Source: Gammaproteobacteria bacterium
Lineage (GTDB): Bacteria > Pseudomonadota > Gammaproteobacteria > Natronospirales > JAJUFS01
Assembly: GCA_033720815.1 (NCBI GenBank)
Contig: JAWWBT010000002.1
Coordinates: forward strand, 1 to 50,226
Reading direction: 5' to 3'
Length of the DNA stretch: 50,226 nucleotides
The translations under genes were made by a program, and so were the position numbers. Positions 1 through 50,226 of the stretch are shown here, in pieces; within the stretch, counting starts at the first letter, position 1; each line of letters begins with the position of its first letter. The notes below the pieces were generated by a model. It made no database searches and was not told the DNA's origin. It saw nothing but the letters and a program-made list of their open reading frames with translations.

Positions 1-186
1 AGGCAGGCTTTCCGCCTGCGCTGCGGCACGGCTTGACGATTCCTCGCGCAGGCCGACGACCACGTCGAAGCCGCCGTCGCGCAGGTTCAGCGCCTGTGCC
101 CTGCCCTGCGCACCGAAGCCGAGCACCGCAATACGGCGCCCTTCGAGTCCTGCCGGATCCAGATCATTGTTGTACAGCGTTGCCAT
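1..186 (-). CDS. ilvC: ketol-acid reductoisomerase, N-terminal 62 codons (gene continues beyond window start)
   Basis: Not in ORF track (open at window edge). Reverse complement of 186..1 reads [52 protein letters not shown], i.e. the GxGxQG Rossmann start and ALNLRDxGxDV motif of class I KARI. Confidence 0.8.
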
Positions 187-333
187 ATCTGCCTTGCCAG
201 GTGGTCGGGAAAGAGGCGCAAGCTACGCCCGGAGGCCGCGCTCTGCAAGCCTGCGGCCTGTACTGGCCTGCCCCCTGCGAATACAATGCCGCTGTTTGCC
301 ATCAAATTCATCTCGTTCGGGACACATTATCCA

Positions 334-2043
334 ATGCGCACCACGCAATTTCCGCTTTCGACCACCAAGGAAACGCCGGCCGACGCAGAGATCGTCAGCC
401 ACCAGTTGATGCTGCGCGCGGGCATGATCCGCAAGATCGCCGCGGGGCTGTACACCTGGATGCCGACGGGCGTGCGCGTACTGCGCAAGCTGGAAGCGAT
501 CGTGCGCGAGGAAATGAACCGTGCGGGCGCAGCAGAGATCCTGATGCCGACCGTGCAGCCGGCCGAGCTCTGGCAGGAATCCGGCCGCTGGGATTTCTAT
601 GGCCCCGAACTGCTCCGCCTGGTCGATCGCCATGGCCGTGATTTCTGCTACGCGCCGACGGCAGAAGAAGTGGTCACCGACATCGTTCGCCGCGAAATCC
701 AGAGCTACAAGCAGTTGCCGCTGACGCTGTACCAGGTACAGACGAAATTCCGTGACGAGATCCGCCCGCGCTTCGGCGTAAAGCGCGCCCGCGAGTTCGT
801 GATGAAGGATGCCTATTCCTTCCATCTCGACCAGGAGTCCCTGCAGCAGACCTACGACGCCATGCACGCGGCCTACTCGCGCGTCTTCGAGCGCGCTGGC
901 CTGGATTTCCGCCCGGTGCGTGCCGATACCGGCGCGATTGGTGGCAGCTTCTCGCACGAATTCCATGTCCTGGCCCAGTCGGGCGAGGATGCCATCGCGT
1001 TTTCCACCGACAGCGATTACGCCGCAAACGTCGAACTGGCAGAGGCACTGCCGCCGCAGGCTGAACGCCCGGCACCGGTCGCCGACATGGCGCGCCTGGA
1101 GACGCCGAAGGTTCGCACCATTGCCGAGCTCTGCGAATTTGCGCAGGTGAAACCGGAACAGACCGTGAAGACGCTGTTCGTCGAAGGTGCTGAAGGTGGC
1201 CTGGTCGCCCTCGTACTGCGTGGCGACCATGAACTGAACGAGCTGAAGGCCGAAAAGCTCGATGCCGTTGCCAGCCCGCTGAAATTCGCCACGCCGGAAG
1301 CGATTCGGGAACTTGTCGGCGCAGGCCCGGGATCCTGTGGCCCGGTCGGTGTCGAGTGCCCGGTGATCGTGGACCATTCCGCTGCAGCGCTCGCGGATTT
1401 CGTCACTGGCGCAAACGAGGACGACTGGCACCTCACCGGTGTGAACTGGGAGCGCGACGCGAAGATCGATGTCACCGCCGACATTCGCAACGTGGTCGAA
1501 GGTGATGCCAGCCCCGATGGCAAGGGCACGCTGAAAATCGTTCGCGGGATCGAGGTGGGCCACATCTTCCAGCTCGGCAGCAAGTATTCCGAAGCCATGG
1601 GCGCGACGGTGCTTGGCGAGGATGGCAGCAAGCAGGTAATGACCATGGGCTGCTACGGCATTGGTGTTACCCGCGTGGTTGCCGCCGCCATCGAACAGAA
1701 CCACGATGACGCCGGCATCATCTGGCCGGATGCGCTCGCACCCTTCCAGGTAGCGCTCTGCCCGATGAACCTGCAGAAATCCGACACCGTCCGCGAAGCG
1801 GTAGAGAAGCTCTACGAAGAACTCACCGCGGCCGGCATCGACGTGCTCCTGGATGACCGCAAGGTACGTCCGGGCGTGATGTTCGCGGACATGGAGCTCG
1901 TCGGCATTCCGCATCGCGTGGTGGTCGGTGACCGTGGCCTGAAGAACGGCACGGTGGAATACAAGCACCGCAAGGGTGGTGACGCAGAGGAAATCGCGCT
2001 GGATGACATCGTGCGCGTGTTGAAGGAGAAGCTTTCCGTATGA
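334..2043 (+). CDS. proS: proline--tRNA ligase (bacterial type with editing insertion)
   Basis: ORF 286..2043; [34 protein letters not shown] and class II motifs [30 protein letters not shown]; start trimmed to ATG 334 to match ProRS N-termini. Confidence 0.95.
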
Positions 2044-2621
2044 TGCGGTTGGCGCTCATCGCCCTGTTGCTCGGCGGAATGGTTTCCGCCGTGGCGCATG
2101 CCGACCCGCAACGGGACCGCGAGGTTAACCCCGAACTGCGTGAACGACTGAAAGCGGCGATCGAATCCGCGGATTCCTTCGAGGATCGCTTCGAGGCCGA
2201 AGTGTGGCTGCTGGACATGTCCAACCGCCTCTCGCGCTTCATCGAGGACGCCGACCAGCGCCTGGAGCTACTGAAACTGGTGCATCGCGAGGCACGCCGT
2301 GTCGACCTGCCGCCGGAACTCCTTCTTGCCGTTATCGAGGTGGAAAGCGCCTTTGATCGCTGGGCGATTTCGCGTGCCGGCGCGCTTGGCCTGATGCAGG
2401 TAATGCCGTTCTGGCTCGACGAGATCGGTCATCCCGAAGACAACCTCCACGACCCACGCACCAACGTGCGCATGGGCGCAACCATCCTCAAGTATTACGT
2501 GGACATGGAAGACGGCGAGCTGCGTCCGGCGCTGGCCCGCTACAATGGCAGCTACGGTCGTCGCATTTATCCCGACAAGGTGTTCTCGGCACTGTCGGAA
2601 CGCTGGTACCGCTATTACTGA
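2040..2621 (+). CDS. lytic transglycosylase (SLT domain), secreted
   Basis: Signal peptide [21 protein letters not shown]; SLT catalytic block [30 protein letters not shown]; ATGA overlap with proS stop. Confidence 0.85.
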
Positions 2622-2628
2622 TTATTCC

Positions 2629-2910
2629 CTAGCGCGTCACGAAACCTTCCGGCACGTCGACGTCAGCAATCGCAATATCCTCAACCTCGACATTCTCCAC
2701 TCGCGCCATGCGCGGTCCTTCGTGCAGCCAGGCCTGTAACTGGTCCAGCGCGGCAGCATCGCCGCAGGCGATGACCTCCACACGTCCGTCATCCAGGTTC
2801 ACCGCCTTTCCACGAAGGCCAAGGGGCCGCGCCTCGCGCTGGGTGGAGGCCCGGAAGAACACGCCCTGTACGCGACCACTGACGAGGAAACGCTTGCAGC
2901 TTTCGCTCAT
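2629..2910 (-). CDS. acyP: acylphosphatase
   Basis: [18 protein letters not shown]...[17 protein letters not shown] acylphosphatase signatures; start trimmed to ATG at 2910, preceded by GGAGGAAGGGA SD. Confidence 0.85.
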
Positions 2911-2966
2911 TCCCTTCCTCCCTGTTGAATGAATTCCAGTGATTCGATTCTGCCAGAGGCAGGCAT

Positions 2967-2997
2967 AAAAAAACCCCCGCATGACGCGGGGGTTTTC
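2967..2997 (-). terminator. rho-independent terminator after the LysM lipoprotein gene (hairpin flanked by A7 and T4, so potentially bidirectional)
   Basis: aaaaaaa-CCCCCGC-atgac-GCGGGGG-tttt; on the minus strand the 7-bp GC stem is followed by T7. Confidence 0.8.
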
Positions 2998-3016
2998 AAT
3001 CAGGCGCGAACCGGAA

Positions 3017-3619
3017 TTACTGGTTCAGGTAATCCTGGTCGGACGCTTCGACCTCACCGATCGACCATGCACCGCGGGTGCGGGCGTGCTCGACGGCAGC
3101 GTTCTTCTCGGAAGCGGTCGGGTTCTTGTTGATATCGAACTCCTGGCCCGGGTAGATCAGGTCAGCGTCCTTGATCTTGTCCGAGTTGTTCTTGTAGATC
3201 AGCGGCCACTGGTAGCTGTTGCCGTAGACTTCGCTCTTGCCGGCGATGCCCCAGAGGCTGTCACCCTGCGAAACCATGTAGGTCATGGAAGCAGCTTCCA
3301 GCTCCGACACCAGCGAGCTGAGCAGGTCGCGTGCACGGCAGCCTTCGTTGTTTTCCATTGCCGCCTTGGCCGCGTCGAGCTGACCCTGCTGGTCGCTGTT
3401 CAGGCCGGTGTAGCTGTTGACTTCTTCAAGCAGCACGTTGGCGCGATCCAGGCAGGCCTGGTTTTCGCGAGCAGCGGCTTCAGCAGCTTCCTTCGCCTTC
3501 TGGGCTTCCAGTTCGGCGGCGGTCGGGCCTTCTTCTTCAGCCGGCTGGCTGGCGCAACCGGCGGCGACGCCGAGCGACAGCAGAAGAAGGAAGATGGACT
3601 TCATTGCAATCTTGTTCAT
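3017..3619 (-). CDS. LysM domain lipoprotein
   Basis: Lipobox LSLGVAAGC; Ala/Glu-rich linker; C-terminal Lys[51 protein letters not shown]. Confidence 0.8.
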
Positions 3620-3849
3620 GATTCGTTACTCCGCCCTGAACTTGTTGTTTTGAAAGGTGAAATCGGAACGAGAAATTACTCGCGCACTGCGAAAAACGTT
3701 AGCACCGGTTTTTGCAGGGTGTCAAGCAACTGTCTCGTCAAATATACACGTTAACTTGCCGCCGTAGCAGGATTTTTTCAGTCCTGAAGACGGCTGTGTA
3801 CAATACTCGTCCGCACCCGAGTCTACCCGTCAAATCAAGGGAAACACTG

Positions 3850-4801
<952 letters not shown>

Positions 4802-4819
4802 TCGAACCCCGGAGAGAAA

Positions 4820-5149
4820 ATGCTGCCGAGAATGAACGCAGTTGCAGCAGCACTCATGGTGCTGCTTTACGTCGCGTGGTGGATCGACGCCGAGATGCCA
4901 CGTCTCGGCCTGGTGATGCTTGGCGCGGCCGTGCTGCCTTTGCTGCTCACCCTACCCGCCCTGTGGCAGGCACGACGTATCGGCACGACCGTCGCAGGGT
5001 TTGTCGTTGCCTTCCACCTCGCCTACGCAATGATGGAACTCTTTGCGAACCCGGAAGTGCGTGGCTGGGTCGCGGCGCAGACATTCCTTGCGTTGCTGCT
5101 TTTCACGGGAACGATGGTGGTATTGCGCTCGGGTAGCGCAAAGGGCTGA
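4820..5149 (+). CDS. DUF2069-like small membrane protein
   Basis: 109 aa, 3-4 hydrophobic helices, in the conserved position after wrbA; family assignment from memory of this synteny. Confidence 0.65.
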   Translation: MLPRMNAVAAALMVLLYVAWWIDAEMPRLGLVMLGAAVLPLLLTLPALWQARRIGTTVAGFVVAFHLAYAMMELFANPEVRGWVAAQTFLALLLFTGTMVVLRSGSAKG

Positions 5150-5163
5150 ACGTTGCCGCAACG

Positions 5164-5856
5164 CTAGTCCGCGAGCACCTCGCGGATGAAGGGAATCGTC
5201 AGCCGTCGCTGTGCGGCGAGGGAAGCATGGTCGAGACGGTCCAGCACGCCAGCGAGGAAGTGCATGTCGCGCGAGTGACGCAACAATAACCACTGCGCCG
5301 TTTCGGTTGGCAGCTCCATCCCGCGAGCTGCCGCCTTCTTCTGCAGGGCTTCGAGGCGCCCTTCGTCGTCAAGGCCTTTCCACTGGTAGACCAGCATGCT
5401 GCCAAGCCGTGACCGCAGGTCTGGCAACAGCATGTCCAGCCCGCCGGGCGCGGAGCGCGCGCTGACCACCAGGTTGCCACCGGCATCACGTACTGCGTTG
5501 AACAGGTTGAATACGGCTCGTTCCCAGTCCACGTCATGCGCAATCGCGTCAATGTCATCGAGTGCGATGACATCGAGGTTATCCAGGCCTTCCAGCATTT
5601 CCGGTTGCCAGGAATCACGCTCACGCATTGGCAGCAATGCCGCGTGCTGGTCGTGCACCGAGGCATCGCGCACCAGCGCCTGCAACAGGTGGGAACGGCC
5701 CGAGCCTTCGCTGCCCCATAAATAGACCAGCTGGCCACTGCCTTCGAGTGCCGCGCGCACGGCGGCAAGCGCCTCGTCATTGGGCGCTGCGACCAGCGTG
5801 GCAAAAGTGAGATCCGACCCCAGCGTCATGCCGAGGGGAAGTTGCTGCGCCATCAT
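5164..5856 (-). CDS. hda: DnaA regulatory inactivator Hda
   Basis: MAQQLPLGMTLGSDLTFATLV...LVYLWGSEGSGRSHLLQA (degenerate Walker A as in Hda); start trimmed to Met-Met at 5856/5853. Confidence 0.9.
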   Translation of the reverse strand: MMAQQLPLGMTLGSDLTFATLVAAPNDEALAAVRAALEGSGQLVYLWGSEGSGRSHLLQALVRDASVHDQHAALLPMRERDSWQPEMLEGLDNLDVIALDDIDAIAHDVDWERAVFNLFNAVRDAGGNLVVSARSAPGGLDMLLPDLRSRLGSMLVYQWKGLDDEGRLEALQKKAAARGMELPTETAQWLLLRHSRDMHFLAGVLDRLDHASLAAQRRLTIPFIREVLAD

Positions 5857-5875
5857 TCTTCCAACGACCGCGCCG

Positions 5876-7039
5876 TCAAAGGCGGTAGCGGTAGACCAGC
5901 GCAGCCGGCTGGGAGAAATCCATGCCTTCCATGCTGGCGATATCGCCGAGCGAAATCGTCGCAGTGGACGTTTCCCGCAACGGTTCGAGCATCCGGCCCA
6001 GGGCGATTGCCTTTTCGAGCGCTTCACGGCTTCCCCGCAGGTTCACCGAAAGGTGGATGCGATCACTGGCGACACGTGTTACCTGGACTGACTCCACGGC
6101 ACTGAGGCCGCCGATGTAGTCGACCACGGTGGCGTAGCCGTCGAGGCTGGAGAGGTCTCGAATCTCCATGTCGACAGTGTTCCCGGCAAGACTGAAGCCC
6201 CCACCATTCGCGGCCACCGCAAATTCGCGGGCATAGGTTTCTGCCAGCGTATCGACCAGCGCAGAAACGGCCGATTCCAGCGTTTTACCCTGGAGTTCCC
6301 AGCGCTGGCTGGTTTCTCCCTCACGCAGCAATGTGCCACGCAGGGCCCAGCTCGAATTGTTCGCCGGCCAGGCACTGACAACGAGCGTGGCATTCGGATC
6401 GTATCGATCTGCCGCAGCAAGCAGCGGCTCCTCGAAGACTCCCCAGATATCCATCACCGCAATACGACCGCTGTCCTCGCCATCCATTGCGGGCAGCATG
6501 AGCGGGACGCCACGGCGCTGTCCGGCCTGTTCCCAGGCCTGAGCGAGGCCGTGATCCCGACCAATGACGTTGCGACCGGCACGCGGATCATCAACCGCCA
6601 TCAACACCAGCGTTCGCGGCCGTTCGCGGCCCCACACGGGCAAACCGTAGCTCCGCAGGCGACGTTCGAGTGCGTCGACGTCGAAGGTGGCATGGAGCAC
6701 CAGTTGCCGGGTTTCGACGGGCTCGACACGAAGGCCGGAGGCCGCTTCCGGTGTGGCCAGGACGGTGCGATTCTCGTAGCGGAAGCGCTGCACGTACCGC
6801 GCAGGACTGCGGAGCAGCTCGTCCGAGGCACTGCTCTCGAGCACCTCGGCGCTGCCTGACAGCCGCACCAGGATTTCGCCCAGCGCGGTTTCCATTGCTG
6901 CCTGGCGTTCACTGGTGGACTGGTCTTCCACCGGCACCGTGACCTCGGCGAGACCCGCCAGGCTGGCGGCATGCAAGGGCAATGCCGTGGCCAGGCTGGC
7001 CAACAGCAACGACATGAAGGCGCGACGGGTTGCGCTCAC
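5876..7039 (-). CDS. DUF2066-like secreted protein
   Basis: Signal peptide RRAFMSLLLASLATALPLHAAS; sits between hda and purM where DUF2066 genes are conserved; GTG 7039 preceded by GGAGGA SD (ORF track extends to 7108). Confidence 0.65.
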   Translation of the reverse strand: MSATRRAFMSLLLASLATALPLHAASLAGLAEVTVPVEDQSTSERQAAMETALGEILVRLSGSAEVLESSASDELLRSPARYVQRFRYENRTVLATPEAASGLRVEPVETRQLVLHATFDVDALERRLRSYGLPVWGRERPRTLVLMAVDDPRAGRNVIGRDHGLAQAWEQAGQRRGVPLMLPAMDGEDSGRIAVMDIWGVFEEPLLAAADRYDPNATLVVSAWPANNSSWALRGTLLREGETSQRWELQGKTLESAVSALVDTLAETYAREFAVAANGGGFSLAGNTVDMEIRDLSSLDGYATVVDYIGGLSAVESVQVTRVASDRIHLSVNLRGSREALEKAIALGRMLEPLRETSTATISLGDIASMEGMDFSQPAALVYRYRL

Positions 7040-7238
7040 GCGGCATCCTCCGGAGATTTCAAAACTGCAAGATTGATGTTCGACAGTGGATTTCCAGCGA
7101 GGAATCACCTGGATTTCCCGTCGCTGGCAATCGCCGCCGCCGAAGCGGTCATGTACAATATCACAGCTCAGGCGGCCGGGGTCTGCAGCGCTTTCACACC
7201 CCGGCGCATTCCCGAACCAACCTGGTCAACGGACTGTC

Positions 7239-8264
7239 ATGACGGACAAGCCTTCCCTTACGTATCGCGATGCCGGTGTCGATATCGACGCGGGCGAATC
7301 CCTGGTCGAACGCATCAAGCCGGCCGCAAAGAGCACCGCACGCCCCGGCGTGATGAGCGGCCTTGGCGGTTTTGGCGCGCTGTTCGAAATCCCCACCGGT
7401 TACAAGGAGCCCGTGCTGGTGTCTGGCACCGATGGTGTTGGCACCAAGCTGCGCCTGGCGATCGATACCGGCCAGCATGGCGGTGTCGGCATCGACCTGG
7501 TCGCCATGTGCGTCAATGACGTCATCGTGCAGGGCGCCGAGCCGCTGTTCTTCCTTGACTACTACGCCACGGGCCATCTCGACGTGGATGTCGCCGCGAC
7601 GGTGGTTGAAGGCATTGCAGAAGGCTGCCGCCAGGCTGGCGCTGCGCTGATTGGCGGTGAAACGGCGGAATTGCCGGGCATGTATTCCGGCGACGATTAC
7701 GACCTTGCCGGCTTTACCGTGGGTATCGTCGAGAAATCGAAGATGCTCGATGGCAGCAAGGTTGCCGAAGGCGACGCGGTCATCGGCCTCGCCTCTTCCG
7801 GTCCGCACTCGAACGGCTATTCGCTGGTGCGCAAGGTCATCGAAGTCAGTGGCGCGAAACTCGACGACGACATTGACGGCAAGCCGCTCATCGAGCGCGT
7901 CATGGCACCGACCCGGATTTACGTGAAGCCGTTGCTGGAACTGATGAAGACAATCGATGTGCACGGTCTCGCGCACATCACCGGCGGTGGCCTGCTGGAA
8001 AACATTCCGCGCGTGCTGCCGGAAGGTCATGGCGTCGAACTCGACAGTGCCGCGTGGCAGCGGCCGGTGATCTTCGACTGGCTGCAGGAAAACGGCAATA
8101 TTGCCGACCGCGAAATGCACCGCACCTTCAACTGCGGCATCGGCATGACGGTGATGGTCTCGGCCGCTGATGCGGACAAGGCTGTCGAACAGCTGCGCGC
8201 CGCCGGCGAAGAAGCGAACATCATCGGTCGCGTCGTCAAGGGCGACGGCGTCACGATCAGCTGA
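7239..8264 (+). CDS. purM: phosphoribosylformylglycinamidine cyclo-ligase (AIR synthetase)
   Basis: [27 protein letters not shown]...GGFGALFE...DGVGTKL typical PurM; start trimmed to ATG 7239. Confidence 0.97.
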
Positions 8265-8941
8265 TGCAGGGCGAGGTTTCTGCGCAGGACCGCTTGCCGG
8301 TGGTCGTGCTGATTTCCGGCAACGGTTCGAATCTCCAGGCACTCATCGACGCCACCACGAGCGGCGCGTTGCCGATCGACATCCGCGCGGTGATCTCCAA
8401 TCGTCGCAAGGCCTTTGGCCTGGAGCGCGCACAGCGCGCCGGGATCCATACCGAGGTACTGCTGCCGAAGGATTTCGATGCGCGCGAAGATTACGATGCC
8501 GCGCTGATGCGGCGCATTGACGCGCATGCACCTGGCCTGCTCGTACTGGCTGGCTTCATGCGCATCCTGTCTGCCGAATTCGTGCAGCATTTTGCCGGCC
8601 GAATCCTCAATATCCACCCCTCCCTGCTCCCGAAATACCGCGGGCTGAACCCGCACCGCCAGGTGCTGGAAGCGGGCGATGCCATTCATGGAGCAAGTGT
8701 GCATTTTGTCACCGAGGAGCTAGACGGTGGACCGGTCATCGTGCAAGGTGAAGTACCGGTGCACGATGACGACACCGAGGATACGCTCGCGGCCCGCGTC
8801 CAGGCTGTCGAGCACGTGATCTACCCGCAGGCAGTGCGCCTGTTCGCCGAAGGCCGAATCCAAATGACACCCGGGGGTGTCGTGCTGGACAAGCAGCCAT
8901 TGGCGAAACCCCTGCCAGCGGAAAGCGTCGCGCATCGCTGA
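8264..8941 (+). CDS. purN: phosphoribosylglycinamide formyltransferase
   Basis: VVVLISGNGSNLQALIDA...LVLAGFMRIL...NIHPSLLPKYRGLNPH...HGASVHFVTEELDGGPVI; ATGA overlap with purM stop. Confidence 0.95.
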   Translation: MQGEVSAQDRLPVVVLISGNGSNLQALIDATTSGALPIDIRAVISNRRKAFGLERAQRAGIHTEVLLPKDFDAREDYDAALMRRIDAHAPGLLVLAGFMRILSAEFVQHFAGRILNIHPSLLPKYRGLNPHRQVLEAGDAIHGASVHFVTEELDGGPVIVQGEVPVHDDDTEDTLAARVQAVEHVIYPQAVRLFAEGRIQMTPGGVVLDKQPLAKPLPAESVAHR

Positions 8942-8981
8942 ACCTTCCTCGATGTCTCGCGCAAACTCACGGAGACTGTGC

Positions 8982-9701
8982 ATGCGTTATTTCCTGAGCC
9001 TCATCCTCTTGCTGCCCGTTGCCGCCACGGCAGGCGACTCGCCATTTTTCCGCGAGTTCGAGGCCTTCTATGAAATGGAACGTGGCAAGTACGAGGTCGC
9101 CGAAGTACGGATGGCGCTGCGCCGAACGCAGGATGGCATCTATCGCTTCACCTCGCATTCCGAAACCGTCGGCATGCTGTCCTGGTTCGTGGACGACGAG
9201 ATCACGGAAACCAGCATCTTCCGTTACGGCGACGAGGGTTTCCGCCCGGTCTCCTACGAATACCGTCACAAGGGCTCGGACAAGAACCGTGACGAATCCA
9301 TCACCTACGACTGGACAACGAACACTGCGGAACTTGATTACCGGGGCAACGTCTCGACGGCAGAACTCACGCCTGGCACCGTTGATCGATTCCTTTTGCA
9401 GCTGGCAGCTGCAAAAGGCCTGGAAGAAGGCATCATGCAACAGCGCCACCGCGTACTCGATAACGGCAGGGTAAAGTTTTTCGACCTGAAGGGAAGCAAG
9501 CCCGAAACGGTCAAGGTGGCGGCGGGCACTTTCAAGACCCGGGTGATCAGTCGCGCAGACGCGGACGACGACAAGCGCATCACCTTCTGGTTTGCGCCGG
9601 AACTCGGATACGTTCCGGTTCGCGTCGAGCAGGTCAAGAAGAACGAGGAACCGTTACGCCTGAACCTGAAGCGCATCGAGTTTCCGACCGAGCGCAAATG
9701 A
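8982..9701 (+). CDS. DUF3108-like secreted protein
   Basis: Signal peptide MRYFLSLILLLPVAATAG; conserved position after purN; start trimmed from ORF 8877. Confidence 0.65.
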   Translation: MRYFLSLILLLPVAATAGDSPFFREFEAFYEMERGKYEVAEVRMALRRTQDGIYRFTSHSETVGMLSWFVDDEITETSIFRYGDEGFRPVSYEYRHKGSDKNRDESITYDWTTNTAELDYRGNVSTAELTPGTVDRFLLQLAAAKGLEEGIMQQRHRVLDNGRVKFFDLKGSKPETVKVAAGTFKTRVISRADADDDKRITFWFAPELGYVPVRVEQVKKNEEPLRLNLKRIEFPTERK

Positions 9702-9726
9702 AAAACGGCCGCCATTGAGGCGGCCG
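9701..9726 (-). terminator. rho-independent terminator after dcd, between convergent genes
   Basis: aaaaa-CGGCCGCC-attga-GGCGGCCG; on the minus strand the 8-bp GC stem is followed by T5. Confidence 0.7.
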
Positions 9727-9752
9727 CTGGCATGACACTCCTGCCGCAGGTA

Positions 9753-10319
9753 TCAGGTCGCCGGTAGCGTCACTCCGCGCTGGCCCTGGTACTTGCCTCC
9801 GCGATCCTTGTACGACGTATCGCAAACCTCATCCGATTCGAAGAACAGCATCTGCGCCACACCTTCGTTGGCGTAGATCTTCGCCGGCAACGGCGTGGTG
9901 TTCGAGAACTCCAGCGTCACGTGACCTTCCCATTCCGGTTCAAGCGGCGTCACGTTGACGATGATGCCGCAGCGCGCGTAGGTCGACTTGCCCAGGCAGA
10001 CCGTCAGCACGTTGCGCGGGATTCGGAAGTATTCCACGGTGCGGGCCAGCGCGAAGGAATTGGGCGGGATGATGCAGACGTCGCCCTTGAAGTCGACGAA
10101 GGAATTCGCATCGAAATTCTTCGGGTCGACAACGGCCGAATTTATGTTGGTGAAGATCTTGAACTCGTCGGCGCAGCGCACATCGTAGCCATAGCTCGAC
10201 GTACCGTAGGAAACGATCCTGCCGCCCTCGTTCTCGCGCACCTGGCCCGGCTCGAACGGCTCGATCATGCCGTCACTGTCGGCCATGCGGCGAATCCACT
10301 TGTCACTCTTGATGCTCAT
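9753..10319 (-). CDS. dcd: dCTP deaminase
   Basis: [13 protein letters not shown]...[11 protein letters not shown]...[23 protein letters not shown] full-length Dcd pattern. Confidence 0.97.
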
Positions 10320-10336
10320 TCCTGCTTTCCTTCAAA

Positions 10337-10981
10337 TCATTCCTGCATTGAAATTGGCAAAGTACGGAATTCCAGGCTTTCGACCACGTGTCGAGCCGCC
10401 TTCGGCCAGTCATCCGGATCGCGCTCGGAATCAACCGCATCGAAACGATGCGAGTACCCGACCATAGCCACGATGGCAGAATTCCCCGGATGCTGACAGG
10501 CAATGCCGTAAATCCGGAATTCCATTGGCTCGGTACTACCACTCTGACGCCTTGGCCGGGTATCACGCGAAAACTGCGTATACCGCACACATGCCACGCC
10601 GTGCGCCTCGTCGCTGTACGCTGCGTAGCGATTGAGCTGGTCCTTGTACCGCGCATGCTCGCCGGCGGAGTCCTGGCCACCCACCAGGTGGGATTTCAGC
10701 TCACCCGGCGAAAGCCCCGGCGGCACTTCGAACACCGTGAGGTGAACGGCGAAACTCTCATCCTTTCCATCCCCGCTGCGCATGGCTGCTTTCTCGTAAG
10801 GGTTTTCGGACGGATAGGCATACCAGACTGAATCTTGCGGCAGCGAAACAGTGCTACCGACATTTTCAAGACGCTTGACGGTCGATAAAGAATCAACAGC
10901 CTGCCGCTGTCCAGCGGCACAGCCAGCGATACCCGAGAGCATCATTACAAGAACGAGACTTCGTAATACCACCATCCTCAA
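10337..10981 (-). CDS. hypothetical lipoprotein
   Basis: Lipobox MLSGIAGC; no family recognised; plausible coding composition. Confidence 0.55.
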   Translation of the reverse strand: MRMVVLRSLVLVMMLSGIAGCAAGQRQAVDSLSTVKRLENVGSTVSLPQDSVWYAYPSENPYEKAAMRSGDGKDESFAVHLTVFEVPPGLSPGELKSHLVGGQDSAGEHARYKDQLNRYAAYSDEAHGVACVRYTQFSRDTRPRRQSGSTEPMEFRIYGIACQHPGNSAIVAMVGYSHRFDAVDSERDPDDWPKAARHVVESLEFRTLPISMQE

Positions 10982-10999
10982 CCCCCTGTTTCGGCATAC

Positions 11000-12091
11000 C
11001 TAGTCTTCAATCCTGATGGTCGGGAAGGCATCGCCATCACCACCAGACGATGCCAGTTCGGCGACCATGTTCAGCGCGATTCGCCGGTAGCTCGCTGCAA
11101 GCTCCCCATCCGGATCGGCAACCACCGTCGGTTCGCCGCCATCGGCCTGTTCGCGGATGCGGATATCCAGCGGCAGGCTGCCGAGGAAGGGTGCATCATA
11201 CTGCGCTGCCATCTTCGCGCCACCCTCGGCGCCGAAAATTGCTTCCTCGTGGCCGCAATTCGAGCAGATATGCGTGCCCATGTTCTCGATGATGCCAAGT
11301 ACATCGACATCCACCTTGCGGAACATCTGCAGGCCCTTGCGCGCATCCAGCAGCGCAATATCCTGCGGCGTTGTGACAATCACCGCGCCCGACAGCGGCA
11401 CGCGCTGCGACAGCGTCAGCTGTGCATCTCCGGTGCCCGGCGGCATGTCGACGATGAGGTAATCCAGCTCGCCCCAGTCGGTCTCGTTCAGCAGTTGCGA
11501 CAGCGCCTGCGAGACCATCGGGCCGCGCCATACCATCGGCTGCTCTTCGTCAACCAGGAACCCGATCGACATGGCCTTCACGCCATGATTTTCCTTCGGC
11601 TCCATGATCTTGCCATCACGACTGGTCGGGCGGCCTGAAATACCCAGCATCCGCGGCTGCGACGGGCCGTAGATGTCGGCATCGAGTACACCAACGCGCG
11701 CACCTTCCTGCGCCAGCGCCAGCGCAAGGTTCACCGCCGTCGTGGACTTGCCGACGCCACCCTTGCCGGAGGCCACGGCGATGATGTTGCGGATTCCCGG
11801 CAGCGGCTCGAGGTTGCGCTGCACGGCGCGTGATGCGACGTCACTCCGGATGTCGAGGTCGACCTGCTTCACGCCCAGCTTTTCGGCGAGGTGATCAGCG
11901 AGCGCGGTTTCCACCACCTTGAGTGAACGGCGCAGCGGGACACCGAGCAGCAACTCGACCTTGAGGCCGTCGCCCGCCTCTTCCACGGACGCGACGGTCG
12001 CCACGCGCGAAAGCGGCAGGCCCAGGCCCGGTACGGACCAGTCTGCGAGGGCCTCTTTCACGTCATCGCGGGTAGCGGCGGTGTTGCTCAT
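11000..12091 (-). CDS. apbC: Fe-S cluster carrier ATPase ApbC/Mrp
   Basis: IAVASGKGGVGKSTTAVNLALALA deviant Walker A, CxxC (ICSNCGHE), N-terminal DUF59-like domain; start trimmed to MSNTAATRDD (ATG 12091); divergent from metG as in E. coli. Confidence 0.95.
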   Translation of the reverse strand: MSNTAATRDDVKEALADWSVPGLGLPLSRVATVASVEEAGDGLKVELLLGVPLRRSLKVVETALADHLAEKLGVKQVDLDIRSDVASRAVQRNLEPLPGIRNIIAVASGKGGVGKSTTAVNLALALAQEGARVGVLDADIYGPSQPRMLGISGRPTSRDGKIMEPKENHGVKAMSIGFLVDEEQPMVWRGPMVSQALSQLLNETDWGELDYLIVDMPPGTGDAQLTLSQRVPLSGAVIVTTPQDIALLDARKGLQMFRKVDVDVLGIIENMGTHICSNCGHEEAIFGAEGGAKMAAQYDAPFLGSLPLDIRIREQADGGEPTVVADPDGELAASYRRIALNMVAELASSGGDGDAFPTIRIED

Positions 12092-12294
12092 GCATCCTCC
12101 AGCGGCTTGGCTGTCCCGAAAGCCGCGAATTGTAACACCTGAAGGCACGGTATCGGCGCTCGCGCGGCTCGGACTGGACCCCTTCCCTGTGGCATAATTT
12201 CCCCCTTGTCGACCCGGGCCCGGACATAGCCGGGCAGGCCCCGCGGCCTGCCACTCCGGGCGCTCCCGCATGCTGACAGGCTTAAAGGAATCCC

Positions 12295-14382
12295 ATGTCT
12301 GACCAGAACGCTGACCAGGCCACCTCCACTCGCAAGATTCTCGTCACTTCCGGCCTGCCCTACGCCAATGGCCCCATCCATCTTGGCCATATGGTCGAAG
12401 TGATCCAGACGGACATCTGGGCGCGCTTCCAGAAACAGCGCGGCCACGAGTGCTATTACGTCTGCGCCGAGGACGCCCACGGCACGCCGATCATGATCCG
12501 CGCCCGCAAGGAAGGCACCACGCCGGAAGAACTCATCGAGCGCATGAGCGCGCTGCACCAGCATGATTTCCAGGGATTCCTGATCGAGCACGACAACTAC
12601 CACACCACGCATTCCGACGAGAATCGCGAGCTCGCGACCGGGATCTACACCGCCCTGCGCGACGCCGGCCACATCAGCTCGCGCGTGATCAAGCAGGCGT
12701 ACGATGAAAAGGAAGGCATGTTCCTGCCGGATCGTTTCATCAAGGGCACCTGCCCGAAGTGCGGCACCGAGGACCAGTACGGCGATTCCTGCGAGGCCTG
12801 TGGTTCGACCTACAGCCCGGCGGAACTCAAGAATGCCATCTCGGTGGTTTCCGGCACCACGCCCATCGAACGTGAGTCAGAGCATTTCTTCTTCCAGCTC
12901 GGTGATTTCGAGCAGGACCTGAAGGACTGGATGGACCACACCGGGCTGCATCCGGCGGTCCGCGCCAAGCTCGAGGAGTGGTTCGAGGCCGGGCTGCAGG
13001 ACTGGGACATCTCGCGTGACGCGCCGTATTTCGGTTTCGAGATTCCCGACGCGCCGGGCAAGTACTTCTATGTCTGGCTCGATGCGCCGGTCGGCTACCT
13101 CGCGAGTTTCAAGCAGCTGTGCGACAAGCGCGGCATGGATTTTTCGCAGTGGATGAAGCCCGACACCGACACGGAAATGGTTCATTTCATCGGCAAGGAC
13201 ATCAACTATTTCCACTCGCTGTTCTGGCCCGCGATGCTGAAAGGGTCCGGCTACCGCCAGCCTTCCGGCGTGTACGTGCACGGATTCCTCACGGTGAACG
13301 GCGCGAAGATGTCGAAGTCGCGCGGCACCTTCGTGCTCGCGAAGACGTACCTCGAGCACCTGGACCCGGAATACCTGCGTTACTACTTCGCCGCCAAGCT
13401 CGGCTCGGGCGTGGAAGACATCGACCTGAACATGGATGACTTCATGGCCAGGGTGAATTCCGACCTGGTCGGCAAGGTGGTGAACATCGCCAGCCGTTGC
13501 TCGGGCTTCATCAACAAGAAATTCGACGGCAAGCTCGGCGCAGCACTCGCAGAACCCGAGTTGTTCAACGAGCTCGCCACCGGCGCAACGAAAATCGCCG
13601 AAGCGTACGAGAAGCGTGAATTCTCCCGCGCGATGCGCGAGATCATGGCGCTGGCCGACAAGGCCAACCAGTACATCGATACGAAGAAGCCATGGGTGAT
13701 GGCGAAGGACGAAACGAAGCTGCCGGAAGTGCAGGACGTCTGCACCGTCGGCATCAACCTGTTCCGCCAGCTTGTCACCTATCTCAAGCCGGTGTTGCCG
13801 GAACTGGCGGCAAAGGCCGAGGACTTCCTGAACATCGATCCGCTCACCTGGGACGATGCACAGCTGCCGCTGCTCGACCACACCATTTCGAAATTCAAGC
13901 CGCTGATGACGCGCATCGAGAAGAAGGATATTGACGCCATGCTGGAATCCACCAAGGATGACCTCGCCAAGGAAAACGAAACCGCGAAGCAGAGCGTTTC
14001 AACGAAAGACCAGACCAAGGCAACGAAATCCAACGGCGATGTGGCACCGATTGCCGACACCATCACCATCGATGATTTCGCGAAGATCGACCTGCGCGTT
14101 GCGAAAATCGTCAAGGCAGAGCATGTCGAAGGCGCAGACAAGCTCCTGCAACTGACCCTCGACATCGGTGCGGGCGAACGCAACGTGTTTGCCGGTATCA
14201 AGTCGGCCTATGCACCGGAAGACATCGAGGGCAAGCTGACCGTGATGGTCGCCAATCTCGCGCCGCGCAAGATGCGTTTCGGTATTTCAGAGGGCATGGT
14301 GCTGGCGGCCGGCCCCGGCGGCAAGGACCTGTTCATTCTCGAACCGCACTCGGGTGCGCAACCTGGCATGCGGGTCAAGTAA
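12295..14382 (+). CDS. metG: methionine--tRNA ligase with C-terminal tRNA-binding domain
   Basis: [12 protein letters not shown] (HIGH), KMSKSRG (KMSKS), Zn knuckles CPKCG...CEACG, C-terminal [20 protein letters not shown]. Confidence 0.97.
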
Positions 14383-14404
14383 GCAACACCGGGAGGTGTG
14401 AACG

Positions 14405-14992
14405 GTGGAAGGCCTGCAGGAACTCGCACTGATTCTCATCGGCGCCGTGCTGGTGAACAATTTCGTGCTGGTAAAATTCCTCGGCCTCTGCCCGTTCATG
14501 GGGGTATCGCGCCAGCTGGAAACCGCAACCGGCATGGCACTTGCCACCACATTCGTGCTGACGCTCTCGTCCATCGCCAGTTACCTGGTGCACAGCTACC
14601 TGCTTGAACCCTTCGGGCTCGGTTACCTGCGCACCATTGCCTTCATCCTCGTGATTGCAGCGGTGGTGCAGTTCACCGAGATGGTGGTGAAGAAGTCCTC
14701 GCCGCTGCTGTATCGCGTGCTCGGTATTTTCCTGCCATTGATCACCACAAACTGCGCCGTGCTCGGTGTCGCGCTGTTGAACGTGCAGGAATCACACAGC
14801 CTCGTCGGCTCGGCCGTGTACGGCTTCGGTGCGGCTGCCGGTTTCTCGCTGGTGATGGTGCTGTTTGCCGCCTTGCGTGAACGCCTCGCCGTTGCCGATG
14901 TACCGGCGTCATTCCAGGGCGCAGCCATAGCAATGATTACGGCCGGATTGATGTCGCTCGCGTTCATGGGATTCGCGGGGCTGGTGAAATAG
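14405..14992 (+). CDS. rnfA: Rnf/Rsx electron transport complex subunit A
   Basis: [21 protein letters not shown]...[13 protein letters not shown]; GTG start after GGGAGG. Confidence 0.93.
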
Positions 14993-15616
14993 ATGCTGAC
15001 GGCTATCGCAGTCATCGCAGGTCTCGCTGCCGCCTTCGGCGTCGTGCTCGGCTTCGCCGCGGTCCGTTTTCGCGTGGAAGAAGACCCGGTGGTCGACCAG
15101 ATCGACGCCATCCTGCCGCAGACACAGTGCGCGCAATGCGGTTACCCGGGTTGCCGCCCTTACGCCGAAGCCATCGCCAATGGCGAAGCCGACATCAACC
15201 AGTGCCCGCCCGGAGGTGAAGCCGGTATTCGTGCACTGGCGGAACTGCTGGACCGCGAACCGAAACCGCTTTCCGAAGAACACGGTGTCGAGAAGCCGAA
15301 GATGCTCGCCATCATCGACGAGGAAACCTGCATCGGCTGCACCTTGTGCATCCAGGCCTGCCCCGTCGATGCCATTGTCGGCGCGGCGAAGCAGATGCAT
15401 ACCGTGATCGATGATGAATGCACCGGCTGCGAACTCTGTGTCGCCCCCTGCCCCGTCGATTGCATCGACATGGTGCCGGTAAAGACAACCTTGCAGAACT
15501 GGAAGTGGCCGGAGCCGGAAAAATTCTACGCCCCTGGCTCGCCGCTGGCGGAAGAGGAACGCGACCCGGAGCACGACACACGCGTGAACCCGACACGGGA
15601 GGCCGGTCATGGCTGA
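14993..15616 (+). CDS. rnfB: Rnf/Rsx complex subunit B (ferredoxin-like)
   Basis: [21 protein letters not shown]...NQCPPGG and two 4Fe-4S CxxCxxCxxxCP motifs. Confidence 0.93.
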
Positions 15617-17174
15617 AATGCGCAGCCGCGATGGCGTCCAGCTGCACCGTTTCCCGGGTGGCCTGCTGCTCGATGATCACAAGGCAATGGCCACGCAGCG
15701 GCCGGTCGAAAAGGCGCCGTTGCCGAAAGAACTGGTCATTCCCCTGCAACAGCATATCGGCGAACCGGCCATGCCCATCGTGGAGGTCGGCGAGCATGTA
15801 CTCGGCGGCCAGCCGATTGCCGAAGCACAGGGACACATCAGTGCACTTGTCCATGCCACCTCATCCGGGACGGTCAAGGAAATCACCGAACGACTGATTC
15901 CGCATCCGTCCGGACTCACCGCGCCCTGCGTCGTGATCGAGACCGACGGCAAGGATGAATTCGTTTCGCCAGAACCACTTGATGGCTGGCAGCAGGCAGA
16001 ACCGGCAGCGATACACCAGCACGTACGCAACGCAGGCATCGTCGGCCTCGGTGGTGCCGCCTTCCCGACTGACATCAAGTTGACGGCCGATGAGTTCCTC
16101 CAGATTGATCGGCTCATCCTGAACGGCGCCGAGTGCGAACCCTATATCTGCTGTGATGACATGCTGATGCGCGAGCGCGCCGAAGAGGTGATTTCCGGTG
16201 CACTGGTCATGTTGCGTGCGCTGGCGACCGAACGCTGCCAGCTCGCGATCGAGGACAACAAGCCGGAAGCCGAACAGGCATTGCGCGACGCCATCAAGCA
16301 AGCCGACGCTGCCGATCACATCGAGCTGGTCATCGTTCCTTCGGTATACCCGGAAGGTGGCGAGAAGCAGTTGATCCAGGTGCTCACCGGCAAGGAAGTG
16401 CCGAGTGACGGCCTGCCGATTGATATCGGCATTGTCTGTCACAACGTCGGTACTGCTGCTGCGGTCCATCGCGCTGTCGTTAACGGCACACCGCTGGTAT
16501 CGCGATTCGTTGCTGTCACCGGCGGCGGCGTCAGGGAACCGCGCGTGCTGGACTCGCGCATAGGCACGCCGTTCGCGACGTTGATCGAATCCGCAGGCGG
16601 TGCACTCGATTCCGCCGTCCGCCTGCTGATGGGCGGCCCGATGATGGGATTTGCCATACGCGATGACAGCGTGCCGGTCATCAAGGCGACCAACTGCATC
16701 CTGCTGGCCACCGACGACGAAATTCGCCCCGCCAAGGAACCGATGCCGTGCATTCGCTGCGGCGAATGTGCGCAGGTCTGCCCTGCCTCGTTGCTGCCAC
16801 AACAGCTTTACTGGCATACGCGCGCACGCGAAATGGACAAGGTCGAGGATTACGACATCTTCGATTGCATCGAATGCGGCTGCTGCGATGTGGTCTGCCC
16901 GAGCCATATTCCGCTCGCGAGCCATTTCCGTTTCGCCAAGACGGAAATCTGGGGCAAGGAAGCAGAACGCGCCCGCGCGGATATCGCACGCCAGCGCTAC
17001 GAAGCGCGCCAGGAACGCATCGAGAAGGAAAAACGCGAACAGGAAGAACGTCGCCAGCGCAAGAAGAAGATGCTCGACAATCTCGACAGGGAGAAGAGCA
17101 AGAAGGACGAGATCAAGGCAGCAATGGAACGCGCGAAACAGAAGAAGCGCGAAAAGCAGGAGGGCAAGGACTGA
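15609..17174 (+). CDS. rnfC: Rnf/Rsx complex subunit C, with Lys/Glu/Arg-rich C-terminal tail
   Basis: [32 protein letters not shown] and [12 protein letters not shown] motifs; overlaps the rnfB end. Confidence 0.93.
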
Positions 17175-18211
17175 TGCATTACGGTGTCTCCCCTGCCCCG
17201 CACCTGAAACCGCAGACCTCCGTCACGAAAGTGATGTTGCAGGTACTGATTGCGCTGGTGCCCGCCACCCTTGCCAGCGTGTGGTATTTCGGCTGGGGCA
17301 TCATGGTGCAGATGCTCATCGCGACGGTGTTCGCGGTAACCGCGGAAACCCTGATGCTGATTGCACGCGACCGTCCGCTGAAGCCGTTCATCTACGACTT
17401 CAGCGCCGTGGTCACCGCGGTACTGCTGGCCTTCGCCGTACCACCGACCGCGCCATGGTGGCTGGTTGCCATTGGTGTCGTGTTCGCGATTATCTTCGCA
17501 AAACACCTGTATGGCGGTCTCGGCTACAACCCTTTCAATCCTGCGATGGCAGGCTACGTGGTGTTGCTGATTTCCTTCCCGCAGGAAATGACGGTCTGGC
17601 TCGCACCCGAGCAGCTTGTCTTCGATGAACAGCGCCTGTCGCTATACGAAACACTGGTGACGATTTTTGCCGGCAGCTTTCCGGCAGGGGTGAACGTGGA
17701 TGCGGTCACTGCCGCAACACCACTCGATGCAATGCGCACCGGCCTTGCGAACAACCAGACCGTGCAGGAAATCCGCAGCAACCCGTTGTTCGGTGATTTC
17801 GGCGGCCTGGGCTGGGAATGGATCGGCAATTACATCGCGATCGGTGGACTGTGGCTGATGTATCGCCGCGTGATCCGCTGGCAGATTCCCTTCGGAGTGA
17901 TCATGGGTGTCGGCGTACCGGCCGTGGCTTTCTATTTCCTTGATCCGGGCACGCACGCAGGCGCGCCGTTCCATATCTTCAGCGGTGCGACATTGCTGTG
18001 CGCCTTCTTCATCGCCACCGACCCGGTGTCGGCAGCGACCACTGAAAAAGGCCGGCTCATATACGGTTTCTGTATCGGCCTGCTGATCTACATCATTCGC
18101 AGCTGGGGTGGCTACCCGGATGCTGTCGCCTTTGCCGTGCTGTTGATGAACATGGCAGTGCCACTGATCGATCACTACACGCGACCGAGGACCTACGGCC
18201 ATGCGCGCTGA
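17174..18211 (+). CDS. rnfD: Rnf/Rsx complex subunit D
   Basis: [30 protein letters not shown]...ATDPVSAATT (FMN-attachment region); ATG overlaps the rnfC TGA; ORF-track 16748 start is a 5-prime extension. Confidence 0.93.
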   Translation: MHYGVSPAPHLKPQTSVTKVMLQVLIALVPATLASVWYFGWGIMVQMLIATVFAVTAETLMLIARDRPLKPFIYDFSAVVTAVLLAFAVPPTAPWWLVAIGVVFAIIFAKHLYGGLGYNPFNPAMAGYVVLLISFPQEMTVWLAPEQLVFDEQRLSLYETLVTIFAGSFPAGVNVDAVTAATPLDAMRTGLANNQTVQEIRSNPLFGDFGGLGWEWIGNYIAIGGLWLMYRRVIRWQIPFGVIMGVGVPAVAFYFLDPGTHAGAPFHIFSGATLLCAFFIATDPVSAATTEKGRLIYGFCIGLLIYIIRSWGGYPDAVAFAVLLMNMAVPLIDHYTRPRTYGHAR

Positions 18212-18875
18212 CCGGGTCGAACTGCTGAAGAACATGGCACGCGCCGCGGCGATCGCAGCCGGATTCGCGATCGCCGGCACCACGATGGTCGCATTGACCT
18301 GGGAAGAAACCCAGGACGATATCGCCGAGGCGGAGCGTCGCGTACTGCTCAATACATTGAACCAGCTCGTTCCCGCTGATCGTTACAGCAATGACCTTTT
18401 CAGTGACACGACCACGGTACGGGACGAAGACATGCTCGGTACCGAGGAACCGGTAACGGTTTATCGGGCGCGCGATGATGGCAAACCGGTTGCAGCACTA
18501 CTGACTCCCGTTGCGCCGAATGGCTACAGCGGTGATATCGACCTGCTGGTCGCCATCAATTATGACGGGTCGCTGGCGGGCGTGCGCGTGCTCGGCCACA
18601 AGGAAACTCCAGGGCTTGGCGACCTCGTCGAGCGATCGAAATCCGACTGGCTGGCGCAATTCGATAATGCATCGCTGGCACATCCTCCCTTGCCGGAATG
18701 GAAGGTGAAGCGCGATGGTGGTGCCTTCGACCAGCTTACCGGTGCAACGATCACGCCCCGCGCGATTGTCGATGCGGTCCGGAAGACGCTGTTGTTCTAT
18801 AACGGCAATCGCGAGAGGATCTTCTCGCAGGATCATGCCGAAGCGGAGCCGACGACCACGGAGGCCAATGAATGA
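18201..18875 (+). CDS. rnfG: Rnf/Rsx complex subunit G
   Basis: ETPGLGD...[21 protein letters not shown]-binding motif; alternative start at ATG 18234. Confidence 0.9.
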
Positions 18876-19570
18876 GTGCAACACCGCGTGAAATCATTGC
18901 CGACGGTTTCTGGCACAACAACCCGGGCATCGTACAACTGCTCGGGCTGTGCCCGCTGCTTGCCGTGTCCGGCACGCTGGTCAATGGCCTGGGCCTCGGC
19001 ATCGCCACCACGCTGGTGCTGCTTGGTTCGAATGTCGCCGTTTCGGCAATTCGCGACATCGTGCGCCCTGAAGTGCGCATCCCGGTATTCGTGCTGATCA
19101 TCGCTTCGCTGGTCACAACTGTAGAGCTGGTAATGAATGCCTTCTTCCATGACCTGTACCGCGTACTCGGCATCTTCATTCCGCTGATCGTCACCAACTG
19201 CGCCATCATCGGTCGCGCCGAAGCATTTGCGTCGCGAAACAACATTGCACGCTCGGCACTGGACGGCATCGCAATGGGTCTCGGTTTCACGGCAGTGCTC
19301 ATCATCCTCGGCGGCATGCGCGAGATCATCGGCAAGGGCACACTCTTCGACGGCGCGGAAATGCTGTTCGGAGATGTTGCGCGTGACTGGAGCATCCCCG
19401 TGCTGGGTAGCGACTATCCCGGCTTCCTGCTTGCGGTATTGCCGCCGGGTGCCTTCCTTGGCCTCGGCCTTCTGATTGCATTGAAGAACGATATCGACCG
19501 TCGCATCGCCGAGCGCGCAACTGCGCGCAAGCGCGCGGAGCGGGAATCGGCCGAACCGACCATCGCCTGA
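18872..19570 (+). CDS. rnfE: Rnf/Rsx complex subunit E
   Basis: [20 protein letters not shown]...[16 protein letters not shown]; ATGA overlap with rnfG. Confidence 0.93.
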
Positions 19571-19589
19571 CAAGACAGCACTCGCCGAC

Positions 19590-20243
19590 ATGAACAAGGA
19601 TAAACGCGTCGAAATATTCCGTCGCCTGCGCGATGCAAACCCGGAACCCACCACCGAACTGGAATACGACTCGCCCTTCGAGCTGCTGGTCGCCGTAACG
19701 CTGTCTGCCCAGGCCACCGATGTGGGCGTGAACAAGGCAACGAAAAAGCTCTTTCCCGTCGCGAATACTCCACAAGCCATTCACGACCTGGGTGTCGATG
19801 GCCTGAAGAAGTACATCAAGACCATTGGCCTCTATAACTCCAAGGCGGAAAACATCATCAAGGCCTGCCGCATCCTGCTCGACAAGCATGACGGCAAGGT
19901 GCCGGAGGATCGTGAATCGCTGGAAGAACTACCGGGTGTCGGACGCAAGACGGCGAACGTGATCCTGAATACCGCCTTTGGACACCCCACCATTGCCGTG
20001 GACACTCACATCTTCCGCGTCTCGAATCGCACGAAGATCGCCCCAGGCAAGAATGTGGTCGAGGTCGAAAAGCGGCTTGAACGCGTGGTGCCGGAAGAAT
20101 TCAAGAAGGACGCACACCACTGGCTGATCCTGCACGGTCGCTACGTGTGCAAGGCGCGCAAGCCGGAATGCTGGCGTTGCCCGATTGCCGACCTTTGCGA
20201 ATTCCCGAAGTCAAAACGACCGGAAGCACCCGACTCTCGCTGA
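19590..20243 (+). CDS. nth: endonuclease III
   Basis: FELLVAVTLSAQATD, LPGVGRKTANVILN (HhH-GPD), C-terminal CxxxxxxCxxCxxxxxC; follows rnfE as in E. coli. Confidence 0.95.
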   Translation: MNKDKRVEIFRRLRDANPEPTTELEYDSPFELLVAVTLSAQATDVGVNKATKKLFPVANTPQAIHDLGVDGLKKYIKTIGLYNSKAENIIKACRILLDKHDGKVPEDRESLEELPGVGRKTANVILNTAFGHPTIAVDTHIFRVSNRTKIAPGKNVVEVEKRLERVVPEEFKKDAHHWLILHGRYVCKARKPECWRCPIADLCEFPKSKRPEAPDSR

Positions 20244-20247
20244 AGTA

Positions 20248-20682
20248 CTACTGCGCCTCGCGACGCAGGTGGAATTCATGCTCGTCTTCGCCAACCTGCT
20301 CGAAGCCGTTGCGCAGGTAGAGCCGCAATGCGGGGTTTCGTTTCAGCACGGTCAGTGTCAGTGGTCGGCCTTCGGCTTCAGCCTGCGCGATGAGGTGATC
20401 AACCACCTGCCCACCGATTCCACGTCCCTGCCATTCCGGTAGAACCTGTAGCTGCTGCACGTGAAGCGCGTCGTCCTTCTGCAGCGCCTTCACCATGCCA
20501 ACGGCTTCATCGCCCACCATGATCACTCGCGCATGTTCGAACTCCAGCAACACGCGTTCACGATGCCGCTCGCGCGAAAAAAAGACGCCCATCTCGCGGA
20601 GATGGACGTCCATGGTAGCCAGCCGCAATTCCAGCAGGAAATCGATATCGCCATGGGTGGCCGGCCTGAGCAGGAAGGTCAT
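20248..20682 (-). CDS. GNAT family N-acetyltransferase
   Basis: QVLPEWQGRGIGGQVV acetyl-CoA motif A, ...RLYLRNGFE; its ATG overlaps (ATGA) the stop of the upstream M28 gene. Confidence 0.8.
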   Translation of the reverse strand: MTFLLRPATHGDIDFLLELRLATMDVHLREMGVFFSRERHRERVLLEFEHARVIMVGDEAVGMVKALQKDDALHVQQLQVLPEWQGRGIGGQVVDHLIAQAEAEGRPLTLTVLKRNPALRLYLRNGFEQVGEDEHEFHLRREAQ

Positions 20683-22076
20683 TGCTTGCCATATCCACCA
20701 AAGCTGCCATTCGGGCCCGGGAACACGACCGGGCTTTCATGGCCGTCTTCGGAAACGGCAGCGACGCCGAAGAAGTAATTGTCGATGACAACGTTCTCGA
20801 GCGTGTGCTCGGTCACATCACCCACATAAACACTCTTCGTCCACTGCGGCTCGGTTGTCAGGCGCCAGTAGACCTTGTATCCGGCGAGGTTGGGTGCCAT
20901 CTCGTCGCTCGGGCGTTCCCATCGCAGGGTGGTATCCGGCTGCACGGCACCTTCGATCTCGACATTCGCCGGCGGCGGCGGTGCCCATGCCATGCCTGCA
21001 AGGCTGACGGCATTCAACGCAGTGAGTTTTGCGGCATACGGGAAGTTCACGCCGTCGATGGTGTCACCGTATTCAATGCCATCTTCGGTCCGAAGGTCCT
21101 GGTGCTGGCGATCGTAATGCTCGTTGGTTTCCATGATGCGTACGCCGGGGAAGCCTTCCGCATTGAAGGGCCGGTGATGGCCACCGCGACCGAAACGGTC
21201 CAGGCGATAGATCATCATGGTATCGAGGTTACGAATGTACTGGTCCGCCATGCGATCGACATAGCGTGCAACATTGCGCGACGGCGAATCGACTTCGCCA
21301 CCGGTGAAGCGACGGATACGTGCTTCCTCGTCGGTTTCCACCACGCGCGTGCCTTCCGAAAATATGCGCGCGGTCGTGTTGTCGGTAATGCCGTTGATGC
21401 CGCTGATATTGCCGATCATGTCGTTGTTCAGCACGGCCTCGACGCGCCAGCCTTCCTTCTTCGCCTTTGCAGCAAGAATCTTGCCGCCGAACAGTCCCTG
21501 CTCTTCGCCAGCGAGCGCCGCGTAGACAATGCTCGCGTTGAATTCGTATTTCGACAGCATGCGCGCTGCCTCGATGGCACCGGCAACACCGGAAGCATTG
21601 TCGTTCGCGCCAGGCGAATCACTGGTGTAATTCATCGGGTCGGAAACACGCGAATCGATGTCACCGCTCATCATCACGTAGCGGTTCGGGTCCGTCTTGC
21701 CACGCTGGATGGCAATGACACTCACTACTTCGACCGGATCCGGAATCCGCGTCTCGCCGGAGACGGTATCGGAAACATACATCACTTCCAGGCAACCACC
21801 ACACCCGGCCGATATCCGCTGGAATTCCTCGTAGATCCAGCGACGTGCCGCACCGATGCCGCGGGTATCGCTTTCGGTTTCGGACAAGGTATGCCGCGTA
21901 CCAAAGCTCACCAGCTTGCGGATGTCTTTCTCGATACGCTCGGCTGATGCAGAGTCGGCGATCTCATACAGCACCGGCTGCTCACCTGGTGGTGCCGACT
22001 CCGGCATGGTGTTCGCACAGGCAGCGAACGGCAGGCTGATCAGGGAAAGGAGTGAAACGCGCAGGGGAAGACGCAT
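20679..22076 (-). CDS. secreted M28-family zinc aminopeptidase with C-terminal fibronectin-III-like domain
   Basis: Signal/lipobox MRLPLRVSLLSLISLPFAAC; PGANDNASGVAGAIEAA and ALAGEEQGLFG M28 metal-ligand blocks; C-terminus NLAGYKVYWR...YFFGVAAVSEDGHES FN3-like; start trimmed to ATG 22076. Confidence 0.8.
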   Translation of the reverse strand: MRLPLRVSLLSLISLPFAACANTMPESAPPGEQPVLYEIADSASAERIEKDIRKLVSFGTRHTLSETESDTRGIGAARRWIYEEFQRISAGCGGCLEVMYVSDTVSGETRIPDPVEVVSVIAIQRGKTDPNRYVMMSGDIDSRVSDPMNYTSDSPGANDNASGVAGAIEAARMLSKYEFNASIVYAALAGEEQGLFGGKILAAKAKKEGWRVEAVLNNDMIGNISGINGITDNTTARIFSEGTRVVETDEEARIRRFTGGEVDSPSRNVARYVDRMADQYIRNLDTMMIYRLDRFGRGGHHRPFNAEGFPGVRIMETNEHYDRQHQDLRTEDGIEYGDTIDGVNFPYAAKLTALNAVSLAGMAWAPPPPANVEIEGAVQPDTTLRWERPSDEMAPNLAGYKVYWRLTTEPQWTKSVYVGDVTEHTLENVVIDNYFFGVAAVSEDGHESPVVFPGPNGSFGGYGKQ

Positions 22077-22090
22077 GAAAACCTCCGGCT

Positions 22091-22168
22091 GGATTGACAG
22101 GGGTTTTCGAGAGTAGAAGGCACGCCGGATTGAATCAAGCGTCGAAATACGGCGACGGCCTGGATTGA
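22091..22168 (-). repeat. three direct copies of GGATTGA (minus-strand TCAATCC) spaced 36 and 35 bp, in the promoter/leader of the M28 peptidase gene
   Basis: gctGGATTGAc at 22091, gccGGATTGAa at 22127, cctGGATTGAc at 22162; the last minus-strand copy abuts the GGAGG SD. Confidence 0.5.
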
Positions 22169-22194
22169 CCGCCACCGTACTGCGTGGAACTGCC

Positions 22195-22827
22195 TTACTG
22201 CTGCGAGAATGCCTCTACAACAGCGTCTGCAAAGAGCGGAATCTCGTCGTAGGTATTGGCCAGGTCGCGCAGGCGCTCGACGGCCTGCTGGCGATTTTCC
22301 TGCTCGACTTCCAGCATACCGAGCAGCGATTCCAGGTGGGAACCCTCTCCGTTCTCGATATCCTTCAGGAGCGCGACATAACCCGTAACGATGAATTCGC
22401 GAACGCGTTCCGTCTTCGGACGCGAGGTCACACCGTTCAGGCCGTTGGAGGAAATCGGCTCCAGCGCCACCATGTATTTCTTCTGCGCGTACTGATGCAT
22501 TGCACCCGACGAAATATCGGTCGAGCTGCCGATCAGGCCACCAATGATGACGTTACCGAAGAACCAGCCGTTGACCGTCTTCTCGAGACGCGTCTCGTAA
22601 GGCTTGTAGCCTTCCTTCTCGAAGCGAAGCACTTCGTTGCCGCTGCGATCCACCTCGATGGTCGTCGGCGTAGTGCCGACCGCGGTGCCGTCGATGTAGA
22701 CGGTTGCGCCCTCCGGCGAGGAATTGAACGTAATGGATTCACTGCTGCCACTGACGATTGTCGCGCAGCCGGCAACGCCCAGCACCAGTGCGAGGCCCCC
22801 GAAAAATGCGATAGCAAAGCGATTCAT
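22195..22827 (-). CDS. PEGA-domain lipoprotein
   Basis: Lipobox LVLGVAGC; ITFNSSPEGATVYIDGTAVGTTPTTIEV PEGA motif; AGGAGA SD before ATG 22827 (ORF track extends to 22941). Confidence 0.7.
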   Translation of the reverse strand: MNRFAIAFFGGLALVLGVAGCATIVSGSSESITFNSSPEGATVYIDGTAVGTTPTTIEVDRSGNEVLRFEKEGYKPYETRLEKTVNGWFFGNVIIGGLIGSSTDISSGAMHQYAQKKYMVALEPISSNGLNGVTSRPKTERVREFIVTGYVALLKDIENGEGSHLESLLGMLEVEQENRQQAVERLRDLANTYDEIPLFADAVVEAFSQQ

Positions 22828-23036
22828 GTGATCTCCTGATGATCTGATAATTCTTGAATTACCAGCCAGCGGAGTCATTCTCATCCCCTGCCCTCCATTG
22901 GCTGGTTCCCCTTCCTTGCGGGGAACAGGAACTTTACACAAGCCTGATGTCTTATATGGACCTATTCCGAAAGACTGACCAAAACTTCACCAATCTGGAA
23001 TTGTTCTGGCTGTTTTTTAACCAATGATGCCCAGGG

Positions 23037-23588
23037 CTACCAAGCGGAGAGCCAGGGCGGGTTCATTGCCGCTATACGCTCGTACTGCGGACAATCCGGA
23101 TCGTGAGCGCCTGGCAGGTAGCCCACACCCATCAGGAATTCATTGGTGATCTCGCCACCGGTAAAGCGGAATGTCTTCCTGAACAGTTTCACCCAGCCGG
23201 CCTTCTCGCGCGGGTGATGCGCATCCAGCCAGCCTGCAAACGAACCATGCCATGCCCGCATACCGAGAATCACGTTGGCATTGTGGACCGCGGCTTCGAC
23301 CTTGAGGCGATTACGGATAATGCCGGCATCGTCGAGCAGTCGCACGCGGTCGCTGGCATCGAAGTTCGCCACGCGCTCGACGTTGAAACCGGCATACGCG
23401 CGGCGAAAATTCTCGCGCTTTTTCAGCACCGTCAGCCATGAAAGACCCGCCTGGTTGATCTCCAGCAGCAGTCGCTCGAAGAGTTCATCATCGCTGCGCA
23501 CAGGAACCCCGTGATCCTTGTCATGGAAATCGCGGTGTTCCGGGTGTTCGCGGGCAATGGCGCAATAACTGGTCACGATGACCTCCAT
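23037..23588 (-). CDS. tag: DNA-3-methyladenine glycosylase I
   Basis: HDKDHGVPVRSDDELFERLLLEINQAGLSWLTVLKKRENFR...AGIIRNRLK parallels E. coli Tag. Confidence 0.9.
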   Translation of the reverse strand: MEVIVTSYCAIAREHPEHRDFHDKDHGVPVRSDDELFERLLLEINQAGLSWLTVLKKRENFRRAYAGFNVERVANFDASDRVRLLDDAGIIRNRLKVEAAVHNANVILGMRAWHGSFAGWLDAHHPREKAGWVKLFRKTFRFTGGEITNEFLMGVGYLPGAHDPDCPQYERIAAMNPPWLSAW

Positions 23589-23688
23589 TCGGGTTAATCA
23601 CTCGATTTGCCAGGCCCAGGGAACCGTGCAATCCCCACACGGTCACACTAAGCTCAAGCGACGTGTTTACCATAACAAGGAGAATTGC

Positions 23689-26619
23689 ATGTACCGTCTT
23701 GCTGCCGCGCTGCTGTCCAGCGTATTGCTCTCCGCCAGTTTTGCAGCCAGTGCCGCGCCTCCGCGCGACCAGGCGCCTTTCGACCCCGCGCCGATGTCTG
23801 GCCTGGATTACGACAAGGCCTTCTTCCCGGGTGCGGATTACGATCCCGCAATTCCGGATGGCGAAAAACTGCTCGGTTTCGAACTGGGCGAGCGCACCGC
23901 CTCCCCGGCCGAAATCGTCAAGGCCTATGAAACCTGGGCCGAGGCCAGCCCACGCGCGACCCTCGTGGAATACGCGCGCAGCTTTGAAGGGCGCCCGCTT
24001 GTTTACATGGTAATCACGTCGCCGGAAAACCAGCAGCGCCTTGATGAGATCAAGGCCGGGCTGGCGAAGATCGCCGATCCGCGCAAGGCCGATCGCGCTG
24101 AACGGGAACGGCTGGTCGAATCCCTGCCCGGCGTTGCGTGGCTGGCTTACAGCATTCACGGCAACGAGACGTCCGGCTCGGATGCCGCGCTGGTCACCGC
24201 GCACCACCTTGTTGCCGATCGCAGTGAAGAGACCACGAAACTGCTGGATGAGCTGGTGGTGATTCTCGACCCGAGCATGAACCCGGATGGCCGTGCGCGG
24301 TTCTACCAGCAGATGTCGGAATATCGCGGCATGAACCCGAACGTGGACGACCAGTCACTGGTGCATTCCGGCTACTGGCCTTCCGGTCGCATGAGCCACT
24401 ACATGTTCGACCTGAACCGTGACTGGATTTTCGGGACGCACCCGGAAACCCGCGGCCGTATCAAGGCCGTCAGCGAATGGCATCCGCAGCTGTTCGTCGA
24501 TGCGCACGAGATGGGTGCACAGGACACCTATCTCTTCTCGCCCGCACGTGAGCCGCATAACCCCCACTTCATGCCGAACCGCGACAAGTGGGCGACCGTG
24601 TTTGCCAAGGACCAGGCGGCTGCCTTCGATGAATACAACTGGCCGTATTACCACGGCGAGTGGAACGAAGGCTGGTTCCCTGGCTATTCGGATGCGTGGG
24701 CCAGTTTCCGTGGCGCACAGGGCATTCTCTACGAACAGGCACGCATGGCCGACGACGGCGTGCGCCAGGCCAATGGCGAGATCGTGAGCTACCAGGAGTC
24801 GGTCCACCACCAGGCATTGAGCAGCCTCGCCAACCTGGAGACGCTGCGCGAGAACCGCCGCGACATGTTGCGCGAATTCCACGCCGACCGTGTGAAGCTG
24901 CTGTCTAACGCCAGCCCGTACGGCAATCGCGTTTTCGCAATCACACCGACGGAGAACCGTGGCCGCATTGCGGATTTCATGGACCTGATGGAACTGCAGG
25001 GCTTCGAGGTATATCGCACGAAGGCCGCTACCACGCAGACCGCCACCGACCAGTTCGGTGAGACACGTCGCGTTACCCTGCCGGCCGGCACGCTGTTGAT
25101 CCCGAATCGCCAGCCGGAAGCGCGACTCGTTGCGGCGATGCTGGAATTCGACCCGACCATCCCGGAAAGTGCTTTGCAGGCTGAACGCAAGGCGCTGGTG
25201 AAGGACGGCAGCAGCACCATCTACGACACGACGGCCTGGAACATCACCATGATGTTCGGCCTTGAAGCCTACGAAGTCGACATGAGCCTGCCAGGCAATG
25301 CCGAGCAGGTTGAAGGCTTTTCACTGTCGGGTGATGTCGAGGATGGCGAGGACATTGCAGCGTGGGTCATCAACGGCATGGATGACCGTGCCGTTGCCGC
25401 AGCCGGTCGCCTGATGGAACGCGGCGTGAAGGTCCGCATTACCGACAAGACGACCACGCTCTCGGATATCGAGATGCCGCGCGGCACGCTGGTGATCAAT
25501 CCTTACGACAATCGCGGTAGCGATGACACCGCCGCGCACATTGCCGCGGTTGCCGAAGAATTTGCCGTTGATGTCGACGTGATTTCCACCGGCCTCGGCA
25601 AGGAAGACCTGCCGGACCTGGGCGGTGGCCATTTCCGCCTGCTCGAGCGACCGCGTGTTGCCTTGCTGGCGCGTAGTTCGATCAGCCCGTACGACTTCGG
25701 CTCGACCTGGTACACGCTGGATACGCGTCTCGGCCTGCGGAATTCGCACATCAACAACGAGTACTTCACGTACATGGACCTGCGCCGCTACAACGTGCTG
25801 GTCCTGCCGGATCGCTGGGGCGGTTCCTACGACAAGCCGCAGCTTGAAGCGATCAAGCAGTGGGTGGAGAACGGTGGAACCCTCATTGCGATCGGCGGCT
25901 CCGCCCGCGCCATCGCCAGCGAAGATGCCGGTATTTCTCAGGTGCGGCAGATCGCCGATACCTTCGAGAACCTCGACCCTTATCGCACCGCACTGCTGCG
26001 CGACTGGATGTCCGACGAAGGCATGATGCCCGGCATGAACGAGATCTGGGCGCACTCGGCACCTGAAGCCGTCGATCCGCCTTGGGTTGCACACGCGGCA
26101 GGCGCCCTGCCATCGCCGGCAGAAATGAAGCGTCGTGACGAATGGCAGGGAATCTTCATGCCACAGGGCGCATTGATGGCAGCCACCGTCGATGATGAAC
26201 ACTGGCTCACTTTCGGTAACGAAGGCAGCCTGCCAGTGCTATACGGCAACGCGCCGGTGCTGATGGCACCGAGCGGTGTCGATGTTCCGCTGCGCATGGG
26301 CAAGCTTGCTTCGGGAGATGGCCGCAGTGCCATGCAGATGCTCGCGAGTGCCGAGGAAAAGGCGTCGAACATTGGCTGGGCGCCACTGCCGGCCGGTCAC
26401 GAGCTGAACCTGCGCATGAGTGGCCTTGTCTGGCCGGAAGCGGCACAACGCATCGCCAACTCCGCGTATGTCACGCGTGAGCGTGTCGGCAAGGGCCAGG
26501 TGATCCTGTTCGCCGATACACCCACGATGCGCGGTGCCACGCTCGGCACCAGCCGTATCCTTGAAAACGCCATCGTTTACGGCCCGGGGCTCGGCACCCA
26601 GCCACTGATCCTGCCGTAA
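23689..26619 (+). CDS. large secreted M14-family zinc carboxypeptidase-like protein (976 aa)
   Basis: Signal peptide MYRLAAALLSSVLLSASFAASA; HxxE in YSIHGNETSGSDA, NPDGR, FVDAHEMG (third Zn ligand region); AAGGAGA SD; start trimmed from ORF 23578. Confidence 0.8.
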   Translation: MYRLAAALLSSVLLSASFAASAAPPRDQAPFDPAPMSGLDYDKAFFPGADYDPAIPDGEKLLGFELGERTASPAEIVKAYETWAEASPRATLVEYARSFEGRPLVYMVITSPENQQRLDEIKAGLAKIADPRKADRAERERLVESLPGVAWLAYSIHGNETSGSDAALVTAHHLVADRSEETTKLLDELVVILDPSMNPDGRARFYQQMSEYRGMNPNVDDQSLVHSGYWPSGRMSHYMFDLNRDWIFGTHPETRGRIKAVSEWHPQLFVDAHEMGAQDTYLFSPAREPHNPHFMPNRDKWATVFAKDQAAAFDEYNWPYYHGEWNEGWFPGYSDAWASFRGAQGILYEQARMADDGVRQANGEIVSYQESVHHQALSSLANLETLRENRRDMLREFHADRVKLLSNASPYGNRVFAITPTENRGRIADFMDLMELQGFEVYRTKAATTQTATDQFGETRRVTLPAGTLLIPNRQPEARLVAAMLEFDPTIPESALQAERKALVKDGSSTIYDTTAWNITMMFGLEAYEVDMSLPGNAEQVEGFSLSGDVEDGEDIAAWVINGMDDRAVAAAGRLMERGVKVRITDKTTTLSDIEMPRGTLVINPYDNRGSDDTAAHIAAVAEEFAVDVDVISTGLGKEDLPDLGGGHFRLLERPRVALLARSSISPYDFGSTWYTLDTRLGLRNSHINNEYFTYMDLRRYNVLVLPDRWGGSYDKPQLEAIKQWVENGGTLIAIGGSARAIASEDAGISQVRQIADTFENLDPYRTALLRDWMSDEGMMPGMNEIWAHSAPEAVDPPWVAHAAGALPSPAEMKRRDEWQGIFMPQGALMAATVDDEHWLTFGNEGSLPVLYGNAPVLMAPSGVDVPLRMGKLASGDGRSAMQMLASAEEKASNIGWAPLPAGHELNLRMSGLVWPEAAQRIANSAYVTRERVGKGQVILFADTPTMRGATLGTSRILENAIVYGPGLGTQPLILP

Positions 26620-26636
26620 GGGCCATCGGCGCAATG

Positions 26637-26666
26637 AAAAGGGGCGGCAATTGCCGCCCCTTTTTT
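26637..26666. terminator. bidirectional rho-independent terminator between the M14 gene (+) and the orphan pair (-)
   Basis: aaaa-GGGGCGGC-aatt-GCCGCCCC-tttttt, perfect 8-bp GC stem. Confidence 0.9.
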
Positions 26667-26682
26667 ATCGCCTGGCGCTTGC

Positions 26683-27024
26683 CTACCTCTCTTCCTCGTT
26701 TCGTCGTGACTCGCGACGATCTTCCTCGCGACGTGCTTCCTGGCGTTCGCGTTTTTCCTCACGCTCGTCTTCGCGAGCCCGCGCCATTTCGGCATCGACA
26801 TTCAGCAGCGCCCGGTCCTTGGGCCGCAGCATCGCAACACGCACTTCATCGACGACACAGAGACGAGGCTGCACATCGAGATCAAGCATCTCCTGGACCT
26901 TGCGTTCCTCTTCATCAAGGTCGAGCAGTTCACGGTACAGGCGACGTCGTACCCAGGCCGGCATGTCGCGGGTTTCATGGTGATACCGCGCGTGATCGAA
27001 CAGTCCTCGCAACAGGCGCTTCAT
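26683..27024 (-). CDS. hypothetical 113-aa protein with Glu/Arg-rich C-terminal tail
   Basis: ATGA overlap with the upstream gene stop; ends AREDEREEKRERQEARREEDRRESRRNEEER; no family recognised. Confidence 0.5.
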   Translation of the reverse strand: MKRLLRGLFDHARYHHETRDMPAWVRRRLYRELLDLDEEERKVQEMLDLDVQPRLCVVDEVRVAMLRPKDRALLNVDAEMARAREDEREEKRERQEARREEDRRESRRNEEER

Positions 27025-27545
27025 GCCAGGCCTCCCTGGAACGGCAACAGCACCAGCGCAATCATGATCAATGCAAGACCGAGAATGATCAGGTGCAGGC
27101 CACGCGTACGGTCACGAGCTGCCTGCTCGTTCGAGGCGAAATAACGCCGGTAGATGATGTCGTAGGAACCGCACAGCGCATCCTGCAACTGCTGGGTGAC
27201 ACGTTCCTCGGAGTCATCCTGTTTGCGCGCCTGCTGCTCGATATTCACCAGCTCCTGCAAGTCGGGAGGGTCTATGTAGATCACGTTCTTTTCCATGCGC
27301 ACGATGAACAACGCGCCCGCCAGCAGGGCGAGCACGGCGGCGCCGGCCAGCAGCATGACCGTACCGGTAACCGGTTCCTGCCACAGCGTGACATCGACGC
27401 GCCCGGTGACCATCGACAGCGTATAGGCGGCAAACGCCAGGCCGGCCACCGGCGTGGCAACACTGTTGCGGATTTCCTCACGGCGATCGCGCTGCGACTG
27501 GTAGCGCTCGCGCATTGCCTCGAAGCGCAGCTCGGAAGGCGTCAT
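27021..27545 (-). CDS. hypothetical 174-aa membrane protein (three predicted TM helices)
   Basis: AGAGGA SD before ATG 27545; charged N-terminus MTPSELRFEAMRERYQSQRDRREEIR, hydrophobic runs VAGLAFAAYTLSMV, VMLLAGAAVLALLAGALFIV, LHLIILGLALIMIALVLLPF; the ORF-track 302-aa version is a 5-prime extension. Confidence 0.55.
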   Translation of the reverse strand: MTPSELRFEAMRERYQSQRDRREEIRNSVATPVAGLAFAAYTLSMVTGRVDVTLWQEPVTGTVMLLAGAAVLALLAGALFIVRMEKNVIYIDPPDLQELVNIEQQARKQDDSEERVTQQLQDALCGSYDIIYRRYFASNEQAARDRTRGLHLIILGLALIMIALVLLPFQGGLA

Positions 27546-27696
27546 TTGAATCCTCTGTGAAGGCCCATTCTTGTTGTAACGCAGTGAAAAGCCCGTCTTC
27601 AAACGGAAAACCGTGAAATATTCGGCGGCATGCCGGGTCTGAATCCCTGAAGGTGAGGCCTTATACTGTCGGTCCATCCACGAGGCAGCCGATTTC

Positions 27697-28131
27697 ATGC
27701 TTTTCAGTGACAACCGACAGGACCTGCGCCGCATGTTCATCGAGGTGTGGCAGAAGGTCGAGCAGCGCAAGCCGCTGACCCAGCTCGAAGATCTCATCGC
27801 GGGCGTGATCCAGGAGCATCCCGAGTACCATGCGACGCTATCGGAGGGCGAAGCGGTGCTGGATCGCGACTGGACGCCGGAGCACGGCGAGACCAACCCG
27901 TTCCTGCACATGAGCATGCATATCGCCATTCGCGAGCAGCTCAGTATCGACCGGCCACCCGGCGTGCGCGCCGCTCACCAGGCGCTGGGCGAGAAACTCG
28001 GCGATGCGCATGCTGCAGAGCACCTGATGCAGGAAGCGCTTGCCGAGACGCTCTGGGAAGCCCAGCGCAGCGGCATTCCGCCGGATGAACAGCGCTACCT
28101 GCAGCGCGTGAGAGAGATGGCGCAGAAATAG
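27697..28131 (+). CDS. DUF1841-like protein (144 aa, no Cys, 8 His, no signal peptide)
   Basis: MLFSDNRQDLRRMFIEVWQK...NPFLHMSMHIAIREQL pattern that I recognise as DUF1841; followed 3-45 nt later by the DUF692 gene. Confidence 0.7.
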   Translation: MLFSDNRQDLRRMFIEVWQKVEQRKPLTQLEDLIAGVIQEHPEYHATLSEGEAVLDRDWTPEHGETNPFLHMSMHIAIREQLSIDRPPGVRAAHQALGEKLGDAHAAEHLMQEALAETLWEAQRSGIPPDEQRYLQRVREMAQK

Positions 28132-28176
28132 CGTATGCCATCGGCCATACTGGAAGCATTACTACGCGGAGGAGCC

Positions 28177-29034
28177 ATGCAGCAGCAGAAACGTTACCCG
28201 GTGGAAGGCGCAGGCCTGGGGCTGCGGCGCGGCAAGCTGATGCGCGAGCTTGAGGAAAACCCGCCTGCACAGGTGGATTTTCTCGAAGTCGCCCCCGAAA
28301 ACTGGATGCGCATGGGTGGCAAGCTCGGCAAGCGATTCCGCGCCTTCACCGAGAAATATCCGTTCGTCTGCCATGGCCTGTCGCTTTCGATCGGCAGCCC
28401 GGCACCGCTGGACGAGGACTACGTGCGCGAAGTGGGCAATTTTCTCGACACCCACGGAATCCGCTATTACACCGAACATCTCTCGTACTGCTCGGACGAC
28501 GGCCACCTCTACGACCTGATGCCGATACCGTTCACCGAAGCAGCGGCAGACTATGTCGCCGAACGCATTGCTCGCGTACAGGACATCCTCGGTCGGCGCA
28601 TCGGCATGGAAAACGTTTCCTATTACGCCGCGCCCGGCCAGGAAATGACGGAAATCGACTTCATCAACCACGTGCTCGAAAAGGCCGACTGCGACCTACT
28701 GCTCGACGTGAACAACATCGTCGTCAACAGCATCAACCATCGCTACGACACCGAAGCCTTCCTGAAGGCACTGCCCGCCGAGCGTGTCGTCTATTTCCAC
28801 GTTGCCGGCCATTACGTGGAAGCCGAAGACCTGCGCGTCGATACGCATGGCAGCGACGTCGCCGACCCTGTGTGGTCACTGCTTGATACCGCTTACGCCC
28901 ACTTCGGGCCGGTTCCCACCCTGCTCGAACGCGATTTCAATATCCCGCCGCTGGCGGAATTGCTTGGTGAAGTGGATCGCATCCATTCCCTGCAGGCGCG
29001 GCATGAGTCAGCGGAGGTTGCCGCCAATGGCTAA
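28177..29034 (+). CDS. MNIO (multinuclear non-heme iron oxidase) / DUF692 family, bufferin-HvfB-like RiPP maturase
   Basis: DUF692 blocks FLEVAPENW, VCHGLSLSIG, YTEHLSY, GMENVSYY, LLLDVNN, YFHVAGH, RVDTHGS, LLERDFN; GGAGGA SD before ATG 28177 (in-frame ATG 28135 also possible). Confidence 0.9.
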   Translation: MQQQKRYPVEGAGLGLRRGKLMRELEENPPAQVDFLEVAPENWMRMGGKLGKRFRAFTEKYPFVCHGLSLSIGSPAPLDEDYVREVGNFLDTHGIRYYTEHLSYCSDDGHLYDLMPIPFTEAAADYVAERIARVQDILGRRIGMENVSYYAAPGQEMTEIDFINHVLEKADCDLLLDVNNIVVNSINHRYDTEAFLKALPAERVVYFHVAGHYVEAEDLRVDTHGSDVADPVWSLLDTAYAHFGPVPTLLERDFNIPPLAELLGEVDRIHSLQARHESAEVAANG

Positions 29035-29806
29035 GCACGACCAGGCCATGCAGGATTTCCGCCGCCAGCAATACACCTTTGCGGCTCACCTGCGGAACCC
29101 GGACACGAATCCGGCACCTGAAGGCATCGAAGAGCGTCGCCTGCAGATCTACCGAGACCTGTTCTTCAATAACGTGAAGAACCTGCTGGCCAGCACCTTT
29201 CCCGTTCTCTCCGAAATTCTCGGTGAGGAGCGATGGGCAATTTTGACCCGCGAGTTCTATCACCATCACATTTCGCATACGCCGCTGTTCATGGAAATCC
29301 CGCAGGAATTCCTGCACTGGATGAACGAGGAAATGCGCGAACCGGAACGCTGGCCGGCCTTCATGCCCGAGCTCGCACATTATGAATGGGTTGAGCTGGC
29401 ATTAATGACGGACACCACCGACATTGATGCGGTCGATCATGACCCTGAGGGAAATATTCTTGACGGCATACCGGTCATCTCCCCTGTAGCGTGGCCCCTG
29501 GCCTACAGCTACCCGGTACACCGCATAAGCCGCGACTTCCAGCCGGAAGCTCCCGGCGAACAACCGACATTCATCGTCGTCTATCGCAAGCGCGATGACG
29601 AAGTCGGTTTCACGGAAATCAATGCGGTGACTGCACGGCTACTTGAGCTGATGCAGGACAACGAAACGGCAACCGGAACCGAACTGCTTCGACAGGTGGC
29701 GAGCGAACTCGGCCACACTGATCCTGAAGTCGTGATTCGTGGCGGTGCCGACATTATCCGTGGGCTTGCGCAACAGGACATCCTGCTCGGCGTCAAGCCC
29801 CGGTAA
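29027..29806 (+). CDS. DUF2063 protein (HvfC/BufC-like MNIO partner)
   Basis: FRRQQYTFAAHLRNPD...RLQIYRDLFFNNVKNLLASTFPVL...HTPLFMEIPQEFLHWM typical DUF2063 N-domain; 8-nt overlap with the DUF692 gene; start trimmed from ORF 28784. Confidence 0.8.
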   Translation: MAKHDQAMQDFRRQQYTFAAHLRNPDTNPAPEGIEERRLQIYRDLFFNNVKNLLASTFPVLSEILGEERWAILTREFYHHHISHTPLFMEIPQEFLHWMNEEMREPERWPAFMPELAHYEWVELALMTDTTDIDAVDHDPEGNILDGIPVISPVAWPLAYSYPVHRISRDFQPEAPGEQPTFIVVYRKRDDEVGFTEINAVTARLLELMQDNETATGTELLRQVASELGHTDPEVVIRGGADIIRGLAQQDILLGVKPR

Positions 29807-29848
29807 CAGGCAGGCTCTAAATACATCCAGCCTAACGGGGAGATTCAC

Positions 29849-30442
29849 ATGATCGGCATTCTCAATCGTGCGCAGGACTGGCTTGATACAACCGGCAAGG
29901 CCGATTTCCTTGGCCCGCTTGCGCTCCGCCTCTACCTAGTACCCGTATTCTGGGTGGCCGGCATGAACAAGGTTACCGGCTTCGACAATGTCGTTACCTG
30001 GTTTGGCAATGCCGAATGGGGCCTGGGCCTGCCCTTCCCGACCGTCATGGTGGCACTGGCCATCTTTGCCGAAGTCGGTGGTGCGATCGCGCTGCTGCTT
30101 GGTTTCGCTACCCGCTGGATGACGATTCCCTTGATGATCACCATGCTGGTCGCGATATTCCAGGTGCACTGGAAGAACGGCTGGCAGGCGATTGCCGATC
30201 CGCAGAGCGCGTTTCCGCCTGAAGACATCGAAGGCACGATGGAGCGGCTTTCCGCAGCGAAGGAGATCCTTCGTGAGCACGGCAATTACAGTTGGCTCAC
30301 CGAAAACGGCAATTTCGTGATTTCGAATAACGGGATCGAATTCGGCGTGACCTACTTCGTAATGCTGCTCGCCCTGTTCTTCATCGGCGGTGGCCGTTAC
30401 GTCAGTGCGGATTACTGGATAGCGAAGAAATTCCGCCGCTGA
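29849..30442 (+). CDS. DoxX-family membrane protein with periplasmic insertion (HvfX-like)
   Basis: LRLYLVPVFWVAGMNK, AIFAEVGGAIALLLGFATRW, HWKNGW, HGNYSWLTENG...NGIEFGVTYFVMLLALFFIGGGRY. Confidence 0.8.
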   Translation: MIGILNRAQDWLDTTGKADFLGPLALRLYLVPVFWVAGMNKVTGFDNVVTWFGNAEWGLGLPFPTVMVALAIFAEVGGAIALLLGFATRWMTIPLMITMLVAIFQVHWKNGWQAIADPQSAFPPEDIEGTMERLSAAKEILREHGNYSWLTENGNFVISNNGIEFGVTYFVMLLALFFIGGGRYVSADYWIAKKFRR

Positions 30443-30464
30443 CCGGAAATCATGAATACAGGAA

Positions 30465-30487
30465 AGCCCCGCGTTGCGGGGCTTTTT
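30465..30487 (+). terminator. rho-independent terminator ending the DUF1841-MNIO-DUF2063-DoxX operon
   Basis: AGCCCCGC-gtt-GCGGGGCT-tttt, 23 nt after the doxX-like stop. Confidence 0.9.
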
Positions 30488-30499
30488 CGTGCCGGAGAT

Positions 30500-30877
30500 T
30501 CAGGTTTCCAGCTGGCGCTCTTCCATCAAAGCAAATGCATTGCCTTCCGTATCGCGATAGAACGCCAGCCACAATGCAGTATTTCCCTGGCGATGAACCT
30601 CCTGCGGCGCCTCGAGCACCGTGACCTCCTTTGCTTCGAACACCGCATGCGCCGAGTCGATATCGCCGACACGATAATAGAGAATCGAACTGCCGTGTTC
30701 CGCCTCGCCGCCCTTCGGACCAATGGCAAGACGAGCCCCGCCAAGATCGAAGAAGCTCATGCCTCCACCTTCGAAGAGATGCGCCAGGCCGACGACATCG
30801 CGATAGAACATCGTCGCGCGAGAAACATCATCAGCAGTTAGTGACACCTGCCCAAGCCCCTGCACATCGACACCCAT
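30500..30877 (-). CDS. VOC / glyoxalase-bleomycin resistance family protein
   Basis: LGQVSLTADDVSRATMFYRDVVGL...FYRDTEGNAFALME; AGGAGA SD before ATG 30877. Confidence 0.75.
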   Translation of the reverse strand: MGVDVQGLGQVSLTADDVSRATMFYRDVVGLAHLFEGGGMSFFDLGGARLAIGPKGGEAEHGSSILYYRVGDIDSAHAVFEAKEVTVLEAPQEVHRQGNTALWLAFYRDTEGNAFALMEERQLET

Positions 30878-30918
30878 TATCTTCTCCTGGCGGAAATTCA
30901 GCATTAATTGTAGGCAAT

Positions 30919-30942
30919 AAAAAAGCCCGCCGAGTGGCGGGC
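30919..30942 (-). terminator. rho-independent terminator after the thioesterase gene
   Basis: aaaaaa-GCCCGCC-gagt-GGCGGGC; T6 follows the stem on the minus strand. Confidence 0.85.
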
Positions 30943-30949
30943 CTGTCAT

Positions 30950-31396
30950 TCACTTATTCTTGCCGGGAATCATCTTGAAATCATCCGAGTGATCCAGCGC
31001 TTCGAAGGTATCGACCAGCTCCTGTGGCGGCGGCGTGATCTTGCGCGCTCGCGTGTCCAGCCACGCGCCGTCCATGTCGAGAATTGCGCACAACTCATCG
31101 CCACGATAGATTTCGTGGCGCATGCTCCACTTGCGGTGATCTTCCGACACGCCAGTAAGCAGCACGTTGATAGTGACCTCGTCGCTCATCTTCAATTCAC
31201 GCAGGAACTTGCATTCTTCGCGGAACAGCACCGGGCCGACACCATTCTTCATCATCCACTCGATGCCGAAACCATGCTTCTGCAGGTAGGCGACACGCGC
31301 CTGCGCACCGTAATCGTAATACGCCGAGTGGCGCACGTGGCCGTTCGGGTCAAGGTCGGCCCAGCGAACCACCACATCCTGGGTAAATGCCGTCAC
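30950..31396 (-). CDS. hotdog-fold acyl-CoA thioesterase (4HBT/YbgC-like)
   Basis: VVRWADLDPNGHVRHSAYYDYGAQARVAYL typical catalytic-Asp region. Confidence 0.8.
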   Translation of the reverse strand: MTAFTQDVVVRWADLDPNGHVRHSAYYDYGAQARVAYLQKHGFGIEWMMKNGVGPVLFREECKFLRELKMSDEVTINVLLTGVSEDHRKWSMRHEIYRGDELCAILDMDGAWLDTRARKITPPPQELVDTFEALDHSDDFKMIPGKNK

Positions 31397-31426
31397 TTCG
31401 TTCTCCTCCGCGTCTTGATCAGAATG

Positions 31427-32518
31427 CTATTCAGGCGACCATGCGAGCCCGATATGGAACCCGAGGTCTGCCGTGTTGTTGAAATTGACCAGGTTCTCCG
31501 TCAGCGCGTAACTCCAGACCAGCTTCCCGTAGCGCTGGCGAACGCCAAGGGAGGCCTGGTACACATGTGAGCTGATCTCCGGATCGGTCCCGTTCTTGAA
31601 CAGGCTATCCTGCGCGTTCACCTGGAACACGAAGTTGGACCGTTCGGTCATTCGGTATTCCCATGCCGCATTGATCTTCGGTAGCACGTGCCGCGTATTG
31701 TCGGGAAACGGCGCGGCCGAACCAATGCGCACGATTGATGCGCTGAGGTACATCGCCGACCTGTCGTAGAAATGATGCCAGCTGACCTGCACCCCGGTAT
31801 CGTCACTTCCTGTTGTGCGGAAGAACTTGTCGTCCTGGATCACTTCCTTGTGCGCAACCTCGATACTGATCGCATTGCGACTATCAAGGCGCCGATGATA
31901 CCTGAGCCCGACAATGGGATCGCCGATACCTGACTGGGAGCCCGCATCGAGAAGGACAAGCTCGTTCCCACCCAGGGCGACGACACCATTGACCTGGTTT
32001 CTTGGCAGGTAGTTCCTGCCGAAGGTATCGAAGCCGAAGGATTCGTGAAAATTCTCGATGGTCGAATCCAGCCCGCCACCACCATAACGGAAATACGGCA
32101 GGCTCCCATAAAGCGACCAGTTATCCGACAGGCCGTAGTGGACGGTGAACTGCGCGAGGGTGAGCGCGGCATCAAAGAGATAGGTATCGCCGCTGAGCGC
32201 AAAGATGTTGTCGACATCCTGCTGTGTCAGCGACTGCCTGCTGCCGCGCTGGCGAAGGTATTCCTGCGTTTCGGCATCCATCGCGAAGGTGTTCGAATGC
32301 GACAGGTGCAATTCGAAGCCCCAGCGACCATCGCTGGGCGCAATGGCGTGGTCGGGCAGCATGTGCAGGCGGGCAAACCCGACCGGGCCCATGTCGCGGT
32401 TACGCAACGGACCATAGAACTCCTCCGCCGTCGCCGGCGGCGATAACACCAGGGCGCACATCGCCAGGATGATGGACAGTCCGAAGCAGTACTTCATCGG
32501 CAAAAATACGGCCCGCAA
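31427..32518 (-). CDS. putative outer-membrane beta-barrel protein (DUF3187-like, from memory)
   Basis: Signal peptide ending ATAEE, alternating amphipathic strands, Gly/aromatic rich; start may be Met8 (32497). Confidence 0.5.
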   Translation of the reverse strand: MRAVFLPMKYCFGLSIILAMCALVLSPPATAEEFYGPLRNRDMGPVGFARLHMLPDHAIAPSDGRWGFELHLSHSNTFAMDAETQEYLRQRGSRQSLTQQDVDNIFALSGDTYLFDAALTLAQFTVHYGLSDNWSLYGSLPYFRYGGGGLDSTIENFHESFGFDTFGRNYLPRNQVNGVVALGGNELVLLDAGSQSGIGDPIVGLRYHRRLDSRNAISIEVAHKEVIQDDKFFRTTGSDDTGVQVSWHHFYDRSAMYLSASIVRIGSAAPFPDNTRHVLPKINAAWEYRMTERSNFVFQVNAQDSLFKNGTDPEISSHVYQASLGVRQRYGKLVWSYALTENLVNFNNTADLGFHIGLAWSPE

Positions 32519-32543
32519 CTCCAGTCGCAGGCCGCACTCCTTG

Positions 32544-34349
32544 TCAGCGTTTCTTTTTCTTCGGTATGTAGAGGTCCGTCAACGTACCTTCAAATGCCTC
32601 GGCGGCAAGCGCAACCGTTTCCGATAACGTCGGGTGCGGATGCACAGTTAAACCGATATCAGCCGCATCACAACCCATCTCGATGGCCAGTGCGACTTCG
32701 GCGATCAGTTCGCCCGCGTTCGGGCCGACCGTTGCACCACCGATGACGCGTTCACTGGTCTTGTCGAAAATCAGCTTGGCAAAGCCCTCGTCGCGGCCCT
32801 GCGCCAACGAGCGACCGGATGCCGCCCAGGGGAACTTGCCGACCTCGAAATCGATACCCTGCTCTTTCGCCTGTTCTTCGGTGACACCAACCCATGCGAC
32901 TTCCGGGTCGGTGTATGCGACCGACGGAATCACGCGCGCGTCGAAGAAACGCTTTTCACCGGCAGCCACTTCTGCAGCGGTCTTGCCTTCGTGCGTTGCC
33001 TTGTGCGCGAGCATCGGCTGGCCGACCAGGTCGCCGATGGCAAAGATGTGATCGACATTCGTGCGAAGCTGCTTGTCGACATTGATGAAGCCACGCTGGT
33101 CAACCTTCACGCCCGCCTTGTCGGCATCGAGCTTGCCGCCGTTCGGCGTGCGACCGACCGCAACCAGCACGCGATCGAATATCTGGTCGCCGTCCGGTGC
33201 ATTCTTTCCTTCGAACGACACCTTGATGCCGTTCTTCTGCGCCTTCATTGCCGTGACCTTCGTGCCGGTCATGATCGATGAGTACCGCGACTTGATGCGC
33301 TTCTCCAGTGGACGTACCAGGTCACGATCTGCACCCGGCATGATGCCGTCGGCGAGCTCGACCACGGTGACCTCGGACCCGAGGCCGTCATAGACACAGG
33401 CCATTTCCAGGCCGATGATGCCACCGCCGATCACCAGCAGTTTCTTCGGAATATCCTTCAGTTCCAGCGCGCCGGTGGAGTCCATGATGCGCTCATCATC
33501 CGGCGCAAACGGGAGCTTCACGGACTCTGAACCCGCAGCAATGATGCACTTGTCGAATTTCACGACTTGCTTGCCATCACTGCCTTCGACCTCGACGTGG
33601 TGCGGATCGATGAACTTGCCGTAACCATTGACGACATTCACCTTGCGCTGCTTCGCCATCTGGCCAAGGCCACCGACCAGCTTGCCGACAACACCGTCCT
33701 TCCACTTGGCGAGTTTCTTCAGCTCGATCTTGGGCTTGCCGAAGACGATACCGTGCTCGGACATGTGCGCAGCTTCATCCATCACCTTCGCTGCATGCAG
33801 CAGCGCCTTCGACGGAATGCACCCGACGTTCAGGCAGACGCCGCCAAGCGTATCCCAGCGTTCGACCAGCGTGACCTTCTTGCCCATGTCCGCCGCGCGG
33901 AAGGCTGCGGTATAACCGCCGGGCCCTGCGCCAAGAACGAGGATTTCGGTTTCGACATCGGCCTTGCCGGAATACGAGCCGGCAGATGGTGCAGGCTCAT
34001 CGCTGGCCGCCGGGGCGGCCTCCTTCTTGCTTGTAGCAGAGGCATCCTTTCCGGACGTCTCTTTTTTTGATGGTTCGTCCTTTGACGCATCATCGCCGGC
34101 TTCGGCTTCGGAAACCTCGAGCGTCGCAATCACGTCGCCTTCGGAGACCTTGTCGCCGTTGCCGACCATCAGGTCCTTGATCGTACCGGCCTGCGGTGCA
34201 GGAACATCCATCGCTGCCTTGTCGGTTTCCAGCGTGATCAGCGGGGTTTCTTCTTCCACGCTATCGCCGGCAGAGACCAGCACGTCGATGATTTCGACGT
34301 TCTCGAAATCGCCGATGTCGGGAACCTTGATATCAATTGTCTTAGCCAT
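32544..34349 (-). CDS. lpdA: dihydrolipoyl dehydrogenase (E3) carrying an N-terminal lipoyl domain
   Basis: N-terminus MAKTIDIKVPDIGDF...LETDKAAMDVPAP (lipoyl-Lys), then GAGPGGYTAA FAD site, redox CLNVGCIPSK, HPHPTLSE. Confidence 0.95.
   Translation of the reverse strand: MAKTIDIKVPDIGDFENVEIIDVLVSAGDSVEEETPLITLETDKAAMDVPAPQAGTIKDLMVGNGDKVSEGDVIATLEVSEAEAGDDASKDEPSKKETSGKDASATSKKEAAPAASDEPAPSAGSYSGKADVETEILVLGAGPGGYTAAFRAADMGKKVTLVERWDTLGGVCLNVGCIPSKALLHAAKVMDEAAHMSEHGIVFGKPKIELKKLAKWKDGVVGKLVGGLGQMAKQRKVNVVNGYGKFIDPHHVEVEGSDGKQVVKFDKCIIAAGSESVKLPFAPDDERIMDSTGALELKDIPKKLLVIGGGIIGLEMACVYDGLGSEVTVVELADGIMPGADRDLVRPLEKRIKSRYSSIMTGTKVTAMKAQKNGIKVSFEGKNAPDGDQIFDRVLVAVGRTPNGGKLDADKAGVKVDQRGFINVDKQLRTNVDHIFAIGDLVGQPMLAHKATHEGKTAAEVAAGEKRFFDARVIPSVAYTDPEVAWVGVTEEQAKEQGIDFEVGKFPWAASGRSLAQGRDEGFAKLIFDKTSERVIGGATVGPNAGELIAEVALAIEMGCDAADIGLTVHPHPTLSETVALAAEAFEGTLTDLYIPKKKKR
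34116..34349 (-). repeat. lipoyl-domain coding repeat, copy in lpdA
   Basis: Shares long near-identical DNA runs (e.g. catccatcgc.gccttgtcggtttccagcgtgat.agcgggg) with 35460-35687 and 35817-36050. Confidence 0.8.
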
Positions 34350-34394
34350 TTCCTGCCTCGAAATGAAACGGGGCGCGACGCGCCCCGTAATGAA

Positions 34395-36050
34395 TCACAA
34401 CACCAGGTTGCGGCATTCCTTCAGCACTTCGCCGAGGAACGTCGTGAAGCGCGCAGCGGCCGCACCGTCGATGACGCGATGGTCGTAGGAAAGCGACAGC
34501 GGCAGCATCAGGCGCGGTTCGAATTCCGAACCGTTCCATACCGGCTGCATCGATGCCTTCGATACACCAAGGATCGCCACTTCCGGCGCATTCACGATCG
34601 GCGTGAAGTACTTGCCGCCAATCGAGCCCAGCGACGAAATGGAGAAACAACCGCCCTGCATGTCGGCGGCCTTCAGCTTGTTCTCGCGTGCCTTCTCGCC
34701 GAGCTCTGCCAGCTCGCGCGCAATCTGGAAGACATCCTTCTGGTCGGCATCCTTGATCACCGGCACCACCAATCCACCCGGTGTATCCACGGCGAAACCG
34801 ATGTGGAAGTACTTCTTCATCACCAGGTTTTCGCCCGCCGGATCCAGCGATGCATTGAAGTCCGGGAACTCCTTCAGCGCATGCACGACGGCCTTGATCA
34901 GGAACGGCAGCGGCGTCAGCTTCGCATCGACCGTTGCTGCATCCGACTTCAACGCCTTGCGCATGGCTTCAAGGTCGGTGATATCGGCGTCGTCATGCTG
35001 CGTGACGTGCGGTGCATTCAGCCACGCGGCCTGCAGGCGCGGACCGGAAATCTTCTTGATGCGACTGAGCGGCCTCGTTTCGACCTCGCCGAATTTCGCG
35101 AAATCCACGCTCGGCACAGCGGGGATACCGGTACCGGCGGTCGCGACGCCACCACTGCTCATCACGGACTTCACGAAACCCTTCACGTCTTCGTGCGTGA
35201 TGCGGCCCTTCACGCCTGAGCCGGAAACACGACCCAGGTCGACGCCGAGCTCGCGCGCGAACTTGCGCACCGACGGCGAGGCATGGGCACTCGTGAACGA
35301 CTTTTCGTCGATCGGCGGCAGTTCCGAACTCCCGGCAGCCGCTTTCGACGTGCCTGACGATTTCGGTTCCTGCCTGGGTGCCTCGGCCTTCTCCTGTTCT
35401 GCCGGCTCCTTTTCCGTCTTTTCTTCGGCTGGCTTGCTCTTCTTGCTGCCGCCCTTCGTCTCTAGCAGCGCAATCACATCGCCTTCGGAAACGGTATCGC
35501 CCGTCTTCACCTTGAGTTCCTTGATGGTACCTGCCTGTGGCGCGGGCACGTCCATCGCGGCCTTGTCGGTTTCCAGCGTGATGAGCGGGGATTCTTCCTC
35601 GACCTCGTCGCCAGCCTTCACCAGCAGGTCGATGATTTCGACGTTGTCGAAATCACCGATGTCGGGAACCTTCACTTCGATGGTTTTGCCACCGGTGTCA
35701 TCACCGGATTCCGCGGCATCGTCGCTGCCACTGGAATCATCAGTCGCTTCATCGTCGGAAGAATCATCCGCGACTTCCGGCTTTTCTTCTGCCGCAGCGA
35801 CATCTTCGTCGGCAATCTCCAGGATGGCGACAACATCGCCCTCGGACACCTTGTCGCCGTTGGAGACCTTCAGTTCCTTGATGGTGCCGGCCTGCGGTGC
35901 AGGCACATCCATCGCGGCCTTGTCGGTTTCCAGCGTGATCAGCGGGGATTCTTCCTCGACCTTGTCACCGGCGGACACCAGCACGTCGATGATTTCCACA
36001 CCCTCGAAATCACCAATGTCGGGCACGCGGATTTCGATCTGCTTCGCCAT
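34395..36050 (-). CDS. aceF: pyruvate dehydrogenase E2, dihydrolipoyllysine acetyltransferase (two lipoyl domains)
   Basis: Two LETDKAAMDVPAP lipoyl domains, Asp/Ser/Glu linkers, E3-binding ASPSVRKFARELGVDL, catalytic SLSYDHRVIDGA. Confidence 0.95.
   Translation of the reverse strand: MAKQIEIRVPDIGDFEGVEIIDVLVSAGDKVEEESPLITLETDKAAMDVPAPQAGTIKELKVSNGDKVSEGDVVAILEIADEDVAAAEEKPEVADDSSDDEATDDSSGSDDAAESGDDTGGKTIEVKVPDIGDFDNVEIIDLLVKAGDEVEEESPLITLETDKAAMDVPAPQAGTIKELKVKTGDTVSEGDVIALLETKGGSKKSKPAEEKTEKEPAEQEKAEAPRQEPKSSGTSKAAAGSSELPPIDEKSFTSAHASPSVRKFARELGVDLGRVSGSGVKGRITHEDVKGFVKSVMSSGGVATAGTGIPAVPSVDFAKFGEVETRPLSRIKKISGPRLQAAWLNAPHVTQHDDADITDLEAMRKALKSDAATVDAKLTPLPFLIKAVVHALKEFPDFNASLDPAGENLVMKKYFHIGFAVDTPGGLVVPVIKDADQKDVFQIARELAELGEKARENKLKAADMQGGCFSISSLGSIGGKYFTPIVNAPEVAILGVSKASMQPVWNGSEFEPRLMLPLSLSYDHRVIDGAAAARFTTFLGEVLKECRNLVL
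35460..35687 (-). repeat. lipoyl-domain coding repeat, aceF copy 2
   Basis: See 34116-34349. Confidence 0.8.
35817..36050 (-). repeat. lipoyl-domain coding repeat, aceF copy 1
   Basis: See 34116-34349. Confidence 0.8.
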
Positions 36051-36061
36051 GATCGTTCTCC

Positions 36062-38749
36062 TTATGCCTGCCAGGGATTGACGCGCTCGGCATCAATCTC
36101 GAATTTCTTGATGGCATCCGCCACCACCTTGGCATCGATCTCGCCTTCGTCGGCCAGCGCCTTCAGCGCCGCAACCGTGACGTAGTATCGATCGACCTCG
36201 AAGAAGCGGCGCAGGTTGGCGCGCGAATCGGAACGACCGAAGCCGTCCGTACCCAGCGTGACGTAACGACCCGGCACCCAGGCACGAATCTGTTCCGGCA
36301 CGATGCGCATGTAGTCGGTTGCAGCAACGAACGGGCCCTTCGCATCCTTGAACTGCTTCTCGACCCAGGTCTCGCGACGCTTCTTCGTCGGATGCAGCAT
36401 CGACTCGCGATCCGCATCCATGCCGTCACGGCGCAGTTCGGTGAAGCTGGTTGCGCTCCACACGTCGGCGGCAATATCGAAATCCTTTTCAAGGATTTCG
36501 GCAGCGGCTTCGACTTCGCGCAGGATGGTGCCGGAGCCCATCAGCTGCACGTTTGCTTTCGCTTTCTTCTTGCCGGCAGGACGCAACTTGTAAAGACCCT
36601 TGAGGATGCCCTCTTCCGCGCCCTTCGGCATATCCGGATGCACGTAGTTCTCGTTCATCACGGTGATGTAGTAGAAGACGTCTTCCTTCTTCTCGTACAT
36701 GCGCTTCAGGCCGTCATGCACGATGTGCGCGACTTCGTAGGAATACGTCGGGTCATAGGACACGCAGTTCGGGATTACCGACGACATCACGTGCGAATGA
36801 CCATCCTCGTGCTGCAGGCCTTCGCCGTTCAGCGTGGTGCGACCCGCAGTGCCGCCGAGCAGGAAGCCGCGCGCACGCAAGTCACCCGCCGCCCAGGCGA
36901 GGTCGTGGATGCGCTGGAAGCCGAACATCGAGTAGAAAATGTAGAACGGAATCATCGTCAGGCCGTGGTTGGCGTATGACGTTGCTGCGGCAATCCAGGA
37001 CGACATCGAACCGGCTTCGGTAATGCCCTCTTCCAGGATCTGGCCGGACTTGGATTCCTTGTAGAACATCAGCTCGCCCTTGTCGGCCGGCTCGTAAAGC
37101 TGGCCCTTCTGGGCGTAAATGCCGAGCTGGCGGAACAGGCCTTCCATGCCGAAGGTGCGTGCTTCATCCGGCACGATCGGCACGACGCGCTTGCCGAGCT
37201 GCTTGTCGCGCGTGAGCGCGGTCAGCATCCGCACGAAGGCCATGGTGGTGGAAATCTCGCGATCACCCGTGCCCTGCAGCTGCTGCTTGAACACGTCGAT
37301 GTCCGGGATTTCCAGCGTCTCGTCGGTCGGCTTGCGCTGTGGCAGCGAGCCACCGAGCTTCTTGCGCTGCTCGACCAGGTACTTGTACTCGCGGCTGTCC
37401 TTCTTGAAGGTCAGGAACGGCACGTCACCCTTCTCGATGTCCTCGTCGGAAATCGGCAGGTTGAAGCGATCGCGCACCCACTTGAGGTCTTCCGCGTCGA
37501 GCTTCTTCTTCTGGTGCGCACCCATCTGGCCCTCGGCAGCCTTGCCGAGACCATAGCCCTTCACCGTCTTGGCGAGGATGACCGTCGGGCGGCCTTCGGC
37601 CTTGTTCGAGGCGCGATCAAAGGCGGCGTAGACCTTGCGTGCATCGTGGCCGCCGCGGTTCAGCTTCCAGATGTCGTCGTCCGACATGTGGGCGACCATT
37701 TCCTTCAGCTCCGGATAACGGCCGAAGAATTTCTCGCGCACGTAATCGCCACCCTTCGACTTGAAGGTCTGGTAATCACCGTCGACGCATTCTTCCATGA
37801 CCTTCTTCAACAGGCCCTTCTTGTCCTGCGCCAGCAGCTCATCCCAGCGGGAACCCCACAGCACCTTCAGCACGTTCCAGCCGGAACCGGCGAAGTCCGA
37901 TTCGAGTTCCTGCACGATCTTCGAGTTGCCACGCACCGGGCCGTCGAGTCGCTGCAGGTTGCAGTTGACGACGAAGATGAGGTTGTCGAGTTCTTCACGC
38001 GAAGCCAGCGAAATCGCGCCACGCGATTCCGGTTCGTCCATTTCGCCGTCGCCAAGGAAGGCCCAGACCTTGCGCTCACCCGGCTTCAGCAGGCCACGGT
38101 TCTCCAGGTACTTCATGAAACGCGCCTGGTAGATCGCCATGATCGGGCCAAGACCCATCGACACGGTCGGGAACTGCCAGTAGTCCGGCATCAGCCAGGG
38201 ATGCGGGTAAGAAGACAGGCCCTTGCCGTCGACTTCCTCGCGGAAGTGGCGCAGCTGTTCTTCCTTCAGGCGGCCTTCGAGGAATGAGCGCGCGTAGATG
38301 CCCGGCGAGGAATGGCCCTGGATGTAGACCAGGTCACCCCAGTTGTCATCCTTCGGCGCTTTCCAGAAATGGTTGAAACCGACTTCGTACATGCGCGCAG
38401 CGGATGCGTACGACGCCATGTGACCGCCGAGCTCTGTGCCCTTGCGGTTGGCATGCACCACCATGGCCACGGCGTTCCAGCGAATGTACGCCTCGATACG
38501 CTTCTCGATTTCGCGGTCACCGGGATACTGCGGTTCCTGGTGCGTCGGGATGGTGTTGAGATAGGCGGTTTCGGCGGAGTACGGCAGGTAGGCGCCCTGG
38601 CGTCGCGCGTGATCGACCAGCTGTTCCAGTAGCCAGTGCGCGCGATCGGTACCGTGGGCATCCAGCACGCCGTCAAGCGATGCCAGCCATTCCTGTGTTT
38701 CCTGGGGGTCGACGTCCTTGATTTCGTCGGACTTCGGCTTGTCGCTCAT
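36062..38749 (-). CDS. aceE: pyruvate dehydrogenase E1 component (homodimeric type)
   Basis: 895 aa; DPQETQEWLASLD, GGHMASYASAA, FLGDGEMDEPES ThDP motif. Confidence 0.97.
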   Translation of the reverse strand: MSDKPKSDEIKDVDPQETQEWLASLDGVLDAHGTDRAHWLLEQLVDHARRQGAYLPYSAETAYLNTIPTHQEPQYPGDREIEKRIEAYIRWNAVAMVVHANRKGTELGGHMASYASAARMYEVGFNHFWKAPKDDNWGDLVYIQGHSSPGIYARSFLEGRLKEEQLRHFREEVDGKGLSSYPHPWLMPDYWQFPTVSMGLGPIMAIYQARFMKYLENRGLLKPGERKVWAFLGDGEMDEPESRGAISLASREELDNLIFVVNCNLQRLDGPVRGNSKIVQELESDFAGSGWNVLKVLWGSRWDELLAQDKKGLLKKVMEECVDGDYQTFKSKGGDYVREKFFGRYPELKEMVAHMSDDDIWKLNRGGHDARKVYAAFDRASNKAEGRPTVILAKTVKGYGLGKAAEGQMGAHQKKKLDAEDLKWVRDRFNLPISDEDIEKGDVPFLTFKKDSREYKYLVEQRKKLGGSLPQRKPTDETLEIPDIDVFKQQLQGTGDREISTTMAFVRMLTALTRDKQLGKRVVPIVPDEARTFGMEGLFRQLGIYAQKGQLYEPADKGELMFYKESKSGQILEEGITEAGSMSSWIAAATSYANHGLTMIPFYIFYSMFGFQRIHDLAWAAGDLRARGFLLGGTAGRTTLNGEGLQHEDGHSHVMSSVIPNCVSYDPTYSYEVAHIVHDGLKRMYEKKEDVFYYITVMNENYVHPDMPKGAEEGILKGLYKLRPAGKKKAKANVQLMGSGTILREVEAAAEILEKDFDIAADVWSATSFTELRRDGMDADRESMLHPTKKRRETWVEKQFKDAKGPFVAATDYMRIVPEQIRAWVPGRYVTLGTDGFGRSDSRANLRRFFEVDRYYVTVAALKALADEGEIDAKVVADAIKKFEIDAERVNPWQA

Positions 38750-38914
38750 GCGAATTCCTTGTTCTTTTCTGCAAGAGGGTCGATGCAGGTGTGAGGCACG
38801 CGCATCGGCCGGGAATTTCGGATCGGGGCCAACCAGGACGCGGTCGCCCCTGAAGAGTGGTTCAGGAACCTGATATCATCGCGTTTCGGACAATTCAGGT
38901 CAAGGCGAAACGGC

Positions 38915-40402
38915 ATGATTCCAGCACTTCCCGAACCGGCAAAAGTCTCGGTAAATCAATCGACAAGCGCACTCACCGAACAGGATTTCGACCGCGTTGA
39001 TCACCTGCTCGTGATCACGCCGAAACCTGCCAGGAAGGCGAAGTCATTTTCGTTACCCGGCATCTTCGATGCTGCGGTTGGAAAGCGCCTTGATGTCACT
39101 CAAGACAGCCAGACGCTGGCCATCGGCGAAAAACTGGTGACCTTCGCGACGATCGCGAAAGATGCCGACGTTTTCGAGACGCTGGAAGCAGCACGTGGCT
39201 GGGTCAAGTCCGCGCGAAGCTTCAAGGCAGGCAAGCTGGGACTCGCTGTCGACACGCTGGAAACCGAACTGGGTGCGCGGGTTATCGATGCGGTAGTGGC
39301 CGCCGTGCTTGCCGCGGAATTCCCGATGCCGAAGATTTCGCAGAAGGAAAAAGCCTTCAAGCCGACGGTGAAATCCCTGCGCACCACCGGCTGTGAGCGT
39401 CGCGTGGACCTGAAGCAAACGGTAGCCGCCGCCGAAGGCACCAACATCGCGCGCTGGCTGACCGCCCTGCCGCCGAGCGTGCTGACGCCGGGCCAGTACC
39501 ACAAGTACCTGAAGAAGCTGGCTGCGGATTACGGCTGGACCCTGAACTTCCTGGGCCATGCCGAACTCAAGAAGAAAAAGGCCGGCGCGTTCATGGCCGT
39601 CGCCCAGGCCAGCCCGAAGAAAGATGCCGGCATTGCGCACCTCTCGTACACGCCGAAGAAGGCCGCGAAATCGAAGAAACCGGTTGCACTGGTCGGCAAG
39701 GGCATCTGTTATGACACCGGCGGCACCAACCTGAAGAACGCGAGCGGCATGTATGGCATGCATGGCGACATGCAGGGCTCGGCGGTCGCGCTGGGCAACC
39801 TCGTGGCACTCACACTGCTTGGCGTGAACTACCCCGTCGATGCCTGGCTGGCACTGGCCGAGAACCACATCGGCTCGAAGGCCTACAAGCAGAACGATGT
39901 GGTCACCGCATCCGATGGCACGACCATCGAAGTGGTACATACGGATGCCGAAGGTCGCATGGTGCTGGCCGACACCCTTGCCATTGCTTCCACGCACAAG
40001 CGCAAGCCTGGCCTGATCATGGATTACGCCACGCTGACCGGCGCCTGCGTGTATTCGCTCGGCACGAGCTATTCCGGCGTGTTCACGAACCGTTACGAGT
40101 CGATTCCCGCGTTGATGGAATCGGGCCTGAAATCCGGCGAGCGCGTCTGGCCCTTCCCGCAGAGCCGCGATTACGACAAGCAGCTGGAAAGCGATATCGC
40201 CGACATCAAGCAATGCCTGATTCCCGGGGAAGCCGATCACATCCTGGCCGGACGCTTCCTGAACCACTTCGTGAAGAACGACACCCCGTGGGTGCACGTG
40301 GACCTTGCCGCCGGCGAGAACAAGGGTGGTCTTGCGCACGTGCCGTCGAACCAGACCGGCTTTGGCGTGAGATTTACGCTGGCATACCTGGAGACTGCGT
40401 AA
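38915..40402 (+). CDS. M17 leucyl-aminopeptidase family protein
   Basis: [37 protein letters not shown]17 metal-site blocks; start not well supported by an SD. Confidence 0.85.
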
Positions 40403-41436
40403 TGGAACAGATCACCCTCGCACGTCCTGATGACTGGCACCTGCACCTGCGCGATGGCGCGCAGCTCGCCGATGTGGTCGGCTTTTCCGCGCGGCAGTTC
40501 CATCGCGCGATCGTCATGCCGAACCTGAAGCCACCGGTGACCACGACCGACATGGCCCTGGCCTACCGCGAGCGCATCATCAATGCGCTACCGGAAGGCT
40601 CGGACTTCGAACCGCTGATGACGCTGTACCTCACCGACAACACCTCGCCCGACGAAATCCGCAAGGCGCGCGAATCGGGCAAGGTATTTGCGGTGAAGCT
40701 GTACCCGGCGGGGGCGACGACGAATTCCGATGCCGGCGTAACTGATCTTGCGAAGTGCGATGACGCGCTGGCGATGATGGCAGAAATCGGCATGCCGCTT
40801 TGCGTGCATGGCGAAGTGACCGAGGACAGCGTCGATATCTTTGATCGCGAAGCGCGCTTCATTGATGAGGTACTCGCACCGCTTGCGGAGAGGCATCCGA
40901 ACCTGAAGATCGTTTTCGAGCACGTCACCACGGCTGCTGCCGTGGCCTTCGTGACCGGTGCGCGGGAAGGTGTTGCAGCCACGATTACACCGCAGCACCT
41001 GCTGCATAACCGCAACGCGATCTTCAAGGGTGGCATTCGCCCGCACTATTACTGCCTGCCGATCCTCAAGACCGAGCCGGATCGCACGGCCTTGCTGGAA
41101 GCCGCAACCAGCGGAAACCCGCGTTTCTTCCTCGGCACCGACAGCGCACCTCATCCGCGCCACGCCAAGGAAAGCGACTGCGGCTGCGCCGGCTGCTTCT
41201 CTGCGCACGCGGCGATCGAGCTGTACGCAGAAGCCTTCGATGCCGTCGGCAAGCTGGACATGCTGGAAGGCTTTGCCAGTCACTACGGTGCGGATTTCTA
41301 CGAGCTGCCGCGCAACACCGACACGATCACGCTGCGCCGGGAATCCTGGACACCACCCGCGGCCTACCCGCTGGGCGACAGCGAGATCGTTCCATTCCGT
41401 GCCGGTGAACATGTTTCCTGGCGCATGGCGGGCTGA
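40402..41436 (+). CDS. pyrC: dihydroorotase (homodimeric type)
   Basis: [19 protein letters not shown]...[11 protein letters not shown]...[12 protein letters not shown]...FLGTDSAPH; ATG overlaps the M17 TAA; ORF-track 40213 start is an extension. Confidence 0.95.
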
Positions 41437-41476
41437 TTGAAGCTTCCGCCCATTCGCTGAACAACAAAGGACCCCA

Positions 41477-42157
41477 ATGAATAATCCGACGGAAATCGGA
41501 ACCGAGCAGGCCCGCATGATGGCAGGTCGCTTCCGTGGTTTCCTGCCAGTGGTCGTCGATGTCGAAACCGGTGGTTTCAATTCGAAAACCGACGCGCTGC
41601 TGGAAGTCGCAGCCGTCATCCTCCGCTTCAACGAGGACGGTGACCTCGTGCGACATTCCTCGCACATGTACCACGTCGAACCCTTCGAAGGTGCGAACAT
41701 CGAACAGGCGGCGCTGGATATTACTGGCATCAAGCCGGATCATCCGCTGCGCCCCGCCCTTCCCGAACGCGAAGCGCTGCGTCGCATGTTCCGGGAAGTG
41801 CGTACCGAGGTGAAGGCACAGGGCTGCAACCGCGCGGTGCTGGTCGGCCACAACAGCTGGTTCGATCTCAGCTTTCTGAACGCCGCTGTTGATCGCACGG
41901 GCATCAAGCGCAACCCGTTCCACCCCTTCACCAGCTTCGATACCGCAACGCTCGGCGGTGTGGCACTCGGGCAGACGGTACTGGCGCGCGCGGTGGAAGC
42001 CGCCGACCTTGGCTGGGACGGAAAGGAAGCACACTCGGCGCTGTATGATGCCGAGAAGACGGCCGACCTGCTCTGCACTATCGTCAATCGTTTCAGACCG
42101 ATCTACGAACAATCCCTGCGTGAACGTGAACAGGGCGACAGTGATGCCGACGAATAA
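41477..42157 (+). CDS. rnt: ribonuclease T
   Basis: FRGFLPVVVDVETGGFN (DEDD exo I), VGHNSWFDLSFL, HSALYDAEKTADL. Confidence 0.92.
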   Translation: MNNPTEIGTEQARMMAGRFRGFLPVVVDVETGGFNSKTDALLEVAAVILRFNEDGDLVRHSSHMYHVEPFEGANIEQAALDITGIKPDHPLRPALPEREALRRMFREVRTEVKAQGCNRAVLVGHNSWFDLSFLNAAVDRTGIKRNPFHPFTSFDTATLGGVALGQTVLARAVEAADLGWDGKEAHSALYDAEKTADLLCTIVNRFRPIYEQSLREREQGDSDADE

Positions 42158-43268
42158 GACGCCATTGCCGGAAGCATTGCGCAAGCTGGTCGACGAGGCC
42201 ACGCAGCGCAAGCACGAATACCTTGGATACCCCGTATCCAAGGATTTCGATTATTCGGCGCTGGCCGAACTGCTGAGCATTCCGTTGAACAACCTCGGTG
42301 ACCCGTTCACGGAATCCACCTGGAAAGTCGACAGCCGTGCGCTGGAACGCGAAGTGGTGGAATTCTTCGCGGGCCTGATGCGCGCCGAAGAGAACAACTG
42401 GTGGGGTTACGTCACCAACGGTGGCAGCGAAGGCAACCTGTACGGGCTGTACCTCGCTCGCGAGCTGTACCCGAACGGAATCGTCTATTACTCCGAAGAG
42501 ACGCATTACAGCGTCTCGAAGAACGTTCACCTGCTCGGCTTGCGACACATCATGATTCGCTCGCTGCCGAGCGGCGAAATAGATTACGACGACCTGCGCG
42601 AAACCATCCGGGTCCATCGCGATGTACCGCCCATCATCTTTGCCAACATCGGTACCACGATGACGGAAGGCAAGGACGATATTGCGAAGATCAGCGAGAT
42701 GATGCGCGACATGGCGATTCCGCAGCATTACATCCACAGTGATGCCGCCTTGTGCGGACCGATCTGCGCATTCACCGAACCGCATCATCCCTTCGACTTT
42801 GCGGATGGCGCGGATTCAATCTCGATATCCGGTCACAAGTTCATCGGCTCGCCGATTCCCTGCGGCATCGTGCTCGCACGCAAGGAACACGTGGATCGCA
42901 TCGCGCGTTCCATTGCCTATATCGGTTGCCTGGACACCACGATTACCGGCTCGCGCAACGGCCTCACGCCGGCCATCCTGTGGGCCGCGATCGATCGCAT
43001 GGGTAAGGATGGGTTGCACCAGCGTGTCGAGGAAAGCCTCGCACTGGCTGATTACGCGGAAGAGCGCCTGAAGGAAAACGGCATCGAGGCCTGGCGCAAC
43101 CCGAATGCCATCACGGTGGTATTCCCTGCCGTACCGGAAGACGTGAAGAACCGCTGGCAGCTTGCCACCGCGAAGGGCTGGTCACACATCATCACCGTGC
43201 CTGGCGTGACCCGTGAACTCATCGACCGCTTCATTGCGGACCTGGTTGCTGCCCGGGAGGCATCATGA
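42144..43268 (+). CDS. hdc: PLP-dependent histidine decarboxylase-like (group II decarboxylase)
   Basis: WGYVTNGGSEGNLYG, IIFANIGTTMTEG, SISGHKFIGSPIPCGIVLA (PLP-Lys), TITGSRNG, co-linear with Gram-negative HDC as I remember it; ATG lies 14 nt inside the rnt end. Confidence 0.85.
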   Translation: MPTNKTPLPEALRKLVDEATQRKHEYLGYPVSKDFDYSALAELLSIPLNNLGDPFTESTWKVDSRALEREVVEFFAGLMRAEENNWWGYVTNGGSEGNLYGLYLARELYPNGIVYYSEETHYSVSKNVHLLGLRHIMIRSLPSGEIDYDDLRETIRVHRDVPPIIFANIGTTMTEGKDDIAKISEMMRDMAIPQHYIHSDAALCGPICAFTEPHHPFDFADGADSISISGHKFIGSPIPCGIVLARKEHVDRIARSIAYIGCLDTTITGSRNGLTPAILWAAIDRMGKDGLHQRVEESLALADYAEERLKENGIEAWRNPNAITVVFPAVPEDVKNRWQLATAKGWSHIITVPGVTRELIDRFIADLVAAREAS

Positions 43269-43660
43269 AACGCATTACCGTCATCGCCACCGACCGCAAG
43301 GGCCTGATGGCTGACCTTTCCGAGAAGCTTGAAGCCAACGGCATCAACATCAATGCGATCGATGCCATCGAGGAAGACGGCACCGCCTTCATCGCATTGA
43401 ATGTCGACAAGTATGACGAGGCACTCGCACTGCTGCGCGAAACGGAATTCCAGGCAATACCGGACGAAGTGCTGGTGGTGCGCATCGATGACAAGCCGGG
43501 CGGTCTTGCGAATGTTTCCCGCCGACTCGCAGAAGCGGATATCGGCATTCGCGGCATGACCATGCTGCAGAGACATTCCGGCTGGTGTGCAGTGGCCGTC
43601 AGCACCGATGACAACGACCGTGCGCTCGAAGTGCTGAACGACCTGCTGCTGGATCTCTGA
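43265..43660 (+). CDS. ACT-domain protein (two ACT-like halves)
   Basis: ITVIATDRKGLMADLSEKLEANGININAI and VVRIDDKPGGLANVSRRLAEADIGIRGM; GGAGG SD; ATGA overlap with the hdc stop. Confidence 0.7.
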   Translation: MKRITVIATDRKGLMADLSEKLEANGININAIDAIEEDGTAFIALNVDKYDEALALLRETEFQAIPDEVLVVRIDDKPGGLANVSRRLAEADIGIRGMTMLQRHSGWCAVAVSTDDNDRALEVLNDLLLDL

Positions 43661-43678
43661 TCCCGCGCGACCCGGCCG

Positions 43679-45739
43679 TTACTCCCCGGATTCCGAATGG
43701 CCTTCCGGATTTTCGGGCGGAAGATGTTTCAGCAGGAATTCACCGATACGTTGATTCATTCGCTCACGATTCGAGTTCTTGCTGAATCCGTGCCCCTCAT
43801 CTCTCCGGATCAGTACTTCGTGAGGCTTGTCCAGTTCCTCGAGCCGCTCGATCAGGAGGTTGGCCTGGTCAACGGGTACGCGGCGATCACGTTCACCGTG
43901 AATGACAAGTATCGGTGCCACCAGCTTCTCGATCTCATGGATCGGTGACATCTCGACCAGTCGCTCCCGTTCGAGCACATCATCCGGATCACCGTAAATC
44001 AGCTTGAGGACATCGTAACCCGGATGATCCTGGTCGAATTCCATCTGCTCCACGAGATCGTACAGTCCCGCGATTGCCACGACGCACCGAAAGGCCTCCG
44101 GCTCGAGCGTCGCCGATCGCACGGCGGAATAGGCGCCGAAGCTCCCCCCCAGGATGCAGACGCGCCCGTCGAGACCATAGCCCTGGGATCTCGCCCATGA
44201 AATGGAATCGATGATGTCATGTTGCACGACGCCGCCAACCCTCCCGAGGCCGGCGGCGGTATGTCCTGCACCGTAACCACTCGACACCCGGTAATTCGGC
44301 TGGATCACCGCATAGCCAAGACGCGCAAGAAACTGTACTTGCGGATCGAAATACCGGGTATCTCGCGCATGCGGGCCACCATGGGGCAGGACAACAAGCG
44401 GCGCGGGCCTGGCGCCGGACGCGGGTCGCGTGAGATAGGCTTCTATTTCGTAGCCATCGCGCGCTTCGTAACGGATCACCTCTTTCCTGGCAAGTGGAGC
44501 GCCTTGCAACCACTCGGCACTGGAGAGCAGGGGCTGGACCGTACCGGCAGCAGTATCAAAGACAAAATATTCACCCGGATCCTTGCTGCTGAACGCCTTT
44601 ACGACCACCACGCGCTTGTCTTCCGACAAACTAATTGGCAGGACTCGATGATCGGGAAAGGCCTGCTCGACGCGACGCATCTGCTGGGCAAAATCGGTCT
44701 CGATGTATCGCGTAACAATGTGTTCCCGGTAGTAGCTGAAACCAAGTATCTCGCCACTGAATTCGGCAAGTACCGGCGTGGCATCGATTTCGTACTGATC
44801 ATCCTTGGCAAGCGTATCGATGAATTCACGGTTCTCCAGATCAAAGCTCCGCAGGGAATGCTTGTCGCCCTTTGAAACCGAAAGGTAGGCTACTGGTCGG
44901 TCTGCCGCCAGCATCACCGGCCTGACCTGCTCGTGCCCGATGTAACTGCCCGAGAAGAGTTCTGACGAATCACCTGCATCGCCCCCCTTCTCGCCATCAT
45001 CGGCCTCCGTTTCAATCTCGTCGAGAAGGCGCTGGAGCCATCCTGCTTCCATGCTCGCGGCGACGTCGTCTGGCGTGAAACCGAAGTTCTCGCGGAAATG
45101 CAGCGAATAATCGAAGCCATTCCATTCTTCGACGAGCCAGGCATTGCCACTTGCCTGGGACAAGGCGCGATCATTTGGATGCGGCAGGAACGCCTTGATA
45201 TACACGGAGTCGCTTTCCAGCTGCCAACTGAGAATGGCCGTGACACCAGTATAGAAAGTGATCTTGTAATCGATCTCGCCGTCATCGAACGTATACGGTG
45301 GCAGAATTTCGGCCGCGGTGATGAGTCCCGGCGCTAGCTGGGCGCTGTCAATCACCGTCGCCTCGTTGGTATTGAGGTCATAACGGATCAGATTCCAACC
45401 TGCAAATCCGTCTTCCATCAGCAAGGCAAGATTCGCGGAATCAATCCATTCGAGGTCCCTGACATCTGCCTCCGGCAGCGGGAACACTTTTGCCTCTACG
45501 CCATCACCAAGCGAAAACATCACCAGTCGGTCTCGGCCTGCAATTGGTACGATTCCGGCGATGCGTTTACCGTCGGCGGAAACCTTCAGCCTGTCCGTGG
45601 CGGGGATGCGGGAGAACTGCTCGACTGCAAGATCGAGTTTCTCGGCCGCGTCCGGAGTCACGGAACTTGCAGAGGCAGGCCCCGCTCCGGTAAAAACGCT
45701 AGCGACCACGAAAATGATCAAGCGCTGGATTGTTGTCAT
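43679..45739 (-). CDS. secreted S9-family (prolyl oligopeptidase/DPP-like) serine peptidase
   Basis: Signal peptide MTTIQRLIIFVVASVFTGAGPASA; beta-propeller-like N-half; C-half VVLPHGGPH, ILGGSFGAYSA (GxSxG), HGERDRRVP, DEGHGF triad. Confidence 0.8.
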   Translation of the reverse strand: MTTIQRLIIFVVASVFTGAGPASASSVTPDAAEKLDLAVEQFSRIPATDRLKVSADGKRIAGIVPIAGRDRLVMFSLGDGVEAKVFPLPEADVRDLEWIDSANLALLMEDGFAGWNLIRYDLNTNEATVIDSAQLAPGLITAAEILPPYTFDDGEIDYKITFYTGVTAILSWQLESDSVYIKAFLPHPNDRALSQASGNAWLVEEWNGFDYSLHFRENFGFTPDDVAASMEAGWLQRLLDEIETEADDGEKGGDAGDSSELFSGSYIGHEQVRPVMLAADRPVAYLSVSKGDKHSLRSFDLENREFIDTLAKDDQYEIDATPVLAEFSGEILGFSYYREHIVTRYIETDFAQQMRRVEQAFPDHRVLPISLSEDKRVVVVKAFSSKDPGEYFVFDTAAGTVQPLLSSAEWLQGAPLARKEVIRYEARDGYEIEAYLTRPASGARPAPLVVLPHGGPHARDTRYFDPQVQFLARLGYAVIQPNYRVSSGYGAGHTAAGLGRVGGVVQHDIIDSISWARSQGYGLDGRVCILGGSFGAYSAVRSATLEPEAFRCVVAIAGLYDLVEQMEFDQDHPGYDVLKLIYGDPDDVLERERLVEMSPIHEIEKLVAPILVIHGERDRRVPVDQANLLIERLEELDKPHEVLIRRDEGHGFSKNSNRERMNQRIGEFLLKHLPPENPEGHSESGE

Positions 45740-45772
45740 GGAATATCCGAGCCGGCGAGAGGGAAATCCGAA

Positions 45773-46261
45773 ATGAGAAACCATATTCACGTCATCCTGA
45801 GTATCTGCATCCTGACTGCCACTGTAATGCTGACAGGCTGCACATCACCCGTAAAGTCAATGAAGGCAAGCGATACGCTGGAGGCCGGCGAGGGCGTACT
45901 CGTGCTGCGAATCCATACCACTTTTCGCGATACCCGGCTGATCATCGAATCTCTCGAAGGAGAAGGTCCGGCACGCACGGAGGTGCCGTCTTTCGATGGC
46001 ATCCAGACTCTCTTCATGCGCTTGCCGGAAGGCAAGTACCAGGTTGAAAGCATATTTGCGGGCACGGCCTGGTTCTACCTGCGCAGCAACCCGGTCTTTC
46101 ACGTTCGGGAAGGAATCCTGGGCTACGGTGGCGACCTTTACTTCACTCGCAAGGGCAGCACGTGGAGGGATGAACAGTCGGAAATCGAATCCTATATCCG
46201 CGCGAAGGCACCCAGTGTCCTGGAACGTTACGAAATCGATTATATTGCGGAATTCGACTAG
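45773..46261 (+). CDS. hypothetical lipoprotein
   Basis: Lipobox VMLTGC; no family recognised; start codon only 33 bp from the divergent S9 start codon. Confidence 0.55.
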   Translation: MRNHIHVILSICILTATVMLTGCTSPVKSMKASDTLEAGEGVLVLRIHTTFRDTRLIIESLEGEGPARTEVPSFDGIQTLFMRLPEGKYQVESIFAGTAWFYLRSNPVFHVREGILGYGGDLYFTRKGSTWRDEQSEIESYIRAKAPSVLERYEIDYIAEFD

Positions 46262-46295
46262 TCCGCTTCAGCAAAGGACCCGGCTGAAAACGGAA

Positions 46296-46318
46296 AGCCC
46301 GGCATTGCCGGGCTTTTT
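46296..46318 (+). terminator. rho-independent terminator, between convergent lipoprotein and grxD genes
   Basis: AGCCCGGC-att-GCCGGGCT-tttt. Confidence 0.85.
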
Positions 46319-46339
46319 CAATGCTGCTGCAACAGATGA

Positions 46340-46654
46340 TCAGGCAACCGCGCCCTTCACCATGTCCTGCAGTTCACCCTTTTCGTACATCTCGATGATG
46401 ATGTCGCTGCCGCCGATGAACTCGCCCTTGAGGTAGAGCTGCGGAATCGTCGGCCAGTTCGAAAAGACCTTGATGCCCTCTCGAACTTCCTGGTCTTCCA
46501 GCACGTTAACGTAGGCAAATTCCACACCGCATCCTTTCAATGCGGCGACGGCACGTGCGGAAAATCCGCACTGCGGAAAATCCGGCGAGCCCTTCATGTA
46601 GAGCAGTACGGGGAATTCGGCGACCTGTTGCTTGATACGTTCCTGAACGTCCAT
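46340..46654 (-). CDS. grxD: monothiol glutaredoxin (Grx4 family)
   Basis: VLLYMKGSPDFPQCGFSARAV (CGFS), WPTIPQLYLKGEFIGGSDI; start trimmed to MDVQERIK. Confidence 0.92.
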   Translation of the reverse strand: MDVQERIKQQVAEFPVLLYMKGSPDFPQCGFSARAVAALKGCGVEFAYVNVLEDQEVREGIKVFSNWPTIPQLYLKGEFIGGSDIIIEMYEKGELQDMVKGAVA

Positions 46655-46700
46655 TGCACACCTTTGTAGTACTGAACCGGTGGTGCCGGCTCGTGATGAA

Positions 46701-47030
46701 TTAAAACCTTCGGTCAATTTCGACCTGGATGTCGACACGACGAACGTCCTCGAGATCCTCGATCATCCGTTCCAGCTCGTTGACATGATGACGGTTCTCG
46801 ACCGTGCCGGTAATCGTAACCACGCCCCAGCGAACGTTCACGTCCAGGCGGTCCCCCGCGAAGGTCGCATCCTGGTAGATGAGCTTCCGCACACGGGTGC
46901 GCAGTTCATAATCGCTCTTCGCTGTGGCTTCGGCCTGCGCGTCTTCTTCGGCACTGGAGGCGCAGGCGCCAAGCATCGCGGTGCCTGTCGCCAACATGGC
47001 GACAAGAAGAATGTTCTTGAGATGCGTCAT
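46701..47030 (-). CDS. BON-domain lipoprotein
   Basis: Lipobox AMLGAC; ...LDVNVRWGVVTITGTVENRHHVNELERMIEDLEDVRRVDIQVE BON pattern; start trimmed to MTHLKN. Confidence 0.7.
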   Translation of the reverse strand: MTHLKNILLVAMLATGTAMLGACASSAEEDAQAEATAKSDYELRTRVRKLIYQDATFAGDRLDVNVRWGVVTITGTVENRHHVNELERMIEDLEDVRRVDIQVEIDRRF

Positions 47031-47052
47031 CGCGATACCTCCTTGCGAACCG

Positions 47053-47238
47053 TCACCGTTCGAGCAGGACATCGTCCTTCTCGCGCTGCACCAGCGTCTC
47101 CAGCAAGTCTCGCCTGGCGCTCTCCGCCATGCGTGGCCAGGCAGCAATCTCGTGCCCGGTACGCAGGCAGCCGATGCAGTAACCCTGGTCATCGAGGGTA
47201 CATACGCCGGTGCAGGGACTTTCCACGGTATCACTCAT
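47053..47238 (-). CDS. DUF1289-like small Cys-rich protein
   Basis: 61 aa, SPCTGVCTLDDQGYCIGCLRT four-Cys motif. Confidence 0.75.
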   Translation of the reverse strand: MSDTVESPCTGVCTLDDQGYCIGCLRTGHEIAAWPRMAESARRDLLETLVQREKDDVLLER

Positions 47239-47300
47239 TTTCCATGTATTCCCGAAATGGGGCCGACAGTCCGGATTTCAAGCAATCCCGGCAAGCAAAC

Positions 47301-47328
47301 GGGCGGGCCGGCAAGGCCGGTCCCGCCC
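47301..47328 (-). terminator. GC-rich hairpin terminator after sodB
   Basis: GGGCGGGCCGG-caa-CCGG(t)CCCGCCC, 11-12 bp stem with one bulge; minus strand continues GTTTGCTTG. Confidence 0.65.
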
Positions 47329-47348
47329 GCAATTCCTGCCGCGAGAGA

Positions 47349-47936
47349 TCAGCTGGCGAAGTTCTTCGCCGCGAACTCCCAGTTCACCAGCTCGAAGAAC
47401 GCTTCCAGGTACTTCGGGCGGGCATTGCGGTAGTCGATGTAGTAGGCATGCTCCCAGACATCGCAGGTGAGCAGCGGCGTACCCATGCCGTCATGCGCGA
47501 TCGGCGTGTCGGCGTCGTCGGTCTGCACGATGGCAAGCTTGCCGTCGTCCTTCTTCACCAGCCAGCCCCAGCCGGAGCCGAAGTTGCCGGCGCAACCCGC
47601 GATGAATTCTTCCTTGAACTTGTCGAAGGAACCAAAGGAATCATCGATGGCCTTGGCCAGCTCGCCTTCAGGCTTGCCGCCACCGTTCGGGCTCAGCGAG
47701 TTCCAGTAGAAGGTGTGGTTCCAGACCTGGGCCGCCTGGTTGAACAGGCCACCCTTTGCCTTCTTGATGATGTCTTCGAGAGACATGTCCTCGAACTCGG
47801 TGCCCGGGATCATGTCGTTCAGCTTGGTCACGTACGCGTTGTGATGCTTGCCGTGATGGAATTCCAGCGTCTCGGCGGAAATATGCGGTGCAAGGGCGTC
47901 CTTCGCGTACGGCAATTCTGGCAATTCATGCTTCAT
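47349..47936 (-). CDS. sodB: superoxide dismutase [Fe]
   Basis: [43 protein letters not shown] (Fe-type), DVWEHAYY. Confidence 0.95.
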
Positions 47937-48138
47937 GCGTGGGTCTCCTCGTCGTTACGGACGTATTGAGTGATGACCCGCACCGGGAGAGTTCCCGGGG
48001 GGAAGGTGATTCGGTATCATTCGCAGCCCGGTCTCGAGACCGGCCGGAATATCTGGACAAATTCTAAACTTCGGGTCCGCGGCGCACAACCGCGCAAGCC
48101 GCCCGAATTGCCCCGCAACCTCGTTTCACGGGTGTTTC

Positions 48139-48993
48139 ATGAACGAATCCCAGCCACAGCTGCCGAAAAACATCGCAGGCCAGGTGCGCGAGGCACTGGC
48201 CGAGGATATCGGCAATGGCGACCTGACCGCTGCGCTGGTTCCGGCCGAGGCAACCGCAGTGGCGACCATTGTCGTTCGCGAGGATGCCGTCGTTTGCGGC
48301 CAGGCCTGGGTCAACGAGGTATTTCGCCAGGTCGATGCGGCGGTGACGCTGGAGTGGCAGGTCCAGGAAGGCCGGAAGGTTGCTGCTGAAACCCTGCTCT
48401 GCCGCCTGCGCGGCCCTGCCCGCGCATTGCTGACGGGGGAGCGCACCGCGCTCAATTTCCTGCAGACGCTCTCGGCCACTGCAACCGTCGCAAACGAATA
48501 CGCAGCCCTGGTCGATGGTACGGACTGCCGTATCCTCGATACGCGCAAGACCATCCCGGGCCTGCGACTGGCACAGAAATACGCCGTCGCTGTCGGCGGC
48601 TGCCAGAATCACCGCATCGGCCTGTTCGACGCGATCCTCATCAAGGAAAACCATATCGCCGCGGCCGGCAGTATCGCCGCCGCGGTGCAGAAAGGCCGGG
48701 AAACCGCAGCCGCAGTGACGCTTGAAGTTGAAGTGGAATCGCTGGCCGAGCTGGACGAAGCACTGGCTGCAGGCGCCGACATCATCATGCTGGACAACTT
48801 TACCCTCGACATGACGCGCGAAGCGGTGTCGAAGGCCCGGGGCCGCGCGAAACTGGAGGCCTCCGGCAACCTCGAGTCGGCGGGTATCCGCGCCGTGGCA
48901 GAAACCGGCGTGGATTTCATTTCGGTGGGCGCGCTGACCAAGCACGTACGCGCCATCGACCTGTCGATGCGTTTCGATTTTGAAGGCACCTGA
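48139..48993 (+). CDS. nadC: nicotinate-nucleotide diphosphorylase (quinolinate phosphoribosyltransferase)
   Basis: GERTALNFLQTLS, DTRKTIPGLR, KYAV..GG..NHR.GL.DAILIKENH, IMLDNF. Confidence 0.95.
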   Translation: MNESQPQLPKNIAGQVREALAEDIGNGDLTAALVPAEATAVATIVVREDAVVCGQAWVNEVFRQVDAAVTLEWQVQEGRKVAAETLLCRLRGPARALLTGERTALNFLQTLSATATVANEYAALVDGTDCRILDTRKTIPGLRLAQKYAVAVGGCQNHRIGLFDAILIKENHIAAAGSIAAAVQKGRETAAAVTLEVEVESLAELDEALAAGADIIMLDNFTLDMTREAVSKARGRAKLEASGNLESAGIRAVAETGVDFISVGALTKHVRAIDLSMRFDFEGT

Positions 48994-49005
48994 AATCTGA
49001 CGATC

Positions 49006-49020
49006 ATCACACTTTGTGAT
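49006..49020. promoter_or_regulatory. perfect palindrome ATCACA-ctt-TGTGAT in the nadC-fadE intergenic region (unknown binder)
   Basis: Read directly; lies 5 nt upstream of the second palindrome. Confidence 0.25.
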
Positions 49021-49024
49021 AATC

Positions 49025-49040
49025 TCAAACGCTCGTTTGA
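49025..49040. promoter_or_regulatory. candidate PsrA-type (TetR family) fatty-acid regulator operator upstream of fadE
   Basis: TCAAAC-gctc-GTTTGA fits the published PsrA box form C/GAAAC-N2-4-GTTTG/C; 137 nt upstream of the fadE ATG. Confidence 0.4.
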
Positions 49041-49176
49041 ATGCAGGTCGGCCGTCAATCCAGGCCGACCTGATCCTGGTCAAGGTGAGCTCGACCGCTT
49101 TCGGGCATGCTGCGACCATCCCGGAGCCCGCGCACCGCGCCGGCTTCGTACCTGAAAGAAACTACAGGAGAAATCC

Positions 49177-50226
49177 ATGTCTGGACTGACGCTTGTTCTG
49201 GCCATCGTTGTCGCCGCGGGCGCCCTGGCCTACCTGCGTGCCCCGCTGGTGGCCTGGACGATCGCCACGATCGCCTTCCTGCTGGGCTATGGCTTCATCG
49301 AGCAGACGCCCTGGCTGGCGTGGTACATCGCTGCACCGATCCTGGTGGTGCTGAATGTTGCTCCGCTGCGCCGCCTGCTGATTTCCAACCGCCTGCTGAC
49401 ATGGTTCCGCTCGGTGCTGCCACCGCTCTCGGAAACCGAGCAGATCGCGCTCGACGCCGGTAACACCTGGTGGGATGCCGAACTGTTCACCGGCAAGCCG
49501 GACTGGTCAATGTTGCTGAACGCCGCACCGGCAAAGCTTTCCGACGAGGAACAGGCGTTCGTCGACGGCCCGGTGGAAGAATTCTGCAAGATGCTCGATG
49601 ACTGGAAGATCACCACCGAGGATTACGACCTGCCGCAGGAAGCCTGGGACTTCATCAAGAAGCACAAGCTCTTCGGCATGATCATCCCGAAGGAACACGG
49701 CGGCCTGGAATTCTCCGCACAGGCGAATTCGGCCGTGGTGATGAAGATCGCCACCCGCTCGATTTCTGCCGGTGTCACCGTGATGGTGCCGAACTCGCTC
49801 GGCCCCGGTGAACTGCTGCACAATTTTGGAACCAAGGAACAGCAGGATTACTACCTGCCGCGCCTTGCCAACGGCGAAGAAATCCCCTGTTTCGGCCTGA
49901 CCGGCCCGCACGCCGGTTCTGATGCCGGTGCGATTCCGGACGTCGGCATCGTCTGCGAAGGCGAATGGAACGGCAAGAAGACGCTGGGCTTCCGCCTGAC
50001 CTGGGACAAGCGCTACATCACGCTCGCACCGGTTGCCACGTTGTTGGGCCTGGCCTTCAAGGCCTATGACCCGGACGGCCTGCTGGGCGACAAGAAGAGC
50101 CTGGGTATCACCCTTGCGATGGTGCCGGCCGCCCACCAATGCGTCGAGGTCGGCAACCCCGCGAACCCGCGGAACCCGATGTTCATTTACGGCACCCCGC
50201 GCCGCACGGACGTCATCAACCCGAGG
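49177..50226 (+). CDS. fadE: acyl-CoA dehydrogenase FadE, N-terminal 350 codons (runs off window end)
   Basis: Not in ORF track (open ended). AGGAGA SD; N-terminal TM helices, then LSETEQIALDAGNTWWDAELFTGKPDW, GMIIPKEHGGLEFS, VPNSLGPGELL, EIPCFGLTGPHAGSDAGAIPD, WDKRYITLAP, co-linear with E. coli FadE. Confidence 0.85.
   Translation, partial: MSGLTLVLAIVVAAGALAYLRAPLVAWTIATIAFLLGYGFIEQTPWLAWYIAAPILVVLNVAPLRRLLISNRLLTWFRSVLPPLSETEQIALDAGNTWWDAELFTGKPDWSMLLNAAPAKLSDEEQAFVDGPVEEFCKMLDDWKITTEDYDLPQEAWDFIKKHKLFGMIIPKEHGGLEFSAQANSAVVMKIATRSISAGVTVMVPNSLGPGELLHNFGTKEQQDYYLPRLANGEEIPCFGLTGPHAGSDAGAIPDVGIVCEGEWNGKKTLGFRLTWDKRYITLAPVATLLGLAFKAYDPDGLLGDKKSLGITLAMVPAAHQCVEVGNPANPRNPMFIYGTPRRTDVINPR

Follow-up and report, generated by a model that had tools for sequence, protein, structure and literature searches.

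The window (the whole 50,226-nt stretch of DNA analysed) carries four co-directional genes, coding for a DUF1841 protein, HvfB, HvfC and HvfX, which all lie on the plus strand and form an apparent operon (Table 1). The start of hvfC overlaps the end of hvfB by 8 nt, and hvfX begins 42 nt past hvfC. The unit ends at a hairpin, AAAGCCCCGC-GUU-GCGGGGCUUUUU, that also closes a convergent glyoxalase gene; the folding energy of its 71-nt context is -31.4 kcal/mol (z=-4.3 relative to shuffles), and a simple terminator scan did not pick it up. A sigma-70 promoter scan of 27000-31000 returned 0 sites, and no Rfam family or tRNA was found in the window. An earlier note on this DNA had placed the four ORFs at these same coordinates and had named the same four protein families (DUF1841, MNIO, DUF2063 and DoxX) and a strong terminator after hvfX; the Pfam and NCBIfam matches support the former and the fold supports the latter.

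Table 1. Genes and sequence elements of the locus, in window coordinates
Feature	Position	Strand	Description
Promoter-like bipartite motif GTGAAATATT-N13-GGTCTGA	27613..27642	+	~55 nt upstream of DUF1841 start codon
DUF1841 gene	27697..28131	+	144 aa; Pfam PF08897, E=2.9e-56; first gene of apparent operon
hvfB (MNIO, HvfB family)	28177..29034	+	NCBIfam NF003818; Pfam PF05114
hvfC (DUF2063/RRE-type partner)	29027..29806	+	NF050145; PF09836 + PF22106
hvfX (DoxX-family membrane protein, Hvf type)	29849..30442	+	NF050144; PF07681
Intrinsic terminator hairpin, A-tract and T-tract flanks, bidirectional	30463..30487	.	sequence, fold

The enzyme genes are those of an Hvf system. HvfB matches the NCBIfam HvfB equivalog over its full length (NF003818, 435.7 bits, cut-off 360) and the Pfam family MbnB_TglH_ChrH (PF05114, E=5.9e-104); its score against the BufB equivalog NF050167 (264.6 bits) falls under the cut-off of 310. 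All 95 columns that are invariant among 34 HvfB-type sequences, the window's own included, are kept, and together with the equivalog score this confirms that the MNIO is intact, as had been claimed. Nine residues (H66, H101, E145, D177, N179, H208, D222, H224 and E251) are invariant in 36/36 aligned MNIOs, an alignment that takes in two Buf1-type enzymes; they are putative metal ligands, with a spacing like the MbnB ligand pattern. We prefer 28177 as the start of hvfB: an alternative ATG at 28135 was dropped, since the later codon is closely preceded by a ribosome-binding site, GGAGGAG, and agrees with where homologous proteins have their N-termini. HvfC reaches 316 bits against NF050145 (cut-off 142) and contains the DUF2063 (PF09836) and NGO1945_C (PF22106) domains. 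HvfX, a DoxX protein (PF07681), scores 242 bits against NF050144 (cut-off 80), and because this match is contiguous over residues 20-191, what had been described as a soluble insertion is an ordinary trait of the HvfX family.

The product of the first gene matches PF08897 over residues 6-139 (model positions 1-134 of 135). Its translation has 0 Cys and 8 His, and its hydrophilic N-terminus, MLFSDNRQDLRR..., fails a signal-peptide heuristic, so that no Sec signal is seen; the composition and length given previously thus stand. Cysteines are not conserved in DUF1841 homologues. The invariant residues are H41-P-E-Y44, N67-P-F-L-H71, H75, E80-Q81 and E108-H109, a His/Glu set that suggests a possible metal site. 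The protein would be cytoplasmic, and its AF2 model is all helix (pLDDT 88.6). Foldseek comparison with PDB folds gave nothing better than E>3, no meaningful match came from searching PDB sequences with a profile, and a literature search found no paper mentioning DUF1841. The dN/dS of the gene is 0.04-0.07 against L001 and L011, two of the related loci.

The earlier note had held that no precursor is encoded in cis within the 50 kb and that the intergenic space is too short to hide one, and both statements survive closer searching. A six-frame scan of the 50-kb window found no cluster of EGKCG-like motifs, and Sec-like Cys-containing ORFs of at least 22 aa were absent from the window outside obvious coding and antisense frames. 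The best HvfA HMM match in the window has E=2, as against 1e-27 to 1e-53 at every hvfA-positive locus; a small DUF2282 HMM and tblastn gave 0 DUF2282 matches in the window, and the 45-nt gap between DUF1841 and hvfB has no ORF inside. One candidate, a 41-codon alternative-frame ORF with four Cys that overlaps the DUF1841 start (27653-27778), was considered and dropped: it has no signal peptide, its Cys are not conserved, it shows in-frame stops in L001, and the equivalent stretch of L011 has an in-frame stop at its first codon.

The gene neighbourhood was surveyed by tblastn, independently of the DUF1841 HMM, in 80 species-level genomes, 78 of them assessable for a downstream MNIO. The gene nth lies upstream of DUF1841 on the same strand in 76/80, and only 17/78 have an MNIO in the 2.5 kb that follow DUF1841; the 61/78 with no MNIO nearby include all Burkholderiales and Rhodocyclaceae sampled. 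Ten of the 17 DUF1841-MNIO loci are without a precursor, five have HvfA and two have DUF2282, the Buf1-type loci being L015 and L019, with DUF2282 confirmed only in L015. The adjacency spans three gene orders and two MNIO families (Hvf type and Buf1 type). It is conserved beyond this genome, so the refuting condition that the earlier note had set, an adjacency confined to this genome, does not refute its idea.

What the survey changes is the place of DUF1841 within the cluster. In relatives whose HvfB is 73-76% identical to that of the window, DUF1841 and hvfB are separated by the gene of a canonical HvfA, which has a Sec signal and an NPFxMxxLxxGYM core and whose 17-residue repeats contain two EGKCG motifs apiece. 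HvfA takes this position in L007, L008, L010, L020, L035, L068, L088, L092, L213, L217-220 and L221, and NCBIfam assigns the HvfA of hvfA-positive loci to the HvfA family. Therefore DUF1841 lies upstream of the precursor slot and not in it, contrary to the original proposal. The layout in related gammaproteobacteria is rnf-nth-DUF1841-[promoter]-hvfA-hvfB-hvfC-hvfX(-copA): DUF1841 is a standing 5' neighbour of the hvf cluster, tied mainly to nth, and abuts hvfB only where hvfA is missing, an arrangement found in at least 26 loci. Four loci of the P0005 lineage (L003-L006) have a 72%-identical DUF1841 and the same M28 / 4HBT_2 / DUF3187 / PDH synteny as the window, with no cassette. They had led us to consider that the cassette was inserted beside DUF1841 in this lineage alone, an idea dropped in view of the many diverged loci that share the adjacency. 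Conversely, L135 has nth-hvfA-hvfBCX without DUF1841. In the window's clade and in L008 the nth linkage is broken and DUF1841 remains beside hvf; in the window's clade the DUF1841-hvfB gap is 25-45 nt and holds no terminator.

The hvfA-less cassettes make up two clades of the MNIO tree, that of the window and a larger, Woeseiaceae-type one, with the window's clade sister to the hvfA-positive clade (by neighbour-joining without bootstrap support). In hvfA-less lineages dN/dS is ~0.06 for hvfB, 0.11-0.12 for hvfC and 0.04-0.06 for hvfX, on par with hvfA-positive lineages; these values were computed in several lineages over dS of ~0.7-1.2, which is near saturation (about 1). This shows that strong purifying selection has maintained the hvfBCX enzyme genes in each of the two hvfA-less clades. 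Cassettes without hvfA are thus not decay products, which is the new element here.

Additional information comes from the promoter-like motif upstream of DUF1841, which occurs once in the window. In the form GTGAAATATYC-N11-GGGTCTGA it is conserved among L001, L011, L216 and L222, whose upstream regions diverge in other respects, and it resembles motifs upstream of hvfA in L035 and L068 as well as motifs upstream of hvfB in Woeseiaceae-type loci. It may act as a promoter, and its location upstream of DUF1841 in the window's clade suggests a DUF1841-hvfBCX operon. In the Woeseiaceae-type clade, TGTAATAWW-N14-GGTCTRA stands directly upstream of hvfB, between DUF1841 and hvfB, and the regulated unit would have neither DUF1841 nor a precursor inside. 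This motif is highly specific, as 9/9 matches in 1.24 Mb of loci fall at the DUF1841-hvfB spot. In metagenomes, the motif alone (TGTAATAAW-N14-GGTCTRA) retrieved at least 11 more DUF1841-hvfBCX loci and at least one hvfA-positive locus; among the 120 matches listed, mostly low-GC chance matches, there was no stand-alone hvfA. Within the +/-7-10 kb covered per locus and the 50-kb window, none of the hvfA-less genomes yielded a trans-encoded precursor. The sole candidate for an HvfA homologue and an hvfA-less locus sharing one contig (13,123 bp) turned out to be a coincidence of two different contigs.

The closest known system is the NTHi hvf (oxazolin) operon, ordered hvfX-hvfA-hvfB-hvfC (Manley et al. 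2024, PMC11252979), with which the window shares the HvfB, HvfC and HvfX families, all at NCBIfam equivalog level. It differs in having no hvfA, in the order B-C-X with hvfX last, and in the DUF1841 gene directly upstream, apparently within one transcription unit. In NTHi, Cys is the HvfB target (PMC11252979), the residues of the EGKCG repeats undergoing a four-electron oxidation to copper-binding heterocycles, and by analogy the same chemistry would be expected here. The core MNIO + DUF2063 + DoxX module is likewise shared with the Buf_EGKCG/oxazolin and bufferin (Buf1/Buf2) BGCs surveyed by Antoine et al. 2025 (PMC12452194) and Leprevost et al. 2024 (PMC11626156). The former describes the order precursor-MNIO-partner as strictly conserved; the window has no precursor, while its relatives carry a precursor of the type described. 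DUF1841 is not mentioned in the text of PMC12452194 or in parts of its supplements. The same survey lists precursor genes that stand alone, genomes in which several precursors go with one MNIO pair, and ~4,000 mega-cluster MNIOs without a recognised adjacent precursor, so that calling a trans-encoded precursor unusual, as the earlier note did, was an overstatement. The window's cassette falls in the category of these ~4,000 MNIOs, which here separates into two conserved, selected clades with a fixed address downstream of nth-DUF1841 and a specific promoter-like motif. From Buf1 bufferins (DUF2282 + BufB) the locus is separated on both counts, by its BufB score and by the absence of DUF2282 from the window. 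Precursors encoded away from the enzyme genes are familiar from the prochlorosin/ProcM system. The logic proposed here follows that example, with the enzymes of a locus that has no cis precursor acting on distant precursor genes; in our case the distant precursor is hypothetical.

The locus is an Hvf-type cassette without a neighbouring precursor gene, and as such a variant and not a new type of system. Our main reading, to which we give a probability of roughly 0.55, is that it represents an Hvf-type (oxazolin/bufferin-like) RiPP maturation cassette, hvfBCX minus a cis hvfA, whose substrate is encoded in trans and is not DUF1841. The trans location is the most likely one for the substrate. 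HvfB and HvfC would still convert the Cys of a precursor encoded elsewhere in the genome, Sec-exported and of EGKCG type or otherwise Cys-containing, into copper-binding heterocycles. Within the clade of the window, the upstream element would drive co-transcription of DUF1841 and hvfBCX as far as the terminator, with DUF1841 presumably a neighbour of HvfBC and not their substrate.

The alternative that survives best, although we consider it unlikely, is that DUF1841 is a co-regulated accessory of Hvf/Buf MNIO systems that is not itself modified; its task might be the handling of iron or another metal, redox sensing or regulation, and such a role would be compatible with a trans-encoded precursor. 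The gene directly precedes MNIO clusters that come in three gene orders and two families, and this adjacency, which outlives rearrangements parting it from nth, argues for such a role, as do the invariant His/Glu set and, in the window's clade, the short terminator-free gap and the hvf-type motif upstream. On the other hand, most species genomes (61/78) have no adjacent MNIO, a lineage that has no cassette still keeps a 72%-identical DUF1841, L135 does without it, the Woeseiaceae-type motif lies downstream of it, and no structural homologue from Foldseek against the PDB points to a role. Furthermore, HvfB and HvfC alone suffice for full modification of NTHi HvfA in E. coli (PMC11252979). Besides the lack of a trans-encoded precursor in the sequence covered, two observations weigh against our main reading, as pure passive synteny predicts neither the retention of DUF1841 beside hvf after the nth break nor, in the window's clade, an hvf-type motif upstream of DUF1841. 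A bolder version, which we hold to be unlikely, makes DUF1841 an unrecognised genuine component of Hvf/Buf systems and has the hvfA-less DUF1841-HvfBCX work on targets other than a cis precursor; DUF1841 could then be a regulatory partner, or else a cytoplasmic His/Glu metalloprotein with which the multi-iron enzyme is supplied with metal or through which metal or redox state is sensed. If this holds, copper-peptide biosynthesis would be linked to the rnf-nth redox/repair module.

It is improbable, in our view, that the hvfA-less HvfBCX act outside HvfA, Buf1 and Buf2, for example on different secreted Cys-containing proteins, or have a role without a dedicated precursor. Two old clades do maintain cassettes that have no precursor in cis, the motif-scan matches listed include no co-regulated hvfA standing by itself, and Antoine et al. 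left many mega-cluster MNIOs without an assigned precursor (PMC12452194). However, HvfB keeps all invariant columns and a high identity to canonical HvfB, no candidate target was identified, and the motif-scan negative is weak, resting on the matches listed.

The most novel option of the earlier note, that DUF1841 is a new Cys-free protein substrate of HvfB/HvfC, is very unlikely. In its favour, the gene adjoins hvfB on the 5' side within one apparent operon, and some MNIOs are known to modify Asp, Asn or Phe (PMC12452194). The window enzyme is an equivalog-level HvfB, 73-76% identical to partners of Cys-rich HvfA. DUF1841 has no Cys and no signal peptide, and DUF2063-type partners correlate with Sec-signal precursors (PMC12452194). 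DUF1841 is modelled as a well-folded helical protein of 144 aa, and it occurs, no less conserved, whether hvfA accompanies it, hvfA is missing or there is no MNIO at all. The idea of a replacement or novel substrate is not supported in view of the nth linkage (76/80), the genomes without an MNIO and the cassette-free L003-L006, which retain DUF1841. Finally, a decaying remnant left by hvfA deletion would account for the absent precursor, but it is effectively refuted because of the selection analysis (dN/dS 0.04-0.12 over dS ~0.7-1.2 in several lineages), and is further opposed by three ORFs of full length against curated models and by conservation of the arrangement in at least 26 loci.

MNIO/bufferin-type clusters rank with the largest RiPP enzyme families, yet for almost one in three of the enzymes no substrate has been assigned. 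Part of this fraction consists of conserved, selected, precursor-less cassettes at a fixed address downstream of rnf-nth-DUF1841, and the diagnostic promoter-like motif of one clade offers a handle for seeking the missing substrates in the same genomes. DUF1841, a family for which we found neither literature nor a structural homologue, gains its first genomic context; it also serves as a caution that a gene in the slot upstream of an MNIO need not be its substrate. As for the wider window, its rnfD ORF is intact, and an ENA scaffold of 99.75% identity overlaps the window.

The window holds an intact Hvf-type maturation cassette without a precursor gene in cis, and DUF1841, the gene directly 5' of it, is a conserved neighbour of hvf clusters whether the precursor gene hvfA is present or absent. 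All four plus-strand open reading frames lie where the earlier note had placed them, and the BufB model gave the window MNIO 264.6 bits, under its cut-off of 310. The hvfB start fits best at 28177, which follows a GGAGGAG ribosome-binding site and corresponds to the MQ..YPV with which homologues start; the resulting spacings are 45 nt between DUF1841 and hvfB, an 8-nt overlap between hvfB and hvfC, and 42 nt between hvfC and hvfX. The terminator proposed for the end of the cassette proved genuine. All columns that do not vary among the 34 HvfB-type sequences, of which the window HvfB is one, are preserved in it, among them the His/Asp/Glu/Asn set expected at the metal site.

Features of the window in and around the cassette
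Feature	Position	Strand	Match or remark
nth	19590-20243		endonuclease III, final gene of the rnf cluster
113-aa ORF	26683-27024	-	Arg- and Glu-rich product
177-aa ORF	27021-27554	-	predicted membrane helices
Type C promoter-like element	27613-27642		single occurrence in the window
Alternative-frame ORF	27653-27778		contains Cys; rejected
Octamer TTATACTG	27672-27679		between promoter-like motif and DUF1841 start
DUF1841	27697-28131	+	PF08897, E=2.9e-56
hvfB (MNIO)	28177-29034	+	PF05114, E=5.9e-104; NCBIfam HvfB 435.7 bits (cut-off 360)
hvfC	29027-29806	+	DUF2063 + NGO1945_C; HvfC 316 bits (cut-off 142)
hvfX	29849-30442	+	DoxX; HvfX 242 bits (cut-off 80)
Terminator	30463-30487		-31.4 kcal/mol, z=-4.3

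The claim that the window encodes no canonical precursor also held. A six-frame scan for EGKCG-type motifs, a Sec-plus-Cys heuristic applied to ORFs of at least 22 aa and a small DUF2282 model all found nothing there, and an HvfA HMM made from eight precursors of related loci reached a best E=2 in the window versus E=1e-27 to 1e-53 on those loci. The Cys-containing alternative-frame ORF is spurious, its reading frame being broken in relatives. Around every hvfA-less locus, no HvfA-like or conserved Sec/Cys ORF occurred within +/-7-10 kb. Nor did a trans-encoded precursor emerge from scanning metagenomes with the promoter motif described below, among the matches listed, or from pairing contigs carrying HvfA homologues with hvfA-less contigs; the HvfA homologues that were looked up again all lie directly after rnf-nth-DUF1841. 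Stand-alone Buf_EGKCG precursor genes are on record, as are genomes with several precursors and a single MNIO pair and about 4,000 MNIOs to which no neighbouring precursor has been assigned (PMC12452194).

Protein searches and look-ups of genomic context resolved three architectures among related loci. Type A retains the precursor gene, in the order rnf-nth-DUF1841-hvfA-hvfB-hvfC-hvfX, often followed by a copA-type ATPase (Thiogranum longum L010, and loci L007, L008, L020, L035, L068, L088, L092, L213 and L221). Its intervening ORFs are typical HvfA, with a signal peptide, an NPFxMxxLxxGYM core and EGKCG repeats, and pass the NCBIfam HvfA-family domain model; its HvfB is 73-76% identical to that of the window. 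A variant order is found in L217-L220 (6001-11484), where DUF1841 is followed by hvfA, a Glu_synthase-like gene, hvfX, hvfB, hvfC, an unknown protein of 192-209 aa and a thioredoxin-fold redoxin. Type B, the hvfA-less arrangement of the Woeseiaceae type, reads nth-DUF1841, a gap of 60-220 nt with no ORF, and hvfB-hvfC-hvfX; it was found in the genomes of ten GTDB species, from Woeseiaceae or unclassified Gammaproteobacteria, and on at least 11 metagenome contigs. Type C, to which the window (also collected as L222), L001, L011, L012 and L216 belong, is likewise hvfA-less, with 25-45 nt between DUF1841 and hvfBCX, while nth and DUF1841 are set apart by about 7 kb of other genes. In the window clade this interval of about 7.4 kb holds GNAT, M28, PEGA, tag, M14 and two unknowns.

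Other loci depart from these three arrangements. L003-L006 share the flanking synteny and a 72%-identical DUF1841 and have no cassette, and L135 reads nth-hvfA-hvfBCX with DUF1841 absent. In L015 and L019 the gene after DUF1841 encodes a DUF2282 protein (BufA1), and next comes an MNIO that shares only 37-38% identity with the window HvfB, so that a second MNIO family occupies the same address; the corresponding segments of these two gammaproteobacterial MAGs are L015:1362-1909 (DUF2282 Pfam E=4e-20) and L019:7012-7578.

DUF1841 accompanies nth much more broadly than it does hvf clusters. Among 80 species-representative DUF1841-encoding genomes (Burkholderiales, Rhodocyclaceae, Competibacteraceae, Steroidobacteraceae and Woeseiaceae included), 76 have nth 5' of DUF1841 in the same orientation, across Beta- and Gammaproteobacteria, with the aligned ends no more than 200 nt apart in 55 genomes and often 0-30 nt apart or overlapping, whereas an MNIO gene lies within 2.5 kb downstream at 17 of 78 assessable loci. 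DUF1841 is therefore primarily the gene following nth, and the next position is only occasionally filled by an hvf or buf cluster, in this sample in gammaproteobacteria only. The pairing of DUF1841 with an MNIO gene, whose confinement to this genome would have spoken against the earlier note, is conserved beyond the window genome, directly in types B and C and with hvfA in between in type A, and was seen in just that minority of loci. (In most of loci L013-L092, DUF1841 sits at about position 7001.)

The hvfA-less cassettes are kept up and not in decay. Pairwise dN/dS in type C is 0.06 for hvfB, 0.11-0.12 for hvfC and 0.04-0.06 for hvfX (dS about 0.7-1.2), type B values are similar, and an hvfA-bearing pair gave 0.06, 0.16 and 0.07, respectively. 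In a neighbour-joining tree of 36 MNIOs, which carries no bootstrap support, type C is sister to the hvfA-bearing clade and type B forms a separate large clade. We infer at least two losses of hvfA from this site, after which HvfBCX would have been retained for their action on a substrate encoded elsewhere, the simplest candidate being a peptide of the HvfA type.

A bipartite motif marks these loci. Every type B gap contains TGTAATAWW-N14-GGTCTRA, which in some loci overlaps the DUF1841 stop codon, and GTAATA-N17-GTCTRA occurs nine times in 1.24 Mb of collected loci, always in the DUF1841-hvfB gap. It was observed between these genes in L021, L043, L050, L053, L058, L077, L080, L083 and L086, and in a subset of L113-L202. 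As the sole probe of metagenomes, the motif recovered at least 11 further type B loci and L135, and L015 carries it 5' of bufA1. Type A has related bipartite motifs 5' of hvfA (GGAAAC/GAACTT...GGTCGTA or GTGAAATTT/CTGAAATCTT...GGTCT), and type C has an element upstream of DUF1841, GTGAAATATYC-N11-GGGTCTGA, kept in the window, L001, L011 and L216, with L012 the sole type C locus to carry a variant. The layout resembles that of ECF-sigma promoters, and the motif probably serves as a promoter read by an alternative sigma factor or a regulator. On this evidence the predicted regulated unit of type B is hvfBCX alone, without DUF1841 or a precursor, and in type C DUF1841 is probably its first gene, so that in the window clade it would be co-transcribed with hvfBCX. 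The octamer TTATACTG, conserved in the window, L001, L011 and L216, lies at a variable distance from GGTCTGA and thus looks like a separate element. Divergent from DUF1841 are two overlapping genes, conserved as a pair in L001, L011, L216 and L222, whose products have no Pfam or NCBIfam match.

A role of DUF1841 as an accessory of MNIO systems appears rather unlikely; in its favour, the adjacency persists in two independent cases where the link to nth has been broken and covers two MNIO families, and the promoter-like element takes in DUF1841 in the window clade. The earlier note had hoped for new chemistry, which our results do not support: DUF1841 is very unlikely to be the substrate, because it lacks both Cys and a signal peptide, occurs independently of MNIO genes and is found beside an HvfB nearly identical to canonical ones.

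The window protein has 8 His and an N-terminus that is not hydrophobic. The search returned about 7,000 homologues, the best 120 of which are about 56-88% identical to it, and the family has invariant residues (H41-P-E-Y, N67-P-F-L-H71, H75, E80-Q81 and E108-H109) that make a putative metal site plausible. DUF1841 is equally conserved in sequence whether hvfA, hvfBCX or neither adjoins it. A confident AF2 model (pLDDT 88.6) is all helical. Neither the sequence nor the fold found a match in the PDB, where E=3.6 was the best Foldseek value, and the predicted fold may be an uncharacterised one. The literature searched held no mention of the family, for which this locus offers a first contextual handle; the locus is also a clean and testable example of MNIO cassettes that are conserved without a precursor.

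A heavy-metal (HMA) P-type ATPase often lies 3' of hvfX in hvfA-bearing loci (L007, L008, L010, L221), which fits a copper role; the Pfam-scanned window ORFs, covering most of the 50 kb, include no copper-handling or ECF sigma gene. L007 and L008 (4940-12858), from the same sample, are 98-100% identical over hvfA-hvfBCX-copA-tal but just 86-92% in DUF1841, and their homology ends about 55 nt 5' of DUF1841, beyond which one contig carries rnf-nth and the other an acetyltransferase. The pair forms a mosaic whose rearrangement breakpoint falls at the 5' boundary of DUF1841. The window itself comes from a gammaproteobacterial metagenome lineage, and a 65.6-kb contig (ENA ERZ28654253 scaffold_114, sample SAMN30677861) matches its positions 18177-39034 at 99.75% identity over 20.9 kb, with 53 mismatches and no gaps. 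This contig reaches about 22 kb past the left end of the window, so that more DNA of the window's genome is publicly available.
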